Assembly: GCA_050084985.1 (NCBI GenBank)
Contig: JBITNC010000001.1
Coordinates: 198,214,001 to 198,278,000 of the forward strand
Direction: 5' to 3'
Length of the DNA stretch: 64,000 nucleotides
DNA from: Nageia nagi
Lineage: Eukaryota > Plantae > Pinophyta
How positions within the stretch are numbered: position 1 is the first letter of the stretch; the number at the start of each line of letters is the position of its first letter. The translations under genes were made by a program, and so were the position numbers. Below the pieces are notes generated by a model. The model worked only from the letters and a program-made list of their open reading frames with translations, made no database searches and was not told the origin of the DNA. Positions 1-64,000 of the stretch are shown here, in pieces.

Positions 1-2119
1 GTACCATGTCAGCCACAGGTACTGGCACTTTTCTAAATTTACAACTATGAACTGAAGGCCAACAAAAGGTCAAATAAACCAACAAACACATTGGTCCATG
101 GCCTAAGACTTGATTGATGTCAGATGTCATTGTGAGCTATGTTGACATTAGTGATATGGTTTGTTTTAAACCTTTTTGTTTTGTACCTGAAATTTGTGCT
201 ATTCATTGGAGATCAAATTGCCTTGCATTATGCATTCTCACATTGACAAGGTATTTTTGTTCACAGAAATCTGCTAAGTTCACCAAAGTATGTGCCTTGC
301 CCAGAATTCCTGTTAGGCAGAGGCTATACGCAATTGACCAGATTTTCTACAACTTTGACCAAAGAATAAAGGAAAGACAATCAATTTCAATGTTCTTCAG
401 TACTTTAATTGCATCTTAGCTGTTTTTTCTATTATTTATCATGTTTTAACTATCATTCACCAATTGCTAATCTTTTCAATAATAATCTATAGTCTATAAA
501 TGCTGTTGTACAGTGTATCTTATCAACTCAAGTCCAGTTGAGGCACATTAAGGCAAGCCTAAATTTACCTTAAGCTTTATCAAAGGTTGAAACTTGAGAA
601 AAGGAAAAAGTTTGAACTTATATTCATAAAGTTAAGTCAAATAGTTTACTTTTTACCACAAGGCGGTCTCATACACTAAATAGGTGTGCGGGGTGGGTGG
701 GAACCTAAATTTTCATTTAACTTTACATCCTTTTAGGGTTCTGTAAACTGTCCTATTGAATCATGTGACAGCTCAGCATCAGGACCTGTTCAAAAAGATA
801 GTTCACCATTGTAAGCTTTAAAGCAAGTTCAAAAACTAATTCATACTTCGAAATATTAAAGCATTCGGTAAAGAGCAGATCAACATGTCAACCTATTTAG
901 ATGCATTTCATTTCCAAATAGGATCATATTAGAAAATTACGGCTACAGTAAAGGTGATACAAACCCAAAAATGGACCCACATAAATCATCACCATATCAC
1001 TTTCCCTCTAATCATATCTTTAATAACAAATGGAAATGAGCCATCCTATCTTCCATCAGCATCATTTTGAAATAGTACAAAGAAGACAAAGGAAGAGTAA
1101 TATCTTTGTGTATGTACATATAGTGCAAAGAACAAAACATGAAATTATGACTACTAAGCAAACACCAGTCTGTGGGTGTTGCCTAAATCTTGGAAAGTGT
1201 TCTGCGTATCCCCTAACTATTTGAAAAGTGCTCCCAATTAATAAGGTATTGTGATTTTTCAAGATCCTAAGGACCTAGCCTACATCTCAAGAATACCTTG
1301 AACCCATGAGAATTCTTCGTTACAAATATTTGAAGCTTAATTTGAAATAGACAGTGCGACACTAACTTCATTTTTAAACAATAGATGCAGAAAACATCAT
1401 GACTAAGAACATTTTTGAAATTTTACGGCATCTGCAACCTTATTAATAGTTTCTGCATCCAAAAGAGATTATAGTATTTCAAAGATAATTTGATAATCTC
1501 ATCACTTTTCCTTTAGTGACAGTTGTATACAAGGTTTTAAATGAAGATAGAACCAATCAACTTCCTAAATTTGTCTCTAAGCATGATGTTGTTTTGTCTG
1601 CTATTTCATCTTTTCAATACATAAGCAAGAGTATGTTTCAACCGTCAGATGGTCACTCACGATTCCTCTACAAATTTTGTTACCATTCAAATTTTCACCT
1701 AGTTAAACAAGAACTCCAAATTAACATAACTTTATGTCTATATTTTTATCATGAAGAGACTCAATTACAGATGTATGATAGGTGGTATTGTACCACCATT
1801 AAGATAAATAGTGTTAAGGCCCAGTAGGTTCATTTCTGAAACACACAGCATCCGGAAAATCATTGAAAGCAATTGTTAACAATGATTGTTTGCCCTTTGG
1901 TATTAGGATGGTATGCAGAAGAAATAGGAAGCAATATCCATGATTTATTACACGATTCTCTCTATAAATTGCTAGTATGTTTAAGAAGCACAATCACTAA
2001 CAATTACTTTTGGAAACACATGTAATTTACATAAATCATCACAATGGATTCCACAATTTCATGCATTGAACACATTCTTTTTCATACCAACTAAATAAGC
2101 ACTTGGTTATGTCGAAAAG

Positions 2120-2195
2120 CTTGGACCATCTAGGACTTGAACCTGGGACCTCTTAGATGCACATTTGAGTATGCAACCACTGAAACACCAACCTC
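2120..2195 (-). mobile_element. tRNA-derived SINE head or degenerate tRNA pseudogene in the intron
   Basis: Minus strand reads TGGTGTTTCAGTGG (A-box-like, 2190-2177), then GGTTCAAGTCC (B-box, 2143-2133) inside a T-arm-like stem CCAGG-TTCAAGT-CCTAG. Acceptor and anticodon stems do not pair cleanly. Confidence 0.55.
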
Positions 2196-2947
2196 TTCAT
2201 GTCTGAGGATTTACCCAAATATATGCATTGACCTTGCAACAGATAAGTCCATCTCATATCATAAATTCTAGCATTACCATTAGAAATAAATGAGCATGAA
2301 CAATTGCAGGCAGTTCACACATGGGTGGATTGTAAGGCTTTTACAGTTTGACGATGAAATGAATGTAAGTGTTTTCACCTACAGAATAGTCTGAGCTTCA
2401 TATGTGGGCCCTTGAATTGTTCCTTTTGGCAATGAAGACATACTTTATCACCAATCTGGAATTGATGTGCAGTGCATTTGGCCAAATTTTTATGTGCACC
2501 GTAAATTAAAAACAACAGCCACAGAAAATGAAACAAAATAATACAGGTAATCAACTTTTGTTCCAGGTAATAACTAAGATTCAATCCCACCCTTCAAACA
2601 GATTCACAAAAAGCACACATAAACTATAGAAAAATACCATAATTTTATTCTTCAAAGAAGCTTTGAAATAACAAGCAAATACTAAGAACATTTCTCAGAA
2701 GAGTAGAAGGTAATGCAATTGTATCCTCTGAAAAAGATGATGCTGAAAAGAAAAAAAATAGAAAGACTTGAAAGATAAATTCAGAAAAAGAACTTAAGAT
2801 ATAGTATATTGATTACCAAACTATCAGTGAACTAGCCAGCATTAATAATACTTGATAAGGATGTTGGATAAAACCTTAAAAGATCAATTAATGCAATAAT
2901 ACTGTGTTTAGGTATAAAAAAATGAATTCAAAAAGGAATTAAAACGT

Positions 2948-3125
2948 CATGCTAACAGTAAAGCTATGAAGAAACTCATAAACGATCATTGGATAGTGAT
3001 CAATGAATTTAACTAAAATTAGATGATAAAGAAAAGGCCATGCTAACAGTAAGTTATGGAAAGCTCATAAAAAATCACTGCATACTGACCAACGAATTTT
3101 ACTACCATTTGATGATAAGGAAGGT
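2948..3125. repeat. Old tandem duplication, 2 copies of ~91 bp
   Basis: catgctaacagtaa...gatgataa(a/g)gaa starts at both 2948 and 3039, with diverged interiors. Confidence 0.75.
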
Positions 3126-3497
3126 GATGATGATGATACTAAAACTAAGATGATTTTTGACAAGTCCATGTAAAAGGAAGCTGGAGGATAACCTGGGAAA
3201 TCCAAGATATGAAACCTCAATTTCTATACAAAAGGGCAAACATAAGAAGAATGCCCAGTGAGATGTTCTACAATCTGTGCCATAGAAACTCATGAAATAA
3301 GTGATTACACATGGCATTTGAAGAATGAACCAAAGAAACAACAGCAAGCCTTTTTAACACAGTCCACAAAAAGTGTTTGTTACAAAAGAAATATAACTAT
3401 GATATCCAACAGCAACATGGCTCTTGTAAAAAGGGACAACAATGGATGATCTATGTGGGCAGTATCAAAAATCTAATTGGAGGGGTCATTTTGCTAG

Positions 3498-3766
3498 TGT
3501 AAATATATCAGGCCTTGTCTATTAACTCCAAGCAAAAATTGCAAAGAAGATACAAAACACAACTAAATACATCAAAGAAGATGACATTTTGGATTCACCT
3601 TCCATGTGTGACCATTGGACTTCTCAATGACTCTTCAACTCCACCTACCTATGACTCTTAAAATTCCTCAAAGACACACGTACTAATTTACTATTTATAG
3701 ACAATATTCCTAATGTCACTACTAAGATTACAAATACCATAATCCCTAAGGATTATGTTTCTAACA
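3498..3766 (-). repeat. 3' LTR of Copia A
   Basis: TG...CA termini, adjacent PPT, high similarity to 31742-32012. Confidence 0.93.
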
Positions 3767-3949
3767 ATCCCCCCTTAATCCGAAGGGCTATTTGTAAGTC
3801 CAAGCATCTTTTTGAACTTCTCGAACATTTCTCATTCAAACGTCTTGGTGAAGATGTTTGTAGTTTGCTTATCAGTGGAACCATGTTTCAATTCAAATAT
3901 CTTGACTTCTACATGATGTCGAATCAAATGATATTTTGTATTGATGTAC

Positions 3950-5079
3950 TGTGGCATGCCATTTGAGCCAATGAACAATTGTGTCATGGTCACTTTGTAA
4001 TCTAGTGTTTTGTTTATGATCATGTTGTACATGTGTAACTCAAGCAAGAGCTTATGGTCTGCGGACCCCACTGTGAGCCTAGTAATGGGACGTCTCCCCT
4101 TGAGTAGTGTTGTGTTAACTTGTGATGGGTTATCTCGGATTGTGGGAATCCCTCGATAGGCATGAGTCTTGTATAGTCCAAAGGTGCATAAAGGAGCATA
4201 CCAGCGTTGGGAAGGCCCCACATACCCCACATCAACTTGAGGAGGCCCATTAGACCCCACATCAACCTCGAGGGCCTTTATGACCCCCATGTTGGCACAC
4301 TGGGCCCATGGCACCCCCACGTTAGAATACTGGACCAATATGACCCCCACGTTGGCATGGTTGACCTATTAACGCCAACGTTGGAATAGACTTGGCTTAG
4401 GATGATAATGAGGTATGATGGATAGACACGTGAGGCTATATATTGAGGATGGAGCTCCATGAGGAGGTTAGCTATTGATTTTACGTTTTCTATACAGAAC
4501 CCGATCAAGTAGACAAGTCTTGGCAGTGCCAAGCATTATTCCTAGACGGCGTCTAGAGGAGTGACATGGATGGGAGCCTGGCATTCTACGACTTAGGTGG
4601 GTCACCTAGTCCATCCGGTGGTATTCTGAGGGCGAGTTTCTACTTTCAGTGGTCGCTAGGGTTCTAGGAGGCTCCTTCACAGGAGAGGATTCGGAGTCTG
4701 AGGGAGTGAGTCTTTCCTATTGGTGTTCGGCTTGCAGAAGGGTTTGGAACTAGATTTGATCTATTGAGATCCTCATTGTACTCCATCATCATATCATAAT
4801 ATAATCCATCTCATTGTGTCTCTCTCCATTCTATTGTTCATTGTTGTGTATGTGTTGTGTCTCTTGTATATTGGTGTTGGAAGCTTGTTCTGGCTCCATA
4901 TTGTTGTGTGTCCCCATCGTTGGTAATTCTGTGTTGTCCATTGTTGTTGTAAGGCATTTGTGAGGTTAGCAGAGTGTTGGGGAAGCCCTAGGGGCTGATG
5001 TTAGCATTGGGTGGATCTCATTTGTTGTTGTGTGTTATCCGAGAGCCCTAGGAGGCCCACGTTGGTGCATTGAGGTGTT
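3950..5079 (+). mobile_element. Solo-LTR-like insert H (3'-truncated) in the RNase H of Copia A; same family as 13822-14960
   Basis: The RNase H frame is split between FHD*TKY and YINTKYH, with tgtac on both sides (3945-3949, 5080-5084). Starts TGTGGCATGCC. Shares GGACCCCACT(G/A)TGAGCC and GATTGTGGGAATCCC with the revcomp of 13822-14960. Has ~30 bp CCCAC(G/A)TTGG subrepeats at 4215-4385 and a TATA-like motif near 4436. No terminal CA. Confidence 0.75.
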
Positions 5080-5491
5080 TGTACTTTGTTCAATCATGGA
5101 ATTTAGAATTCTCTGCCAATTTTATTGCAAAAGTATTATCAATCAAGAGTGGAGTAGGATGCACCTATTTCTCCTACAAATATTTCAATATATTCCTAAG
5201 CCACACAATCTCCTTTATTGCTTCTGCAACAACCACATATTTTGCCTTTGTAGTGGAATCAATCAAAATAGATTGTTTTTGTGACCTCCAAGAGATAGTT
5301 GTTGAACTAAGACTCATGAGATAGCCTAAAGTAGAAACTCCATTCTCCTTATCACCATCAAAGTCTGAATCTGAATTTGCAATCAATTTGAGGTCTCCCA
5401 TCTTAGAATATTTAGTCCAAAATCTTGATCTCTTTGTTGCTAACCAATATCTTTCACACGATTTTTGCATAAACAAAGAAAGGATTCTAAC

Positions 5492-6148
5492 CAATGTTTA
5501 AAAGTTCAACGATTATCTGCAAATAATTGCACTTGACTTGCAAAACGAATAATTGCCCAAAAAAACGACAGATTCGATTATTCTGGAATATGCAGATTTT
5601 GATCGAATGTTCACCTTGATTAATTGCCAAATCATGAATCTCGATGCAATTATCCGAAAGGACATAAAAACTATACAAAACCATTTAAAACGGAAAAAAT
5701 CTATAAATTGAAGGCTTGGGCCCCATTTTTAGTCAATCTAGGGCAGTATGAAATAAGGGAATGGACATTAAGTGTAGCAACAACAAAGGAAATAATGAAG
5801 GGGAAAAAGAGAGCACATGCTTGATGTGTTTGAGAGATCTTTTTTGTTTTTTGTAAATTCAAAGAAACATTGCCAAATGTATTCTGAAATTTATGTACTC
5901 ACTATGTTAGTATGCATCCTATGCACTATGCAGTATTTTGATAAGAAAAACATGTTGTCCTCATCTATAATGCAGTATTATGTGTTTTGGTAACACTAAA
6001 TGGCACCTAATTTTCAAGAAAAATGCAAAAATCATTTGAAAATATATATTTATGTGTTTTTTATTTTTGCCAAACTTTTGTCAAACCATCGAATAATCTC
6101 CTTAGCAAGGAAAATGATTAGTGGTGAGGAGTGAAATTTTAAATATTG
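5492..6148. mobile_element. hAT-type MITE in the RT of Copia A
   Basis: 17 bp imperfect TIR CAATGTTTAAAAGTTCA / TGAAATTTTAAATATTG. 8 bp TSD attctaac/actctaac. The RT frame (ISYVVR|ILSLFMQ) rejoins on removal. Confidence 0.85.
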
Positions 6149-8461
6149 ACTCTAACCACATATGAAATATTTGGTCTTGTTGTGGTTAGATAAATAAGAC
6201 TTCCTACAAGTTGTCTATATCTAGTAGCATTCTCAAAGTGGTTCCCTTCAATTGATTTCAATTTCAAATTTTGTTCCATTGGAGTAGAAATAGGATTACA
6301 ATCTACCATGCCAAATTATTCAACAACTCTCCAATGTACTTTGTTTGAGAAATGAATATGTACCTTGATGTTTGAGTCATTTCAACACCCAAATAGTAGT
6401 GAAGATAGCCTATATCTATCATTTCAAAAGCTTTTTTCAACTCTTGTTTCATGGATGCAATGTAACCTTCATTGTTCATTGTTATCAAAAGATCATCTAC
6501 ATACAAGATATATAACACTCTTTGCCAACTTTCTTGACAAACAATGTTGCATCATCAAGACTAAAGTGCTCAAAATTTTCAATAGATGTTGAGTTAGCTT
6601 TTCATACCATGTGTGAGGAGCTTGCTTTAGGCTATACAAGAAGTTGATGAGCTTGCATACCTTATGTTCTTGATCCTTCATTGCAAATCCTTTTGGTTGT
6701 GTCATGTATACATTATCTTTTAAATCACCTTTCAGGAATGCAGTCTACACATCCATTTGATGAACTTTTCACCTATACTGAGCTTAGATAGCCAACAAAG
6801 AACGAATGGTATCCCTCTTAACTATAGGAGCAAAAGTCTCATCATAGTCAATACCTTCTTTTTGTACAAAATCCCTCACCACAAACCTCAATTTATGTTT
6901 TTCAAGTGAGTTGTATGATCTATACTTGTTTTTGTAAACCCAATTGCAGCCTATTGGTTTGAATCCATATGGAGCATCCACCAAGTTCCACATCCCATTC
7001 TTAATGAGAACATCATACTCATTTTTCATAGAATCTTTCTACACATCATGCAAAATAGCTTCTCTAAGGGAAGTTGGCTCAAAATCAATAGAAAAATTCA
7101 ATTCACAATTAAATGAACAATCTATATCATCATCATCATCACATGAATTTTCTACCGTTCCATCTACTTTTCCTGCTTGTTAAAAACTCCTAGTCTCCAT
7201 TTTCCCAACTTCATCAAGATGAACATTTTCAAGTGTTTTTGTTGCTCACTTTGGAATCTCTTGTGATGGTTCTAGTTGCTCCAATGGCTTAGGAGGTGCT
7301 ACATTTCCATCAAGACTCAACCTACCAATCGCATCAATCACATCATCCAATTAAACTTTTGACTCTGATGAAATGGAAGAATCTCGTTGTTGTAGAGGAG
7401 GTGTTTGTTTTTCAGGAACATGTTTTTCATGAACTAGAACAAGTGGTGTAGATTCCAACTTTTGATCTAATAAAAGAATCCCCCTTTCAAGATTTGGAAT
7501 CCCATAATCAGCCTCAATAAAACTCTTACCATGTGTAAACCTATTAAGGTGATCAAGCTGTTGCTCAATAGTCTTGTCACTCTTCAAGCATTCAATAAAA
7601 ATCACATCCCTTGCAAAGAGGAATTTCTTGTTTACCTTGTCATAGAGTTTATAACCCTTGATAGTATATGAGTACCCCAAGAAAATGCATTTGCAACTCA
7701 CCAAGTTTACTTCTTTGTTCCTTAGGTATTAAGGCATAACAAGTAGTACCAAAAACCTTGAGATGCCTAACCGAAGGAATACGACCATACCATATTTCAT
7801 AAGGAGTCTTATCATTATGAGCATGAGCAGGAAATCTATTTCTCAAATACATTGCACATTGAATTGTATCACCCCAAAACATCAACTTTACATTTTTGAG
7901 AAACAACATTGCACAAACCATATTCAAAAGAGTTTTATTCATTCTTTCAGCTACAGTCTCTTGTGGATTATATGGGACAACGGTTTGATGTTTGATCTCG
8001 TGTTGGCTAAGATAAGTTCTTAAATTCATTTGAATGTATTCATCTCCATTATCACAACGAAGAGTGTCAATATGAGTTTGTGCTTCTTTTTCAATAATAA
8101 AATTTTTCAAAACATTCAAACTTATTTTTCAACAAATAAACCCAACACATCTTGATATAATCATCAATAAGATTCATAATATATTTATTTCCAGCAGTAG
8201 ATGATAAAAGCAATGGACCACAGAAATTAGAGAGAATGAGTTCTTGTTTTCTACAAGCTCTCCATTTTGAATCAATAAAAGGTTGCTTGTTGTGCTTACC
8301 AAGGACACAAGGCTCATTAGGTTCTATGTTCATTGGTATAGTGGGCAATCCAAAAACACCATTATTTTTCAACAAACAAAGATCATCATAATTAAAATGC
8401 CCAAATTAAGCATGCCACAAAAGACTTGATGAGAGTGTACCTTTTTCTTAATGAGTGAGAT

Positions 8462-8782
8462 TGTTAGAGTAAAGTTTATTTATCGACTAGAATATAAAGA
8501 AATACCTTATTTCTTTTTTGGTAATTATCCTAGCTAGATTAGCTTTTCTTGTGGATAAGATCCATCCGGTTATTATTAGCAAGTTGTTTGTTATGATTCA
8601 ATGGCTCAAATGATGTTTGGTTGCTATTATTCGATGGCTCATATTATACACACTTGCTATTTAAGCAAGATTTCTCTCATGGAATAATAACCAGATTTTT
8701 GATCCTCCATATTTTGTAATGCTCTACAATTCTCGTTCTTGGGCTTAGAATTGTGTTTTGCCTTTGGCTACTTTTCCTTTCA
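8462..8782 (+). repeat. 5' LTR of Copia B
   Basis: TG...CA termini, followed by a Met-tRNA-type PBS; matches 27921-28235. Confidence 0.92.
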
Positions 8783-9927
8783 TGGTACCAAAGCTATCAA
8801 GAATTTTTGCAAGCATTCTGGATTTTTTTCAATATTTGGTTCGTTATGAGGTTTTACATGGCTCTCCTTGTCGATGCTTGTTGATTTATTTCAAAATGTA
8901 AATGTTCTTCCTTTGATGAGATATTCCACCAATAATATTTTTGTGGAGACGAATTAGGTTTTGGTCACTATTGTTTGGTGCATTCTTGGCAAGTCATGAG
9001 GAGGAGATCTACTCTTTGCACATCCGACACCCTTCCCAGACCCTCCCCTCAACAACACAACCCCCTCCCAGTGCCACTACTTCATGACCTCCCTAGAAAC
9101 CCTTTGCGGTGCCCCCTGCATGCAACTCACGGGCCTCCTATTCCCCCCAAGCCGCATCTGCCCATGTAGCTTGCAAACTCCACAATGTTCCCTCCTGCCA
9201 CGTGACCACCATTTTGCTGGCATCTCAAAGTGTCCCACTAACACACCCTCCCAAGCCCTAATGCCTCTCAACCTCCTCCATGTGGCTCCCTCCTGGCATT
9301 TCTCTGGAATCTCTGCACAATTCCCAAGGCATGGGACCCATTTTTTTGCTTGCTGGATGCCCATTTGCTGATTGGACACTAACTAGATGCCCATTTGCAA
9401 ACAGTGCATGTTGGTTTGTTGATTGGACTGTTGCTTTTTTGTTGATTATGCAATTCATTTTGGCAATTTTCAAAATTGATGGTTTTTTGGTCATAACTTT
9501 ATCATTGGAGGTTGGATTTCGATTCCATCAATTGCAGTGGGTTCTTCATTCTGTCCTAGTCAAAATGGGTAGTTACACGACCACTTTTGACTTCCATGTC
9601 TAACCGCAAATCAAGTTTGAAGTTATGCATTTAGAAAATTAAATAAATTGGCAACCTTTTAATTTAATTAATTTTTTTATAGTTTGGGGGGCCAAAAATT
9701 AATATTTTGCCCTCATTCAAATTAATTCCATAACTTTGTCATATGGACTCCATTTTAAGTGTCGTTTTTTTCATATAAATTTGGTTGTAAGCCTAAATCA
9801 TAAAGGCATTTTAGTTAGGGGGGGCCATTTCCTTGCAAAGGAGTTAATAAGTTTTGGGGGACTTATTGTTGGTGTGGATTTTTGCACCACTTGTGTTGCT
9901 TGGTTCTTTCTTCTCTCTTTCAACAAT

Positions 9928-10459
9928 ATGGCTTCTACCACAATACAAATTGAACCATTAACTCCACATACTTATCACACATGAAAATGTAGAATGGTCA
10001 ATGTAATTGCACAAAAAGAACTCACACCTCTTTGAAGAGACCCAACCTGCATTTTCTAAAGATTATGAGATATTTGTTCACAAAGGCAAATTATATGAGA
10101 CAATGGGGCTAATCACAATGAATGTCAATGAAAGTTTGTGGTTTCACCTTAATGGATGCAAAACACCTTCTGAGTATTGGGACAAATTGGAAACACTATT
10201 TGGAAAAGTTGATTAAATTCGATCCATGCAACTAGAAGCAGAATTACTAGCATTGTCAACAAGTGATTTCAGCACCGTTGTTGATTTTCATACCAAATTT
10301 AAGGAACTCTTGACATAATTAAAAGGGAGTGGGAAACAAGAGACATATATGGAATGTATTTTTCTAATGTTGGCAAAATTGAGAGGGCGTTTGCAAATAT
10401 TTGCCTCTACTTTCCTCTTTCCTATGGATGCTCTTGGGACAAATTTCACAATGCCTACT
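9928..10459 (+). pseudogene. Copia B gag, N-terminal part (continues at 12626-12751, 13372-13392 and 21296 onward)
   Basis: MASTTIQIEPLTPHTYHT*K...CKTPSEYWDKLETLFGK...TMPT|LEEFCNRLTREE...KGKSKLK|PKPNSP. The frame rejoins across the insertions. Confidence 0.85.
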
Positions 10460-12620
10460 TGTTGTGCCCACATAACACACCCCAAATACAAGATTTTGGG
10501 TACCCTATTTTTGCAAAGGCAATTAGGTGTGTTGCCTAGAGATTGGCCTTAGGTAACAGATAGCTGACTCTGATGTAGTATGGAGATGATATTAGGGAGC
10601 GATGCATAGAAATTATTTGTTTAAGACCTTGAAGTGATTCAGAGCATCCAATCACCAGTTTTAGAGCCAAGGCACAAGAATTGAGGCTTTGATGTCACCA
10701 AAAAGAAAAAAAATGGTGCCTAGGGTGAGGGTAAGCCCATTTTTGACAAAAAATTGAAAATTCATTTGAATACATGGGAGGATGCACCATCAAATTTCAC
10801 ATCTTATGGCTAAAGGAATTTCCAAAATGGTCTAGACATGCACACCTAGAGGCTACGCGTAATTTTCCAAGCTTTGCCATCATCAAACACAAAAAATGTG
10901 TGCCTAGAGGTGAAATACAATTTGTTTTGGTCAAAATTTCAAATTTCACAAAATTTCATGAGGATATACCCATTGGGATTATACACAAGTTGGTCCAAGA
11001 AACATCAAAAAAAGACAAAAAATGCTCAATCCAAGGCTATGCATAGATTTTTGGGCTTTGATGCCATCAAACATAAAAAAACATGTGCCTAGGATAGAGG
11101 AAGACCAATTTGGCATGCAAAACACACCTTTGGGAGGGATCAAATGAGGCTACAAAGCATGCAGAATGCATTGAAGGGACATTTGAGCACCAAAACTTGA
11201 GCATTTGAGCACCAAACATGAGCTTTTTTACCAAACTTGCACACCACACTTGGGCACTGAAGCCAATTTTTTATCAAAGTGCTCAAAATTCTAGAATTTG
11301 ATCCCAAGCTCCAAAAACCCTCAAACCAATCTTAAACACCTTCAAGATCCATCACCTATCCATCCATGGCCATACTAGATCCATCCGGACACTTTTCAAA
11401 AAATTTATGAAATCACCCACCCCCCCCCACCATCATTTTCAAGATTTTAGACCAAATATCCAATTTTTTGGAAAATCCTCACCAAATTGCTCAAAATTTT
11501 GACAAGATCACTCAAACCAAGATTGAATCTACATTTCAGCGAAAAGAGTACTCAAAGATCGTGGAAGAGATCCAAAACAGGCTCAATAGTCATAAGATCC
11601 TTTGTAAAAGGATCAATTTTCAATGTATATAGACTAAAGTGGTTAAAAGGATGAATGTTTTCTCCTACCACTTCAAATGTAATGTCGTTTTTAGTTTCGT
11701 ATTTCAATTTCAATTAGGTTATAATTAGGGCAACACCCAAAAATTGGCCTCAAAAAGTCTATAAATAGACCATAGGGGGTCACTTTTGATGGAGAATGTT
11801 CAAGTGTAACAAAGGCCAAATTTTATGAAAATTGAAATTTTTTGTAATTGAGGAGCAAATTGATGTATGATTGCATAACTCTTTTATGAACTTAATACAA
11901 GTGGCTAAATATTGATTCAAAGTGGTTTTATCATTGATTGAAGTTGTGGATTGATCCTTGAGAGCTTTTTGTTGTGATTTGAATATTTTTGTGCCTTCTC
12001 TTTGAAAACTCAAGAGTTTTAGGAGAATTTTTTGGAAATATTTTAAAGTGTTTGAATCATACCAAATTGTTCTGAATCCATTGATTACATGTTTAAATTG
12101 TTCATAACCAATCCGTTTGTGTGCCCCATGCTAAGCAACTTTGCTTTTCACTCTTCTTTGAAACGATTTGGACAATAGTCATTTGTTTCAAAGCTTGATG
12201 AATTGAACGGGATTTCCTAAATTGATCTAAAAGAAAGAAAGTTTAGACAATGTCGCATTGTGATGATCTTCTTTGAAATCTAGCCAAGTATCGCCTCATT
12301 CTCAACCTTTTTCCTTTTCTTTATTTTTACAATCTTTAAAATCCATAGCAACTTTCGAACATTGCATTATAAACACCTCAATCCCTATAAAAAACGTGAG
12401 TTAACATCTATTACCTCTATTACACCACTCAGCTGATTCCCATAACAAGACCCACACAATTTAAGCTTGCATTAATAATGCAAACTTCCATAAGAAACCT
12501 TGGGGTATCAACTCTTAAAAGAGGAGATTAGCAATGCGATCTCACCTAATGTTGGGTTGCTTTTCCGGTTGATCACCTCATGGCAAGTCTCGTGTAAGAA
12601 GAAAGAATTCCTTCCCAACA
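10460..12620 (+). mobile_element. Large solo LTR C (2161 bp), probably Gypsy non-chromovirus (Athila/Tat-like)
   Basis: TGTTG...CAACA termini, TSD ctact/ccact, CTATAAATAG at ~11759, no PBS, PPT or pol. The 5' end resembles the revcomp ends of 13393-21290 and 22331-25245. Lineage assignment is inference. Confidence 0.85.
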
Positions 12621-12751
12621 CCACTTTAGAGGAATTTTGTAATAGGCTTACTAGGGAAGAAGTGAAGCTTTCCAATATTGAGTCCTCTTCCTCCACCTCT
12701 AAAGCCTTAGTAGCATCCAAACCTAAGGGCAAAGGCAAGTCAAAGCTCAAG

Positions 12752-13366
12752 TGTAGACGCTTAAAAATGAAATTATTATTTATTAAATAATTCATTTTAT
12801 AGCATTAAGGCATATGTATTGTAAAGAGGGTTAGAAATATACCCAAGGCAATATAATCAATGTAATGGACCATCGTGTAATGTAAGAGCTATCAAATATC
12901 AAAAGGTACACCTTAAACAATGTAAAAGGCAATGATCCCAAGAATCAAAGAAGATCAAAACATAGCTATAAAAGAACATCCAAGGCAACATAAATGATAT
13001 TGGTGAATATCAAGAGAAAGAGATCAGAATATCATTTCTACCCAACCAACAATGGTGTTTTGTAACACCACATTTGCATAGATCTGTTAAACCATTCATC
13101 TTGCTTCACACATTTTTATTTCTGTTCGTGGATTTGCGTCTTTCACACAGCTAACAACGTGCTCTTAGGCCGTTGGCACCGTTTTCTTCTTATGGTATAC
13201 TATTGCGATCAATGTATGATTTCCTTTATGGTGCTTGGATGCGAGTTTGATGAAGGTACATTGTTATCATGTTTGTTTGATGCCATATTTATGATATATG
13301 CTTCAATATTATATTGTAGACAAATAGTTTGTCGATTTATTATTCAAGCATTATTTTTAGTCTACA
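12752..13366 (+). mobile_element. Solo LTR D (615 bp)
   Basis: TGTAGAC...GTCTACA termini, TSD tcaag/ccaag, CTATAAAAG near 12966. The gag frame of B rejoins on removal. Confidence 0.85.
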
Positions 13367-13821
13367 CCAAGCCTAAACCTAACTCTCCCTTTTGTTGACG
13401 TGTATTTCTTTTCCCCACACAGGAAAGGACACCGTCGATGAGTGGTGTAGCATTACTTACCCCCGCTTGAAAGGACTTTAACCCCAAGGTTTCTTCAAAT
13501 TATTATGGGCTTTAGGTTTTTGGTATAACACCTTTTAAGCAATGGTGGTTGATAGTCGACAAGATAGCTTCAGGGGAGGTATGTGCTTGGGGATGGTTAC
13601 TCACAATTATGCGGACCTATTAGGCTTTATCTCAATCAATGTTCACGTGGAAGCACACAAAGCAAAGGGAATATAAAGTGGGATACGAAAGATTTAACAA
13701 TTGAAAGAAGGATAAGTGATAGGGTCTCATTGTTGTGCAAGGTTTGAAGCTTTCATCTCTCAGATTTATTAGGAACTTCTACTAAGGTTATCAAGCATGG
13801 GAGGAAGCAACTGAGTTTGGA

Positions 13822-14960
13822 TGTAATGATATCAGCAAATTCAATTACAATCAAGTCAAACTAAGACATCCAATATGTAAATACAAACCCTATTATGCTA
13901 ACGTTGCATCTTCCTAACACATACACACCTCACAATGCCAACGATAGGCCAGAAACACAATATACAACACAATAATGCTCAACTCATGCACACAAGGAAC
14001 AATATGAACACAAAGTTGAGATCCAAATGAGCCCATGGCTTGTATTATGATCAACAATGAAGTACAATACAAAATATGCCCAAAGGGCTGATGTTAGCCT
14101 CCTGGAAGCTGAACTAGACGAACTATGGGACAGCAGTGCCTCCTCACAATTTGACTCCTCCCCATCGAAGGGGCCCTCCTCAGATCTGGATAACCACTCG
14201 CGTGGTAGAGACTCCGCCTCAGATCCACCGAATGGGCAATGGTGCTCCCCCAATTACTGTAGATTGTCAAGTTCCTTGTGCTTGCCAACCCCCTTAGGTG
14301 CTTCACCTATGGAATACACTTAGCACTCCACTAAAATTGTGTCCACCGGACGATGTAGAAGTGTAAGAGTAATAATAATCAAGTGCGTCCAACAAATGAG
14401 CCTCCAAGTCTTCTTATACTCTCAACCAGGTCCTAGATCTCACCTCGGAATCATCACTAGACTCTAAGGCCCTAACGTTAGCCTCCAAAGGGCCCGAGAT
14501 GCCCAACGTGGGTACCTAGGTATCAAGCATGCCAACGTGGGATTCTTGGGTGCCATAAATGCCAACACAAGGTCAAGGGATGCCACGCATGCCCATGTGG
14601 GTCTAGGTGCCATGCGTGGGAGCCTAGGTGTCTGTAATGGGCCAACATGGGGTCTAAGGGACTCCCCAAGGCTGGCGCAAGCATGCAATCCTCAATCCTG
14701 GTTAATTAATGTATACAAGCTCTTGGGATTCCCACAATCAAGTCCGAGATCTCCAAGTACATTAATATCTCCTATTCTTCACTTGGGAGGGAAATGTGCC
14801 ACTAGGGGCTCATAGTGGGGTCCATGGACCAATTAATTCTTATCCCAAGTTATACAAAACAATTACAAGATAACTTTTAAATAAACTCCAAAAGGAATGT
14901 TATTAAGATGTCCTTTTTGGCTCTTACATTATTTTTATATAGTACAAAAGGGATGTTACA
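13822..14960 (-). mobile_element. Solo LTR G (1139 bp) nested in E
   Basis: TGTAATGAT...GATGTTACA termini (TGTAACATCCC start on the minus strand), TSD ttgga/tagga, ~30 bp AACGTGGG subrepeats at 14470-14660; homologous to 3950-5079. Confidence 0.75.
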
Positions 14961-15745
14961 TAGGATCACTTCCAAGCGAGAGCACGGGGCAGTAGTTAGG
15001 GTGGACAAAGGGGTGAAGTGAAATATTCAATTATCTACGTCCCAATAGATAATTCCAACCAAATGTCATAAGAGTAAAGTAATTCAAAATACCACAACTT
15101 TATGCAAACCATAGAAACGGTCATTCATACATTTAAGAAAGACATTCAAATATATTTTCCTAAAGTACGAGACTTTCAAAGAAAATGCTTGTAAATGCAT
15201 AAACAACACAACAACATCATCATGTCATTTACATATCTATGATTCCATGAAATGAGAAACTGCACTTGCATTTAAAACAAAGTTTTCCAAAATGATAGAT
15301 CATACACACATTTAGAAACTTCAACTCCAAAGTGCTTTTCAAAAGATTTGCATTCAACTCAAAGAAAGACTATTAGGAAACATGCAACTTTTCATACATC
15401 AGAGGATTCTTGGTCTATCTATCTATATCTCTTTCTTTCTATTCTCCTCCCTCTCTTTCTCAAAAATGACCTAGCTAGGGTACTTATAGCATATGTCTAA
15501 CAAATTCATTAAATGAAGCGTCGCCCTAATATTAATTGCAGTGTTGCCCTAAACAACAAAACAACGCTAATACTACTTTGAAAAACATAAACCATCAACA
15601 AAGCAAAACTACGGCTACACAATACCACTCGAATGTCACATCACATCAAGTCTTCTTGCAGCTATGGGAGCAAAAACTCATTCGTCACAGCGTAAGTTAA
15701 AATAATAATTATCTTGAACTGAAAAATAAAATATGCATTTATCAA

Positions 15746-18700
15746 TCAACCCTTTGTAGGACCGGAAGCTAAACCGCAAGCAACATCAAAGACATCCTTG
15801 GAAATCCTATGGGACTTGTCATCAAAGAAAGCCCTAGCCTTGGAGAGCCCTATAGCAAGTACCCCTGCCAAGTCGTTATCCTTCTTGTTATGAAAATCCA
15901 AGATGTACTAAGAAGTGCATTCCATTTGGAATTTCCAAACGAGCAAATGTTGTTGATTCTCGATGTGTCCCTCCCCCAATAGGTTTACGTCCTTGGTAAA
16001 GATAAGCTCTCGGATGGTATTTTGAACTTCTTAAATCACGAGCTCAACTCTCCTCGCACTACTGTCTTCATTCATAAACCTGATTGGTTGCACAAACTGG
16101 CTCATCTAGAAGGTTAAGATAAACAACAAATTGGTCCTAGCCTTGGTCAAATTGTCACTTTCCCCTATTGCAAACCTTAGCCAACGCAGATGGTAGGCAA
16201 ATTCTTGGCAGAATTGTATCCTGCCTGCTTGTCCTGCTAACATTATTTTCAGATTCTAGATGGTTTGCTCATGGTTCTGAAAACCCTGCAGAAACTAGGA
16301 AATGGTTGCATTTGTGTTTTATTCTGCTTTCCACTCATCTGTGAGGGCAATCAATCAAAGTGAGAGCCATTGACCAAGGTCTCTTTGGTAATGGTGATAC
16401 CAATGTTCAGGGAGGCCTGTAATTTAATGTCTTCATGGACATTTTAGCGATTTCTATTTCCTTTACCAATTTATTTTTACCAACCACCTCCTTTATTGTA
16501 TTCTTCCTCTCGATACCTTGGTTGACCATCTCATCCACATTATAGTTAATGGCATGTTTGCGCCTAGCCCATCCAATCTTCTTAACTTTGAATTCTTCGA
16601 TATGGACCCGCAAATATTGAAGATCCTGTGGATGTTTCTTTTTTGAGTAGCACTTGTTGATGGTCATCGTGTCTTTTTTCATAGACATTAAAGTGTCGAG
16701 TTATTCGATGGGGGATTCCTTGGAGGCACTTTTCCTCTTCTTGCTAGATTCTTCATCATCACTGTGATAGCTCATTCGCAGATCCTTGATGACTACATCA
16801 ATATCAAAATTATATTTCTTTTGCGGACCAGAACTTTATGCAATATTAGCCAAGGTGGTATCTGTATTAGTGTGAGTGGAGTCTTTGGGGGTCTCCTCGA
16901 TTCTTAGCTGTTGGTTCTTAACATCATCCAGCTTATCTTTGATCCTTAATGGTTTGTTGCTGCCATGTTCCAGTTGCTTCTTTTTCTTCCTTTGCTCTTC
17001 ATCTTCACCGTTTCTTCCTCATCTCCACTACTCCCTGTTGCCGAGGTTTTGCTCAGCTTTGAGGGTTTGTCGAGGGTCATCTTGGGTGCTTCTTTCTTAG
17101 GAGATGACCATCGCTCCCTCCTCGGAGTAGTGGATTCAAAAGAAGCAACTTGCTTCTCAGATGCTGATCCAGTTGGTAAAGTTTCATTGGCTACTTCGGC
17201 TTCAGACTCTCCATCAACGTCCACAATCTGGGTGTCTCCCGTATCGAGCTGCGAGTCTTTGTCATCCTCATGTCCCCTTACTATTTCTCCTTCTCCTGAA
17301 TCAGACTCGGATGGACTAGAGGATTCGAAGGATGTCTTGGAATTTGAGGACAAACTAGAATGATGAGGCGAATTAGGCCCTTCTAGCTGATTTACAGCAA
17401 GTGCTTTGCTCTTATGTGTGAGCCTCCACCTCAATAGGTTCAGGAAACTTAACTTCTACATGATATTCTATGGTTGTCAAGAGATTAGGGATGGCCAAGG
17501 GATTTTTAGCCCTGACCGACATTATAGGCATTATAGGGACATCCTTTGGGGTAGCATCCTCGAGTTGTTGCAATGGAAAATCAGGGTACCTAGTTTCAGC
17601 TATAATATGGACATCTTGGTAATTTCTTTCACAACAGAATGGATTTCTGGTAGAGAGTTGCCTTAGGTAGCATGCTCGCCTACCCGCCCTTGGCATCTCC
17701 TCACTCTTGTTGAAGAGGTAGATTTCTCACCTGGAGCCGCTTGGGATTTGTCTAGATTTTGGATTCTTCGATCAATCCAGCCTTCTGCTGCCAACACTTG
17801 ATGTACCTCCTGAATTTGCTTATCATCTCTTTTATTCATGTATCTCTCCTTGTCTCCTAGAGACCTGTGATCATAAATTATTGGGTTTCTAAAGGTTCTT
17901 CTGTAGAAGACCTGAATTTGCCCTTCAGGATCATAATGAGAAGCTGCCTGCTCCTCGGAGAAGTGATAATAAGACAACTTCGTCCTCATCTCCTTGGCCT
18001 CCTGCCAAGTTGAACAAGTATATTCCTCGATGGAAATGGGGAGGTTTCTTGTGGCATTCTTTTTTTCCATATATTTTCGTGTAGAAACAGCAATTGCTTG
18101 CAAAATTCCATGAGAATTAACCGATTATTAGCATGGCGAGGCAAGAGATATGGCCTGAACTCATAACCGTAGACCCGAATATATGTATATGAGGGGTCAT
18201 CTAAGAACTAATCCACATGCCCCCAGATGGCTTCTACAGAAGAATATGATATCCTTTTCACCATTTGCCTTCCCTTTATCTCCTTGTATATTTGGTATTC
18301 CCATCCGAATCGCATAATGATCCCACCTGGATTCCAACCACCATTTGGGATAAGCCTTCCATGTAGGTTTCGTTGGATCATTCAAATGTTTTGTATCTAC
18401 ATGGGCCGACTTTCTATTTTTGCCATGGAGAAGGAGATTGACAAGATATGAATTCATGTGGAACCTCTTCGAAGAGCCAATATGAGCCAATTGATAGAGG
18501 GGGGAATCGTTGATTATTTTTCTCCATCAGATCCTTTGCCTATTCCCAATTACAACAATGAAACCGATGAATTCCTTTTTGAACTTGAGGTTGTCCTCTT
18601 TACTGGTGACCCAAGACAACATACTGATAATCATTGAGACAATGGGATAGAAATGTTGTCTCTTTGCGTTAATTAATTTATTCCCAATGAATTCTTTGCT

Positions 18701-19204
18701 TTCGTTCTCGAGCCAATCTTGGATGAGATCTCCAGCTCGTTGAGATTTCTCGTAATAATCCAGGGAATCCTTTTCGGTGTAGATGACCCCTTCGTTACTC
18801 CAAACGAAAGCCTACTCGATGCCCTCCGAGGAGAAATTGAGGATCTTATTGCCATCTGTGTCATAAAGAGCATGAGTTTTGTAGTTGGCATGCTTACCAA
18901 CTTCGTAACAAGGCTTGGGGAAAGGTGTGGCAAACAAGATAATGGTGGCCATGGCCAATCCGAAGGTACAAATGACTTCATTAAGCATTTGATTCTTTTC
19001 TAAACTGTTGATGGATTGCAAAGTCCAACTGGGATCAGTATGTGACTAGTAAGTATCCCGAATATTGGAGAGATTATTCTTGAACTTGGCTTCTTTCAAG
19101 GGATCTTTGGGGTTCTCCTTGGTGAATTTGATCCGAGTGGGTTCAGTCAACCTTGCTAGCTGAAGCTCTCAAGTCTTTCTCAATTTGGAGTTTATCTTTG
19201 ACAT
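15746..19204 (-). pseudogene. Degenerate ~1150-codon accessory ORF inside element E (globular N-terminal domain, S/E/D-rich linker with basic patches, helical C-terminus)
   Basis: ATG at 19204 (MSKINSKLRK) follows a TTTGTTTTATAG acceptor-like site. Collinear ORF fragments at 19021-18812, 18490-18197 (FHMNSYLVNLLL), YIRVYGYEFRPYLLPRHANNRLILMEF near 18190-18100, 18103-17663, 17434-16946 and 16688-16407, ending ...GLASGPTKG* at 15746. No RT, IN or PR motifs. Confidence 0.75.
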
Positions 19205-19484
19205 CTTGATCCTATAAAACAAATCAAGCTAGTGTGGATTGGACTAACTGATGAACACAATGGAATGGTACGAGTGGGACGAGTATGGTGTATAATGCCT
19301 AGCAATCCTGTATGCCATTTGAGATGAAGAAGATGGTGTACCAATGCAAGTGAGACTTGAGACTTAATGCTTATGACAAAAGGTGGTCAATTTCCTTGCA
19401 TGCAACGTCCACAATATGAGCCTCAAACAATTAATGCATATGCACATCTTTAGCTCATGAGACCCATGTGAATGCATGAAAGCT

Positions 19485-20989
19485 TGGTCGCACCTTTCAA
19501 GAATGTTAGCTTTTCATCTTAGATGGATGATACGACCAGACATGAAGGTTAACCTTATGGGACGTGACCAAAATGAAGGGACAACGTACAAACACAAATA
19601 ATAGACGACTAACTAAATAAAACTAAATTTGGGTGAGCATCTAAGTGTGGGACCCCTTCCTAAAAATGAGACTTCTTTGATGCATGCACGGAAAATCCAA
19701 GACAAAGATGCAAATATGACTCATATGGATCGTGCGACCATGCAACTTTGATTAAACTTGCAATTCCAATGGGCACAGTGTTTTCAAAAGACGGATCCTT
19801 ATCTTCTTGAGACTTTGCGACCATGCATCCTTAAGATGGCCGTTGCAAAATGAAGCCAATGCAAATTTTAATGACTAAAAAAAAGCTGGCCAATAAATGT
19901 GGGCCGTTTGACTTTAATGCAAAAAAGGTTGTCACATACTCCAAGAAGGGTGCAAATGTGACTTAGTAAAACCATGCGACTAGCCCTAGGAAGGGGAAGG
20001 GATTTGCAAAATTGACCAAGTCCTCTACTCTTATAGCCATTTTGATTGCCAGGTGGTAACACTTTAAGTGTCAAATGAAGGATTTTCAACAAGTGTCCAA
20101 TCCCATGCAAAATATTGTGGTCACACCTCTCCCAAAAGATGCAAATGTATCTCCTTCAAACCATGCGACCATGGATAGGGGTCCCAAAGGCCAACACTTA
20201 GTCAAAACAAAGAAAAAAAAAGGAGGTGGTCGCATGGTTCCCAAAAGATGCAAATATAAACTTTTCAAACCATGTGACCAACAAGAAAAGTCCCAAAATG
20301 GACAACTTTAACCAATCTTCGGCCCAAGAGTGCAAAAAGGGGTGTTCGTGCCCTTTTCAAAGATAGAAGTACAACTTTTCCTAACCAGGCGAACAGCCTT
20401 TAAAGGTATAAGCTAACGCTTAGCTGAATTCTAAAGACCAAAACATAGGAATGGGGTGGTCGCACCCTAAGAAGAAGATGAAATTGTAACTTTTGCCAAC
20501 CATGTGACCACCTTGGAGCAACACATTGGACCAGCTGAAGTAAAAATAAAATTACTCTACTTACTTTTATATTGGCCTATCATGCCACGTGTCCACTGCC
20601 GAATGGCTAGAATGGAGATCGAATGAGATCATGAAGGTCAAAATGGGGGTGGTCGCATGTCTCCCAAAAGATGCAAATGTAACCCTTGGAAATCATGCGA
20701 CCAACTTGAAGGATGGATTTAAAGCATGCTTAGCCAATTTATAGGCTCAAAATTGTATTGAAGGGGTGGTTGCACCTTTTCTAAAAGATGGAAAGGTGAC
20801 TTTTTAAAACTGTGCGACCACCTTTGACTTAACAGATTTCCAACCTTTTGCTTTAGTCTCTTGCCTTTTTATAGACCATTTCAGGTGCCAAGCGTTATCA
20901 AAGGGGCAGTTATTTTAGAGGGAAAGTAAGGATTATGATTGCAACCTTAAAAATAGACAAAAATATATCCTCCCTTAGCCACACGATCA
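19485..20989. repeat. Array of ~11 inverted-ended 54 bp units (TGGTCGCA-N38-TGCGACCA) in the U3 of E
   Basis: Units at 19485-19538, 19929-19982, 20118-20171, 20227-20280, 20343-20395, 20457-20510, 20650-20703, 20767-20820 and 20936-20989, plus partial units ending at 19740 and 19823. Shared core AAAGATGCAAATGT. Confidence 0.85.
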
Positions 20990-23460
20990 CCACTTTTGAT
21001 GTGAAAATTTGGTGATTTTGCATGAAACATGATTGGACCATCATCCGACACCTGCATTTCCTTCGTTTTCTTACTTGCATGGATACCTAAAAAGCATTCT
21101 TTCATTTGTTGTAAGCAAGTATTCTGGGTGAATTTTAAAGTTGCACTTCGAGCTCACCTAGCTAGCTTATCTTCATTATGCTCCGAAAAGTGGTTCTCCC
21201 AAAGCTCAATTCTTGCTAAGTTCCATTGTCATCCTTTGATTGAGGGTCCCCAAATTTGTAAAAAATTAGGGGGGTGTTGCTTTGTCAACACCTTCCAAGG
21301 AAATCCTCAACCACAAGAGTACACTCCCACAAACTCTTCCAAGAAAAAAGAAAATTCCCCTATCACTTGCACCTATGTGGGAAGAGTCATGCAACACCAA
21401 AATGTTGGAAGAAATTACAAGACTTAGAAGATGCCAAGAAGAAACACAAAATTGATGTTCATAGCAACGCCATTAATGTTCAAGGAAAATACACTAAGTC
21501 TTGTTCTGAAACTTGGGTTTTCGATTTTGAAGCTACCCACAATATGACTCCTTCAAAGGAGTCCTTTACCTCACTTGGTTTGAGTTCCACATCCAGTATT
21601 GAGGTTGGTGATTCCTCTTTCATTCCCGTACGAGGGAAAGGTTATATTCTTATCAATGGTGGCCGAATCAATGATGTTTTATATATGTCATATATTTTTG
21701 CTAGTCTCCTTTTTATCTACCAAATTTGCAATTATGGGAAGAGAAAGACAGTTTTGTTCACTCCTCATGGAGTTGAGATTAAAAGTTTGTTGGAGCCTCA
21801 ATCGCTTATAACACAAGGGGTTGTTGATCATAGTGCTAGCCTTTATCACTTTGAAGGCTTTGATGACACTTCTTCAAGTGCATGCCTTGTTGAAATTTTG
21901 GTATGAATGGTTTGGTCATCTTAACTACAAATATTTGAAAGAATTGAGCACTCATGACATGGTAATTGGCTTGCCTAAGGTGTCTTGTCCTGATGGTGTT
22001 TGTCCTGGTTGTACACTTAGGAAACAACATCAAGATCCTTTTCCCAAAGGTATGTCACATAGAGCTTTTGCACCCTTGGAGTTACTTTATAGTGATTTGA
22101 TGGTTTTCCATCATCCCTCGTTTAATGGAGCTAAGTATGCATTTTTTCTCAAGTACAAAAGTGTTGTTTTCTCTCACTTCAAAGTCTTCAACACTTTGGT
22201 TGAGAATCAAACTTCTTCGTGTATCAAGAAGCTTCACGCAGATAATGATGGTGAGTACTTCAGTATTGAGTTTTCAGACTTCTTGGCTACACATGGGATT
22301 ATTCATCAACATTTTGTCCCACACACACCCTGTTGGGTGTTTTTCTTTCCTAACCTGGAGTAGTGAAAAAAAAACGGGCCAACACCTCAGGTGAAGGGAC
22401 ATTACTCCCTCCTGCTATGGGGACTGGTTACCCCAAAGGTTAGCTTCACGACTTATGTGAAAATAACCTAGGGGACGGCTGAGATGTTTAAAGCTACAAC
22501 CAACATGAATATCATCTATGGATTCAAGGGACTCTGAGTTCTACGTTTGGGCTTCAATTAGGCTGTTTCTGAAAAATGCTGAAAAGGGAAATCGGGGGTG
22601 CAAAGACCTTGGAAAAAATGTGTAAAATAAAATAAAATAAAACAAAGAAAAATGGTGGAAAGACCATGAGCAATCGGATGCGATGTAGGTATACAAACTC
22701 ACAGGCTTGAGACAAGTCCTTGAAAGTCGACTCACTTGGGCTCGTTGCACATTCCAAGCACCCACTATCCAATCCACTAGCCAACAACACGAATAGCTTA
22801 GTGAACAGAGCGTTAAGCCATGGCAAAGAGACAAGGCGGGACAGGGGTAGAACGGAAGGACCTAGGTGAAGTTCCTACGGTGAGCAACATTAGTGAGACA
22901 TTCCAAGGTAACCCAGCCTAAACTGCAAATAGTGAGGTACCATCAACAAGATGTCAATCAATCACTTCGCAAGATATCCAAGCAATCTCTTGTCCACTTC
23001 AATGAAATTTACAAGCTGCACCAAGTAAATCAGATTAACACCAAGCAATGATAGAACAAAACACTGATAGCACTATCAATCATTCATTCATATTCACTAT
23101 TCCAACATGAGCAAGCATCTAGATCACAATAGCATCCACATACACCACATTTAACAATTAAGAGAAATTTTGGTTTGCAAGCAAAAGTTCTTCCAATTGA
23201 TAAATTGTCAATCCCCCTACAAATGAATCAAAATAGGGTATAAATAGTCTTAGGAGCAAACAAAAGCATTGCCCTAACCTTAATCAAGAAATAAAGTGCG
23301 GTCCAACATAAATACGCCACTTGGCATTACAAAGTCTCTTCCAAAACTGTGGGAGCGAATCTTCATCCTTCACAAGTTTGGGAATAAAACAATATTTAGA
23401 AATGTCTTTGCTAGAAAATAAGACTTTTGAAACATAAATTAAAATAATTTAAAATATCAT

Positions 23461-23940
23461 CTAGGCCAATGGTGGGCCCAAGCCTGCAACTCGATCCTCG
23501 AAGCTATCAGCTAAGAATCTCGCCATGAGCTCTAATCCGCGCAACATCTCCGAGAACTTCAGCATGCTCACAGCAACAATGTCCTCAACCTCGTCCACCA
23601 ACTTCTACATCTCAACCTTCCACGTGTGAGCTTGCAGCATATGCCTCAAGTGACTCCTAGACTAGTAGGAGTTTACGTCCTCCGTCAAAATCAAGCTATG
23701 AAGATGTCTAACCTCTATCACTACTACATCAGCGTCCCAAATGGTGGTGTCCTCCAAGAAAGGAACTAGAAAATCCATCTACTCAATGCATGAGTGGGCC
23801 TTGTTGTTGATCATGGCCACCTCCTTCTTAGTCCCCTGAAAACGAGTGAGCACTTGATTGATCACACCCCAGTAGAACCAATAGTCCTCACAAAACTTAA
23901 CATCCTCGAGTCTTTGAGCTTGTGTTGAATTTCATGCCCA
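23461..23940 (-). pseudogene. ORF remnant inside solo LTR F, homologous to the C-terminus of the ORF in E
   Basis: Manual translation VINQVLTRFQGTKKEVAMINNKAH...VVVIEVRHLHSLILTEDVNSY*SRSHLRHMLQAHTWKVEM*KLVDEVED...AGLGPPLA*. One frame with three internal TAG codons. Confidence 0.65.
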
Positions 23941-23979
23941 TCTGGCCATGACCAAACGTGGGGGGTTCCGGAGACCCTC

Positions 23980-24955
23980 AGGCTTGGCACATGGCCAAAA
24001 AAGACAAGATTTTGTCTTTCTGGATCATGCGCCAGCCTTGGGGATGAATGTACTCCCCACATTGGCCTTCCTTGCTCTTTGCTCATTCAACTTGACCTTG
24101 AAGCCCATCCCGAGACCTAATCTTGCCTGGTTCTTGCTCTTTCAGGGCCCAAGCTCGTCAATTTCGCCCTTTAAGCTCAACCGAGACGCTCCCCAAGCTT
24201 GGCACATGGTTTAAAAAGTCATGTTTTTGTCTTTTCAAATCATGCACCCATCCCTCCAGCCTTCCTAGTTTGGGCACATGGTCTAGAAAGTCAAGATTGT
24301 CTTTTTGGGGAATGTGCTAGGTTGCAGGTGACCAAATTTGCTTCGTCTTGGTCTTCTGCTCCTGGGACTTAGCCAAATTTTCAAGTTCACTGTGTTCTGG
24401 TGTCTTCTAAGGCTTGGCGCATGCTCCCAAAAGTCAAAATTTTTTCTTTTTAAGGCATGCGTCAACCCCTTTGGTCATGCTGGAGCTGGATCCAAGCTTC
24501 GAAACTCCATGCCTTAGCCAATTTTCACATTTCAGCTCAATTGAATGCCTTCCTAGGCTTGGCTCATGCTCCTAAAAGACAAAATTTTGTCTTTTTGAGG
24601 CATCATCCAGCCTCCTGGGTGAGTGTACTTTGATCTTCTGAGTCTCAAGTTCATCCTACCGACCTCTTGGCTTGGGTGCATGCTTCCAAAAGACAATTTT
24701 ATTTCTTTTTGGGGCATGCACCAACCTTGAAATGTTTGAAGTCAGTTTTTTAGAGCCTCCATTCCGTCTTGGGCATCTTTCTTAGCCTAGCACATGCCCT
24801 AGAAAGACGATCTTGTCTTTTCATGGCATGTGCCGAGTTCAGGAGTGACCCAATTTGTACTTCCAAACTTGAACTTTGAATGAGGCGTCATCTTGGCCCA
24901 AGCACACATCCCAGAATGACACAATTTTGTCTTCCTAAACCATGCACCAAGCCTG
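23980..24955. repeat. Array of 8 hairpin-type 48-50 bp units in the U3 of F
   Basis: TGGCACATG..AAAAGAC-loop-GTCTTTT..CATG(C/T)GCCA units start near 23985, 24200, 24272, 24415, 24560, 24674, 24788 and 24900, separated by variable spacers. Confidence 0.85.
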
Positions 24956-26037
24956 CGAGTGGCCCAGATTCGCCTTGCTTAGTTTCTACTTGACTCAAGT
25001 TTCCCAGTTTCACCTAAACTTGACTTAGATTCCCCAGACTTAGCCATTTTTTGAGGGTCTTAGCTCTTCAACATGACACGACCAAGACTGGGTGGTTGAC
25101 TACACTTAGGTGATGGGATGATAGGCATGATTTTGAGTCAATTGAAGATGGGGAGAATCTGTACTGACTAGGTGCCAAGCAAGTGTAAATTGCAGAGGGT
25201 CCCCAAAATTGCGAAATTTTGGGGCAAGTTGTGTAGGGCACAACACACCCCAGCAAAATGGTCTAGCAAAGAGGAAAAACTATAGTTTGAAAGAGGTGGC
25301 AAATTGCATGATGCACTATAGGGATTTACCAACCATTTTTTGGCTGAGGCTATTAATTGTGCAAACTATATTCAGAATCACACACCCCATAGAGCTCTTC
25401 ATCACATGACTCCTGAAGAAGCTTGGTCTAGAACTAAGTCGGATGTCTCCTTTTTCAGAGTTTTCGGAAGTCATGCTTGGGCACATATTTAGAAGAAGAA
25501 AAGAAAGGCCAACCACTCATTTTTGTTGGCTATTGTGAGGATATGAAGGCTTATCATCTTGTTGATCCTACTACACATGATGTCTTACACTTGATGTTTC
25601 TCCTAATCCACCACTTGTTGATCTAATTTCGAACTCTTCTAATGCAAAGTCTACTATTGAGGATCTTCCACCAGTTGCCACTATGCCTTAGTGGGCCCAC
25701 ACTACAATTGAGAGGCAACCCCTTTCATTCAAGATCTTCCACCTTCCATGCAAATTCTCTCATCAGGCACTGGTCTTGTTTTTCAAACAGTCTCAAGTGA
25801 TCCACAGTCGTTTTCATAGGCTCATGGGATACTAAACTAGAATGATGCTATGGTAGCAAAGTATTCTTCTTTGATGAAGAATAAAACTTGGGATCGTGTT
25901 CCTCTTCCTCAAGGAAGAAAGATGGTTTGATATAAATGGGTGTATTGAACCAAGTATGCCGCAAATGGCTCCATTGACAAGTACAAAGCCCATCTAGTTG
26001 CTAAGGATTTTTCTTAGATTGAAGGTATTAACTACAC

Positions 26038-26428
26038 CAAGGTTTCATAGGGATGCATCCCCTCCTTTGCGAAAGGCATCCCCTACATTTCCCTATGTCA
26101 AGGACTTGGGGACACCATGGGGAACACCTAGAACTACCCTCCTCTAGCTAGCCACAACTAGCCACTTTCAAAAGAAAAAAACTCTCTAAAATTAAAGAAA
26201 AAAGGTGCAAAATAGATTGGAGATGTCGGTGTCCTTGCCCGCTCCAAACCCTAGAATGAATTAAATATATGCATCTCAAAAAGTTAAAAATTTTGTAAAA
26301 AATTTTACTAGTATTATATTTGTCATTTTTTAGGCATCCCCCAAAATTGGTTCATCATCTTGTACCATCCCCAAAAACACATTTCCCTGTACCCACATAC
26401 CCTCATTTTTGATACATGAGTAACCTTG
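26038..26428. mobile_element. hAT-type MITE in the RT of Copia B
   Basis: TIR CAAGGTT...AACCTTG, 8 bp TSD aactacac/gactacac, repeated subterminal CATCCCC motifs. The RT frame GI(N/D)YT|ETFS rejoins on removal. Confidence 0.85.
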
Positions 26429-27920
26429 GACTACACTGAGACTTTTTCCCTTATAGCCAAGATGGATTTTGTTCGGCTTGTACTTGCCCTTGCTGCTTCC
26501 CAAAGTTGGTTAGTTTTCCAAATGGATGTGAAGAATGTTTTTCTGCATGGAGATTTACAAGAGGAGATCTATATGAAGCATCCCCTAGTTTTGTTCAGGA
26601 TTCTTACCTTGTTTGTAGACTACGAAGGTCACTCTATGGTCTCAAACACTCCTCAAGCATGGTATGAGATGGATTTTTTTCTTCTCTCTACTAGTTTCAT
26701 TCAATGTGCTTCAAATACTACAGTCTATATCTAGCAAGATAGAGATGACATCACTCTTCTTATTCTTTATGTTGATGATTTGCTACTCACTAGTAGCTCT
26801 CATTCTCACATTCATATGGTTCAACGAGCACTTCTTGAGAGGTTTGAAATGGCAAACCTAGGTTTGGCACATTGCTTCCTTGGATTCCAAATCACTCAAT
26901 CTGATTTCGAGATTTCCTTATGCCAGTAGAAGTATACTTTCGATCTTCTATAGCGATTTAGGATCGTTGACTGCATCACCTACCCCCTTTCGGTTTAGAT
27001 TCACATTCACTTCCACTTGTATTTCACCTTCTTGTGATGCCACTTGTAAAGATAGTAAGGAGTCTTTTGAACCTCATCCACACCTGCCTTGTTATTTCTT
27101 ATGCAGTTGGATTAGTCTCTACATTTTCCAAGGATCTTCATGAGAGTCATTGGCAAGCAGCCACATGAGTTCTTCCTATCTGAGAGGCACTACCCATTTT
27201 GGCTTACATTATGGGTGAGGTTCTACAAATTTGGTGGGTTATACAAATTCAAATTGGATAGAATCAGTTGATGACAAGCATTTCACCTCCAATTATGTCT
27301 TTTACCTTGGTTCTTCTCCAGTTGCTTGGTCATGCAAGAAGCAACAGGATGTTGCATTACCATCTACAAAGGCAAAGTACAGGGCAGTTGCTACAGCCAG
27401 TTACGAGGCTCTCTTTGGCTTTGTCAATTGTTGACCAAGTTTAGCTTCTCCCAGGTTCAGCCTACAATACTTTGGTGTGACAACTAGAGTACCATTCACA
27501 TTTCTCACAATCCTAGTGAGCATCAGCGTACCAAGCATATTGAGGTTCACATGCACTTCATTTGGTAGCATATTTAGAATGGAGTTCTCAGCTTAGAGTA
27601 TATCCAGACTTAGCAGCAAATTGCATATTTCTTTACGAAACCCTTTGCATCTCCTTGCTATCTTCAGCTGCATGAATTGCTTGAGGTGATTGAAGTTGTC
27701 CTTGCGGGGTATTGATGAGGACCTCTTCCTCTTCATTCTCCTTTTCTCTTCTTTCTCTACTGTCAGATGTTTTTTTTCCCATGTGTTGTTTTCATCATCT
27801 TCAGCAGAGTTTTCTAGATATATTGTACATGAGTATCTAATCAGGCCTTGTTGTTGAAACTCATACTTGTGGATATGCCACTTGTATTTTGTTACCTCAT
27901 AGTATCACTTAAGGGGAAGA

Positions 27921-28235
27921 TGTTAGAGTAAAGTTTATTAACTGAAGTATCTACTAAGATATTAGTGAATATCTTATTTCTTACTTTTTTTGGTAATTAT
28001 TTTCTTGTGGATAAGATCCATCCGACTATTATTAGCAAATTGTTTGTTATGATTCAGTGGCTTAGATGATGCCTGGTTTTTATGATTCGATGGCTCATAT
28101 TGTACACACTTGCTATTTAAGCAAGATCTTTCTCATGGAATAATTTATCAATTTTTTTATCCTCCATTTTTTGTGATGCTCAGTGATTCTCATTCTTGGG
28201 CTTGGAATTATGTTTTTTGCCTTTGGCCACTTTCA
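27921..28235 (+). repeat. 3' LTR of Copia B
   Basis: Preceded by a PPT, TG...CA termini, followed by TSD aagat. Confidence 0.92.
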
Positions 28236-28240
28236 AAGAT

Positions 28241-29549
28241 AGGCAAAATTCCTTGATCTAGCAGAACTCCCATGCAGCTTCAACAGCTTCTCATCCTCCC
28301 CTCCAATCATAACAATCTTGTTGTCAGAAATCCTTATCTCCACCCTGCCATCGATTGTATGAATAGAATATCATTGTTATTGAATGAGCACAAAAGATAA
28401 CAAGTTCCTTCGTAGTTCAAAAAGATAGAGAACATCACGAAGTACGTCTGAAAATTCTAGCAATTCGAGTCTTACAATACTAAGACCTGAGGGTTTGATG
28501 GTTTAATATTGGGTCTATCAACAAAGTACACTACTCCATCGATGTTATCATTCATTTCTACAAAAAAATCCCTATGAAAGCTCATATGACATGTAGCACT
28601 AGTATCAAGCAACCAAGCATCTTCCCAAGATGCAAATGAAGTACTGAGCATATCATTAATATCAACATTACATTAAGCAATAAAAGAATGAGCAGAATCA
28701 AAATTCTTACTCTTACCATTACGATGCTCCCTCTTCTCTTTGTTTTCTTTTATCTTCTCCCATGGAGTCCAACAAGTACTTGAGTCATGCCCCTTTTTGT
28801 CACATCGGACACAATGAAGATTATCTTCTTTCCTCAATCACCTTGATTTTGTCTACCCCCCTTCCTCACAAATTCTTTCTACCACGACCATGTTTGTTTT
28901 CTCCTCAAGAAGAATCGTATGCTTGATTCTTTCCCTTTTGAACAATGCATAAAGTATCTTTGAAAGGTTCTACAATATTCTTCCCTAATGCCTTCTCACG
29001 TTCTACAATCTTATCTGCTAATGTTTCAAGCATGAGGGCATTCAATTCTCCACTTGCTTGAAGAGACGCAAGATAATGGGAATATGTGAGGTAGAAAGTC
29101 TTGGAGGCAAGAACAATATCAATTTTTACACCTATAGAATTAATGTCATGCATAATGGCTCTAATTTCAAAAATCAACACCATGGAATCATTATCTTTCA
29201 ACTCTAGGTGGAAAAGCTTCAATTGTAACTAGATCAATTCAAATTCAAAATGGGAGTCACATAAATCTTTCAACTTTTTCAAAGCATTCCATGTATCAAT
29301 AATGGAGTTGATGCGACGATTAACTTCTTCACTAGTCGAAGCAACAATTAAGGCATATGCTTTGTTATTTTTATGATTCCAAACCACAAGCTCCTTGACA
29401 TCAGTTAATTTGGTGGGCAGATTATCTCCATCATAAATAACCTCCCAAAAATCATTGAAAATGACAGTATGTTTCATTTTTCTAGACCACTTTGACCAAT
29501 TCTCTTTACCAGTTAACACAACACCAACAATGGATATAAGAGAATGCAT
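28241..29549 (-). pseudogene. Copia A gag and protease remnant
   Basis: LTGKENWSKWSRKMK, KAYALIVAS, WNALKKL; Zn knuckle CVRCDKKGHDSSTC near 28780-28815; PR AWLLDTSATCHM near 28590-28620. Confidence 0.92.
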
Positions 29550-30120
29550 TTGTACAAAACTTCAAACTTTTAAAAAAATTCAAAATGTCTTTGCTCCAAA
29601 AATTTTACAATATTTCTTTAGGAGTAGATTCCTCAAGTCTTAACAACATGATCCTCAAACTGAATTCAAATTGTAGTCTCCAAAATTTTGATACCAATGT
29701 AAATATGTCAAGCCTTTTCTATTAACTCCAAGTAAAAAGAATTTTACCCAAAACAGAGCAATATTATGCAAGTTATGTCAAAAACACTATTCAAAATTTG
29801 AAGAGGCTTTAAAAATACCAAAACACTTCACTGGTCAATTGGCGGTCAATAAGTACGTTGGGCAGTTAATTGATGATGTTCACAAGCTAACTGATAAGGC
29901 AAGTCCACAATGAGCTAGCAGGGGCACACAACAATCCACAAAAAAGAGGTGAAAGAGTCCATGACATCCACGTTGTGCTGACAAGAGTCCACGTTGGGCG
30001 CGAGGTACAAAAACCCACAACAAGGTCCAACAAATCTTTGATGGATCCACCATGGAAAAAAGAAGTGCAAAGCAAGTACATGCACATGTAGAGCTTTCCC
30101 CACACGGGTCCAAGGTCATG

Positions 30121-31388
30121 ACTTCCACACTCCACGAGGACACAAATGGCAGTTATTTCCATACTAAAAGGTAGGATACGAATTATCGCCAATGAAAGGT
30201 TGAGCCTAACTTGGTAGAGGGAAAAACACCAATATCCAAAATGCAAGGGTCTTCAAATGGCAAAATAATATGGCAACTTCCAAAGGTCATAACTTTTGGT
30301 CCGAAACTCATTTTCAACCCATTTTTGTTTCAAAGCGTGTAGAATTGAAAAATCTATAATTCTATCACATCTCCCGAGGGAGACATTATTGAAGTCCTAA
30401 ACCGTCCACCTTGTGGCTGAAATTAGCTAGAGAAGATAAAGTTGCCAAATAAGAATGAATTGGCAATGTGATCATCCTTAGCTCCTTCAAATGTTATAAA
30501 AGGAGGGTTTTAGGATGTGTAAAAAAAAAGAAAAAAAAATCCTGATGAGATGTAGCTCTTGGAGAGAAATATCCCAAAGGGCATTTGATGTAGGTTTTGT
30601 GAATGTAGAAAACTCCATTTTGTTTTAAAGTCCATGGACAATATCATAGCCATAAGAGTAAATGGTGGAGGAGCATCATAGAATCTGCATATTGTGTATA
30701 ACTCCATGAGGGGTTTAGTAAATTATGTAGAGATAGATCGCCTAGTGGGGATAGTGGCAATCACATCAGGAATGAGATTTTTGTATGTGGCAAATGCATC
30801 AATATGTTATTTCTACGTTTCATTATTTTCTGAGGATTGATCGTCTAGGAGTGGGGGTTAGCCAGAGAATCCTACATGCTTGGGTGATCAATATGATCCA
30901 ATAAATTCTGGCAGTTTCATATTTGATTTCGTTGATTTTGGAGGAGAAAGAGAGCATGGAAGCTGGAAAATGCGAATGTCCAGAAAATAGAGGCAGCATT
31001 CAGTATCTCCATGATTGTAAGCTTCATCCTTATCAATAAAAAAATCAAAGAAAAAAGATCATTTTGGAAGGGGATGTACTCTCAAAACAAAAAGAGGAAC
31101 CTCTATAAAATCCTTACATTTTTTGTGTGGATTTGGATAATTATTTCCATTTTGTGCATATTAAGAACATAGAGAACGTAAAAGATGATAATTCCATAAA
31201 TCTGTATGTGATGTTTTCTTGAGAGCTATAAGTTCCAGAAAATTACAGATCACTTACACACTCCATGAGGACACAAATGGCAGTTGTTTCCATACTAAAA
31301 GGCAGGACACAAATTATCCCCACTGAAAGGTTGAACTTGACTTGGTAGAGGGAAAAACACCAATATCCAAAATGCAGGGGTCTTCAAA
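30121..31388. repeat. Dispersed ~137 bp direct repeat in the 5' region of Copia A (30121-30257 and 31252-31388)
   Basis: cacactcca(c/t)gaggacacaaatggcagtt...caccaatatccaaaatgca(a/g)gggtcttcaaa occurs twice. Confidence 0.88.
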
Positions 31389-31741
31389 CAGCACAATGTT
31401 GTGAGCCCACAACTGACGTAGCAAAGGCAAATATGAAACAACCAATATTCCCAAAACGCAATATTCCCAAAAATGCATGGACAAAGACAGTCACCATAAA
31501 CCCTACGCACAAAAATATTTCAACCTCTAATTTTTTCTATCATTGAGCTTCAAAATATACAAACTAATATATGAAATCAATCAGCAACAAAATGGATACT
31601 CGAAAATGGTGTTAGAAATGGATTTCACAGCACGGAATCTAAGAAAACAAGGGGCAAAGATTTTGAAAACAAAATGGACAGAGTTTTGTCATTGATTGCG
31701 TGGAGTTAAAGCAGAAAATTTGATCTTGACTTTGATAGAAA

Positions 31742-32012
31742 TGTAAAGATGTCAGGCCTTGTCTATTAACTCTCCAAGCAAAAGTTGCGAAGAAGATACA
31801 AAACACAACTAAATACATCAAAGAAAATGACACTTTGGATTCACCTTCCACGGGTGACCATTGGAGTTCTCAATGACTCTTCAACTCCACCTACCTATGA
31901 CTCTTAAACTTCCTCAAAGGCACACATACGAATTTACTATTTTTAGACAATATTCCTAATGTCATTACTAATATTACAAATACCGTAATCCCTAAGGATT
32001 ATGTTTCTAACA
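31742..32012 (-). repeat. 5' LTR of Copia A
   Basis: Matches 3498-3766; followed by TSD gcaag; degenerate PBS revcomp CTTTGATAGAA immediately before it. Confidence 0.92.
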
Positions 32013-33413
32013 GCAAGGGATATCCAGAAAACAAGTTAAGAATCTCTGAGCTGATTGCAGACCCCAACAATCATGGTGATGATGGCTGACCAGAGTCAAT
32101 ATCAGGAAATATGATTTAATTGGAAGAAGAGGATAAGATAGCATGCTAGACTGCTAAAATGGTGCAGACTGGAAATGCATGTTGACAAACAATAGATGCA
32201 CAATGCCATTCAAATGAAGATATTCATAACCGATTTGGTACTATATCAAATGGTGCAAGGTTTGTAGATCCACTTGTACTATTTCAAGAAGATAAGCAAG
32301 AGGGTGCACAACAAGCAACAATTCACCACCAAGGAAGAACAAAAACATCAACCTCTAGTGAAAACATTAATAGAAAGTGAATAAGTGATCATGACAATGA
32401 AATCATTAATTAATTTTATTCAAATATTAAAGCTAACCACATAAAGTACATGAAACAAATTAGGCATTATGGTTCATTTTGCCAAAGCTTCAAAATAATA
32501 TCAATAAAGGATATCTAGCCTGATGAAATACTTTAGAGGTTTATAAAACACTAGCATGTGCTCCTCTATAACCCAGATCCTGCAAGATCATTTTTAAGGA
32601 AGATACTGAATATTCACCAACTCCATGTAACATGCATGATTGCATATGTCTATGGATTTCAAACTGGCCAGATATCCAGTTCAATTGGTAGCAGGGAAAC
32701 AAGATTGAAGCAATCAATTTGATACAAATGCACAAAGGTGTTAATGCTTTGAAAGAGCTTATAGAAAATAAAAATTGAAGTTAAGACTAGACTTATTTTC
32801 ATTTGATTCACAACTTAGTCCAGTCCATTCACTCAATTCTGTGACACATTATTTCTCATGATAAAGCATAAAGTTAAGGCTAGCTTTATTTTCATTTGAT
32901 TCTCAAGTTACATATATGCTGTCAATCTTCCATCTCAATTAGCTTGCACAATCTTACTAGTTCTAAAGTGTGGCGCATTCTGAGCAGAAAACGAAAACCT
33001 AAAGGAAGGGAAAACCTTTTTTATGACCAATATTGCAGTTTTGAACAAGAATAAAAATGAAGGTATTATCTTCCTACAATTACAAGAAGATGGTGCTTGC
33101 CAGCTAATAGCATATTCTTGGCTTGGATGAGAACGTATGGTGAAGACTTGGACATATACAAGAGCTCCCCATCATATCCCATTGAACATAGGATTCTTAT
33201 CATGATTTCTAATTTTCTAACCCAAAAAGATGCCAAAACACAAGATCTACCTACCTCACTGCAATTTCCTGGCTCTATGGCATTGGCATGCACAATCATG
33301 TCTGTCTCAATCATCTAATAGTTCATTGCAGCAATAAAATATTCATAAATTTGTAATGTAGCACATAAGCTCAACTACAATAGATGTGAAACATGAACAT
33401 GGATAAATCTTAC

Positions 33414-33560
33414 AACTTGAACAATAATGAAAATGGCTGTATGGTCTCTTATAACAAGCAGCTGGAATTTTAACCTTGACCACCATCGATCAGGTGGTAT
33501 GTTTGCACGCAAATAGAACATTGCCCTGCATTCCGTACAGTGTGCAAAAGCAAAGCCCTC
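33414..33560 (-). CDS. RING-CH (RINGv) membrane protein, coding exon 3
   Basis: cag|EGFAFAHCTECRAMFYLRANIPPDRWWSRLKFQLLVIRDHTAIFIIVQV|gtaag; 147 nt, phase 0/0. Last two RING cysteines, then the start of a hydrophobic segment. Confidence 0.93.
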
Positions 33561-34021
33561 CTGAATTCATTTATCAAGTGCACTTAATTAATCTTTTTGT
33601 ATAACATTAGGTATAACTAATTACAACTTATAAAGAACTGTTTGTCAAAGACAAGCTCCATGGAGAACAGAAATACAATGCACAGCAGCTACAAATTCTA
33701 ATAATAGAAAATAAACCAGCACCTTCAAGAAATTGCTTGGCAATTGCAAACCAAATTATCATACAAACAATCTTCTTGCTTGTTTTCTCTCAACCATTCA
33801 CTACAAAGCTATAGATTGTTTCCTCCAAAGGCCATCTATGCCCATGCATTATCGTTTTATTTCTTGGTTTAAGTCAAAAGCATAATCACCAGAAAACAAC
33901 AGACTTTTATCTCAGACATCTTGAGAATAGTCCCAGTCATGCACAAGTATGAACCATAATGATTTCAACCTCAGTCTTCAAGCTAAATAATCTTAAACAA
34001 GAAAGGAAAATCAATCATCAC

Positions 34022-34107
34022 CTTGGCTGCTCTCCAATTATCAAGGCATGATCGATGGACAAACTTTTGGGTGCCTTTACAGCGGCATGGTGCAATCAAA
34101 TCCTCAC
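34022..34107 (-). CDS. RING-CH (RINGv) membrane protein, coding exon 2
   Basis: tag|(G)EDLIAPCRCKGTQKFVHRSCLDNWRAAK|gtgat; 86 nt, phase-compatible with both neighbours; classic RINGv PCxCKG...VHxxCL..W. Confidence 0.95.
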
Positions 34108-34345
34108 CTACAAACTCAATAAGTGTATCAATGGATGGCTTAGAAGGATCAAGATGGATTTTTATGTCCTAAATACTCAATTTTTTACGTTGCCCAAATT
34201 AGTCTGCCAGGATACCAATCCAGTGCTTTTGTTGTGAGATATTTGTTTGCTTGTTTAATTCTTTGAATATGGCCAGAAGATTTAATATTAAAAACAATAT
34301 CCCTTTACAGGCAAATGGACCAGGATAGTAGATGAAGAAAATCAC

Positions 34346-34607
34346 CTCCAATGTCAAGGCAAATTCGGCATTGTGGTTGATCAATATTGCCTGAGTCACT
34401 CTCTTCATCTCTAAACCCAAGAGTTTTAAGGCCTGTATGTACAAGAGCTATATCGCCTGATAGCAATCCATTCTCACTTGAGGAGCTAGCTCCATCATCT
34501 ATATAATCAACAGTTGCATGACATAGAATGGGCTCAGTATCCCTTGTATCTTCTTCTCTATCTTCATCTGATGACAGTTGTATACCGTCATTTTCTCTAG
34601 TCATCAT
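34346..34607 (-). CDS. RING-CH (RINGv, C4HC3) putative E3 ubiquitin ligase, coding exon 1; from memory resembles the Arabidopsis At1g50440-type family
   Basis: MMTRENDGIQLSSDED...NIDQPQCRICLDIG(G)|gtgat. The spliced product gives CRIC..CRC..HRSC..CTEC. C-terminal exons were not found in the window. Confidence 0.92.
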
Positions 34608-35939
34608 AAAAGCACATCAAAGAGGAGTATGATTATTCAAAGATGTATACTTGGCAATAATGATATTTAACGATCGATATGAGCTGAAATACAGATAACG
34701 TAATACTTTGAACAGTGAAAGACCTGCCAAATGAAAGAAAACAAAATCACATTACAAGTTAGATGATACAGAAAAAGTAGAAACGTTAAAATATTTCTGT
34801 GCTGTGTCATTATAGCCAACCTCAGAAATTAAAGAAGCAAGGAAATAACAAACATGGGAAACCCTAAACAAAGGACAAACACATTTCTTACAGTGAAAGG
34901 ACATGGGGTCCAAAAAGAGCATTTAAACTATTTGAACATGTTTTCCAACAAGTTATAGCTTTTCCATCATATTCTCAATCAGACACCAAATATTAGCAAG
35001 AAATGACTATATCTATTAATTTCTTTCATGTAGAGTTTGCTTCTAATATTTGAAGTACAATTTACCATACAATATGAAACCTTATTGATTAATTAATGGT
35101 AACAATATGATATTGAGAACCAAAGCACTGTAAAAACAAGTTAACACATGCTTTTCGCAATAAAACTTTTTCCAATACCAAATATATGACTGTCACCATC
35201 TAAGATGCTGTTATGCAAAATATGGAAGTTCAATTCAAAACAACAGATGCAGAGAGATATATGAATACATCCCCAAGGGCCAATACGTTGATCCAGTTCA
35301 AAAAATGAAGATAGGTTATCAACATTCTATACAGAACATTAGGTTTAAGATAGATCTCCGCAGTGTGCCTTAGGATGTTGCATAATTCTGTGTTGCTTTG
35401 CAAAAATGAATCAACATTACTTGTGTAAATTTCAAATTGACAATACTGATATAGTAGTGTTTAAGCCTAACATAGTTCCAACATTTTGCATGCAAAGGTT
35501 CTGGTGGAACCCTGTTTCTTGCTAATGTTTCCAGCGAATGGCGAAAGACAACCCCCCCTCCTTGGTGAATCATAAATTATCTCCACCAATTTCACAATAG
35601 TACAAGTTCTGACAACTATGAAGCTCACTAGCCTGTAACAATCCCTTCAAAGTCCCAATGCCTAAAAGAATTCTGTAATCATCGGCATGATGAAATCCAT
35701 TAGCAGATTCATCCTGCATAAAACCAAAATTTCCTCGTCTTTTACACAGCCCTGAACTCCGTATTCTGTGGAACTGCTGAGATCTATAATGTTGTTTAAG
35801 TCAATATTCTGGGCAATTTGACTTGTAGTATTTTGTGCTGTGCGGCCATAATTGTAATTCAAGCATCCCTTCACAATAACTTCCTCTTACCCAACTAAAA
35901 TGTATAAAATGAATCAGAGTTTAAAGAATTGAAACATAC

Positions 35940-36100
35940 CTCATCTGTCTATCCATTTCAGCTGCAAGGAAGGCACTGGCGTTGACCTTCCATCTCTCTC
36001 TCTAATGCTGATGCCCCTTCTCCTTCCCCTTGAAAATCAAATTCATTTTGTCCTCCTTGTCCTTCTCAACCTCAAATAAAAACTGGTGGTTAACATTTGA
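35940..36100 (-). other. Probable 5' UTR exon of the RING-CH gene
   Basis: Strong donor GAG|GTATGT at 35940/35939 and a GA-rich leader. Acceptor candidates TTTGGCAG| at 34724 and ATTTCAG| at 34684. The 5' end is approximate. Confidence 0.55.
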
Positions 36101-36625
36101 AACTTCGTCCACTGTGGAATAGCCTAGCTTTGGACATTCCTTATTAAATTAGAGATCTAACGTATAATTTGTACACTTCACGGAGAAACAGAAGAAATGA
36201 ATGAAATTCTCTCATGCTGGTTGAGTTGGTCATGTTGGGGCCCTCTTTCATCCATCAAGAGTGATACAATGTACTTTCTTCATTTGTTCTATAGACAGCT
36301 CTTGATCTCCGGCGGATATTAATAAATTTTTTTTCTTTCTTTCTTGGGAAGTTAACCCATTTGATTCAAACAAAATAATTATATTATTGGTGTTACTAAA
36401 TTTAATTAAATGAAAGTTTTTTGTTTTATTGGATTTTTTTCAAATTTTATGCTTTGAAATATGTTATAATAAAATTGTTATAATATTTCTTTCATATGTA
36501 CTTTCAATTGTAAAACTAAATTAATTTATATGAATCTAACTAATGTTTCCTTAATTAATATCATCTTAGCTTGCATATCAAGAATAAATACCATCTAAAA
36601 AATACTTAACAAAGTTAAATTATTT

Positions 36626-36929
36626 GTCCATCCACATTAGGATAGTTGGAGAAATGTTAGGAATGCTCCACATTAGGATAGTTGGAGAAATGTTAGGAAT
36701 GCTCCACATTAGGATAGTTGGAGAAATGTTGGGAATGCTCCAAGGGAAGCCCTAGTTCAAATCCTTGCTCTAACATGTGGAGGAGATCCAAAAATCTTGT
36801 AGAAATTGCAAGTGTAGTTGGGGCCAAGTGCAAGTCGTGGGTATTCTTTGACATAATATATACCCCTCAATTGTGGCTTCTTAGGCCAAGGTAACCCTAC
36901 AAGGGTTTTTTTCGTTGAATCAAAAAAAA
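36626..36929 (+). mobile_element. tRNA-derived SINE with a triplicated 36 bp head
   Basis: Three copies of TCCACATTAGGATAGTTGGAGAAATGTT(A/G)GGAATGC (36631, 36667, 36703), each with A-box-like TAGGATAGTTGG, then B-box-like GTTCAAATCC at ~36755. A-tail at ~36922-36929. Degenerate TSD aaagttaaattattt / aatgttgaactattt. Confidence 0.65.
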
Positions 36930-39822
36930 TGTTGAACTATTTATTCTTATTCATCTTATGCTTTAATTTCATATGTAGTATGGTACGATTCAACTAAGCA
37001 ATTTTAAAAAAAAAAGTTAGAACTTTATAATTCATAATAAAAAGCAATAAATAATAAAATATAAATAGCAATGACAAAATCCAAAATATCTTATGATAGT
37101 GAGAACCCTCAAATGTAGTCACCACTTTAAGACCATGCGTCTATATACTATTTCAATAGAGTGTGCATATACCAAATATATTGATTTAGTATATGATATT
37201 GTCCTCTTATTTAAAGTATTTCGATATTATTCTTTAATTGATAAGATTTACTTTAATCAAGGAATCACATATATTGAAGTAGGCCCCTCATCTACCAATG
37301 TTCATGTTATGCTTAAGCTTTCATCTTATAAAGTATAAAGAATGAGACTACGAAGGAGTGGACAAAGTTAAAATTCAGGTTTACGAGGATTGTATATCAA
37401 TAAGAGATCATTAAAATTATTATTTGACATAGTTATGAGTATTTTTCAATCCATAAATTTTGTCATAATTTTTTTCAGATAAGATTATGTAATAATCCCA
37501 AATACCAACAATAAAATCATACAAAAATAAAACACAATTTTTTTTTTAATAATAAACTAGACTTCTCTCAAACTTTGCTTACAAAATCTTATAAGTACAT
37601 TAGTCTACATTCCAAGGCATCTAAGTGCCATACATAACTTTGAATTCATTATGTAATCTAATATAACAATGACTTCTTATAATAGACTTTCTTCCAAAAA
37701 TATTCATTCTCCTAATCACCAAAGGTTGATGAAGAAGAGAGAGGAATCCATGTATAAATAGAATTAAGGTAATATTAGCATCAATGTCATTAATCCCTAA
37801 AGTTACATAGATCATAAGCATATAATTGAAACAAATAATTGAAATAATTGAAAGAAAGAAATAATTGGAAGATAGAGAGCAATCTTATTTCCCATATCAA
37901 TTAAAAGCGCATGTCCTTTCTTTCCCATGTAGGCATTTAATGAATTCAAAATTGCTCTAATGATCATATTAGGCATAATAGCAATGACCTTCCAAGTCAT
38001 GTTATCAAGAGTCAATAATGATCATTGAAGTCATGTTATCAAGATCCAACAAAGCACTATCATGGTCAAAACTTTAAATGCCAAAATAATGATCTTTTCA
38101 TGCATAATGATGACCATGCAAGCCATGAAATCAAATGTTAATAAAATATTCATTATAACCATACAAGCCATATAATTATGTACCAAATGGTATTCCATTC
38201 GTACTAAAACAATGTTCTATTTTTATCAAATAAGGTTTCATTTTTATTAACATTTATATAAACCAAATTATTCAAATAATACATAATCATCCTTCTTGTC
38301 AATTTATGACCTTACAATGCATAAAAAATCAACAACTATGTAATGATCCATTTACACCCATCAATGCTCATACAAGCCAACATGATTAAATGTCAATGGT
38401 TTATACTTATACTCATGAAGAGTTATATTGGCTTAATTAATCTACAAGATATTGTTTTAACTTCATCTATTGTTATAACAATATTCAACATGCCATTAGA
38501 AACGTTCCAAATTAGTCACCAAAAGAGCCTTAATCATTCTTCATAATTCATCAATTCTCAACATAATAAGAACATAGTTTATAATTTTATAAAGAATAAT
38601 TATCACCAATAAATTTTTATCAACTAAAATGTATTGATTCCAAAATTGAGATAGATGTGAAATTCCTTCCATCTAAGTTGATATGAAGAAAATGATCTAA
38701 AGGATTTACTTTCATTGCAGTCATTCTATAACATATTTGACATATTAAGAATCACAAATATATGTTAGGTAAATAATAACTCTTACCATAATAAGGAGAT
38801 CTTGGCATAGGATAATTAGATGCCCAAAATCTAAATCTCAAACATAACAATATCTCCTACGAAGTAAAAATAGTTTATGAACACTTGGGAGAATGCATAA
38901 AGGATAAAAATATCATGTGGACCACTAGCCATAGCTATTCTAGTGTCAATTCTCACCAAGAATAAGCTTTAAATTTATAGTTTTCTCATTTTTGTGTTAT
39001 AAGGGATTATAATTGATGGCATTTCCTACCCACTACCTTCCTTCCTCACCATTCTCTATCATCCAACATAATAGGAATTGGAAGTAATTTTCTTAATTAA
39101 TATATATTCAAAACTTTCCTTTCTCATTTGTGAATGCATGGAAACCATGTGGCTCATGCCATGCATAAAACACAATCCACATCCCTAATCAAATCCCTTC
39201 CAATACTTTTTTATGGGAATACCCCCTCTCCTAATGATTGTCTTCGTGGAGCTTTGCCACTAAGGCTAGAAATGAGGAAATGGATGGTAAAATTCAATAG
39301 ATAAGTTAATACCAACATGGTGGTTTAGTTAGGTAATTCAAACTATTATATAATTAAGATTATTATGGTATCAATTTTAATAATCCCTTTTTAAGAAGAG
39401 TTTATGAGCTCATATTATGTGTTCAAGAAGACTCTTAGTTACCCTTTTAAGCTTAATATCAAAATTATCCTTTCAATTTTTTTTATTAATAAGGGTAAAT
39501 GTTATATTAATAAAAAAATGGAGTTTTGATAAGTCCTCCCACACTTCACAAAGTCCAGCTAGACTAAGTAACAATGAACTGGCATAATACAAAAGGGCAT
39601 ACCATAGGTAGGTAGACATAATTTAATTAGCAATCTACAACAATCTAGAAATTTTGGATACATAAATTTTTAGCACAAGAAGCAAAGCTGTAATATCTAC
39701 TAGCATAAATAGTATTTAATTTAATTGTAATAACCCAAAATAGTGGGTCCCAAATCATGAGAATTTTATCAAAATCCTATTTTAGCTTATATAGTGGGAA
39801 ATGCACCTCCTTTGGAGGAATT

Positions 39823-42800
39823 TGTGATGAACCTAGTTAGGGCTAATAATGAAAACTCTCAATCCTTGTATGCAAAAGTTATTGAAAGCTCCAAATGAAT
39901 GCAACAACCAGTCTCAAGCAATAATTTAATATCAAATCACATCAATTGTACCATAGGAGGGTGACATCACACCCTAGTGTTAGTCTCTTACTGAAAATGA
40001 TCTAAATAATGCCACATCTCATGTAGGAGTTCAATATCTCGATAATTTATGCAATAATTCAGGATCTCATACTTGCATCCCAATGTCCAAGCATAAATGA
40101 CAAAATTATATTTATAAACCCTCAAATAATTATAAATATCCAATGTTTATCAAGGAGAGTCAATCACTGTGAAACAATATGCAAATGATAAGTAAATGGG
40201 TCAAATATAATTACTATTAATATTTTAATGAAGAACCTCAGTGTGGCAAGGGTTTCACCAAGGCTTCCTCCAATAACTTTGGTGAAATATCAAAGATCCA
40301 CTAATAGTATTCTACTAATCCAACTTGTGTATCCACATAAGTCCTATTAAGGTGTGCTAACCCTCAACTTGTGTGTCCATGTAAGTCCTATTATGTGCCC
40401 TGCAATAGGTACTCACTCAGAAGAATATAATCAAGGAAGATCAATGCCTAAGCCAAGAAGAAGAAATCATAATAATAAAATAATAATCTTATAAGAATAA
40501 TTCTTTTATAGTGTGAGGTAGCTTCATCATTAATCTTGTGTTGGGATTGATGTAATTTCATCCAATAGTCTCCAAGGATGATCTATGTGCTCTTCATATC
40601 CAACATCTAATATGAGGTGCCTTAGGATTACAAACTTCATATTCAATGGATGTTAATGAACCTCTTCCATGCAACATTCCTCATTGGAGTCCCCATCGCC
40701 TTAGGATCCATGTAATCAACCTTAGAATGAGCAACTCTACCTCAAGATGGGACATCCACCCAAGAGGGGAGTTATTTCACATAAGGATGCTAACTTACAT
40801 TAAATATTTGGCATCGTTACAAAATATCAATTAAAAATAACAATAAACCTATTATATACATTCCATAAATGGATTGATAAATTAATATTTAAAGTATCAA
40901 AGTGGAACTTACAAATAAAGGGTCACTATTATAATAAGATGATCCTAAATAAATATAATTTACACCTATATTAATGAAGCAATATTTATACTTCCTTAGA
41001 GGATGAACATCACCCCTAGAGGAGTGAGAATTATGAATCCATGTGTACATGATATTGCAAATTCAACTTGGTGGTGAACTTCCAAATACCATATCTTCCT
41101 CATTTCTTATCAAAAATAGGTAATGTAACCTATCAAAGTGATTGGTGTGAGATGTTTTATCCATTTTTGAAGGTAAATTAGCAATCCCTAGCATGTGGAA
41201 GATAAAATCTCCTCAAGATTAAAAATAAGTAAAATTCCTAAATTGAGAATATTACAATGTCACCCTCCCCAAGATTGCTTATCCTTAAGTAATGTTAACA
41301 CCATTATAAAATTGGAACCAACTATAATATCCTAATTTGATATCGAATAAGGTTCTTCATGCTTTCGTTGCACTACAAATTCCTAATACCATGATGGTAC
41401 TCTTTCTTCCCTGATAGCCATGAAGTTAAGGATGGATATAAATGTACAGAGTGTCACCAAGCTAAGTGTGGATAGGCTTGATGCAAGGCCTCTCAAGTCT
41501 AGCTATACAAATGAAACAATGAAATAATTACTGCAAGTCAATTTTAACACTTATCCAAATGTGTATAAGTTACCCTCTAGATACCTCATGTTGTTATGTA
41601 CGCACAGATTGAGTGAAAATAAGTTTACATGTAGATGATCAGAAGTGGAATAATCATTCCAAAATGATGGTAATATTACTCCAACTATCTCAACTCTATC
41701 TTTGGTATTCTCCATATATCCTAGTGCCTCAAGTGATAAAATATAAGTCTATTATAGAGTGGTCATCTGTAAAAGGTATACTCCAAGCTAAGTGGTAACC
41801 CTATGTGATCATCTATGAGTCATTTATAAAATACCTAAGCCTATTTTTTGCATTCAAACTAAGCACAAATAGATCTAATATATCTGATTATGTGCCAACA
41901 GTCCTTAAGTAAGTCTTCAAAACTTTGCCACAATATTTCCCTATAATCCTCCTTTGTTTCCCTTATCAATTCTTTCTATATCATAATTTGGTTTAAAGAC
42001 TTCATCCATATCATGCTTTTCATTGATACTACCTCCATTAATTGCTTTCTCAATATATGTAAGTGCGTTCTCTTCAAAGAAAGTATTTGGAGATTCAAAA
42101 CATAATTCAACTGATAAGTTGTAATACACCTTTTGCAAAATAATGTTCTCTTTACTCATTACCTTTCTATCATAAAGCTCATGTTCCAACTTCATATTTG
42201 TGTTCATTAGGTCCTCCTTATCCTCTTGATATTTATCTAGAGATCAAGACAAGTGAATATTATCTTCTTTTAGATCAATTATTACTTCCTGTTACTAAGA
42301 ATTTCTTCTAGCAACTTTATTCAATTTATGCTTGATGTTATGGAGTGTCACTTGATGCTTGATACTAAAGTTTCCTTTTCACATAATTTTTCTCTTCTAT
42401 ATCTAATCTTTTTTCAAGCTTTGTAACCTTCTTACATTATCCTTGAATTCGTGATTAAAATCTTGCATTTTCAGCTAGTGCATCATGATATTGGACCTTG
42501 AGATGAATGAGTTCAAACTTAGCCTTTTCTTGAGATAATTTCTTCTCTAACTAAATAAATCAGTGTTTTTCTCTATTTCTTGCAATAATCTATTCATGTC
42601 CCTTGATGCCTTATTTGATATCTTATCTAATGCAATGACCTTATTTGAGAGATTTAATATTTTTTCATTATATTTCCTTTTAATATAATTTATATTTTGA
42701 TAATTATGTTGGGATATTTTATCAATATGCTTGGCAATATTTTCTTGCTCTACTTCTATTTGTAATTCATACAACTTCTTGATTTCAATAGTTGTATGTT

Positions 42801-45800
42801 TCACTATGAGTAGTTGTGTATTAATTTGATCTTCCAATTCTCTTTTCCTTTCTTGAGCTAAAGTAATCAACTGAGTTCCATTTGCTAATTCTTATTGTAG
42901 TTGAAGTATTTTCATATCTTGCAATTTGATGGTTGAATGATAATTTGATGCTTCTTTTGTAAAACTTCAATTTCTTTTTCCATTTGTTAGAGGATGGATG
43001 CAAATTTTGTTTCCAAATATTTCTCTCTTTTTTTATGCTTGTTGTTGCATTGTTTTGGCTTTTTCTAATGATACTTGAACTAGTTCATATTTTCTTCTTC
43101 ATTCATATCTCTTTCTCTTTGTAGATTTGATCTGTTCAAGGGTTGCACTCAAACTTATCTCTATGAAACTACATCTATCTTCGAGAGAGGATATCTTTGT
43201 AACCATTTATTTTTCTTTATCATCTTGCTTGATTCAAAGTTGGTCATACTTTTTCTTCCACTCATAGTTATCTTTTATTACCTTTTTCAAAAGTTCATAA
43301 ACATCAACATGTCTTCTAATGCTTCATACTATCTTTAAATACTCATCAATTCATCTAAGATTCTCTTCTTATCTAAGATGGCACCTTCATACCTTTTAAA
43401 ATATTTATTATATTCCCTTTGACTAAGATCTAAATGATTCTTTAGTGTTTATAATTTGTCTTCCAATGAGTGATATTTTATCTAAAGCTCAACCTTCACC
43501 TTCTCCAATTTCTTATATGTACTTTCATTCTTCCTTCATATTGTAAATTTCTCTTTACTAGACATTGCTTCATCATTCCTTCGATCATGGGTACTATTAT
43601 AAATATTCTCATAGCATGGTAATAAATCAGATATTTTTTCATACCTAGCATTAGTGACATCTCCTTCTAAACTTGGTGTCTTATTATCAAAAGCCTTGTA
43701 AATAAACTCATGTGTAAACTTGGTCTTGGGTAGCGCAAACCCTAATTTATCTTCAAAGTTGTTCATACCATTTTCATTAGCTTCTTTAATGATATGTGTT
43801 GCCTTGATATCATCCTTCATATGATCCTTTCTCTTTTGCTCATATTTATTAAGTTCTTACTTCTTATGGAAATAATCTCTAGTAGCTGGATGGTGTTTTA
43901 TCTCATATATAGCTATCTTTGAAGTTTTTGGTAGTCATGAAGCAAGGCTTTTCCTTCCTGTAATCTCCAAAAATGTCTTGAAGTTTAAAACCTTTTTGTA
44001 ATTTTTATATCTTTTATTGTATTTCATTAGTAGCTTTTCTAGTTTTGCTACCTTTTGGTTGGCCTCAAATGCAACGTCATTGGATAATTTCCTTCCCATC
44101 TTAGTTGACAAGTGACCAAATAAGTCGATCAAAATATCTAGGTTATTTTCATCCATATTTTCTTTCATAATATGATTTGATTATTGATGCAAAAAAATTG
44201 TTCTTAAATTTCCATGCCTATAAGATCAATTAAATCCTTTCAAAATTATGAATTTCTTATATAAAGTCTGAAACTTTTCAAATTAAAGTCTCAAATTAAT
44301 TTATAATCCTTAACTTTATTTCTCCTATTTTGCTTTACAATTAATCTCAAATTATTGTAGGAAAAACTAAATTGGAATCTCAAACCTAATTTTTGTGCTT
44401 AAAAATATGGAATGACCTACCTCAAGGATGAAAAATTTAGATATGAATGCTTTCGGATCTCCCTCAATCCCAACGTCACACTTCTAGTAGTTGGTATCTT
44501 TGATTTGTCACACTTGAAGCTTCCAAGTCTTCAATATGAATGTCCAAGATGCCCAAATTTACCTTATAGGAGGCCTACAAATTGGATTTGGTGCTCTTAA
44601 ATGCTAAAATGAGTATATGAAAATGCAACAAACCTTTTCCAAACCTTTAATATACCAAATTTGATGAAAAATACTAACATTCCCTTCCTTAGTGCCTTTA
44701 ATCATATCTAAATATTGTAAGCCTTGGTAGTGCTTTGGATCTTCTCAATTTTCTTCAAGATCTCACCCAACACGATGGTAAGATTGTGGCTCTGATACCA
44801 CTATAATGAGCCTAGTTAGGGCTCATCATGAAAAATCTCAATCCTTTTATGCAAACATTACTAAAATCTCCAAATGAAAGCAATGATAAGTCTCAAGCAA
44901 TAATTTAATGTTAAATCATACCAATTGTACCCTAAGAGGGTGACATCACACCTTAGGGTTAGTTTCTCACTATAAATGATCTAAATAATGCCATGTCTCA
45001 TGTAGGAGTGCAATATCTCAATAATTCATGCAATAATTCAAGATTTCATACTTGTATCCTAATGTACAAGCATAAATGGTAAAATTATATTTATAAAACC
45101 TCAAATAATATTAAATATCCAACATTTATAAAAGAAATCCAATCACCATGAACCAATATGTGAATGATAAGTAAATGGGCTAAATGTAATTGCTATTAAT
45201 ATTATAATGAAGAACCTCAATTACATATAATGATTTAGATGGTAGTAACACTCTTATCAAGTTGGATGCTTTAGGGCTTTAGATCATCAGTGTGGAAAGG
45301 CTTGCACCATGGCTTCCTCCTCCAACAGTTGCGAAATCTTAGAGATCCATTAACAATATTCTACTAATCCAAGGGTAATGTGAACACCCCATGAATAGCT
45401 AGCCTATAACCCTAAGGTGTGCCAACCCTCAAAGTGTGTGCCCGTGTAAGTCATGTTTTGCACTCTATAAGAGGTACCTCACTCCAAATAATAGAATCAA
45501 GGGAGAGAAATACCCAAGCCAAGAAGAATAAATCATAATAATATTGTGTTCTAGGAATCTTCCTTTTATAGTGTGAGGTAGCTTCATCATTAATCTTGCA
45601 TTAGGATTGATGTTATCTCATTCAATAGTATCCAAGGGTGATCCCTATGCTCTTCATATCCAATTCCCAAGATGAGGTTCCTTTGGATTGCAAATATCAT
45701 ATCTAATAGATGCTAATGAATCTCTTCCATGCAATATCCCTCATTAGAGCCTCCATCGCCTCAGGATTCATGTAATCAACCTTGGAATGAGCAACTCTAC

Positions 45801-46326
45801 CTCAATAAGATAACACATCCATATAATAGGGAAGTTATTACACATAGGGATACCAAATTACATTAAATAATTAGAATCATTACAAATTATAAAATAAAAA
45901 TAACAATAAACCTATTCTAAGACCCAAAATCCCATTATTAGAGTACTAAATTAATATTTAAAGTATCCAAGTGGAACTTACAAATAAAGGGTCATTATTA
46001 CAATAAGATGCTCCTAAATAAATATAATTCACACCTAGATTAATGAAGTAATATTTGCACATCCCTAGAGAATGACCATCACCCCTAGAGGAGTGAGAAC
46101 TATGAATCTACATGCGCTCGATATTGCAAATGATTTTTGGTGTGTGAACTTTCAAATGCCATATCTTCCTCATTTCTTACCAAAAATGGGTTGTGTTACT
46201 TGTTAAAGTTATTAGCATGAGATGCTTTATCCATTTCTAAAGGTAAATTTATAATCCCTAGTTTGTGAAAGATGAAATCTCCTCAAGCTTGAAAATGAGT
46301 GAAATTCCTAAATTAAGGATATTACA
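39823..46326 (-). mobile_element. Non-autonomous LTR element L (LARD-like) with a non-gag-pol internal ORF
   Basis: LTRs at 39823-41256 and 44802-46326. Perfect PBS revcomp GCTCTGATACCA at 44789-44800. PPT revcomp ATGTCACCCTCCCC at 41257-41270. Degenerate TSD gaatt/aaatc. The host LTR rejoins when compared with the K 3' LTR. Confidence 0.9.
41500..44215 (-). pseudogene. Degenerate long K/E-rich coiled-coil ORF inside L
   Basis: Collinear minus-strand fragments 44168-43935, 43820-43536, 42870-42547 and 42207-41941, rich in E/K/L/I/N heptads. No gag, PR, RT or IN motifs seen. The 3' end is approximate. Confidence 0.7.
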
Positions 46327-47549
46327 AAATCTATCATTTATCTTAATTTCTATGTATTTTAGTAATATTTATCCATATGGAGATGAATATTCCAATTTGG
46401 GTGAAAAAATGCTTGATTTAGCATTCAAGGTGGGATGTCCCTCTTCCAAGAGAATTTAGAGTGATTTTTAGTAAATTAGAAGTATTTAACTATTTTATTA
46501 TTGATTCATTTAGACTTAATTTTATATTTTGGGGTTATAATTTGTCATCCCAAGGTGGGACATCCCAGGTAAAGGTGTAATTTGTAATTTAGGTGTATTT
46601 GGAAGTTAATTCTGGACTAGGTCGACTAGTGAATAAGAAAAAATACCAAATCAATTATAAAATTAGGGAGATTCCTTATTTGAAGACCTATATTACTTAT
46701 TTAATATTTTTTGATGTGAGCATGCTTCCCATAGCCTCTTGATTGCAAGGGTGGTATTGAGGTTGACATCCTCAAGCTTATTATAACCAACACTATGACA
46801 TGGCCCTGGTGCCTCATTCATCCATTATAAATTTCTATTGATCCCTTGAGCTCACCTTGTTGTTGAGATCTACTTTCGAAAGCCCTAGAGCTTCATATGT
46901 TCCTATTGAGAGACCTTGACATTGAACATCTAGCTAGAGGGAGATAGTTTGAGTTCAAATATATAATTAAAATGGTTGATAGAATGCCTTGGAGGCAAGT
47001 TACATTTATAGGGCACTTTGAGGCTTGTACTTCTCTCATTTTACTATTAAAAAATATTAAAATACATTTATCTCACTAATTTATGGTTTGGATCTTGCTA
47101 TTTTACCCCTTAGGGAGGATGTCTCACTCTTAGGGCATCATTTGAGTTTTTGAGATTTTTATGTAAGGTTGAATGAATGAGCTAAGTTAGATTTAATATT
47201 TTTTGGATGAACTACATACATATTTTAGTGTTTATCTTAGATATAATTTAATTAAGTAATTTGGAGAGATAATCATATTTAGATTTGAGTAATTTAGTAT
47301 AAATTAAGAGACACCTATTTTGGTTCATTATAATGGTATCATAGCTCATGATCTTGCCAGCATGTTGAAAAGTTACATGAAAGGAAAGATATTAGATCTA
47401 GGGTTCAAAAACCCTAGCTATTGAGTTGGAAAACTTGGTGGAGAGGTCATCTCATTTTTGGGTCCACATTTTCATAATTTTTAGGATTTAGGACACCAAT
47501 TAAGGGAGCATATAGCTCTATAGGGTATCAAATAACAATAGTAGAAAAA

Positions 47550-50500
47550 ATGGAATATATAGTAAGTCAATATTTGACCAAGCTAGATCGAGATGCAATG
47601 AACAAGGAACTAAATAAGCATTCATCTTCACAATTGGAAAAGCCCTTATTCATTCCAAAGGAGACTCAAGATTCAAATCAAGTAGCAACATAAATGAACA
47701 TTTTTTTATAATACTAGGAATAATCTAAAGCATTTCGAAACATGATCTCATTCCAAAGTTATTTAGAGATCATAGAGAAAAAATTATGGAATAATTCAGA
47801 TTTTGATGATTGCAGAATGATACAAAAGAAAATACAACCACCTCATTTTGATAGAGGAAAGAGAATATTTCCTAGGGCATAGCTTCAAAAGTTTCAAACT
47901 TATTTTTCATTATGCCTAATATAAGAGGAAAAAGTAGTGCACCTTGCAACTCTTTATTTGGTAGAAATTGTCTATGATTAGTGATATTTTGGCCTTATCA
48001 CAAAAGCTCATATTTTAATTATTATATTTGAAGAATTTAGGAAAAATATTTGAGACAAATTTGAATAAAAGGATGAAGAAGAATATACCCTAGAATTGAC
48101 AACATAAAAATAAACAACCACTATAGTAACATACATTGAGGAGTTTTAAAGAATAGTAGTAATGGTTCGAGATCTTTCTAAAAAAAGGATCATTTTTCTT
48201 TTTATCAAAAAGATCCATGAGCTGATAAAAGGGTTGGTAAAATCCTTTGAGCCATATACACTTAGTACAACTATAAGAAAGGCATTAACTCTTGAGAAAG
48301 AAATACATCCTAGGGCCAAATACGAAGAAATATTTCAAGTGTATGAAAAATAATAATGACCCACTCACAAGGAAAATAATGAGAGTCACATATAATGGAA
48401 ATGATGATAGTGAAGTTGCAGCTATAATAAAATTCATTATTTAAAAGATATCTCAAAATAAGAACCAATCCAAATTTTAAGAGGGAACTTTAGCCACTTT
48501 AAAGGGAGTGTCCAAATATCTCATCATCAAGGTATGAGGAGAGGTAAAAGAAGTAAAGATCTTTGTGTTGATAAATGGAGGAGCTATCGTAATTTCATAG
48601 ATGAAATTTTTATGAAAGAAAATGGACTTAATATGGAAGCATTTGAAGTATTTCAAGTAGAAATGGGAAATGAAGAGATCTCATCTTGGAAAAGAATGGT
48701 TAAAAGATTAAAGGTGAAATTGGGAAAGTATGAAATAGAGGAAGACTTATACATTCTTTTCATGGGAAAGACACCTCAGTTAGTGCTTAGGGTATAATGG
48801 TTGTATTGATTAAGAGAATTTTCTTCTAATTATCAAACATTAGAAATTAAGTTTATAGCACAAGGGTGAAACATCATCCTAAAGGTAATCAAGGAACTCT
48901 AAGAGGTATCCGCTAGAAGAATGGAATAACTCCTAAACAAGGATGACATCGTATAGGGTGCTAGCATATTTTTAATTAAAGAAATTTCCATCTCCTCTCC
49001 TAAGGTATTATTCTCATAACATCCAGATATTCAATCAATTTTGGATAAGCATGAACAGGTATTTAGAGAAATATCTAAGAGATTTCCACCCAATAGAGGT
49101 TTCTAGTATATTATAGAGCAAGAGCCAAGATCAAAATCCATCATGATCATCCCTTATAGGCATGCTCGCATGTACAAGAGATGAAATTAAGAAAATCATA
49201 AAATAACTTATCAAGATGGGTCACATTCATCCCAGCTCTAGTCCTTTTGCTTCTTCCATGGTTTTGATCAAGAAATATGATGGTACACTAAGGATGTGCA
49301 TCGATTATTTTATCATCAATAAGAAGACCATAAAAAATAATTACCCCATTACTAGAGTATATGAACTCATTAATGAGCTTCATGATGCTAAGCATTTTTT
49401 AAAAATTTACCTAAGATTAGGATATCACAAAATACATGTAAGATATGAAGATATCCACAAGGCAACTTTTAGGTGTCACTATGGTCACTTCAAGTTCTTG
49501 GTCATGAATCATGCATTCTAAGAACAATTGAGTAAATATGGATGGTTATTTTTTGACAACATATTTATTTACAACCAATCATGGGAAGAACATCTCAAAG
49601 ACTTGGATATCATTTTAAGCATTCTCTAAAAATAATAATTTTATGCTAAAGAGTCAAAATATGAGTTTGGGCTAACTAAGATCTTATATTTAGGCCATAT
49701 AATTAGTGAAAAGGGAGTACACATTGACTAACAAAATATAATTTCCATTTAGAAATGGTCCATCCCCACTACCTTGATACACTTGAGAGGATTCTTGGGA
49801 CTTTACAACTATTACAAGAGGTTCATATGAGGATTCTCATAGTTAGTAGCTCCATTGACAGAATTAACAAAAAAAGGAGCCTTCATATGGAGTGAAAAGC
49901 ATAAATGACCTTTGAAGGGTTGAAACAAGTAATATCCTCTTGTCAATTACTCGTAATTCCTAATTTTTCTTTACCTTTTGTAGTGGAATGTGATGCTTTT
50001 GAAATTGGGATAGGGGTTGTTTTCATGTAAAAGGGATGACCAATTGTATTTGAAAGTAGGAAAATTATAAAAATAGAAACAAATTTTAGTTTCTATGAAA
50101 AATAAATACTCGTAATCATGCACACTTTGTCAAAATTCAAGCAAATCTTATTTATGGAAAGTTTTTGGTTAAAATAAATAATCATAGTTTGAGGCATGTT
50201 TTTGGGACAACAAGAATTGAGCAATAGGCAAAAATGGGAAAGTAAATTGCAATCCTATGACTTTGACATTGAATATGTGAAAGGGAAGAATAATATTATT
50301 ACTAATGCATTATCAATAACTCCTACCTTTCATTCTTATTCTATCATAGGCATTGATTGGAAGATGAATATTATGGCTAAATACAGAATGAATGATTTTA
50401 CCTCAAAAGTTTTGAATGAAAATATTTCTAATGAAAAATTCATAATAAGAGGGGGACTAATCATATAAAAAAATAAAATTTGATTGGTTCTAAAATTGAA

Positions 50501-51740
50501 GCTAAAAGAGAAATTAATATCATCTTTGCACGACGCACCTCTTATGGGACATCTAGGATTGTAGAAAATATATAGAGCACTAAGGGAATGCTTTAAATGG
50601 AAAAATATTAAAGGATACATATGGAAATATGTGAGATAATATCCTATGTTCCAAGAAAATAAATTTGAACACACTCTTATAATGAGGTTGTTTTAGCCTT
50701 TACCAATTCCAAATCAAAAGTGAGAAAGTGTATCCATGGATTTCATCATTGGTCTACCCAATATACAAGGTAAAAATTGTATCTATATCATGGTGGATAT
50801 ATTGGAAAAATATGGTTGTACAAGTGGTTGATTTATTATTCAAAGATATTTTTTAGACTTAATGGTTTTCCTAAGAATATTGCGAGTGATAGGGACAACA
50901 AGTTCATTAGTACCTTTTGGTAGTAACTATTCAAGCTAATTGGCACTAAATTGATTCTAAGAACTAGTTATCACCCCCAAATTGATGGACATATAGAGAA
51001 TGTGAATAAATGGGTGGAAGGATATTTGAGAAATTATGTCTCAAGGAAATAATGCTTAGATCAAATGGTTGTATTTACAAGAATATTTCTACAATTCTTC
51101 CTATCACATATCCATAAAAATATCTCCATTTATGGCTTTATATGGTTATTAAGCACCTTATATTTTTGATATTATACTAGATGATAACAAAGTTCCTAAG
51201 GCACATGATTTTTTGTAGGAAAATCAAGATATATTAATTAAAAGCCATAAAATATAATTTGCAACATGCACAAAATCAATAAAAGAGATACATAGATCAA
51301 TAAAGAATCAAAAGGAGTACAAGGTTTGTGACATGGTTTATTTGCACCTTCAACCCTACTAATAATCTACTCTCAAGAAAAATGGATCAAAGAAGCTATA
51401 ATCCAAGTTCTATGGTCCTTATAAAATACTTCAAAAGATTGGGGAGGTCACCTATGCATTGGTAAATACCATCTAATAGAAAAATTCATAATGTATTTCC
51501 ATCTCTCTTATTTAAATAAGGCTCTCTGGAAACATATTATATCTTTTGCAAATTTACCCCACTTGATGATGAAGGAAGATTGATTTTGGAACCCAAGATC
51601 ATTTTGGACACAAAAGAAAAGAAGTTAAGAAATAGGAACATCACAAAAAATCAAGTAAAATGGAAAGGATTTCCAATAGAGTATACTTCATGGGAAGGAC
51701 TAGAGATTCATAATCACTCAACTTTAAATTCCTTGGGGAA
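47550..51740 (+). pseudogene. Gypsy K gag-pol remnant (gag, PR, RT, RNase H, integrase, chromodomain)
   Basis: PSSSPFASSMVLIKKYDGTLRMCIDY, GYHKI, FRCHYGHFKFLVM, FFDNIFIY; VECDA; YDFDIEYVKGKNN; SMDFIIGLP, SDRDNKF, YHPQIDG; chromodomain EPKIILD...VKWKGFPIEYTSWE. Confidence 0.93.
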
Positions 51741-53148
51741 AAGCAATTTAGGGAGGATGATGTTGTAATGATCCAAAATGATGGTTCCCAAGTCATGAGC
51801 ATTTTATCAAAATCCTATTTTAGCTCATGTAGTGGGACACACCTCCTTTGGATTAATCATTTTCATTTATCTTAATTTCTAAGTATTTTAGTAACATCTA
51901 TCCAGATGGAGATGAATGTTCCAATTTGGATGCAAAAATGCTTATTTGAGCACTCAAGGTGGGATGCCCTCTTTTAGGGTCATTTAGAGTGATTTTTAGT
52001 AAATTATAAATATTTAACTATTTATTATTAAGTCATTTAGGCTTAATTTTATATTTTAGGGTTATAATTTGTCATCCCAAGGTGGTACATCCTTTTTAAA
52101 TATGTAATTTGTAATTTAGGTTTATTTAGTAGTTAAGTCTAGATTAGATCAACCAATCAATAAAGAAAAAGATAAAATCAATTATAAAAGGATGGAGACA
52201 CCTCATTTTAAAAAATACATTTCTTATTTGATATTTCTCAATGTGAGCTTGCTCCCCATAGCCTCTTGTTCGCAAGGGAGGTCTTGATGTTGGCATTCTC
52301 AAGCTTATTTTAGCCAACACTATTGCATGGCCTTGATGCCCATTTTGCTCACTATTGAGCCCTATATCTCACCCTACTATTAAGATCCACTTCTATAAGC
52401 CCTGGTGCTTCATCTATTCTTATTGAGAGACATCAACATTGGATGTCCAGGTAGAGAGAGATAATTTGAGTTCATATTTGCAATTGAAGTGGTTTATAGA
52501 GTCCCCAAGAGGGATGTTGCATTTATAGGGAACTTTGAGGCTTGTACTTCTCTCATTTCTTATTCAATAAATATTAAAATATAATTTTCTTGATTATTTA
52601 TGGTTTAGATCTTATTATTTTACCCCTTAGGGAGGAGGTCTCACTCCTAGGGCATCATTTGAGTTTTTGATATGTTTATGCATGGTTGAATGGATGATCT
52701 AAGTTAGAATAAATATTTGTGTATGAATTGCATGCATATTTTAGTGTTTGTATCAAATTTTATTTAATTGAGTAATTTGAAGAGATAATCATGTTTGGAT
52801 TTGAGTAATTTAGTATAAATTAGGATGCCCCTATTTTGGGTTATTACGTTAAATCTAAGATAATCTAGATCAATTTGAAAATGAATTTTAGGTACTAAAT
52901 AAGTAATATAATAATAAAACTTATTTCAAAATCAAGTAATGAAGGATTCAAAAAATATTATTTGACTTCCTCATTCCATTATCAATCTAATAAGAACAAT
53001 ATATATGTTATTTAGTGTTTTTTTTAACCATGATGCTCTGTTGACCTATTTTCTCATTGATTACTTTAATGCAACTCAATCATCCTTTCAAGTTATTGTG
53101 AAAAAATCAACAAGAAAAATATTAGTATCAATGATATCAAATTTGAGC

Positions 53149-53150
<2 letters not shown>

Positions 53151-53200
<50 letters not shown>
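53151..53200. repeat. (TA)25 microsatellite
   Basis: Perfect TA run. Confidence 0.98.
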
Positions 53201-53204
<4 letters not shown>

Positions 53205-55422
53205 GCTAACTATAAACGAAAGTAAATATCATCAATAATAAGGTAGTAATTTATAATAATGTATTTTTATTAGTTATTGAAAAAATGGGTCATGACATAC
53301 TCCCCCATTTATGATAAACACATTGTTGTATTTTTTATTAAAATATTTAGCGAAATTATTTTTTCTTTAGACATCTAATTGTGATTTTCGATTTATTTAA
53401 AATTATAATTTTAAGTATCTAAAATGAATAAAATTATAAAAGAGAATTTCAATAAATAAATTTTATTTTTAAGATAAGATCGACTATTGTTCTCTTCTTC
53501 TTATTTTCTTTTGCAAGGTATAAAAGGAGATATCAAGATCATTTCAAATCATGATTCTCTTAGTGATCAAGTATTTTCTTTGAAAAGACTCAAAATATTT
53601 CTCTTTACCAACAAGGCTAACCATGAACTTATTCTTGTAAGGTTTTTAGTCCTCAAAACTTATCGAAGTTGTTATTTTTAGTTTCATAGCTTCATGTAAC
53701 CTTTGTTTCTTCGGTATAGGTTTTTTTTATGCATGATTTAAAATATTATTTTATTTAAATTTATATTTTATTTTATAATAAATGAGAATAAGCTCAATCA
53801 TCATTGAAATTGATCCAAATCCATGCAAAACCCAAGACAAACATTAATTCCTATGAAATCATTGAGTTTATAGATATCTTTTGGGAAGGACTTAACAATC
53901 ATTTTTAAAGGCTTATATTAACTAATCAAATAGGCCCATAAAGTATCATATTATTTATTTCAATTTGATATATGCAATATTCAGGCTTGTCATACTTATT
54001 AGTTAGATATTGTGTGCCCTAGTTTCTTAAGAATTATCATATTGAACTTCTTAATCCTATTTCTTCTTATCAATATCTATACTTATTTGTAGATAAATCA
54101 TTATATTTTATTATTTATATACATTATTTTATTTGAATTTATTTTTGGTGAGCCTAAATGATTTGTATTATTTTAAAAACGTAAGGTTTTTTTGTTCATG
54201 AACAAATAATTTGTTTATTAAAACCCTAGAATTTGGCAAAAATATATAGAACTTTGTGTGTTTTGTCATCCTAAAGTATTATCCAAACAATACTAGATAT
54301 TTATGGTGGACAATTATTATTGATTTTATGAGATCTAGATTATATTTTTTCAATTTTATAGATCTTTTTTTTGTATAATTTTACCAAACCTAAAAGGCAC
54401 CATGTTTTGTTTAAATCTTCTTGGTTTACTTTTCCTTATGAGTGTAAACCTCTTTTATGGACTTTGAAACATGGTGTGTACTACCTTTACCCATTCATAT
54501 GAACATGTTATAGAAGATTGATCTACAGAAAGATGTCAATAAATATAAACAAAAGTGTTGTCTCCATCATGCCTAAGAAGAGTAAAAGGTTGAATAAATC
54601 AATTAGTCAAGAAATAGAGGAGATAATAGAAAAATCTACCCAAATAAATCAAGATAATGATGATTATGACTATAGATACTAAAAATTAATTTTACTTAAT
54701 CAATATATTTATTTTAAAATAATTAAATATATGGGAAAAATTTTGAGAGTTAGATCTAAAATACCTAACAATAATATGACCTAAAACTTATCAAATATGA
54801 ATTCCAAATGTCATACACACGTATCATTCTTACCTTTCAAGATCAAATGAAGCTAGATCTAACTTGAGAAGGTTCATAATGATATTGTCTTGAAATTTGG
54901 ACCATTATATTAAGAATGAGGCTTGATTTTCATGGTGTAGTGGTGGTGCATCCTCCCTTGATCACCATCCATGTGTGATTCACATAGCAGATTCATTCGT
55001 ATCAGGCATGGTAGGGGGGTTGTTAGTAGTTAGGCAAAAGTTTTGGGTTCTATTTATAGAACTATTATTTTTAGTAAGTTTTAGGAAGATTGTTATTATT
55101 AAAAGCATGGATATTTTTTAGAACCCATAGAATTAAAAATGCACTCCAATAAGGAGTAAGAAAATAGGCATGTAATGAATCTATAAATTGATGTAAGATA
55201 TGTTGTAGAACTTGTAGTGTTGCAAGAATGAATTAAGAGAGGTTGATGTAAGGGAGGATTATTTGTAAACATCATTGAGGAAGTTACAACATGTTGGATA
55301 TAGGTTGGATCCCTTTAGTGGCTTGGAATGATATAAATAAAGGAGTATAATTTCTCCATGGATGTAGCCTACATTGGGTGAACAATGTTACATCTTGTGT
55401 TCTCTTATTTTGTGAGATTGCT

Positions 55423-58400
55423 TGAAGGGATTGAACCTTAAAGAATACAATCATAACTACCAATATCTCTTGAAAGCTCACTCAATCAACAATATACTAA
55501 AACATAAATCAATCTCACAAAGTGACTCAAGATATAAAGTAGTTCCTCCAACTAGGAGTACATCTACTAACAAGATTTTACTTCAATCACAAATACAACT
55601 CTCTTACAATACTTCTAACTTCATCTCCTAAACACTATCCTAGAGCATAACTTTGCTTCACAAATTAGTGAGTGATTACAAAGAGGGTTCCTTCTATTTA
55701 TAGGCCAAAATCTCCTTTTGGATCATCCTTTTAACCATTATACAAAGGCATGACATGCTACTCCCTTTTACTTAAAGGACATGCTTATGAGATGGAGTGT
55801 AGGACAAGTTACATTATCATATTCACTTAAATACTTAAGCTATATAATTATACCATTAAGTATTAGTGAATTTACAAAGAGGAACATTACAAAAACTTAC
55901 AATAATGCATTATACATTCCAACACTCCCCTTTAATGCAATATTGGGATAGAGTGAAGAAAAGAGAAGAAAAAAAGAGTAAGAGAGTTCTCATCCATACA
56001 TATACAATTAGAGATGAGAACTTTTTACATATTTGTGAAGTAAGTAAGATCTTAGTTTGAGACTTACTACTTTACCATTTTAATAAATGATTTACAATAC
56101 AATCATTAACCATAGCTGGTTTCAATGTACATAAAGTAGTCATCTAATTGGAAGTTGACATGATGAGCATCATGAGCTTGCATACCTAAAATAAGTAACC
56201 TACAATCTTGAAAAAAACTTACAAGCTAGAAGAAATTCAAGTAATAAGATCAGTTAAATGAAACATATTCATATCAATAAGGATAGATGAATTAAATAAT
56301 GCCATCATAAACTGTTCAATGGTGCATTATAAGTCATCATGAAGATGCCAAATCAATACTCATAGTCACCTGTTGTATATAAAACATGTGTTGATTATCA
56401 TTACAAAATAGAGCATAAAAAAATGCACATAATATATCCTCACACATGGATAACTAAATAGTGACAAAAGATCCATCATATGAACATACGAGTTCCTTCC
56501 AAATGGATAACTCAATAATTCTAGGATGGCCAATCATTTGCTAAAAAATTTGTTAAACATGTTCCTCATGTAGAGCGAACTTACCATGAAGGTGTACAAC
56601 AAAATCAATAATATACATCATAAAATCCTCCTAGGGGTGAATTTGTCATCATAAACATAAATTCAACACAAGAATTCAAATTTTAATCCCCCTTGAGGGC
56701 AAATTTACCAACTCGATATCATCCCTAAGTTTACTAAACTGAGCTTCAGGAAGAGGCTTGGTAAATAAATCAACAAAGTTCAAGGTGGATGGATAGTACT
56801 CCAAGTGAATGATGCCATCTAGAACCTTTTACCTAATGAAATGGGCTTAGATTTCCACATATTTTATTTTTTAATGGAATACAAGATTCTTAGCCAAAGA
56901 AATAACCAACTGATTGTCTAAAGAAGTTAGAATTAGGCTAGCTTGCTCATACCCAATTTCTTTAAAGGATGCTTAAGTCAAACAGCTTCTTGGGCTGCAA
57001 TAGACATGGCTTGACATTCAAATTCTATTGTGGGAAGAGAAATAATATGATACTTCTTAGAGACCTAAGAGATAGCACTTGAACCAATGCTAAAGACATA
57101 CATAGAGATTGATTTTCTATCATCTCTATCTCTCCCATAGTCAAAATATGAGAACCCTAAAAGAACAAAAGAGGGTAACTTGTAATACTTGAGAGCAAGA
57201 TATTTCATTCCTACAACATACCTAAAGATTTGCTTAACAACATTAAGGTGCTCAACTTATGGTTTTGCATGAATCTTGCCATCAGATTCACTACAAAGGA
57301 AATATCTAGCATGGAAATGGTCAAATAAAGAAGACTACCAATTAATTACCTATAAGTTGTAGCATCTTCCAACTGAGAGTTGGAGCTAAGAAAAATAATG
57401 ATTCTAGGAGAGAATGGGATCAAAATTTGTATACACTCCTCCATTCCAAACTTTTGCAAGTGTCTGATATATACTTGGATTAACTAAGATAAGTACAATC
57501 CTTGTATTAGTATACTTGCATTCTAAGGTAGTAGTGTTAGAGACCAAGATCAATCATTTCAAATGTTTCCTTAAGTTTGGATATGCTCTCTTGAATGATT
57601 TCATCATTGTTTTTAGTTATCAAAAGATCATCCATGTAAAGGAAAATCAAGATCACATGCTTTCCCTAATTGATCACATATAGATCATAGTCAGAGAAGT
57701 ACTCAAAGAATCCAATTTTTGAAAAGCATCCTAAAATCTTCTTGTACCAGGATATAGGTGTTTTCTTAAGTCCATAAAATGATTTCTTTAGCTTGCATAC
57801 AAATGAATCTTTTCCTTCCATAATAAATCCTTCTAGTTGATTCATGTAGATTTCCACATCTAAGTCACCATTGAGAAATGCACTCTTAATGTCAAGTTGA
57901 AAAACTTTCCATCCTCAAGCTACTGAAAGAGAAAGAATTATTTTGATATTTGGAATCTTCATCATGGGAGCAAAGGTTTCCTCATAATCCACTCTATATT
58001 TTTGAGAAAAATATTTGGCCACTAACCTTGCCTTGTATTTCTCAAAATCTTTGACTGAATTGAACTTGACTTTGTAGATCCACTTATTGCCAATCATATT
58101 CTTCTCATTAGAATAAGGAACAAAGTCCCAAGTTTCATTTTTCATAAGCACCTCATATTCCACTTTTATGGCTTCCATCCAGCATTATGCTTTGAAGCTT
58201 ATTTGAATGATAGGGGCTCATTTTTATTATCAATTTTAGAAAATAAGGATTTATTCAAGGTTGTAATCCTTGTTATTCTTTACATTAGGGAATTTTGTTA
58301 GGCAACTAACAAGTCATCTGGATCAACAACATCCTCATTAGAAATAGATTTTTTAGGAAGTTAATTAAATTTACATCCTTTGATATGAACACTACTCTAT

Positions 58401-61400
58401 AGGATGAAGAGTAGATCCTATAGCCTATATGTTGACTATCATAACCAATAAAGATACATTTTTCAGCTCTTTTCTCTAACTTTTTCCTTTTATTAGAAAT
58501 AATGTCAGAGAATGCTTCACAACCAAATACCCTAAAGTGAGAAATGTTAGGTTTTATTCCTATCCATGCCTCAAAAGGATTTTTACCCTAAATGGATTTT
58601 GTTGGACACTTATTCAAGGTGTAAATAGTAGTGCTCATAGCTTCACCCTATAAGAAACTAGGAAGATTACCCAACATGCATCTAGCCATCTCCATAATTA
58701 TCTTATTTTTCCTTTCGGTAATACCATTTTATTGAGGATTGTAAGGAATTGTAAACTTTATTTTGATTTCCTACTTAGCACAATAGGCATTAAACTCATT
58801 GTTGTTATATTCTTCTCCATTATCTGATCTTAGCATCTTGATTTTAAGGTTAGTATGATTTTCAACTAAGGCCTTGAAATTTTTAAAACTCTCAAAGGTT
58901 TGATCCTTGTGCTCAAATAGATAGCCAAATGTCATCCTACTGAAGTCATTGATGAAGGTAAAGACACAAGATGCTCCCCTAAATGATTTATTCTAAAATG
59001 AATCCATCAAATATGAATGCATAAGTTGAAGAGGTTTAGAAGCCTTTGTTACCTTATCTTTTTCAAACCTTTATCTATTCATTTTTACTAGAATACACTT
59101 CTCAAATATACCAATTGAAGGTGAAATTGAAGAAAAATCTTCCACAAGTTTTTATTATTTTATGACTTGAATACTCTTATGGTTAAAGTGCCCTAAATGA
59201 TGGTGCCAAAGATTACCTCTAAAGCACACACTTGTAGCAAGACACATATTTGTTGGAACTTTATCTACAATATAGAGATCATCTTTCACTAATCCTTTAA
59301 TCAAAGTGGCAAGTACTTTTTTTAATGCACCAAGAGTGTGAGCTGAACTCAAATGAGTACCCTTTATTTTCAACTTGAATTATGGAGAGAAGGTTCATCC
59401 TAAGCTTAGGAACATAGAGCACATTATCAAGAATCTTCTCATGAATCAACACATTCCCAATTCCTTAGACTTTAAAGATTGAATTATCACCTAACACAAC
59501 TACATCTTTTCTATATTTATGAAAATTTTCAAACTTATCCTTTTCAAAGCATAGGCGATAAGTGCTACTAGAGTCAATAATCCAATTAGTCGAGAAGGAG
59601 AGAGTAATGGAGTAGAGCCTAGCAACAAGTCCAACTTTTATATTCTTCTTCCCTTTGAAGTTCTTTACATTTCCATTACCTTTGTTCTTTTCTTCTCTTT
59701 TCTTTCTATAGCAATCAAATTCTTTGTAACCATGGATGCTAGAATAGTTACAATTTCTATTAAACTTTACCTTGGGATTTGGTTTGCTTGCCTTGCTTTT
59801 TCCATCATTTTGCTTGAAGTAGCTATTATTATTATTGTTAGTGCCTTTTTTTCTCAAACTTATTGGAAGAAGAAGGATAATATATATTTTGATGATTGAA
59901 CTTCTTCTTGAAAGGAGTTTTGATTGCTCCTAGAGCAACATTATTATATTTTCAAGAAGAGATTAACATCTTTTTGTTAAGAGTTTCCTTATGCTTCAGA
60001 AGGAGCCTTGAAAGGTTCTGAAGGGATAAGATTTCTTCTTCATCATCAAGTCTAGTCTCAATTATAGTTACAAAGTTACTAAACTTTGAATAAAGGCTTT
60101 AGAGAATGATTAAGACCATAAACTCATTGTTGATCCAATTGCACCCATAAGAAATAAGTTGGGTCCTAAAATAAATGATTTTGTTCAAGTAAATGACAAC
60201 ATTTTCATCTTCCCCTTGATGATATTAAAGAAAATTTTGGAGAATAGTGAACCTTATTGAAACTTAGATCTAAGGTAAAATTTTTCGAGCTTATCCTAAG
60301 CATTCTTTGTTGAGGTTGATGATGAAATCATAAGGAGCACTTCATCTGACACTACATGAAAAATCATGGAGGTTTCTAATTTATTCTTCATGTTGTATGC
60401 CTCAAGTGTCCTCTCATTTATAGGAGCAACAAGGTTCTCATTAACTATTTGCTAAAGATTCCTTGTCTACAAGTTAGCTCTCATCCGAGGTTCTCAAATA
60501 CCAAAGTTGGAACTGTCAAGAATATGCTTGGGTAAGAAGGTGTCTCTTAGTTGCTAAACAAGAATGTGAAATTGTTAACCTTTGTAAGCATGTGGTCTAG
60601 AATAATATTTTAATCATTCCTACATGTTTTAGATTTATTCAAGTAAATCAATGACACATGTTAAATTTAATAAAAGGACATGCTTTATTTGTTAAACAAA
60701 ATTCACATGTGCAATAGGAACTCAAAAATACATCCCATGTATCCAACACTTTTATCATCACCAAGTATCATAGATGTAGAAGGATATTACTGAGGCTTAT
60801 TTTCTTGTCTAAAATTAGGCCTTCACCTGGATTTCTGTAAGGTGGAGCCTAGGTACTACCAATCCTCAACCAGTTCACCTTGGGTAATAATATACTCTCA
60901 CAAGGAAGAGTACTAACTATTTTCCAATGTTATGATATATGTGGGATTAGCCAAATTATTAATATTGATTAGGTTTCAAGTTATCCTCCTAGGTATCAAG
61001 ATAATACTTGAATGGACATAAAAACATGTGGTATCACTACACACATGCCTTTCCACCTATTAGAATTATATCTAGACCAATAGAGGACTTAAGGATGATT
61101 AAGAAGTACAAAATTTTTACCATTTGAATCATTGGATTGAAGGCTCCAGTATGCCTTGTCCTCACCTCATGGCTTCCCAAATAAATCATGTTGTAGGATG
61201 TACATACAAATGTATTTATTTTAGGGGGTTTCTCATTCAATGTTTGCAATTTTTGCATAAACAAATAAAGCAAAGATGCAAAACATAAAGTAAAGTGCAT
61301 AAAATGAAATATCATTCATTCATAGCTTGGATCCTAAGAGTCCAATGGGTTTTGTTTACTAACTGCTAATGGACATCTTTACATAATTCCATATTTTGCA

Positions 61401-63729
61401 CAAGTCCATAGTTTGCATAAGGAATTTATCAACTAAATACTTAGAGAGACATAAAAATATTCTAAGTAATAAACATGCATCACATGCATAAAGGTTTTAA
61501 GTGCATTACTTGCATAAAGGATTTTTTAAAAAAATTCAAGCAATAAAAGATCTAAAATATTCTAAGTAAAAAATTCATAAGAATTTCCTCTTTTTTACTT
61601 AAAAAGATGATCTTAGTAAAAAAAAATGCTTCTTAGCATAAATAGTCCTATAAAATAATGCTTAGCTATAAATGTCCACTTAAAATTATCTTGTAACTTC
61701 AAGATAATTTTAACTAAGTAAAAAAAAAAAAAAAATTTCCATATTGTAAGGAGTGAAAAAAATACTCCCCCCTTAAAAATTCCTGTAGTACCTCTCTCAT
61801 GATTTTCTCTAAGTAGATAAGGTAAATAATTAATAAGTCATCATTTACTTTTACCTCAAAGTAATAAATAGAGTAATTTAGTTAACGCAACAAGAAACCT
61901 TATTCTCTATGCCACTCAAAAATTAAATAAATTCATTAATGCTCTTATGTAGTTTTAGAAGAAAGTGCAAGCAACTAAAAAAAAGTACCAACCATATAAA
62001 TGCATTAAATATGAACTCCCCCCACTTTAGGTTACTATGAGTTAAAAAAATGGGAGTATGGTTGGTTATGTAGGACCATAGAGTTGCCAAGTGTAGGGAT
62101 GTAGGACTTATGGAGCAAAAAACTAGTAGCATAGTGGTACAGGTTGTAGTGCAATAGGTCAAAAGGGCTAAAAAGGGGGCTATAGTGCAAGCAAAAGAGG
62201 GTCAAGAGGAGGGAGGTTGGGTTGAGGGCTAAGCTTGGGCCATGATGAATGGGTTGCAAGGGACCTGAGTTTAACGTTCATGAGGGCCCCTCCCTTTTTA
62301 ATGCATGTAGTCTTGATTTTATAAAGAGGAGGGGTAGGGGAGCAAAGGAGGTGGGAACATACCCTCTTCAACTTGTGTTGTGTAAACTAGCTATGCAGGA
62401 GAAGATAAAGCGATGAAAAAAAAAAGATAGAGCACAAGAATACGAGTGGTGAAGAGGAGGCCAAAAATGATTGACTGAATGTGGTAGGTAGCTAAGGCTA
62501 AGTGCACTAAGGTTGACAAAGGGGCAAAGATACCAAAAAAATTAAAAGAAAATTTGCAAAGTGAGAGCCAATTTTCTAGTGGCACTGCTACTAAACCACC
62601 ACAAGGGGAGGAGTGGTAGTGACCACCTCCTTCTTCTTCCTTTAAAAAAAAATTGATTGTAATTAAAAAAATTCAAAAAGAAATCATTATTTTTAAATCT
62701 CTTTTGAAATAAAATACCCTTAGAACTTTTCAAAGATTTTTTTTTACAATCCCAAACTTCATTTGAGAAATACTATCTTAGATATTTAAATCTATTTTGA
62801 AATAAAATACCATCTTAGTATACAAAACTTTTGTAATATTACACAAAAAAATTGCAAGTAACAATTTTTTTTTGCAATTTTGTTAGCTATATTTAAAAAT
62901 TAAAAAAAAAGAGTTATAGCAATATATATAGAGAAATTTTTGTAAACAAAAATTGCAACTAACATAGAAAATGTTAGTATAAATAATAATTGCATTATAT
63001 TGCTATTTAAAAACATATTTTGCAAAAACATAAACTAGCACATAACATATATATTAGTTTTATAAATCAATAATCTAAAAAATAACCAAGAAGGAAGGAA
63101 TTTATATATTCTCTTGAGTTTACTTCAACAAGACCTTAAAATTGAAGGAAGAAGACTTCCAAGTTGAATGAATAAGATCTCCAAAATGTTGAAGAGGAAC
63201 ATTCAAACTTGCTTTGATACCAAATGAATGGATTGAACCTTTAAGAATACAATCCTAACTACCAATATCTCTTGAAAGCTCACTCAATCAATAATATACT
63301 AAAACATAAGTCAATCTAACAAAGTGGATCAAGATATAAAGTGGTTCCTCCAATTAGGAGTACATCCACTAACAAGATCTTACTTCATTCACAAAGAAAA
63401 ATCTCTTACAATACTTCTAACTTCATCTCCTAAACACTATCTTAGAGCATAACTTTGCTTCGCAAATTGGTGAGTGATCACAAATAGGGAGCTTTCTATC
63501 TATAGGCCAAAATACCCCTTTGGATCAACCTTTTAACCATTGTACAAATGCATGATATGCTACTCCTTTTTACCCAAGGGAGGACATGCTCATGATATGG
63601 AGTGTAGGATAAGTAACATTATCATATTCATTTAAATACTTAAGGTATATAGTGATACCATTAAGTATTAGTAAATTTACAAAGAGTAACATTACAAAAA
63701 CTTACAATAATGCATTATACATTCCAACA
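55423..63729 (-). mobile_element. Ty1/Copia LTR retrotransposon M (8.3 kb), structurally complete but degenerate
   Basis: LTRs at 55423-55924 and 63225-63729. Perfect TSD ttgct/ttgct. PBS revcomp GCTTTGATACCA at 63211-63222. PPT revcomp CTCCCCTTTAA at 55925. Confidence 0.95.
56690..60560 (-). pseudogene. Copia M gag-pol remnant
   Basis: Zn knuckle CNYSSIHGYKEFDC; PR WIIDSSST; LWHHHLGHFN; LRSDNGEEY; HFRVFGC; MIGNKWIYKVK, YKARLVAK, VDYEETFAP, LYMDDLLI; DLFTKPL. Confidence 0.92.
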
Positions 63730-64000
63730 TTGCTTTGTTATTTTGTTTAAAATTTTCTTGTATAAGTAGTAGAATCGTATTTGATCAAATTTTATTAAAA
63801 AATAATAGATCCTAACACATTCTTCTTCTTTTTTTAGCTATGGTACATTGATGCACAACATATAAATATCATGTGATGTCACACAATGATTCTTAGCAAT
63901 GAAGTCCAATATCAAGATCACTCATTCAATTATCATAAAAATGAGATCAAATCTAAGTATGAATGTGAAAGTATGAAGTAAATGATAGAAATAGGGCATC

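Follow-up and report, generated by a model that had tools for sequence, protein, structure and literature searches.

Among described retroelements, the OTA group (Athila, TatII, TatIII, Ogre, Retand) comes closest to the element reported here, which we call E. E resembles OTA elements in its 5-bp target duplication, TG..CA ends, very long LTRs, repeat arrays, a long extra open reading frame (ORF) without a common conserved domain and, in a relative, a non-Met TGG site resembling a primer-binding site (PBS) (PMC6317226, PMC4408406). However, the ORF and the array lie inside the LTR here and in the internal region in OTA; the E LTR, at 6,754 bp, is longer than the “about 5 kb” given in PMC6317226, a survey whose LTR search had a maximum of 6,000 bp; and the E protein has no Pfam match to PMD, Transposase_28, or Athila ORF-1.

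Three other systems share parts of this design. The sag gene of MMTV (and, in part, nef of HIV-1) is a whole ORF that lies in U3 ahead of the main LTR promoter and is accompanied by extra promoters in U3 (PMC12789967). In contrast, E is a plant retrotransposon, its ORF is much longer, the two are not expected to be related in sequence, and sag is a membrane superantigen (PMC12789967). Gene23 of maize Grande and the Retand antisense ORFs have their own promoter, a proposed nuclear or DNA-binding role, and family-specific repeat arrays nearby (PMC7264820, PMC11963269), but those ORFs are antisense and lie outside the LTR and thus are lost in solo LTRs. VANC is an accessory protein that the VANDAL transposons encode next to repeated motifs specific to each family (PMC5735166), a likeness that we propose as an analogy; VANDAL is a DNA transposon, and any binding of the array here is hypothetical.

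The gene-in-U3 layout is known from the mouse retrovirus, and the accessible text of the literature searched gave no description of a gene inside a plant LTR, although the element table of PMC6317226 (Additional file 1) may hold examples. No LTR-internal ORF appears in the accessible parts of PMC13468544 and PMC3762812, and PMC10085805, in the part available, is not relevant. Here, we describe E in the window (the whole 64-kb stretch of Nageia nagi DNA that was analyzed) and conclude that it is very probably a solo LTR of a likely gymnosperm Athila/Tat-type gypsy element, and that a conserved gene of 1,150 codons occupies the stretch from the LTR start to the predicted promoter.

Element E and its insertion site

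E is a dead solo LTR on the minus strand (13393..21290), with termini TGTTGAC...GTCAACA at 21290 and 13393 that form 7-bp inverted ends. An earlier, sequence-only reading of this DNA had given it a 5-bp target-site duplication; the duplication is there, as CCTTT on the left (13388..13392, plus strand) and CCTTC on the right (21291..21295, plus strand), with a 4/5 rather than a perfect match. The insertion lies in a host copia gag-pol (12632..22363, plus strand; zinc knuckle, Pol_BBD, gag_pre-integrs, and rve domains), which is split by E and by a second, unrelated solo LTR of 615 bp (12752..13366, minus strand) that sits in the same gag at a distance of 26 bp from E. With the insertions set aside, the copia gag around E is continuous across the site.

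The size of 7.9 kb first given for the LTR needed correction, because a separate solo LTR of another, high-copy family is nested inside E (13822..14960, minus strand; 1,139 bp, TGTAAC..TTACA, target duplication TCCTA/TCCAA). Once the nested element and one duplication are removed, E measures 6,754 bp. Exactly 1,144 bases are missing at the nested-LTR site in one contig from each of the three runs (3/3), depth in run X1 is 675 to 2,242 across the nested LTR versus 4 to 226 elsewhere, and the nested LTR shows 60 to 66% similarity to those flanking an element with a TGGTATCA PBS in L001, an outside locus.

In other respects, scans of E agree with the initial description of one TG..CA unit that lacks a repeated terminus, PBS, polypurine tract (PPT), gag, and pol. 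Neither terminus has a second copy within E, the four ORF pieces of E that were scanned have no gag or pol match, and no convincing PPT- or PBS-like junction occurs inside the element; on the sense strand, two purine runs followed by TG and three CA-TGG matches all fall within the ORF. A hidden PPT with a second LTR start, raised as a possibility at the outset, was not convincingly seen inside E.

The decayed gene and its candidate function

In sense orientation, E opens with the LTR-start motif of its lineage (TGTTG..CCCC..TTTGGGKACCCT; 21243..21290, minus strand), which has three matches in the 64-kb window versus none in 100 shuffles. The start of E is 74% identical over 47 nt to that of L001m, a PBS-bearing LTR. 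An array of 52-bp inverted-arm units and half units follows (19486..20946, minus strand), and its five complete units (20819-20119; at 20819, 20702, 20509, 20279, and 20170) substantiate the palindromic-unit array first noted. The TATA placed near 20035 did not hold up as a unique site and was rejected as such, given that CTATAA occurs three times ahead of the ORF, the site at 20036 being one of these. The proposed leader intron stands in half: a candidate acceptor, an AG ending at 19212 (19205..19220, minus strand) and 7 nt before the ATG, is kept in the homologue at L001, with a pyrimidine-rich AG 7 to 8 nt upstream of the ATG in both genes. The proposed donor at 19493 has the sequence of the array unit's right arm (such matches number three in E, at 20778, 20468, and 19496) and was rejected as independent evidence. 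The 19212/19493 joint was absent from the 15 of 55 joints listed, which derive from contigs only and are uninformative on splicing.

The gene itself (15746..19204, minus strand; ATG at 19204, stop at 15748-15746) spans 1,153 codons with 6 frameshifts and 15 in-frame stops and comprises a conserved N-terminal region of ~470 amino acids, a Ser/acidic/basic linker, and a conserved C-terminal region of ~150 amino acids. Over seven frame segments, each read separately, there are 15 stops in 1,147 codons, versus 53.7 +/- 4.7 (minimum, 42) expected by chance in 500 shuffles with the best frame taken for each segment. This scarcity of stops, 31 relatives among 1,627 database candidates in a profile search, and homology to a gene at L001, on another contig, together confirm the long decayed ORF originally reported. 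Over 593 codons, the E and L001 genes show a pS of 0.76 and a pN of 0.40; the comparison is synonymous-saturated, and protein-guided alignment pushes pN downward. Two of the E frameshifts are read through by the natural protein P0004.

Earlier homologue searches had returned none of 3,746 longer candidates and 1 of 5,337, a peptide scan of metagenome contigs gave 135 pattern matches with none confirmed, and viral contigs gave no match for two patterns. The homologues found include no named protein or Pfam domain, and residues 1 to 175 of P0004 have no usable match in Atlas. A link of the N-terminal domain to the plant mobile domain (PMD) had been suggested; Pfam returned no match, with PF10536, PF04195, and PF03078 absent from four E pieces, 13 locus proteins, and 29 natural relatives, and PMD membership was rejected at Pfam sensitivity. 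Two predicted folds are both of low confidence (pLDDT 51 and 47), and Foldseek with the pLDDT 47 fold gave nothing at E <= 0.001; we give neither fold any evidential weight.

What, then, might this protein do? We tentatively regard as its most likely function that of a nuclear, family-specific trans-activator or anti-silencing protein, which by analogy to VANC would bind the inverted-arm array of its own LTR. The array motif differs from family to family, and the points counted for a regulator role are this family specificity, the basic runs in the linker, the lack of a conserved transmembrane stretch in the U3 protein, and the VANC analogy. A protein that is instead env-like, or a particle or integration helper, within the same structure is rather unlikely. 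Athila and Bagy2 sense extra ORFs with spliced leaders have been called env-like (PMC7264820), and one hydrophobic 19-mer of E scores 2.07; however, the matching stretch of the L001 gene scores 1.39 and the peaks of natural relatives range from 0.69 to 1.34 in 7/7 tested, so that the membrane segment is not conserved, and the basic linker runs also speak against this role.

Sister units and the probable placement of the gene in U3

Lineage membership was assigned to 9 of 26 candidate loci, on seven outside contigs, the other 17 being dropped as chance matches after inspection of the sequence around the pattern; L016 was excluded (contained in L023), and L024m was excluded from the duplication count (truncated end). 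E, two further window units, and the seven outside contigs share the start motif, and promoter-like and end motifs are also common to the units with both ends. Start, promoter, and end motifs follow one order in E and in the two window units, S2 and S3. A target duplication matching at 4 or 5 of 5 positions is present in 6 of the 8 units having both ends; L012m, with both ends present, has neither a duplication nor a clear PBS. In E, the LTR promoter, whose position is predicted from motifs (15481..15552, minus strand), consists of a TTAGGGCAA motif and then a TATA-like CTATAAGTA at 15489, in keeping with the LTR TATA first placed at ~15485; the promoter motif occurs once each in E, S2, and S3 and is present in outside units too. 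The inferred R/U5 (13393..15460, minus strand) ends in the lineage 3' motif AACCTTGGGGT (13491) and CAACA.

S2 (22331..25245, minus strand; 2,915 bp) is a complete sister solo LTR with a perfect duplication, and it still holds, between its array and its promoter (at 23277) and U5, the last ~145 codons of E's gene (23904-23461). The protein match between S2 and E is weak (score 62, z 7.2) and was missed by tblastn; the S2 C-terminal domain is 53 to 55% identical to a third long-ORF unit, which in turn matches the L001 gene at E 3e-5. S3 (10460..12620, plus strand; 2,161 bp) is a sister solo LTR with a 4/5 duplication and the same three motifs, and no ORF homology was detected in it. Four sister units carry another, open and short U3 ORF with a TATA-like site upstream; its dN/dS is 0.16 to 0.48 in five of six pairs (the sixth is saturated), a substitution pattern indicating that this short gene is under purifying selection.

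The units are LTRs because one of them, L001m (3,952 bp, the seventh of the eight two-ended units), precedes a PBS-like TGG site and a protease-like DTG ORF, followed by a 91% copy of its own first 1.3 kb. The PBS-like site is not the Met type, and we tentatively read it as a tRNA-Asn site. Asn-tRNA PBS frequencies are 12% in Athila, 15% in TatII, and 4% in Retand. The lineage of E is likely a gymnosperm Athila/Tat (OTA) gypsy retrotransposon, a call that leans on this tentative tRNA-Asn reading because the sequences recovered include no reverse transcriptase or integrase associated with these LTRs. L001m belongs to a sister family, not E's own, and has no long-ORF homology. Its link to E consists of short motifs only; the long DNA match runs through S2, which matches L001m in its start and array, at the promoter (66% over 342 nt), and at the end (70% over 278 nt). 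No PPT is seen, because the stretch before the sole candidate 3' LTR (91% identical over 1.3 kb) is T-rich, with 3 purines in 15.

Where does the gene lie within these LTRs? It is found between the LTR start and the predicted promoter, complete in E and partial in S2. In 4/4 ORF-bearing units, from three diverged families, the stop and the promoter downstream of it are 183 to 365 bp apart and the interval contains neither an LTR start nor a purine tract, and therefore the ORF sits in U3; the LTR start lies 1,265 to 5,738 bp from the promoter in 8/8 units. These distances, the motifs shared with a PBS-bearing LTR, and S2 sustain the original proposal of a solo LTR with an accessory gene in U3. 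None of the four ORF-bearing units is followed by a PBS, both outside long-ORF units have 5' starts beyond the contig edge, and the recovered units, on short or fragmented contigs, include no full-length element with the ORF in both LTRs.

Could E instead have arisen from an ordinary OTA element by internal deletion, holding a normal 3' extra ORF after loss of gag-pol and duplicated LTR parts? The usual place of extra ORFs and arrays in OTA elements is between pol and the 3' LTR (PMC7264820, PMC11963269), the copies seen include none with two LTRs and the ORF, and S2 shows that large deletions occur in the lineage. Such an origin would nonetheless need two deletions, with each LTR part losing exactly one copy, and the short ORF-promoter junction recurs in all four units with no LTR start inside it, and no LTR start comes closer than 1,265 bp to its promoter; we consider it improbable. 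It is somewhat less probable still that the TG..CA units are whole non-autonomous or DNA-type elements with the ORF as a transposition gene: most copies are single units with a duplication (6/8), solo LTRs are reported to be under-represented in conifers (PMC5751070), and a PPT was not found, but downstream of L001m come a PBS-like site, an ORF resembling a protease, and a direct repeat, the inverted ends are just 5 to 7 bp, and Pfam gives no transposase or integrase family match.

With the gene in U3, reverse transcription would copy it into both LTRs, so that a full element would have two copies of the gene, and each solo LTR formed by LTR-LTR recombination would retain one of them.

Meaning of a gene inside the LTR

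Plant LTRs are taken as non-coding, and with a solo LTR an element is regarded as having come to a harmless end. In E, the LTR contains a conserved gene that outlasts solo-LTR formation, and the product of this gene represents a new, unclassified protein family that bears on the role of retrotransposon extra ORFs. Families whose LTRs, like that of E, exceed the 6,000-bp maximum (PMC6317226) would be overlooked or broken up in giant genomes. In addition, a gene in U3 would count twice, as a 5' and as a 3' sense extra ORF; a table of that survey gives TatII 5' and 3' sense extra ORFs at 23% and 26% (PMC6317226), and the idea is therefore directly testable on existing survey data.

Finally, we speculate, as a doubtful extension, that in an entire gymnosperm gypsy lineage U3 serves as an exchangeable cassette for at least two unrelated genes, such that solo LTRs would stay complete transcription units, from which full-length copies would continue to receive a family-specific protein with an anti-silencing or activating role. 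If this were true, LTR recombination would remove elements but not the counter-defence gene.

E and its sister units as LTRs

On the minus strand, the unit under study (E) opens with TGTTGAC at 21290 and closes with GTCAACA at 13393; it is flanked by CCTTT and CCTTC and hosted by a copia gag whose frame resumes across the insertion site and which is followed downstream by matches to Pol_BBD, gag_pre-integrs and rve. Inside E we found no second terminus and no convincing PBS or PPT junction, as the sequence-only reading had stated. Its description of a 7.9-kb solo LTR is right as to the TG..CA unit and wrong as to size: it overlooked a nested element at 13822-14960 (own TG..CA ends, 4/5 duplication), and the LTR proper measures 6,754 bp. 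In each of three public sequencing runs, one contig skips exactly 1,144 bases at the nested element, whose depth in one of them, X1, is 675-2,242 versus 4-226 elsewhere; the element is 60-66% alike to the LTRs of an element with a Met-type PBS in the outside metagenome locus L001.

Judged by its sequence, the E-type unit is an LTR. Two further TG..CA units, S2 (22331-25245) and S3 (10460-12620), have three motifs in common with E and in the same order: one at the start, one made of TTAGGGCAA plus a TATA, and one at the end. The start pattern has three matches in the window versus none in 100 shuffles; in metagenome contigs it occurs at 26 loci, and the lineage's members there comprise nine loci on seven contigs. 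A 4- or 5-of-5 duplication accompanies six of the eight units having both ends, and the eighth, L012m, showed neither a duplication nor a clear PBS. The seventh unit, L001m (3,952 bp), has a PBS-like TGG site 5 nt beyond its end, possibly of tRNA-Asn type, then a protease-like DTG ORF in a 3.2-kb internal region without RT, past which its first 1.3 kb recurs as a 91% copy. No purine tract lies upstream of the single candidate 3' LTR. S2 aligns with L001m at its start, array, promoter and end, and E has short motifs only in common with L001m. The stretch L001:1294-4516 (minus) is the internal region of a non-autonomous element; it holds two protease-like stretches and a PBS-like site, lacks RT, and is T-rich where a PPT would precede the second LTR.

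The long gene and its place in U3

The decayed ORF reported within E runs from an ATG at 19204 to a stop at 15746 (1,153 codons). Its seven frame segments, each read separately, hold 15 stops in 1,147 codons, where shuffles give 53.7 +/- 4.7 (minimum 42 in 500). The natural protein P0004, from the database, shares 82% identity over 133 residues and continues in frame past two of E's frameshifts; a profile search of 1,627 candidates gave 31 relatives, each an unnamed fragment; and one outside contig (L001/L024) carries a homologue that matches over the whole length at 29-51%. Across 593 codons, E and the L001 gene differ with pS 0.76 and pN 0.40, a pN that protein-guided alignment lowers. These coding signatures bear out the earlier claim: the long gene is a real gene. 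The conserved parts of its protein are the N-terminal 470 residues and the C-terminal 150, joined by a Ser-rich/acidic/basic linker; Pfam at the curated cut-off matched none of 4 E pieces, 13 locus proteins and 29 relatives, and two predicted folds are both of low confidence. One contig in run X1 joins 17354 to 19482, which suggests a copy that has lost 2.1 kb, the N-terminal half of the gene.

In E and in the L001 gene alike, a pyrimidine-rich AG stands 7-8 nt ahead of the start codon, which supports a putative leader intron and its proposed acceptor. The proposed donor matches the right arm of the array unit, and the TATA at 20036 is one of three candidates, so neither can count as established.

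All or the end of the long gene is present in four units, namely E, S2 and a pair on the L001/L024 contig. The solo LTR S2 is complete, has a perfect duplication and retains the last ~145 codons, which are 53-55% identical to a third family; that family itself matches the L001 gene with an E-value of 3e-5. Compared directly, S2 and E match weakly (z 7.2, 0/100 shuffles, best of 36 frame pairs). Could E instead conceal a PPT and a second LTR start after the gene? None convincing was found, and in all four gene-bearing units the interval from stop to predicted promoter motif contains neither an LTR start nor a purine tract. That interval is 183-365 bp, whereas LTR start to promoter takes 1,265-5,738 bp in 8/8 units; a hidden 3' LTR start would not fit after the gene. 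Against the U3 reading, no PBS follows any of the four units, long-gene homology was undetected in the PBS-bearing L001m, and among the units recovered we saw no element with two gene-bearing LTRs. We consider it probable that E is, as first proposed, a solo LTR whose U3 holds a gene, a real feature once its size is corrected.

A second U3 gene and the surrounding repeats

Sister units L007m, L010p, L012m and L012m2 carry a short U3 ORF, open at L007:8048-8629, L010:5391-5849, L012:7691-8419 and L012:10553-11110 (153-243 codons stop to stop), with a TATA-like site upstream and dN/dS of 0.16-0.48 in 5/6 pairs; in L023 it is broken. Similarity to the long gene was undetected, and Pfam at cut-off gave no family for the two scanned. 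A possible coding remnant occurs in S3 near 11250-11570. ORFs at L007:397-3001, adjoining a lineage solo LTR, presumably resemble hAT-type transposase.

S2 and S3 both lie within 12 kb of E, making three solo LTRs from a single lineage in one nest; the consulted sections of PMC5751070 report solo LTRs as scarce in conifers. Small solo LTRs at 12752-13366 and 13822-14960 represent two unrelated high-copy families, the latter with a relative near 4030-4880 on the opposite strand. LTR pairs bracketing the nest (3498-3766/31742-32012, 93%; 8462-8774/27921-28233, 79%) mark at least two copia layers around E. Three direct-repeat pairs (39827-41257/44806-46327, 46334-47330/51863-52846 and 55423-55924/63225-63729; 80-90% across the three) probably represent the LTRs of further elements. 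Positions 36631-36742 hold 3.1 copies of a near-perfect 36-bp tandem repeat, and a (TA)25 microsatellite lies at 53151-53200.

Proposed origin and function, and known relatives

In retroviruses, U3 holds the promoter and is duplicated in reverse transcription, and all of sag lies within MMTV U3 (excerpts of PMC12789967); solo LTRs are left by unequal LTR-LTR recombination (PMC5751070, in part). Excerpts of PMC11963269 and PMC7264820 place the array and extra ORF of relatives between pol and the 3' LTR. We posit that this lineage's LTR start would have shifted upstream, taking in array and extra ORF. The literature searched, which left most subscription papers out of reach, yielded no description of a plant gene inside an LTR.

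What might the protein do? It lacks a conserved membrane segment, basic runs occur in its linker, and the array motif varies from family to family; for these reasons we favor, tentatively and at less than even odds, a protein that would act in the nucleus, bind the 52-bp inverted-arm units and serve its own family as activator or anti-silencing factor. The proposal is by analogy only, VANC targets likewise differing between families (PMC5735166, as excerpted).

The nearest kind to E is the OTA (Athila/Tat) gypsy elements with extra ORFs. TatII is said to lack extra ORFs in the consulted part of PMC4408406; the survey table of PMC6317226 puts extra ORFs in sense orientation at 23% (5') and 26% (3') for TatII, with a tRNA-Asn PBS in 15%. 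Such 5' and 3' sense counts could conceal LTR-internal genes.

Follow-up and report, generated by a model that had tools for sequence, protein, structure and literature searches.

In this study, we observed that two insertions in one decayed Ty1/copia element of Nageia nagi, here called E and F, carry homologous stretches of a protein-coding gene. Judged from alignments with related copies, this common tail is the C-terminal end of a gene of ~1,100 codons and not a small stand-alone open reading frame (ORF). We tentatively read E and F as solo LTRs of one old Ty3/gypsy lineage, likely of the Tat/Athila type, with a very long LTR that holds the gene, likely in U3, the common segment forming a predicted helical C-terminal domain. 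Taken whole, this reading stands a little below an even chance. That the units are LTRs at all is probable and, given LTR identity, a sense ORF lying in U3 is fairly likely. Genes of this kind are known; what is unusual is a location inside an LTR.

Table 1. Features of elements E and F and of their insertion target, in positions of the window.
Feature	Position	Strand	Remarks
Decayed Ty1/copia gag-pol, insertion target of E and F	21291..22330	+	Extends beyond 13393 on the left and 25245 on the right
Element E, single TG...CA unit	13393..21290	-	~6.75 kb minus nested insertion; duplication CCTTT/CCTTC
Nested TG...CA insertion within E, unrelated	13822..14960		1.14 kb; flanks TTGGA/TAGGA, 4/5 alike
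TATA-like motif of E, CTATAAGTACCC, then TCATTT and GA-rich tract	15478..15489	-	Putative promoter
E ORF tail, homologous to that of F	15746..16294	-	HMM match 16294-15815; stop 15748-15746
Full-length gene remnant of E	15746..19204	-	~1,150 codons; stops and frameshifts; N-terminal globular region, acidic linker, predicted helical tail; start 19204 placed from alignment position
E array, dispersed palindromic sub-repeats	19450..20830		Family D5, 6 copies; folding z -4.7 and -5.2 for two units
Element F, single TG...CA unit	22331..25245	-	2,915 bp; duplication CACCC/CACCC at 22326-22330 and 25246-25250
Telo-box-like TTAGGG of F, then TATA-like motif CTATTTATACCC (TATAAATA on plus strand)	23236..23277		Both motifs, equal spacing, in L001, L003 and L004; putative promoter, strand presumed
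F ORF tail, last ~155 codons	23461..23935	-	HMM match 23931-23467; 3 internal in-frame stops in matched part; terminal stop 23463-23461
F array, dispersed palindromic sub-repeats	23976..24960		55-75 bp; families D10, D11, I2, I5; folding z -2.8 to -4.0 for three units

Two insertions with a common gene tail

The window, the whole stretch of 64,000 nucleotides that was analysed, consists of decayed plant LTR retrotransposons nested in one another. The copia stretch was recognised by its Pfam matches (Pol_BBD, 3.6e-9; gag_pre-integrase, 4.2e-8; rve), and its frames resume past both insertions, the gag region across E and the integrase frame across F, so that E and F interrupt one and the same element. 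The target duplications are 5 bp long, with 5/5 identical positions in F and 4/5 in E. Together with the TG...CA ends, these duplications and the clean interruption of the copia frames speak for the solo-LTR reading. The ends of the two units are also mutually homologous: the alignment score was reached by 1/1,000 shuffles for the 5' ends and by 0/1,000 for the 3' ends, as well as by 0/1,000 for the stretch between stop codon and TATA-like motif. Neither unit repeats its own ends, which points the same way; no internal direct repeat was detected in E or F, and alignments of the ends with the rest scored like shuffles. From the TG...CA ends, the duplications and the lack of internally repeated ends, each unit can be regarded as a single integrase-type insertion without a second LTR. 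Both units are likely solo LTRs, F with a deletion in its interior. No gag-pol family was detected by Pfam in the frames of E and F that were scanned.

Both tail peptides quoted in the original prediction, which had claimed a second unit of solo-LTR type with a homologous ORF tail, are present on the minus strand of the window. Their local alignment scored 62 (BLOSUM62), a value reached by 0/20,000 shuffles (mean 27.8, maximum 61), and of the 1,536 six-frame tiles made from the window, that of E was the best non-self match of F, the next, unrelated tile scoring 54. Decisive was an HMM built from 29 database relatives, E and F being left out. It matched F with an E-value of 8.6e-71 and element E with 2.4e-14 over 160 positions, and its three further matches in the window all had E-values above 1. 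On this alignment evidence the homology of the tails is real, and the claim is confirmed. The low pairwise identity and the best shuffle of 61 against 62 could have pointed to a chance match, but the independent profile and a tblastn match of the N-terminal 500 residues of E to the F-family gene (E-value 6e-68) rule it out and leave it a negligible probability. The common region is wider than the motif first described and includes an upstream FC[EQ][DE][YF] block.

A search with the F tail, with X at the stops, gave 3 relatives among 10 candidates, and a search of 1.84 billion representatives gave 27 at E-values up to 0.001; the ten that were looked up are unnamed proteins from Logan, JGI or ENA. 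Among 358 candidates retrieved with the E tail, none was a longer relative.

The gene and its predicted protein

A database copy, L008, contains nearly the whole ORF (~1,080 codons, 2625 to ~5865). The tblastn match of this copy to E has 32% identity over 516 aa (19096-17633), followed by a second one at E-value 2e-6 (16826-16410), whereas its match to F starts only at about residue 930. Thus, E retains the whole gene in broken form, and F has lost ~930 codons, everything from its sub-repeats to the tail. Upstream of the break in F, the tail family continues for ~100 residues in database copies. The encoded protein has a hydrophobic-rich N-terminal region, a linker that is first proline-rich and then acidic, and the tail.

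The tail frame evolved under purifying selection. Among seven copies, dN/dS was 0.09-0.27 in 10 of 21 pairs, the other 11 being saturated at synonymous sites; these include all six pairs with E (pS 0.75-0.90, pN 0.42-0.55). Six pseudo-frames of the non-coding LTR end, used as a control, gave 0.59-1.27. Such selection on the tail, set against this control, supports a genuine gene within the units.

An AlphaFold model of a natural 250-residue tail copy (alignment of 30 rows) consists of long helices only. The tail is therefore predicted to be all-helical, although the model has low confidence (pLDDT 53, pTM 0.36); that of the N-terminal region, from a 3-row alignment, reached pLDDT 33 and is unusable. 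Both values count against the preferred reading. In the N-terminal region of L008 a match to the plant mobile domain family PMD (PF10536) was detected at 13-14 bits (E-value 0.02-0.07), far below the Pfam cut-off of 34.9 bits; E and L003, the other two copies scanned, gave none. This weak match favours the preferred reading, as do the helical prediction, the low hydropathy of the tail and the acidic, proline-rich linker, while its score and its presence in one of three copies weigh against it. ATHILA ORF-1 (PF03078) and Transposase_28 (PF04195) gave no match at E-values up to 1-10 in any segment scanned, and DUF1985 was likewise without a match here.

The original prediction had taken the shared motif as the mark of an unnamed conserved domain. 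The motif proved to be only part of a domain of ~250 residues at the end of a protein of ~1,100 residues, which is, as the searches support, unnamed as far as Pfam, PDB sequences, folds and the atlas reach. With 30 tail sequences the best Pfam E-value was 0.0097, one family appearing in 3 members and the rest in 1; nothing in the PDB fell under E-value 0.5 by sequence, and Foldseek with the tail model returned 0 matches at 0.001. The atlas gave no usable match by features and structure rows with TM 0.30-0.45 (by query). VIA-align found generic helical bundles only (best Z 10.3), which indicates neither a new nor a known fold, and 0/113 and 0/33 pattern matches were confirmed in viral and prokaryote collections, respectively.

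Layout, polarity and parent element

Further copies were sought by scanning metagenome contigs, which confirmed 8 loci among 42 pattern matches. L004-L006 are one copy, and L002 and L007 stop short of the terminus, so that four further distinct copies (L001, L003, L004 and L008) could be compared with E and F up to the end. All four repeat the layout, showing only its 3' end. From the stop codon to the TATA-like motif we measured 214 bp in F, 230 in L001, 211 in L003, 213 in L004, 257 in E and 160 in L008; from the motif to the terminus, 916, 918, 873, 891, ~950 (range to 953) and 888 bp, respectively, the last measured through an inverted duplicate in the L008 contig. The distances first given for stop codon to TATA (~215-260 bp) thus hold for F and E. 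In all six distinct copies, 160-257 bp separate the stop from the motif that follows it and 873-953 bp the motif from the end, which argues for a lineage trait; with a frame under purifying selection, the suggestion of a conserved trait instead of a one-off rearrangement is borne out. This fixed layout also favours the preferred reading.

Upstream of the gene, both E and F contain arrays of palindromic sub-repeats. Five units were folded (z -2.8 to -5.2), and the palindromic outline is the only thing the two arrays have in common. The units are dispersed, not head-to-tail, and Tandem Repeats Finder did not report them. A telo-box-like TTAGGG stands ~30 bp before the TATA-like motif in F, L001, L003, L004 and L008. 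Read on the ORF strand from 5' to 3', the units would comprise a terminus, the palindromic array including a TATA-like site of its own, then the gene, 160-260 bp, a promoter region, ~900 bp of R/U5, and the other terminus.

The strand of the TATA-like motif bears on the claim that the ORF lies in U3, since the term depends on LTR polarity. In E the motif reads TATAAGTA on the ORF strand, where CTATAAGTACCC is followed by TCATTT and a GA tract, a usual order for an LTR promoter. In F, L001, L003, L004 and L008 it reads TATTTATA on the ORF strand and canonical TATAAATA on the opposite one, the better TATA in 5/6 copies, which counts against the preferred reading. Polarity is therefore ambiguous, five copies differing from E, and the ORF could be antisense in R/U5. 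The LTR would then lie on the plus strand of the window, with ~900 bp of U3, canonical TATAAATA, and the gene transcribed in R/U5 from a promoter of its own at the far end, like the antisense ORFs of TatIII, Ogre and Retand. We consider this arrangement a serious alternative, although an unlikely one. The motif GGG[CG]TATAAATA opposite the ORF strand in 5/6 copies favours it, as does the additional TATA-like site that E (20874) and L008 (2389) have upstream of the ORF. However, the promoter-like order in E speaks against it, as do unit ends like CACGTCAACA, which we take to be U5 ends of Tat elements. PMD-type extra ORFs are, on the other hand, mostly antisense, as in 431/434 Ogre matches (PMC6317226 Additional file 4). 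Placement in U3, as originally claimed, draws on the order seen in E, is opposed by the F-family motif, and we rate it better than even. A pyrimidine run ending in TAG was also observed just before the likely start codon (E 19204-19234, L008 2590-2627). By position in the sequence, the upstream TATA-like site and this run would suit a promoter belonging to the gene and, in E, a 5'-UTR intron spanning the sub-repeats.

F-like sequence forms a multi-copy family in three public runs, which match at 5-7% of words and yielded 4,107, 1,486 and 2,135 contigs covering 30/30 bins; no RNA run was among the matches listed. At the L003 terminus the summed depth drops from 1,728, 384 and 478 to 4, 1 and 0 within ten bases, and this near-zero depth right past the terminus in all three runs favours the preferred reading. 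No primer-binding site followed any of the four distinct database termini (0/4), no pol sequence linked to such units was recovered from the metagenome contig loci, and neither an intact element nor a polypurine tract was seen at these termini or in the 40 contigs running past the terminus (10, 17 and 13). These run-off contigs agreed at 0.42-0.47 and gave no consensus of a primer-binding site. This counts against the preferred reading and qualifies the original label: termini and target duplications fit a solo LTR, but as no intact parent or primer-binding site was seen, we use LTR for E and F in a putative sense. In spruce and pine, complete elements exceed solos 4-7.5 to 1 (passages of PMC5751070), and by that measure the family of E and F would need a higher share of solos.

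Alternatively, E and F could be mobile units that are complete with one gene, have integrase-type ends and are moved in trans. The assembled ends, none of which shows a primer site or internal sequence, are in line with this, and the run-off contigs are mostly unrelated: in a simulation with assumed flank composition, a shared flank in 45% of contigs was unlikely (P ~0.03). However, fractions of 10-30% were allowed, and the consensuses of the three runs resemble one another more than wholly random flanks would (P 0.011, same assumption). Pfam scans of E and F found no encoded transposase or integrase, and the terminal inverted repeat measures only 5 bp. We therefore regard such units as improbable. 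From L003 3825 onward, the run-off consensus of all three runs starts with G. The likeness of the consensuses could reflect an integrase site preference, insertions common to the runs, or a minority of ends entering common internal sequence.

It is also conceivable that E and F are deletion derivatives of elements with a short LTR (~1.1 kb) and an internal sense ORF, which would only seem to lie in the LTR. The four database copies, with their 3' end only, agree with this prediction too, and F does have a large internal deletion. Against it, E and F have target duplications and homologous 5' ends that are unlike the 3' kilobase, no conserved polypurine tract followed by TG was found by eye between stop and motif, and parallel deletions would be required in two very divergent copies. 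Such an origin seems highly improbable.

In two contigs inverted self-duplicates were noticed (L008 5821-5930 against ~1900-2010; L001 3786-3890). A different architecture suggested by them was set aside: the last 110 bp of L008 recur exactly, reversed, in its own contig, and we therefore read the inversion as an amplification or assembly product.

Proposed function and known systems

Under the preferred reading of E and F as solo LTRs with the gene in U3, the arrangement may have arisen from an ordinary sense extra ORF that lay between pol and the 3' LTR: with the plus-strand start site shifted to a point upstream of it, U3 would have grown over the ORF. Recombination between LTRs would then leave the gene behind in each solo. 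We would speculate that the product is a nuclear accessory protein whose N-terminal PMD-like domain binds the palindromic sub-repeats and whose helical tail oligomerises it. The complex of protein and array might help to maintain transcription of the family, in the way that VANC proteins act for VANDAL transposons. A function as DNA-binding regulator is possible but rather doubtful. The analogy is drawn from preprint and published passages: PMD-C is similar to the VANC domain and is associated with a palindromic motif next to telo-boxes (10.1101/2024.09.27.615353, preprint; see also PMC5418596), and VANC targets form tandem repeats (PMC5735166), both of which favour the preferred reading. A bolder version would have the lineage move a whole 1,100-codon anti-silencing gene into its LTR, with its own promoter and bound palindromic array, giving each element two copies and making each solo a self-contained cassette that keeps the family active in trans. 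We hold this to be quite unlikely; if true, the main route by which the host removes such elements would become a means of spreading the gene.

Very improbable, in our estimate, is an envelope-like fusion protein with the tail as a heptad-repeat fusion bundle. At the top of the structural matches to the tail model stand engineered mimics of the gp41 and spike heptads (Z 10.3, rmsd 3.7, and Z 10.0, rmsd 5.4, respectively), but such Z values are usual for generic helical bundles and come from a model of low confidence. The tail lacks a convincing transmembrane stretch: maximum 19-residue hydropathy was 0.81-1.32 in five of the tail sequences, a sixth reaching 1.77 at its divergent end, and the peaks of 1.79 and 2.07 upstream of the tail are single and not common between copies (simple scale only). 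As far as these models reach, an envelope role would be less likely than a nuclear regulator.

Among OTA elements, extra ORFs are frequent and varied, with 314 groups in Ty3/gypsy; of all extra ORFs, 21.4% have any domain match, and LTRs of the elements surveyed reach ~5 kb (passages of PMC6317226). Reviews place such ORFs in the internal region (passages of PMC7264820, PMC11963269). Closest to the gene of E and F are the ORFs of Tat elements with PMD or PMD plus coiled coil, whose description supports the preferred reading and which in lineage III of gymnosperms stand antisense at the 3' end (passages of PMC4408406). Those of TatIII and Ogre (passages of PMC4408406, PMC6317226) share with E and F a large accessory ORF outside gag-pol, adjacent repeat arrays and a 5-bp target duplication, and the protein described here resembles theirs in its weak N-terminal PMD match and predicted helical C-terminus. 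However, they are described from between the LTRs, in most cases antisense and at the 3' end, whereas the gene of E and F lies inside a single target-duplicated unit, its PMD match is sub-threshold, and its tail matches no listed family. Gymnosperm TatII elements are up to 18 kb long, and their extra ORFs in forward orientation are nearly as frequent at the one end as at the other (23% 5', 26% 3'; REXdb, PMC6317226 Additional file 5), figures that rest on 27 elements in a table with a seemingly column-shifted Athila row. This symmetry would be expected of LTR-borne ORFs and hints in favour of the preferred reading. The passages of PMC6317226 do not place these ORFs in LTRs, and E and F are known without pol. 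Against the preferred reading, those of PMC4408406 give TatII no extra ORF and TatIII an antisense 3' one.

The antisense Transposase_28 ORFs of Retand and Grande likewise accompany tandem arrays and have a proposed regulatory role, but they lie between pol and the 3' LTR of angiosperm elements, and the gene of E and F has no Transposase_28 match (passages of PMC11963269, PMC7264820). VANC of VANDAL and the PMD-C proteins MAIL1, MAIN and MAIL2 serve as a functional model, with an element-encoded factor, family-specific repeated targets and a palindromic motif near telo-boxes (PMC5735166, 10.1101/2024.09.27.615353); they belong to DNA transposons or are host genes, whereas the gene of E and F is without a DUF1985 match and its binding is only proposed. 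Gymny of pine was rejected as a match, its ORF1 lying downstream of a putative LTR (passages of PMC2633040). In titles and abstract openings, mostly outside the subscription literature, no description of an ORF inside a plant LTR was found, and term look-ups in parts of PMC13468544, PMC13477047 and PMC11539532 gave nothing on LTR-borne ORFs.

A conserved and selected gene of 3.3 kb inside an LTR of 6-7 kb changes how such repeats are annotated. LTRs are generally treated as non-coding, and standard finders often cap LTR length below 6-7 kb; solos of this sort would be called genes or unknown repeats. Coding frames in U3 have a parallel in MMTV sag and in the overlap of HIV nef with U3; these are unrelated proteins of ~200-320 codons in animal retroviruses. 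With a candidate protein and a candidate target array together, differing between subfamilies, the units offer a concrete handle on what extra ORFs do.

The nested insertion within E is likely another solo LTR with short sub-repeats of its own, which makes three solo-like units inside 12 kb. Three long direct-repeat pairs (39725-41257/44806-46327, 46334-47330/51863-52846 and 55423-55924/63225-63729; 79-91% identity) probably represent paired LTRs of three old elements, of which the first two adjoin. By eye, the L001 copy also lies within a frame resembling copia gag (3063-3474), like E.
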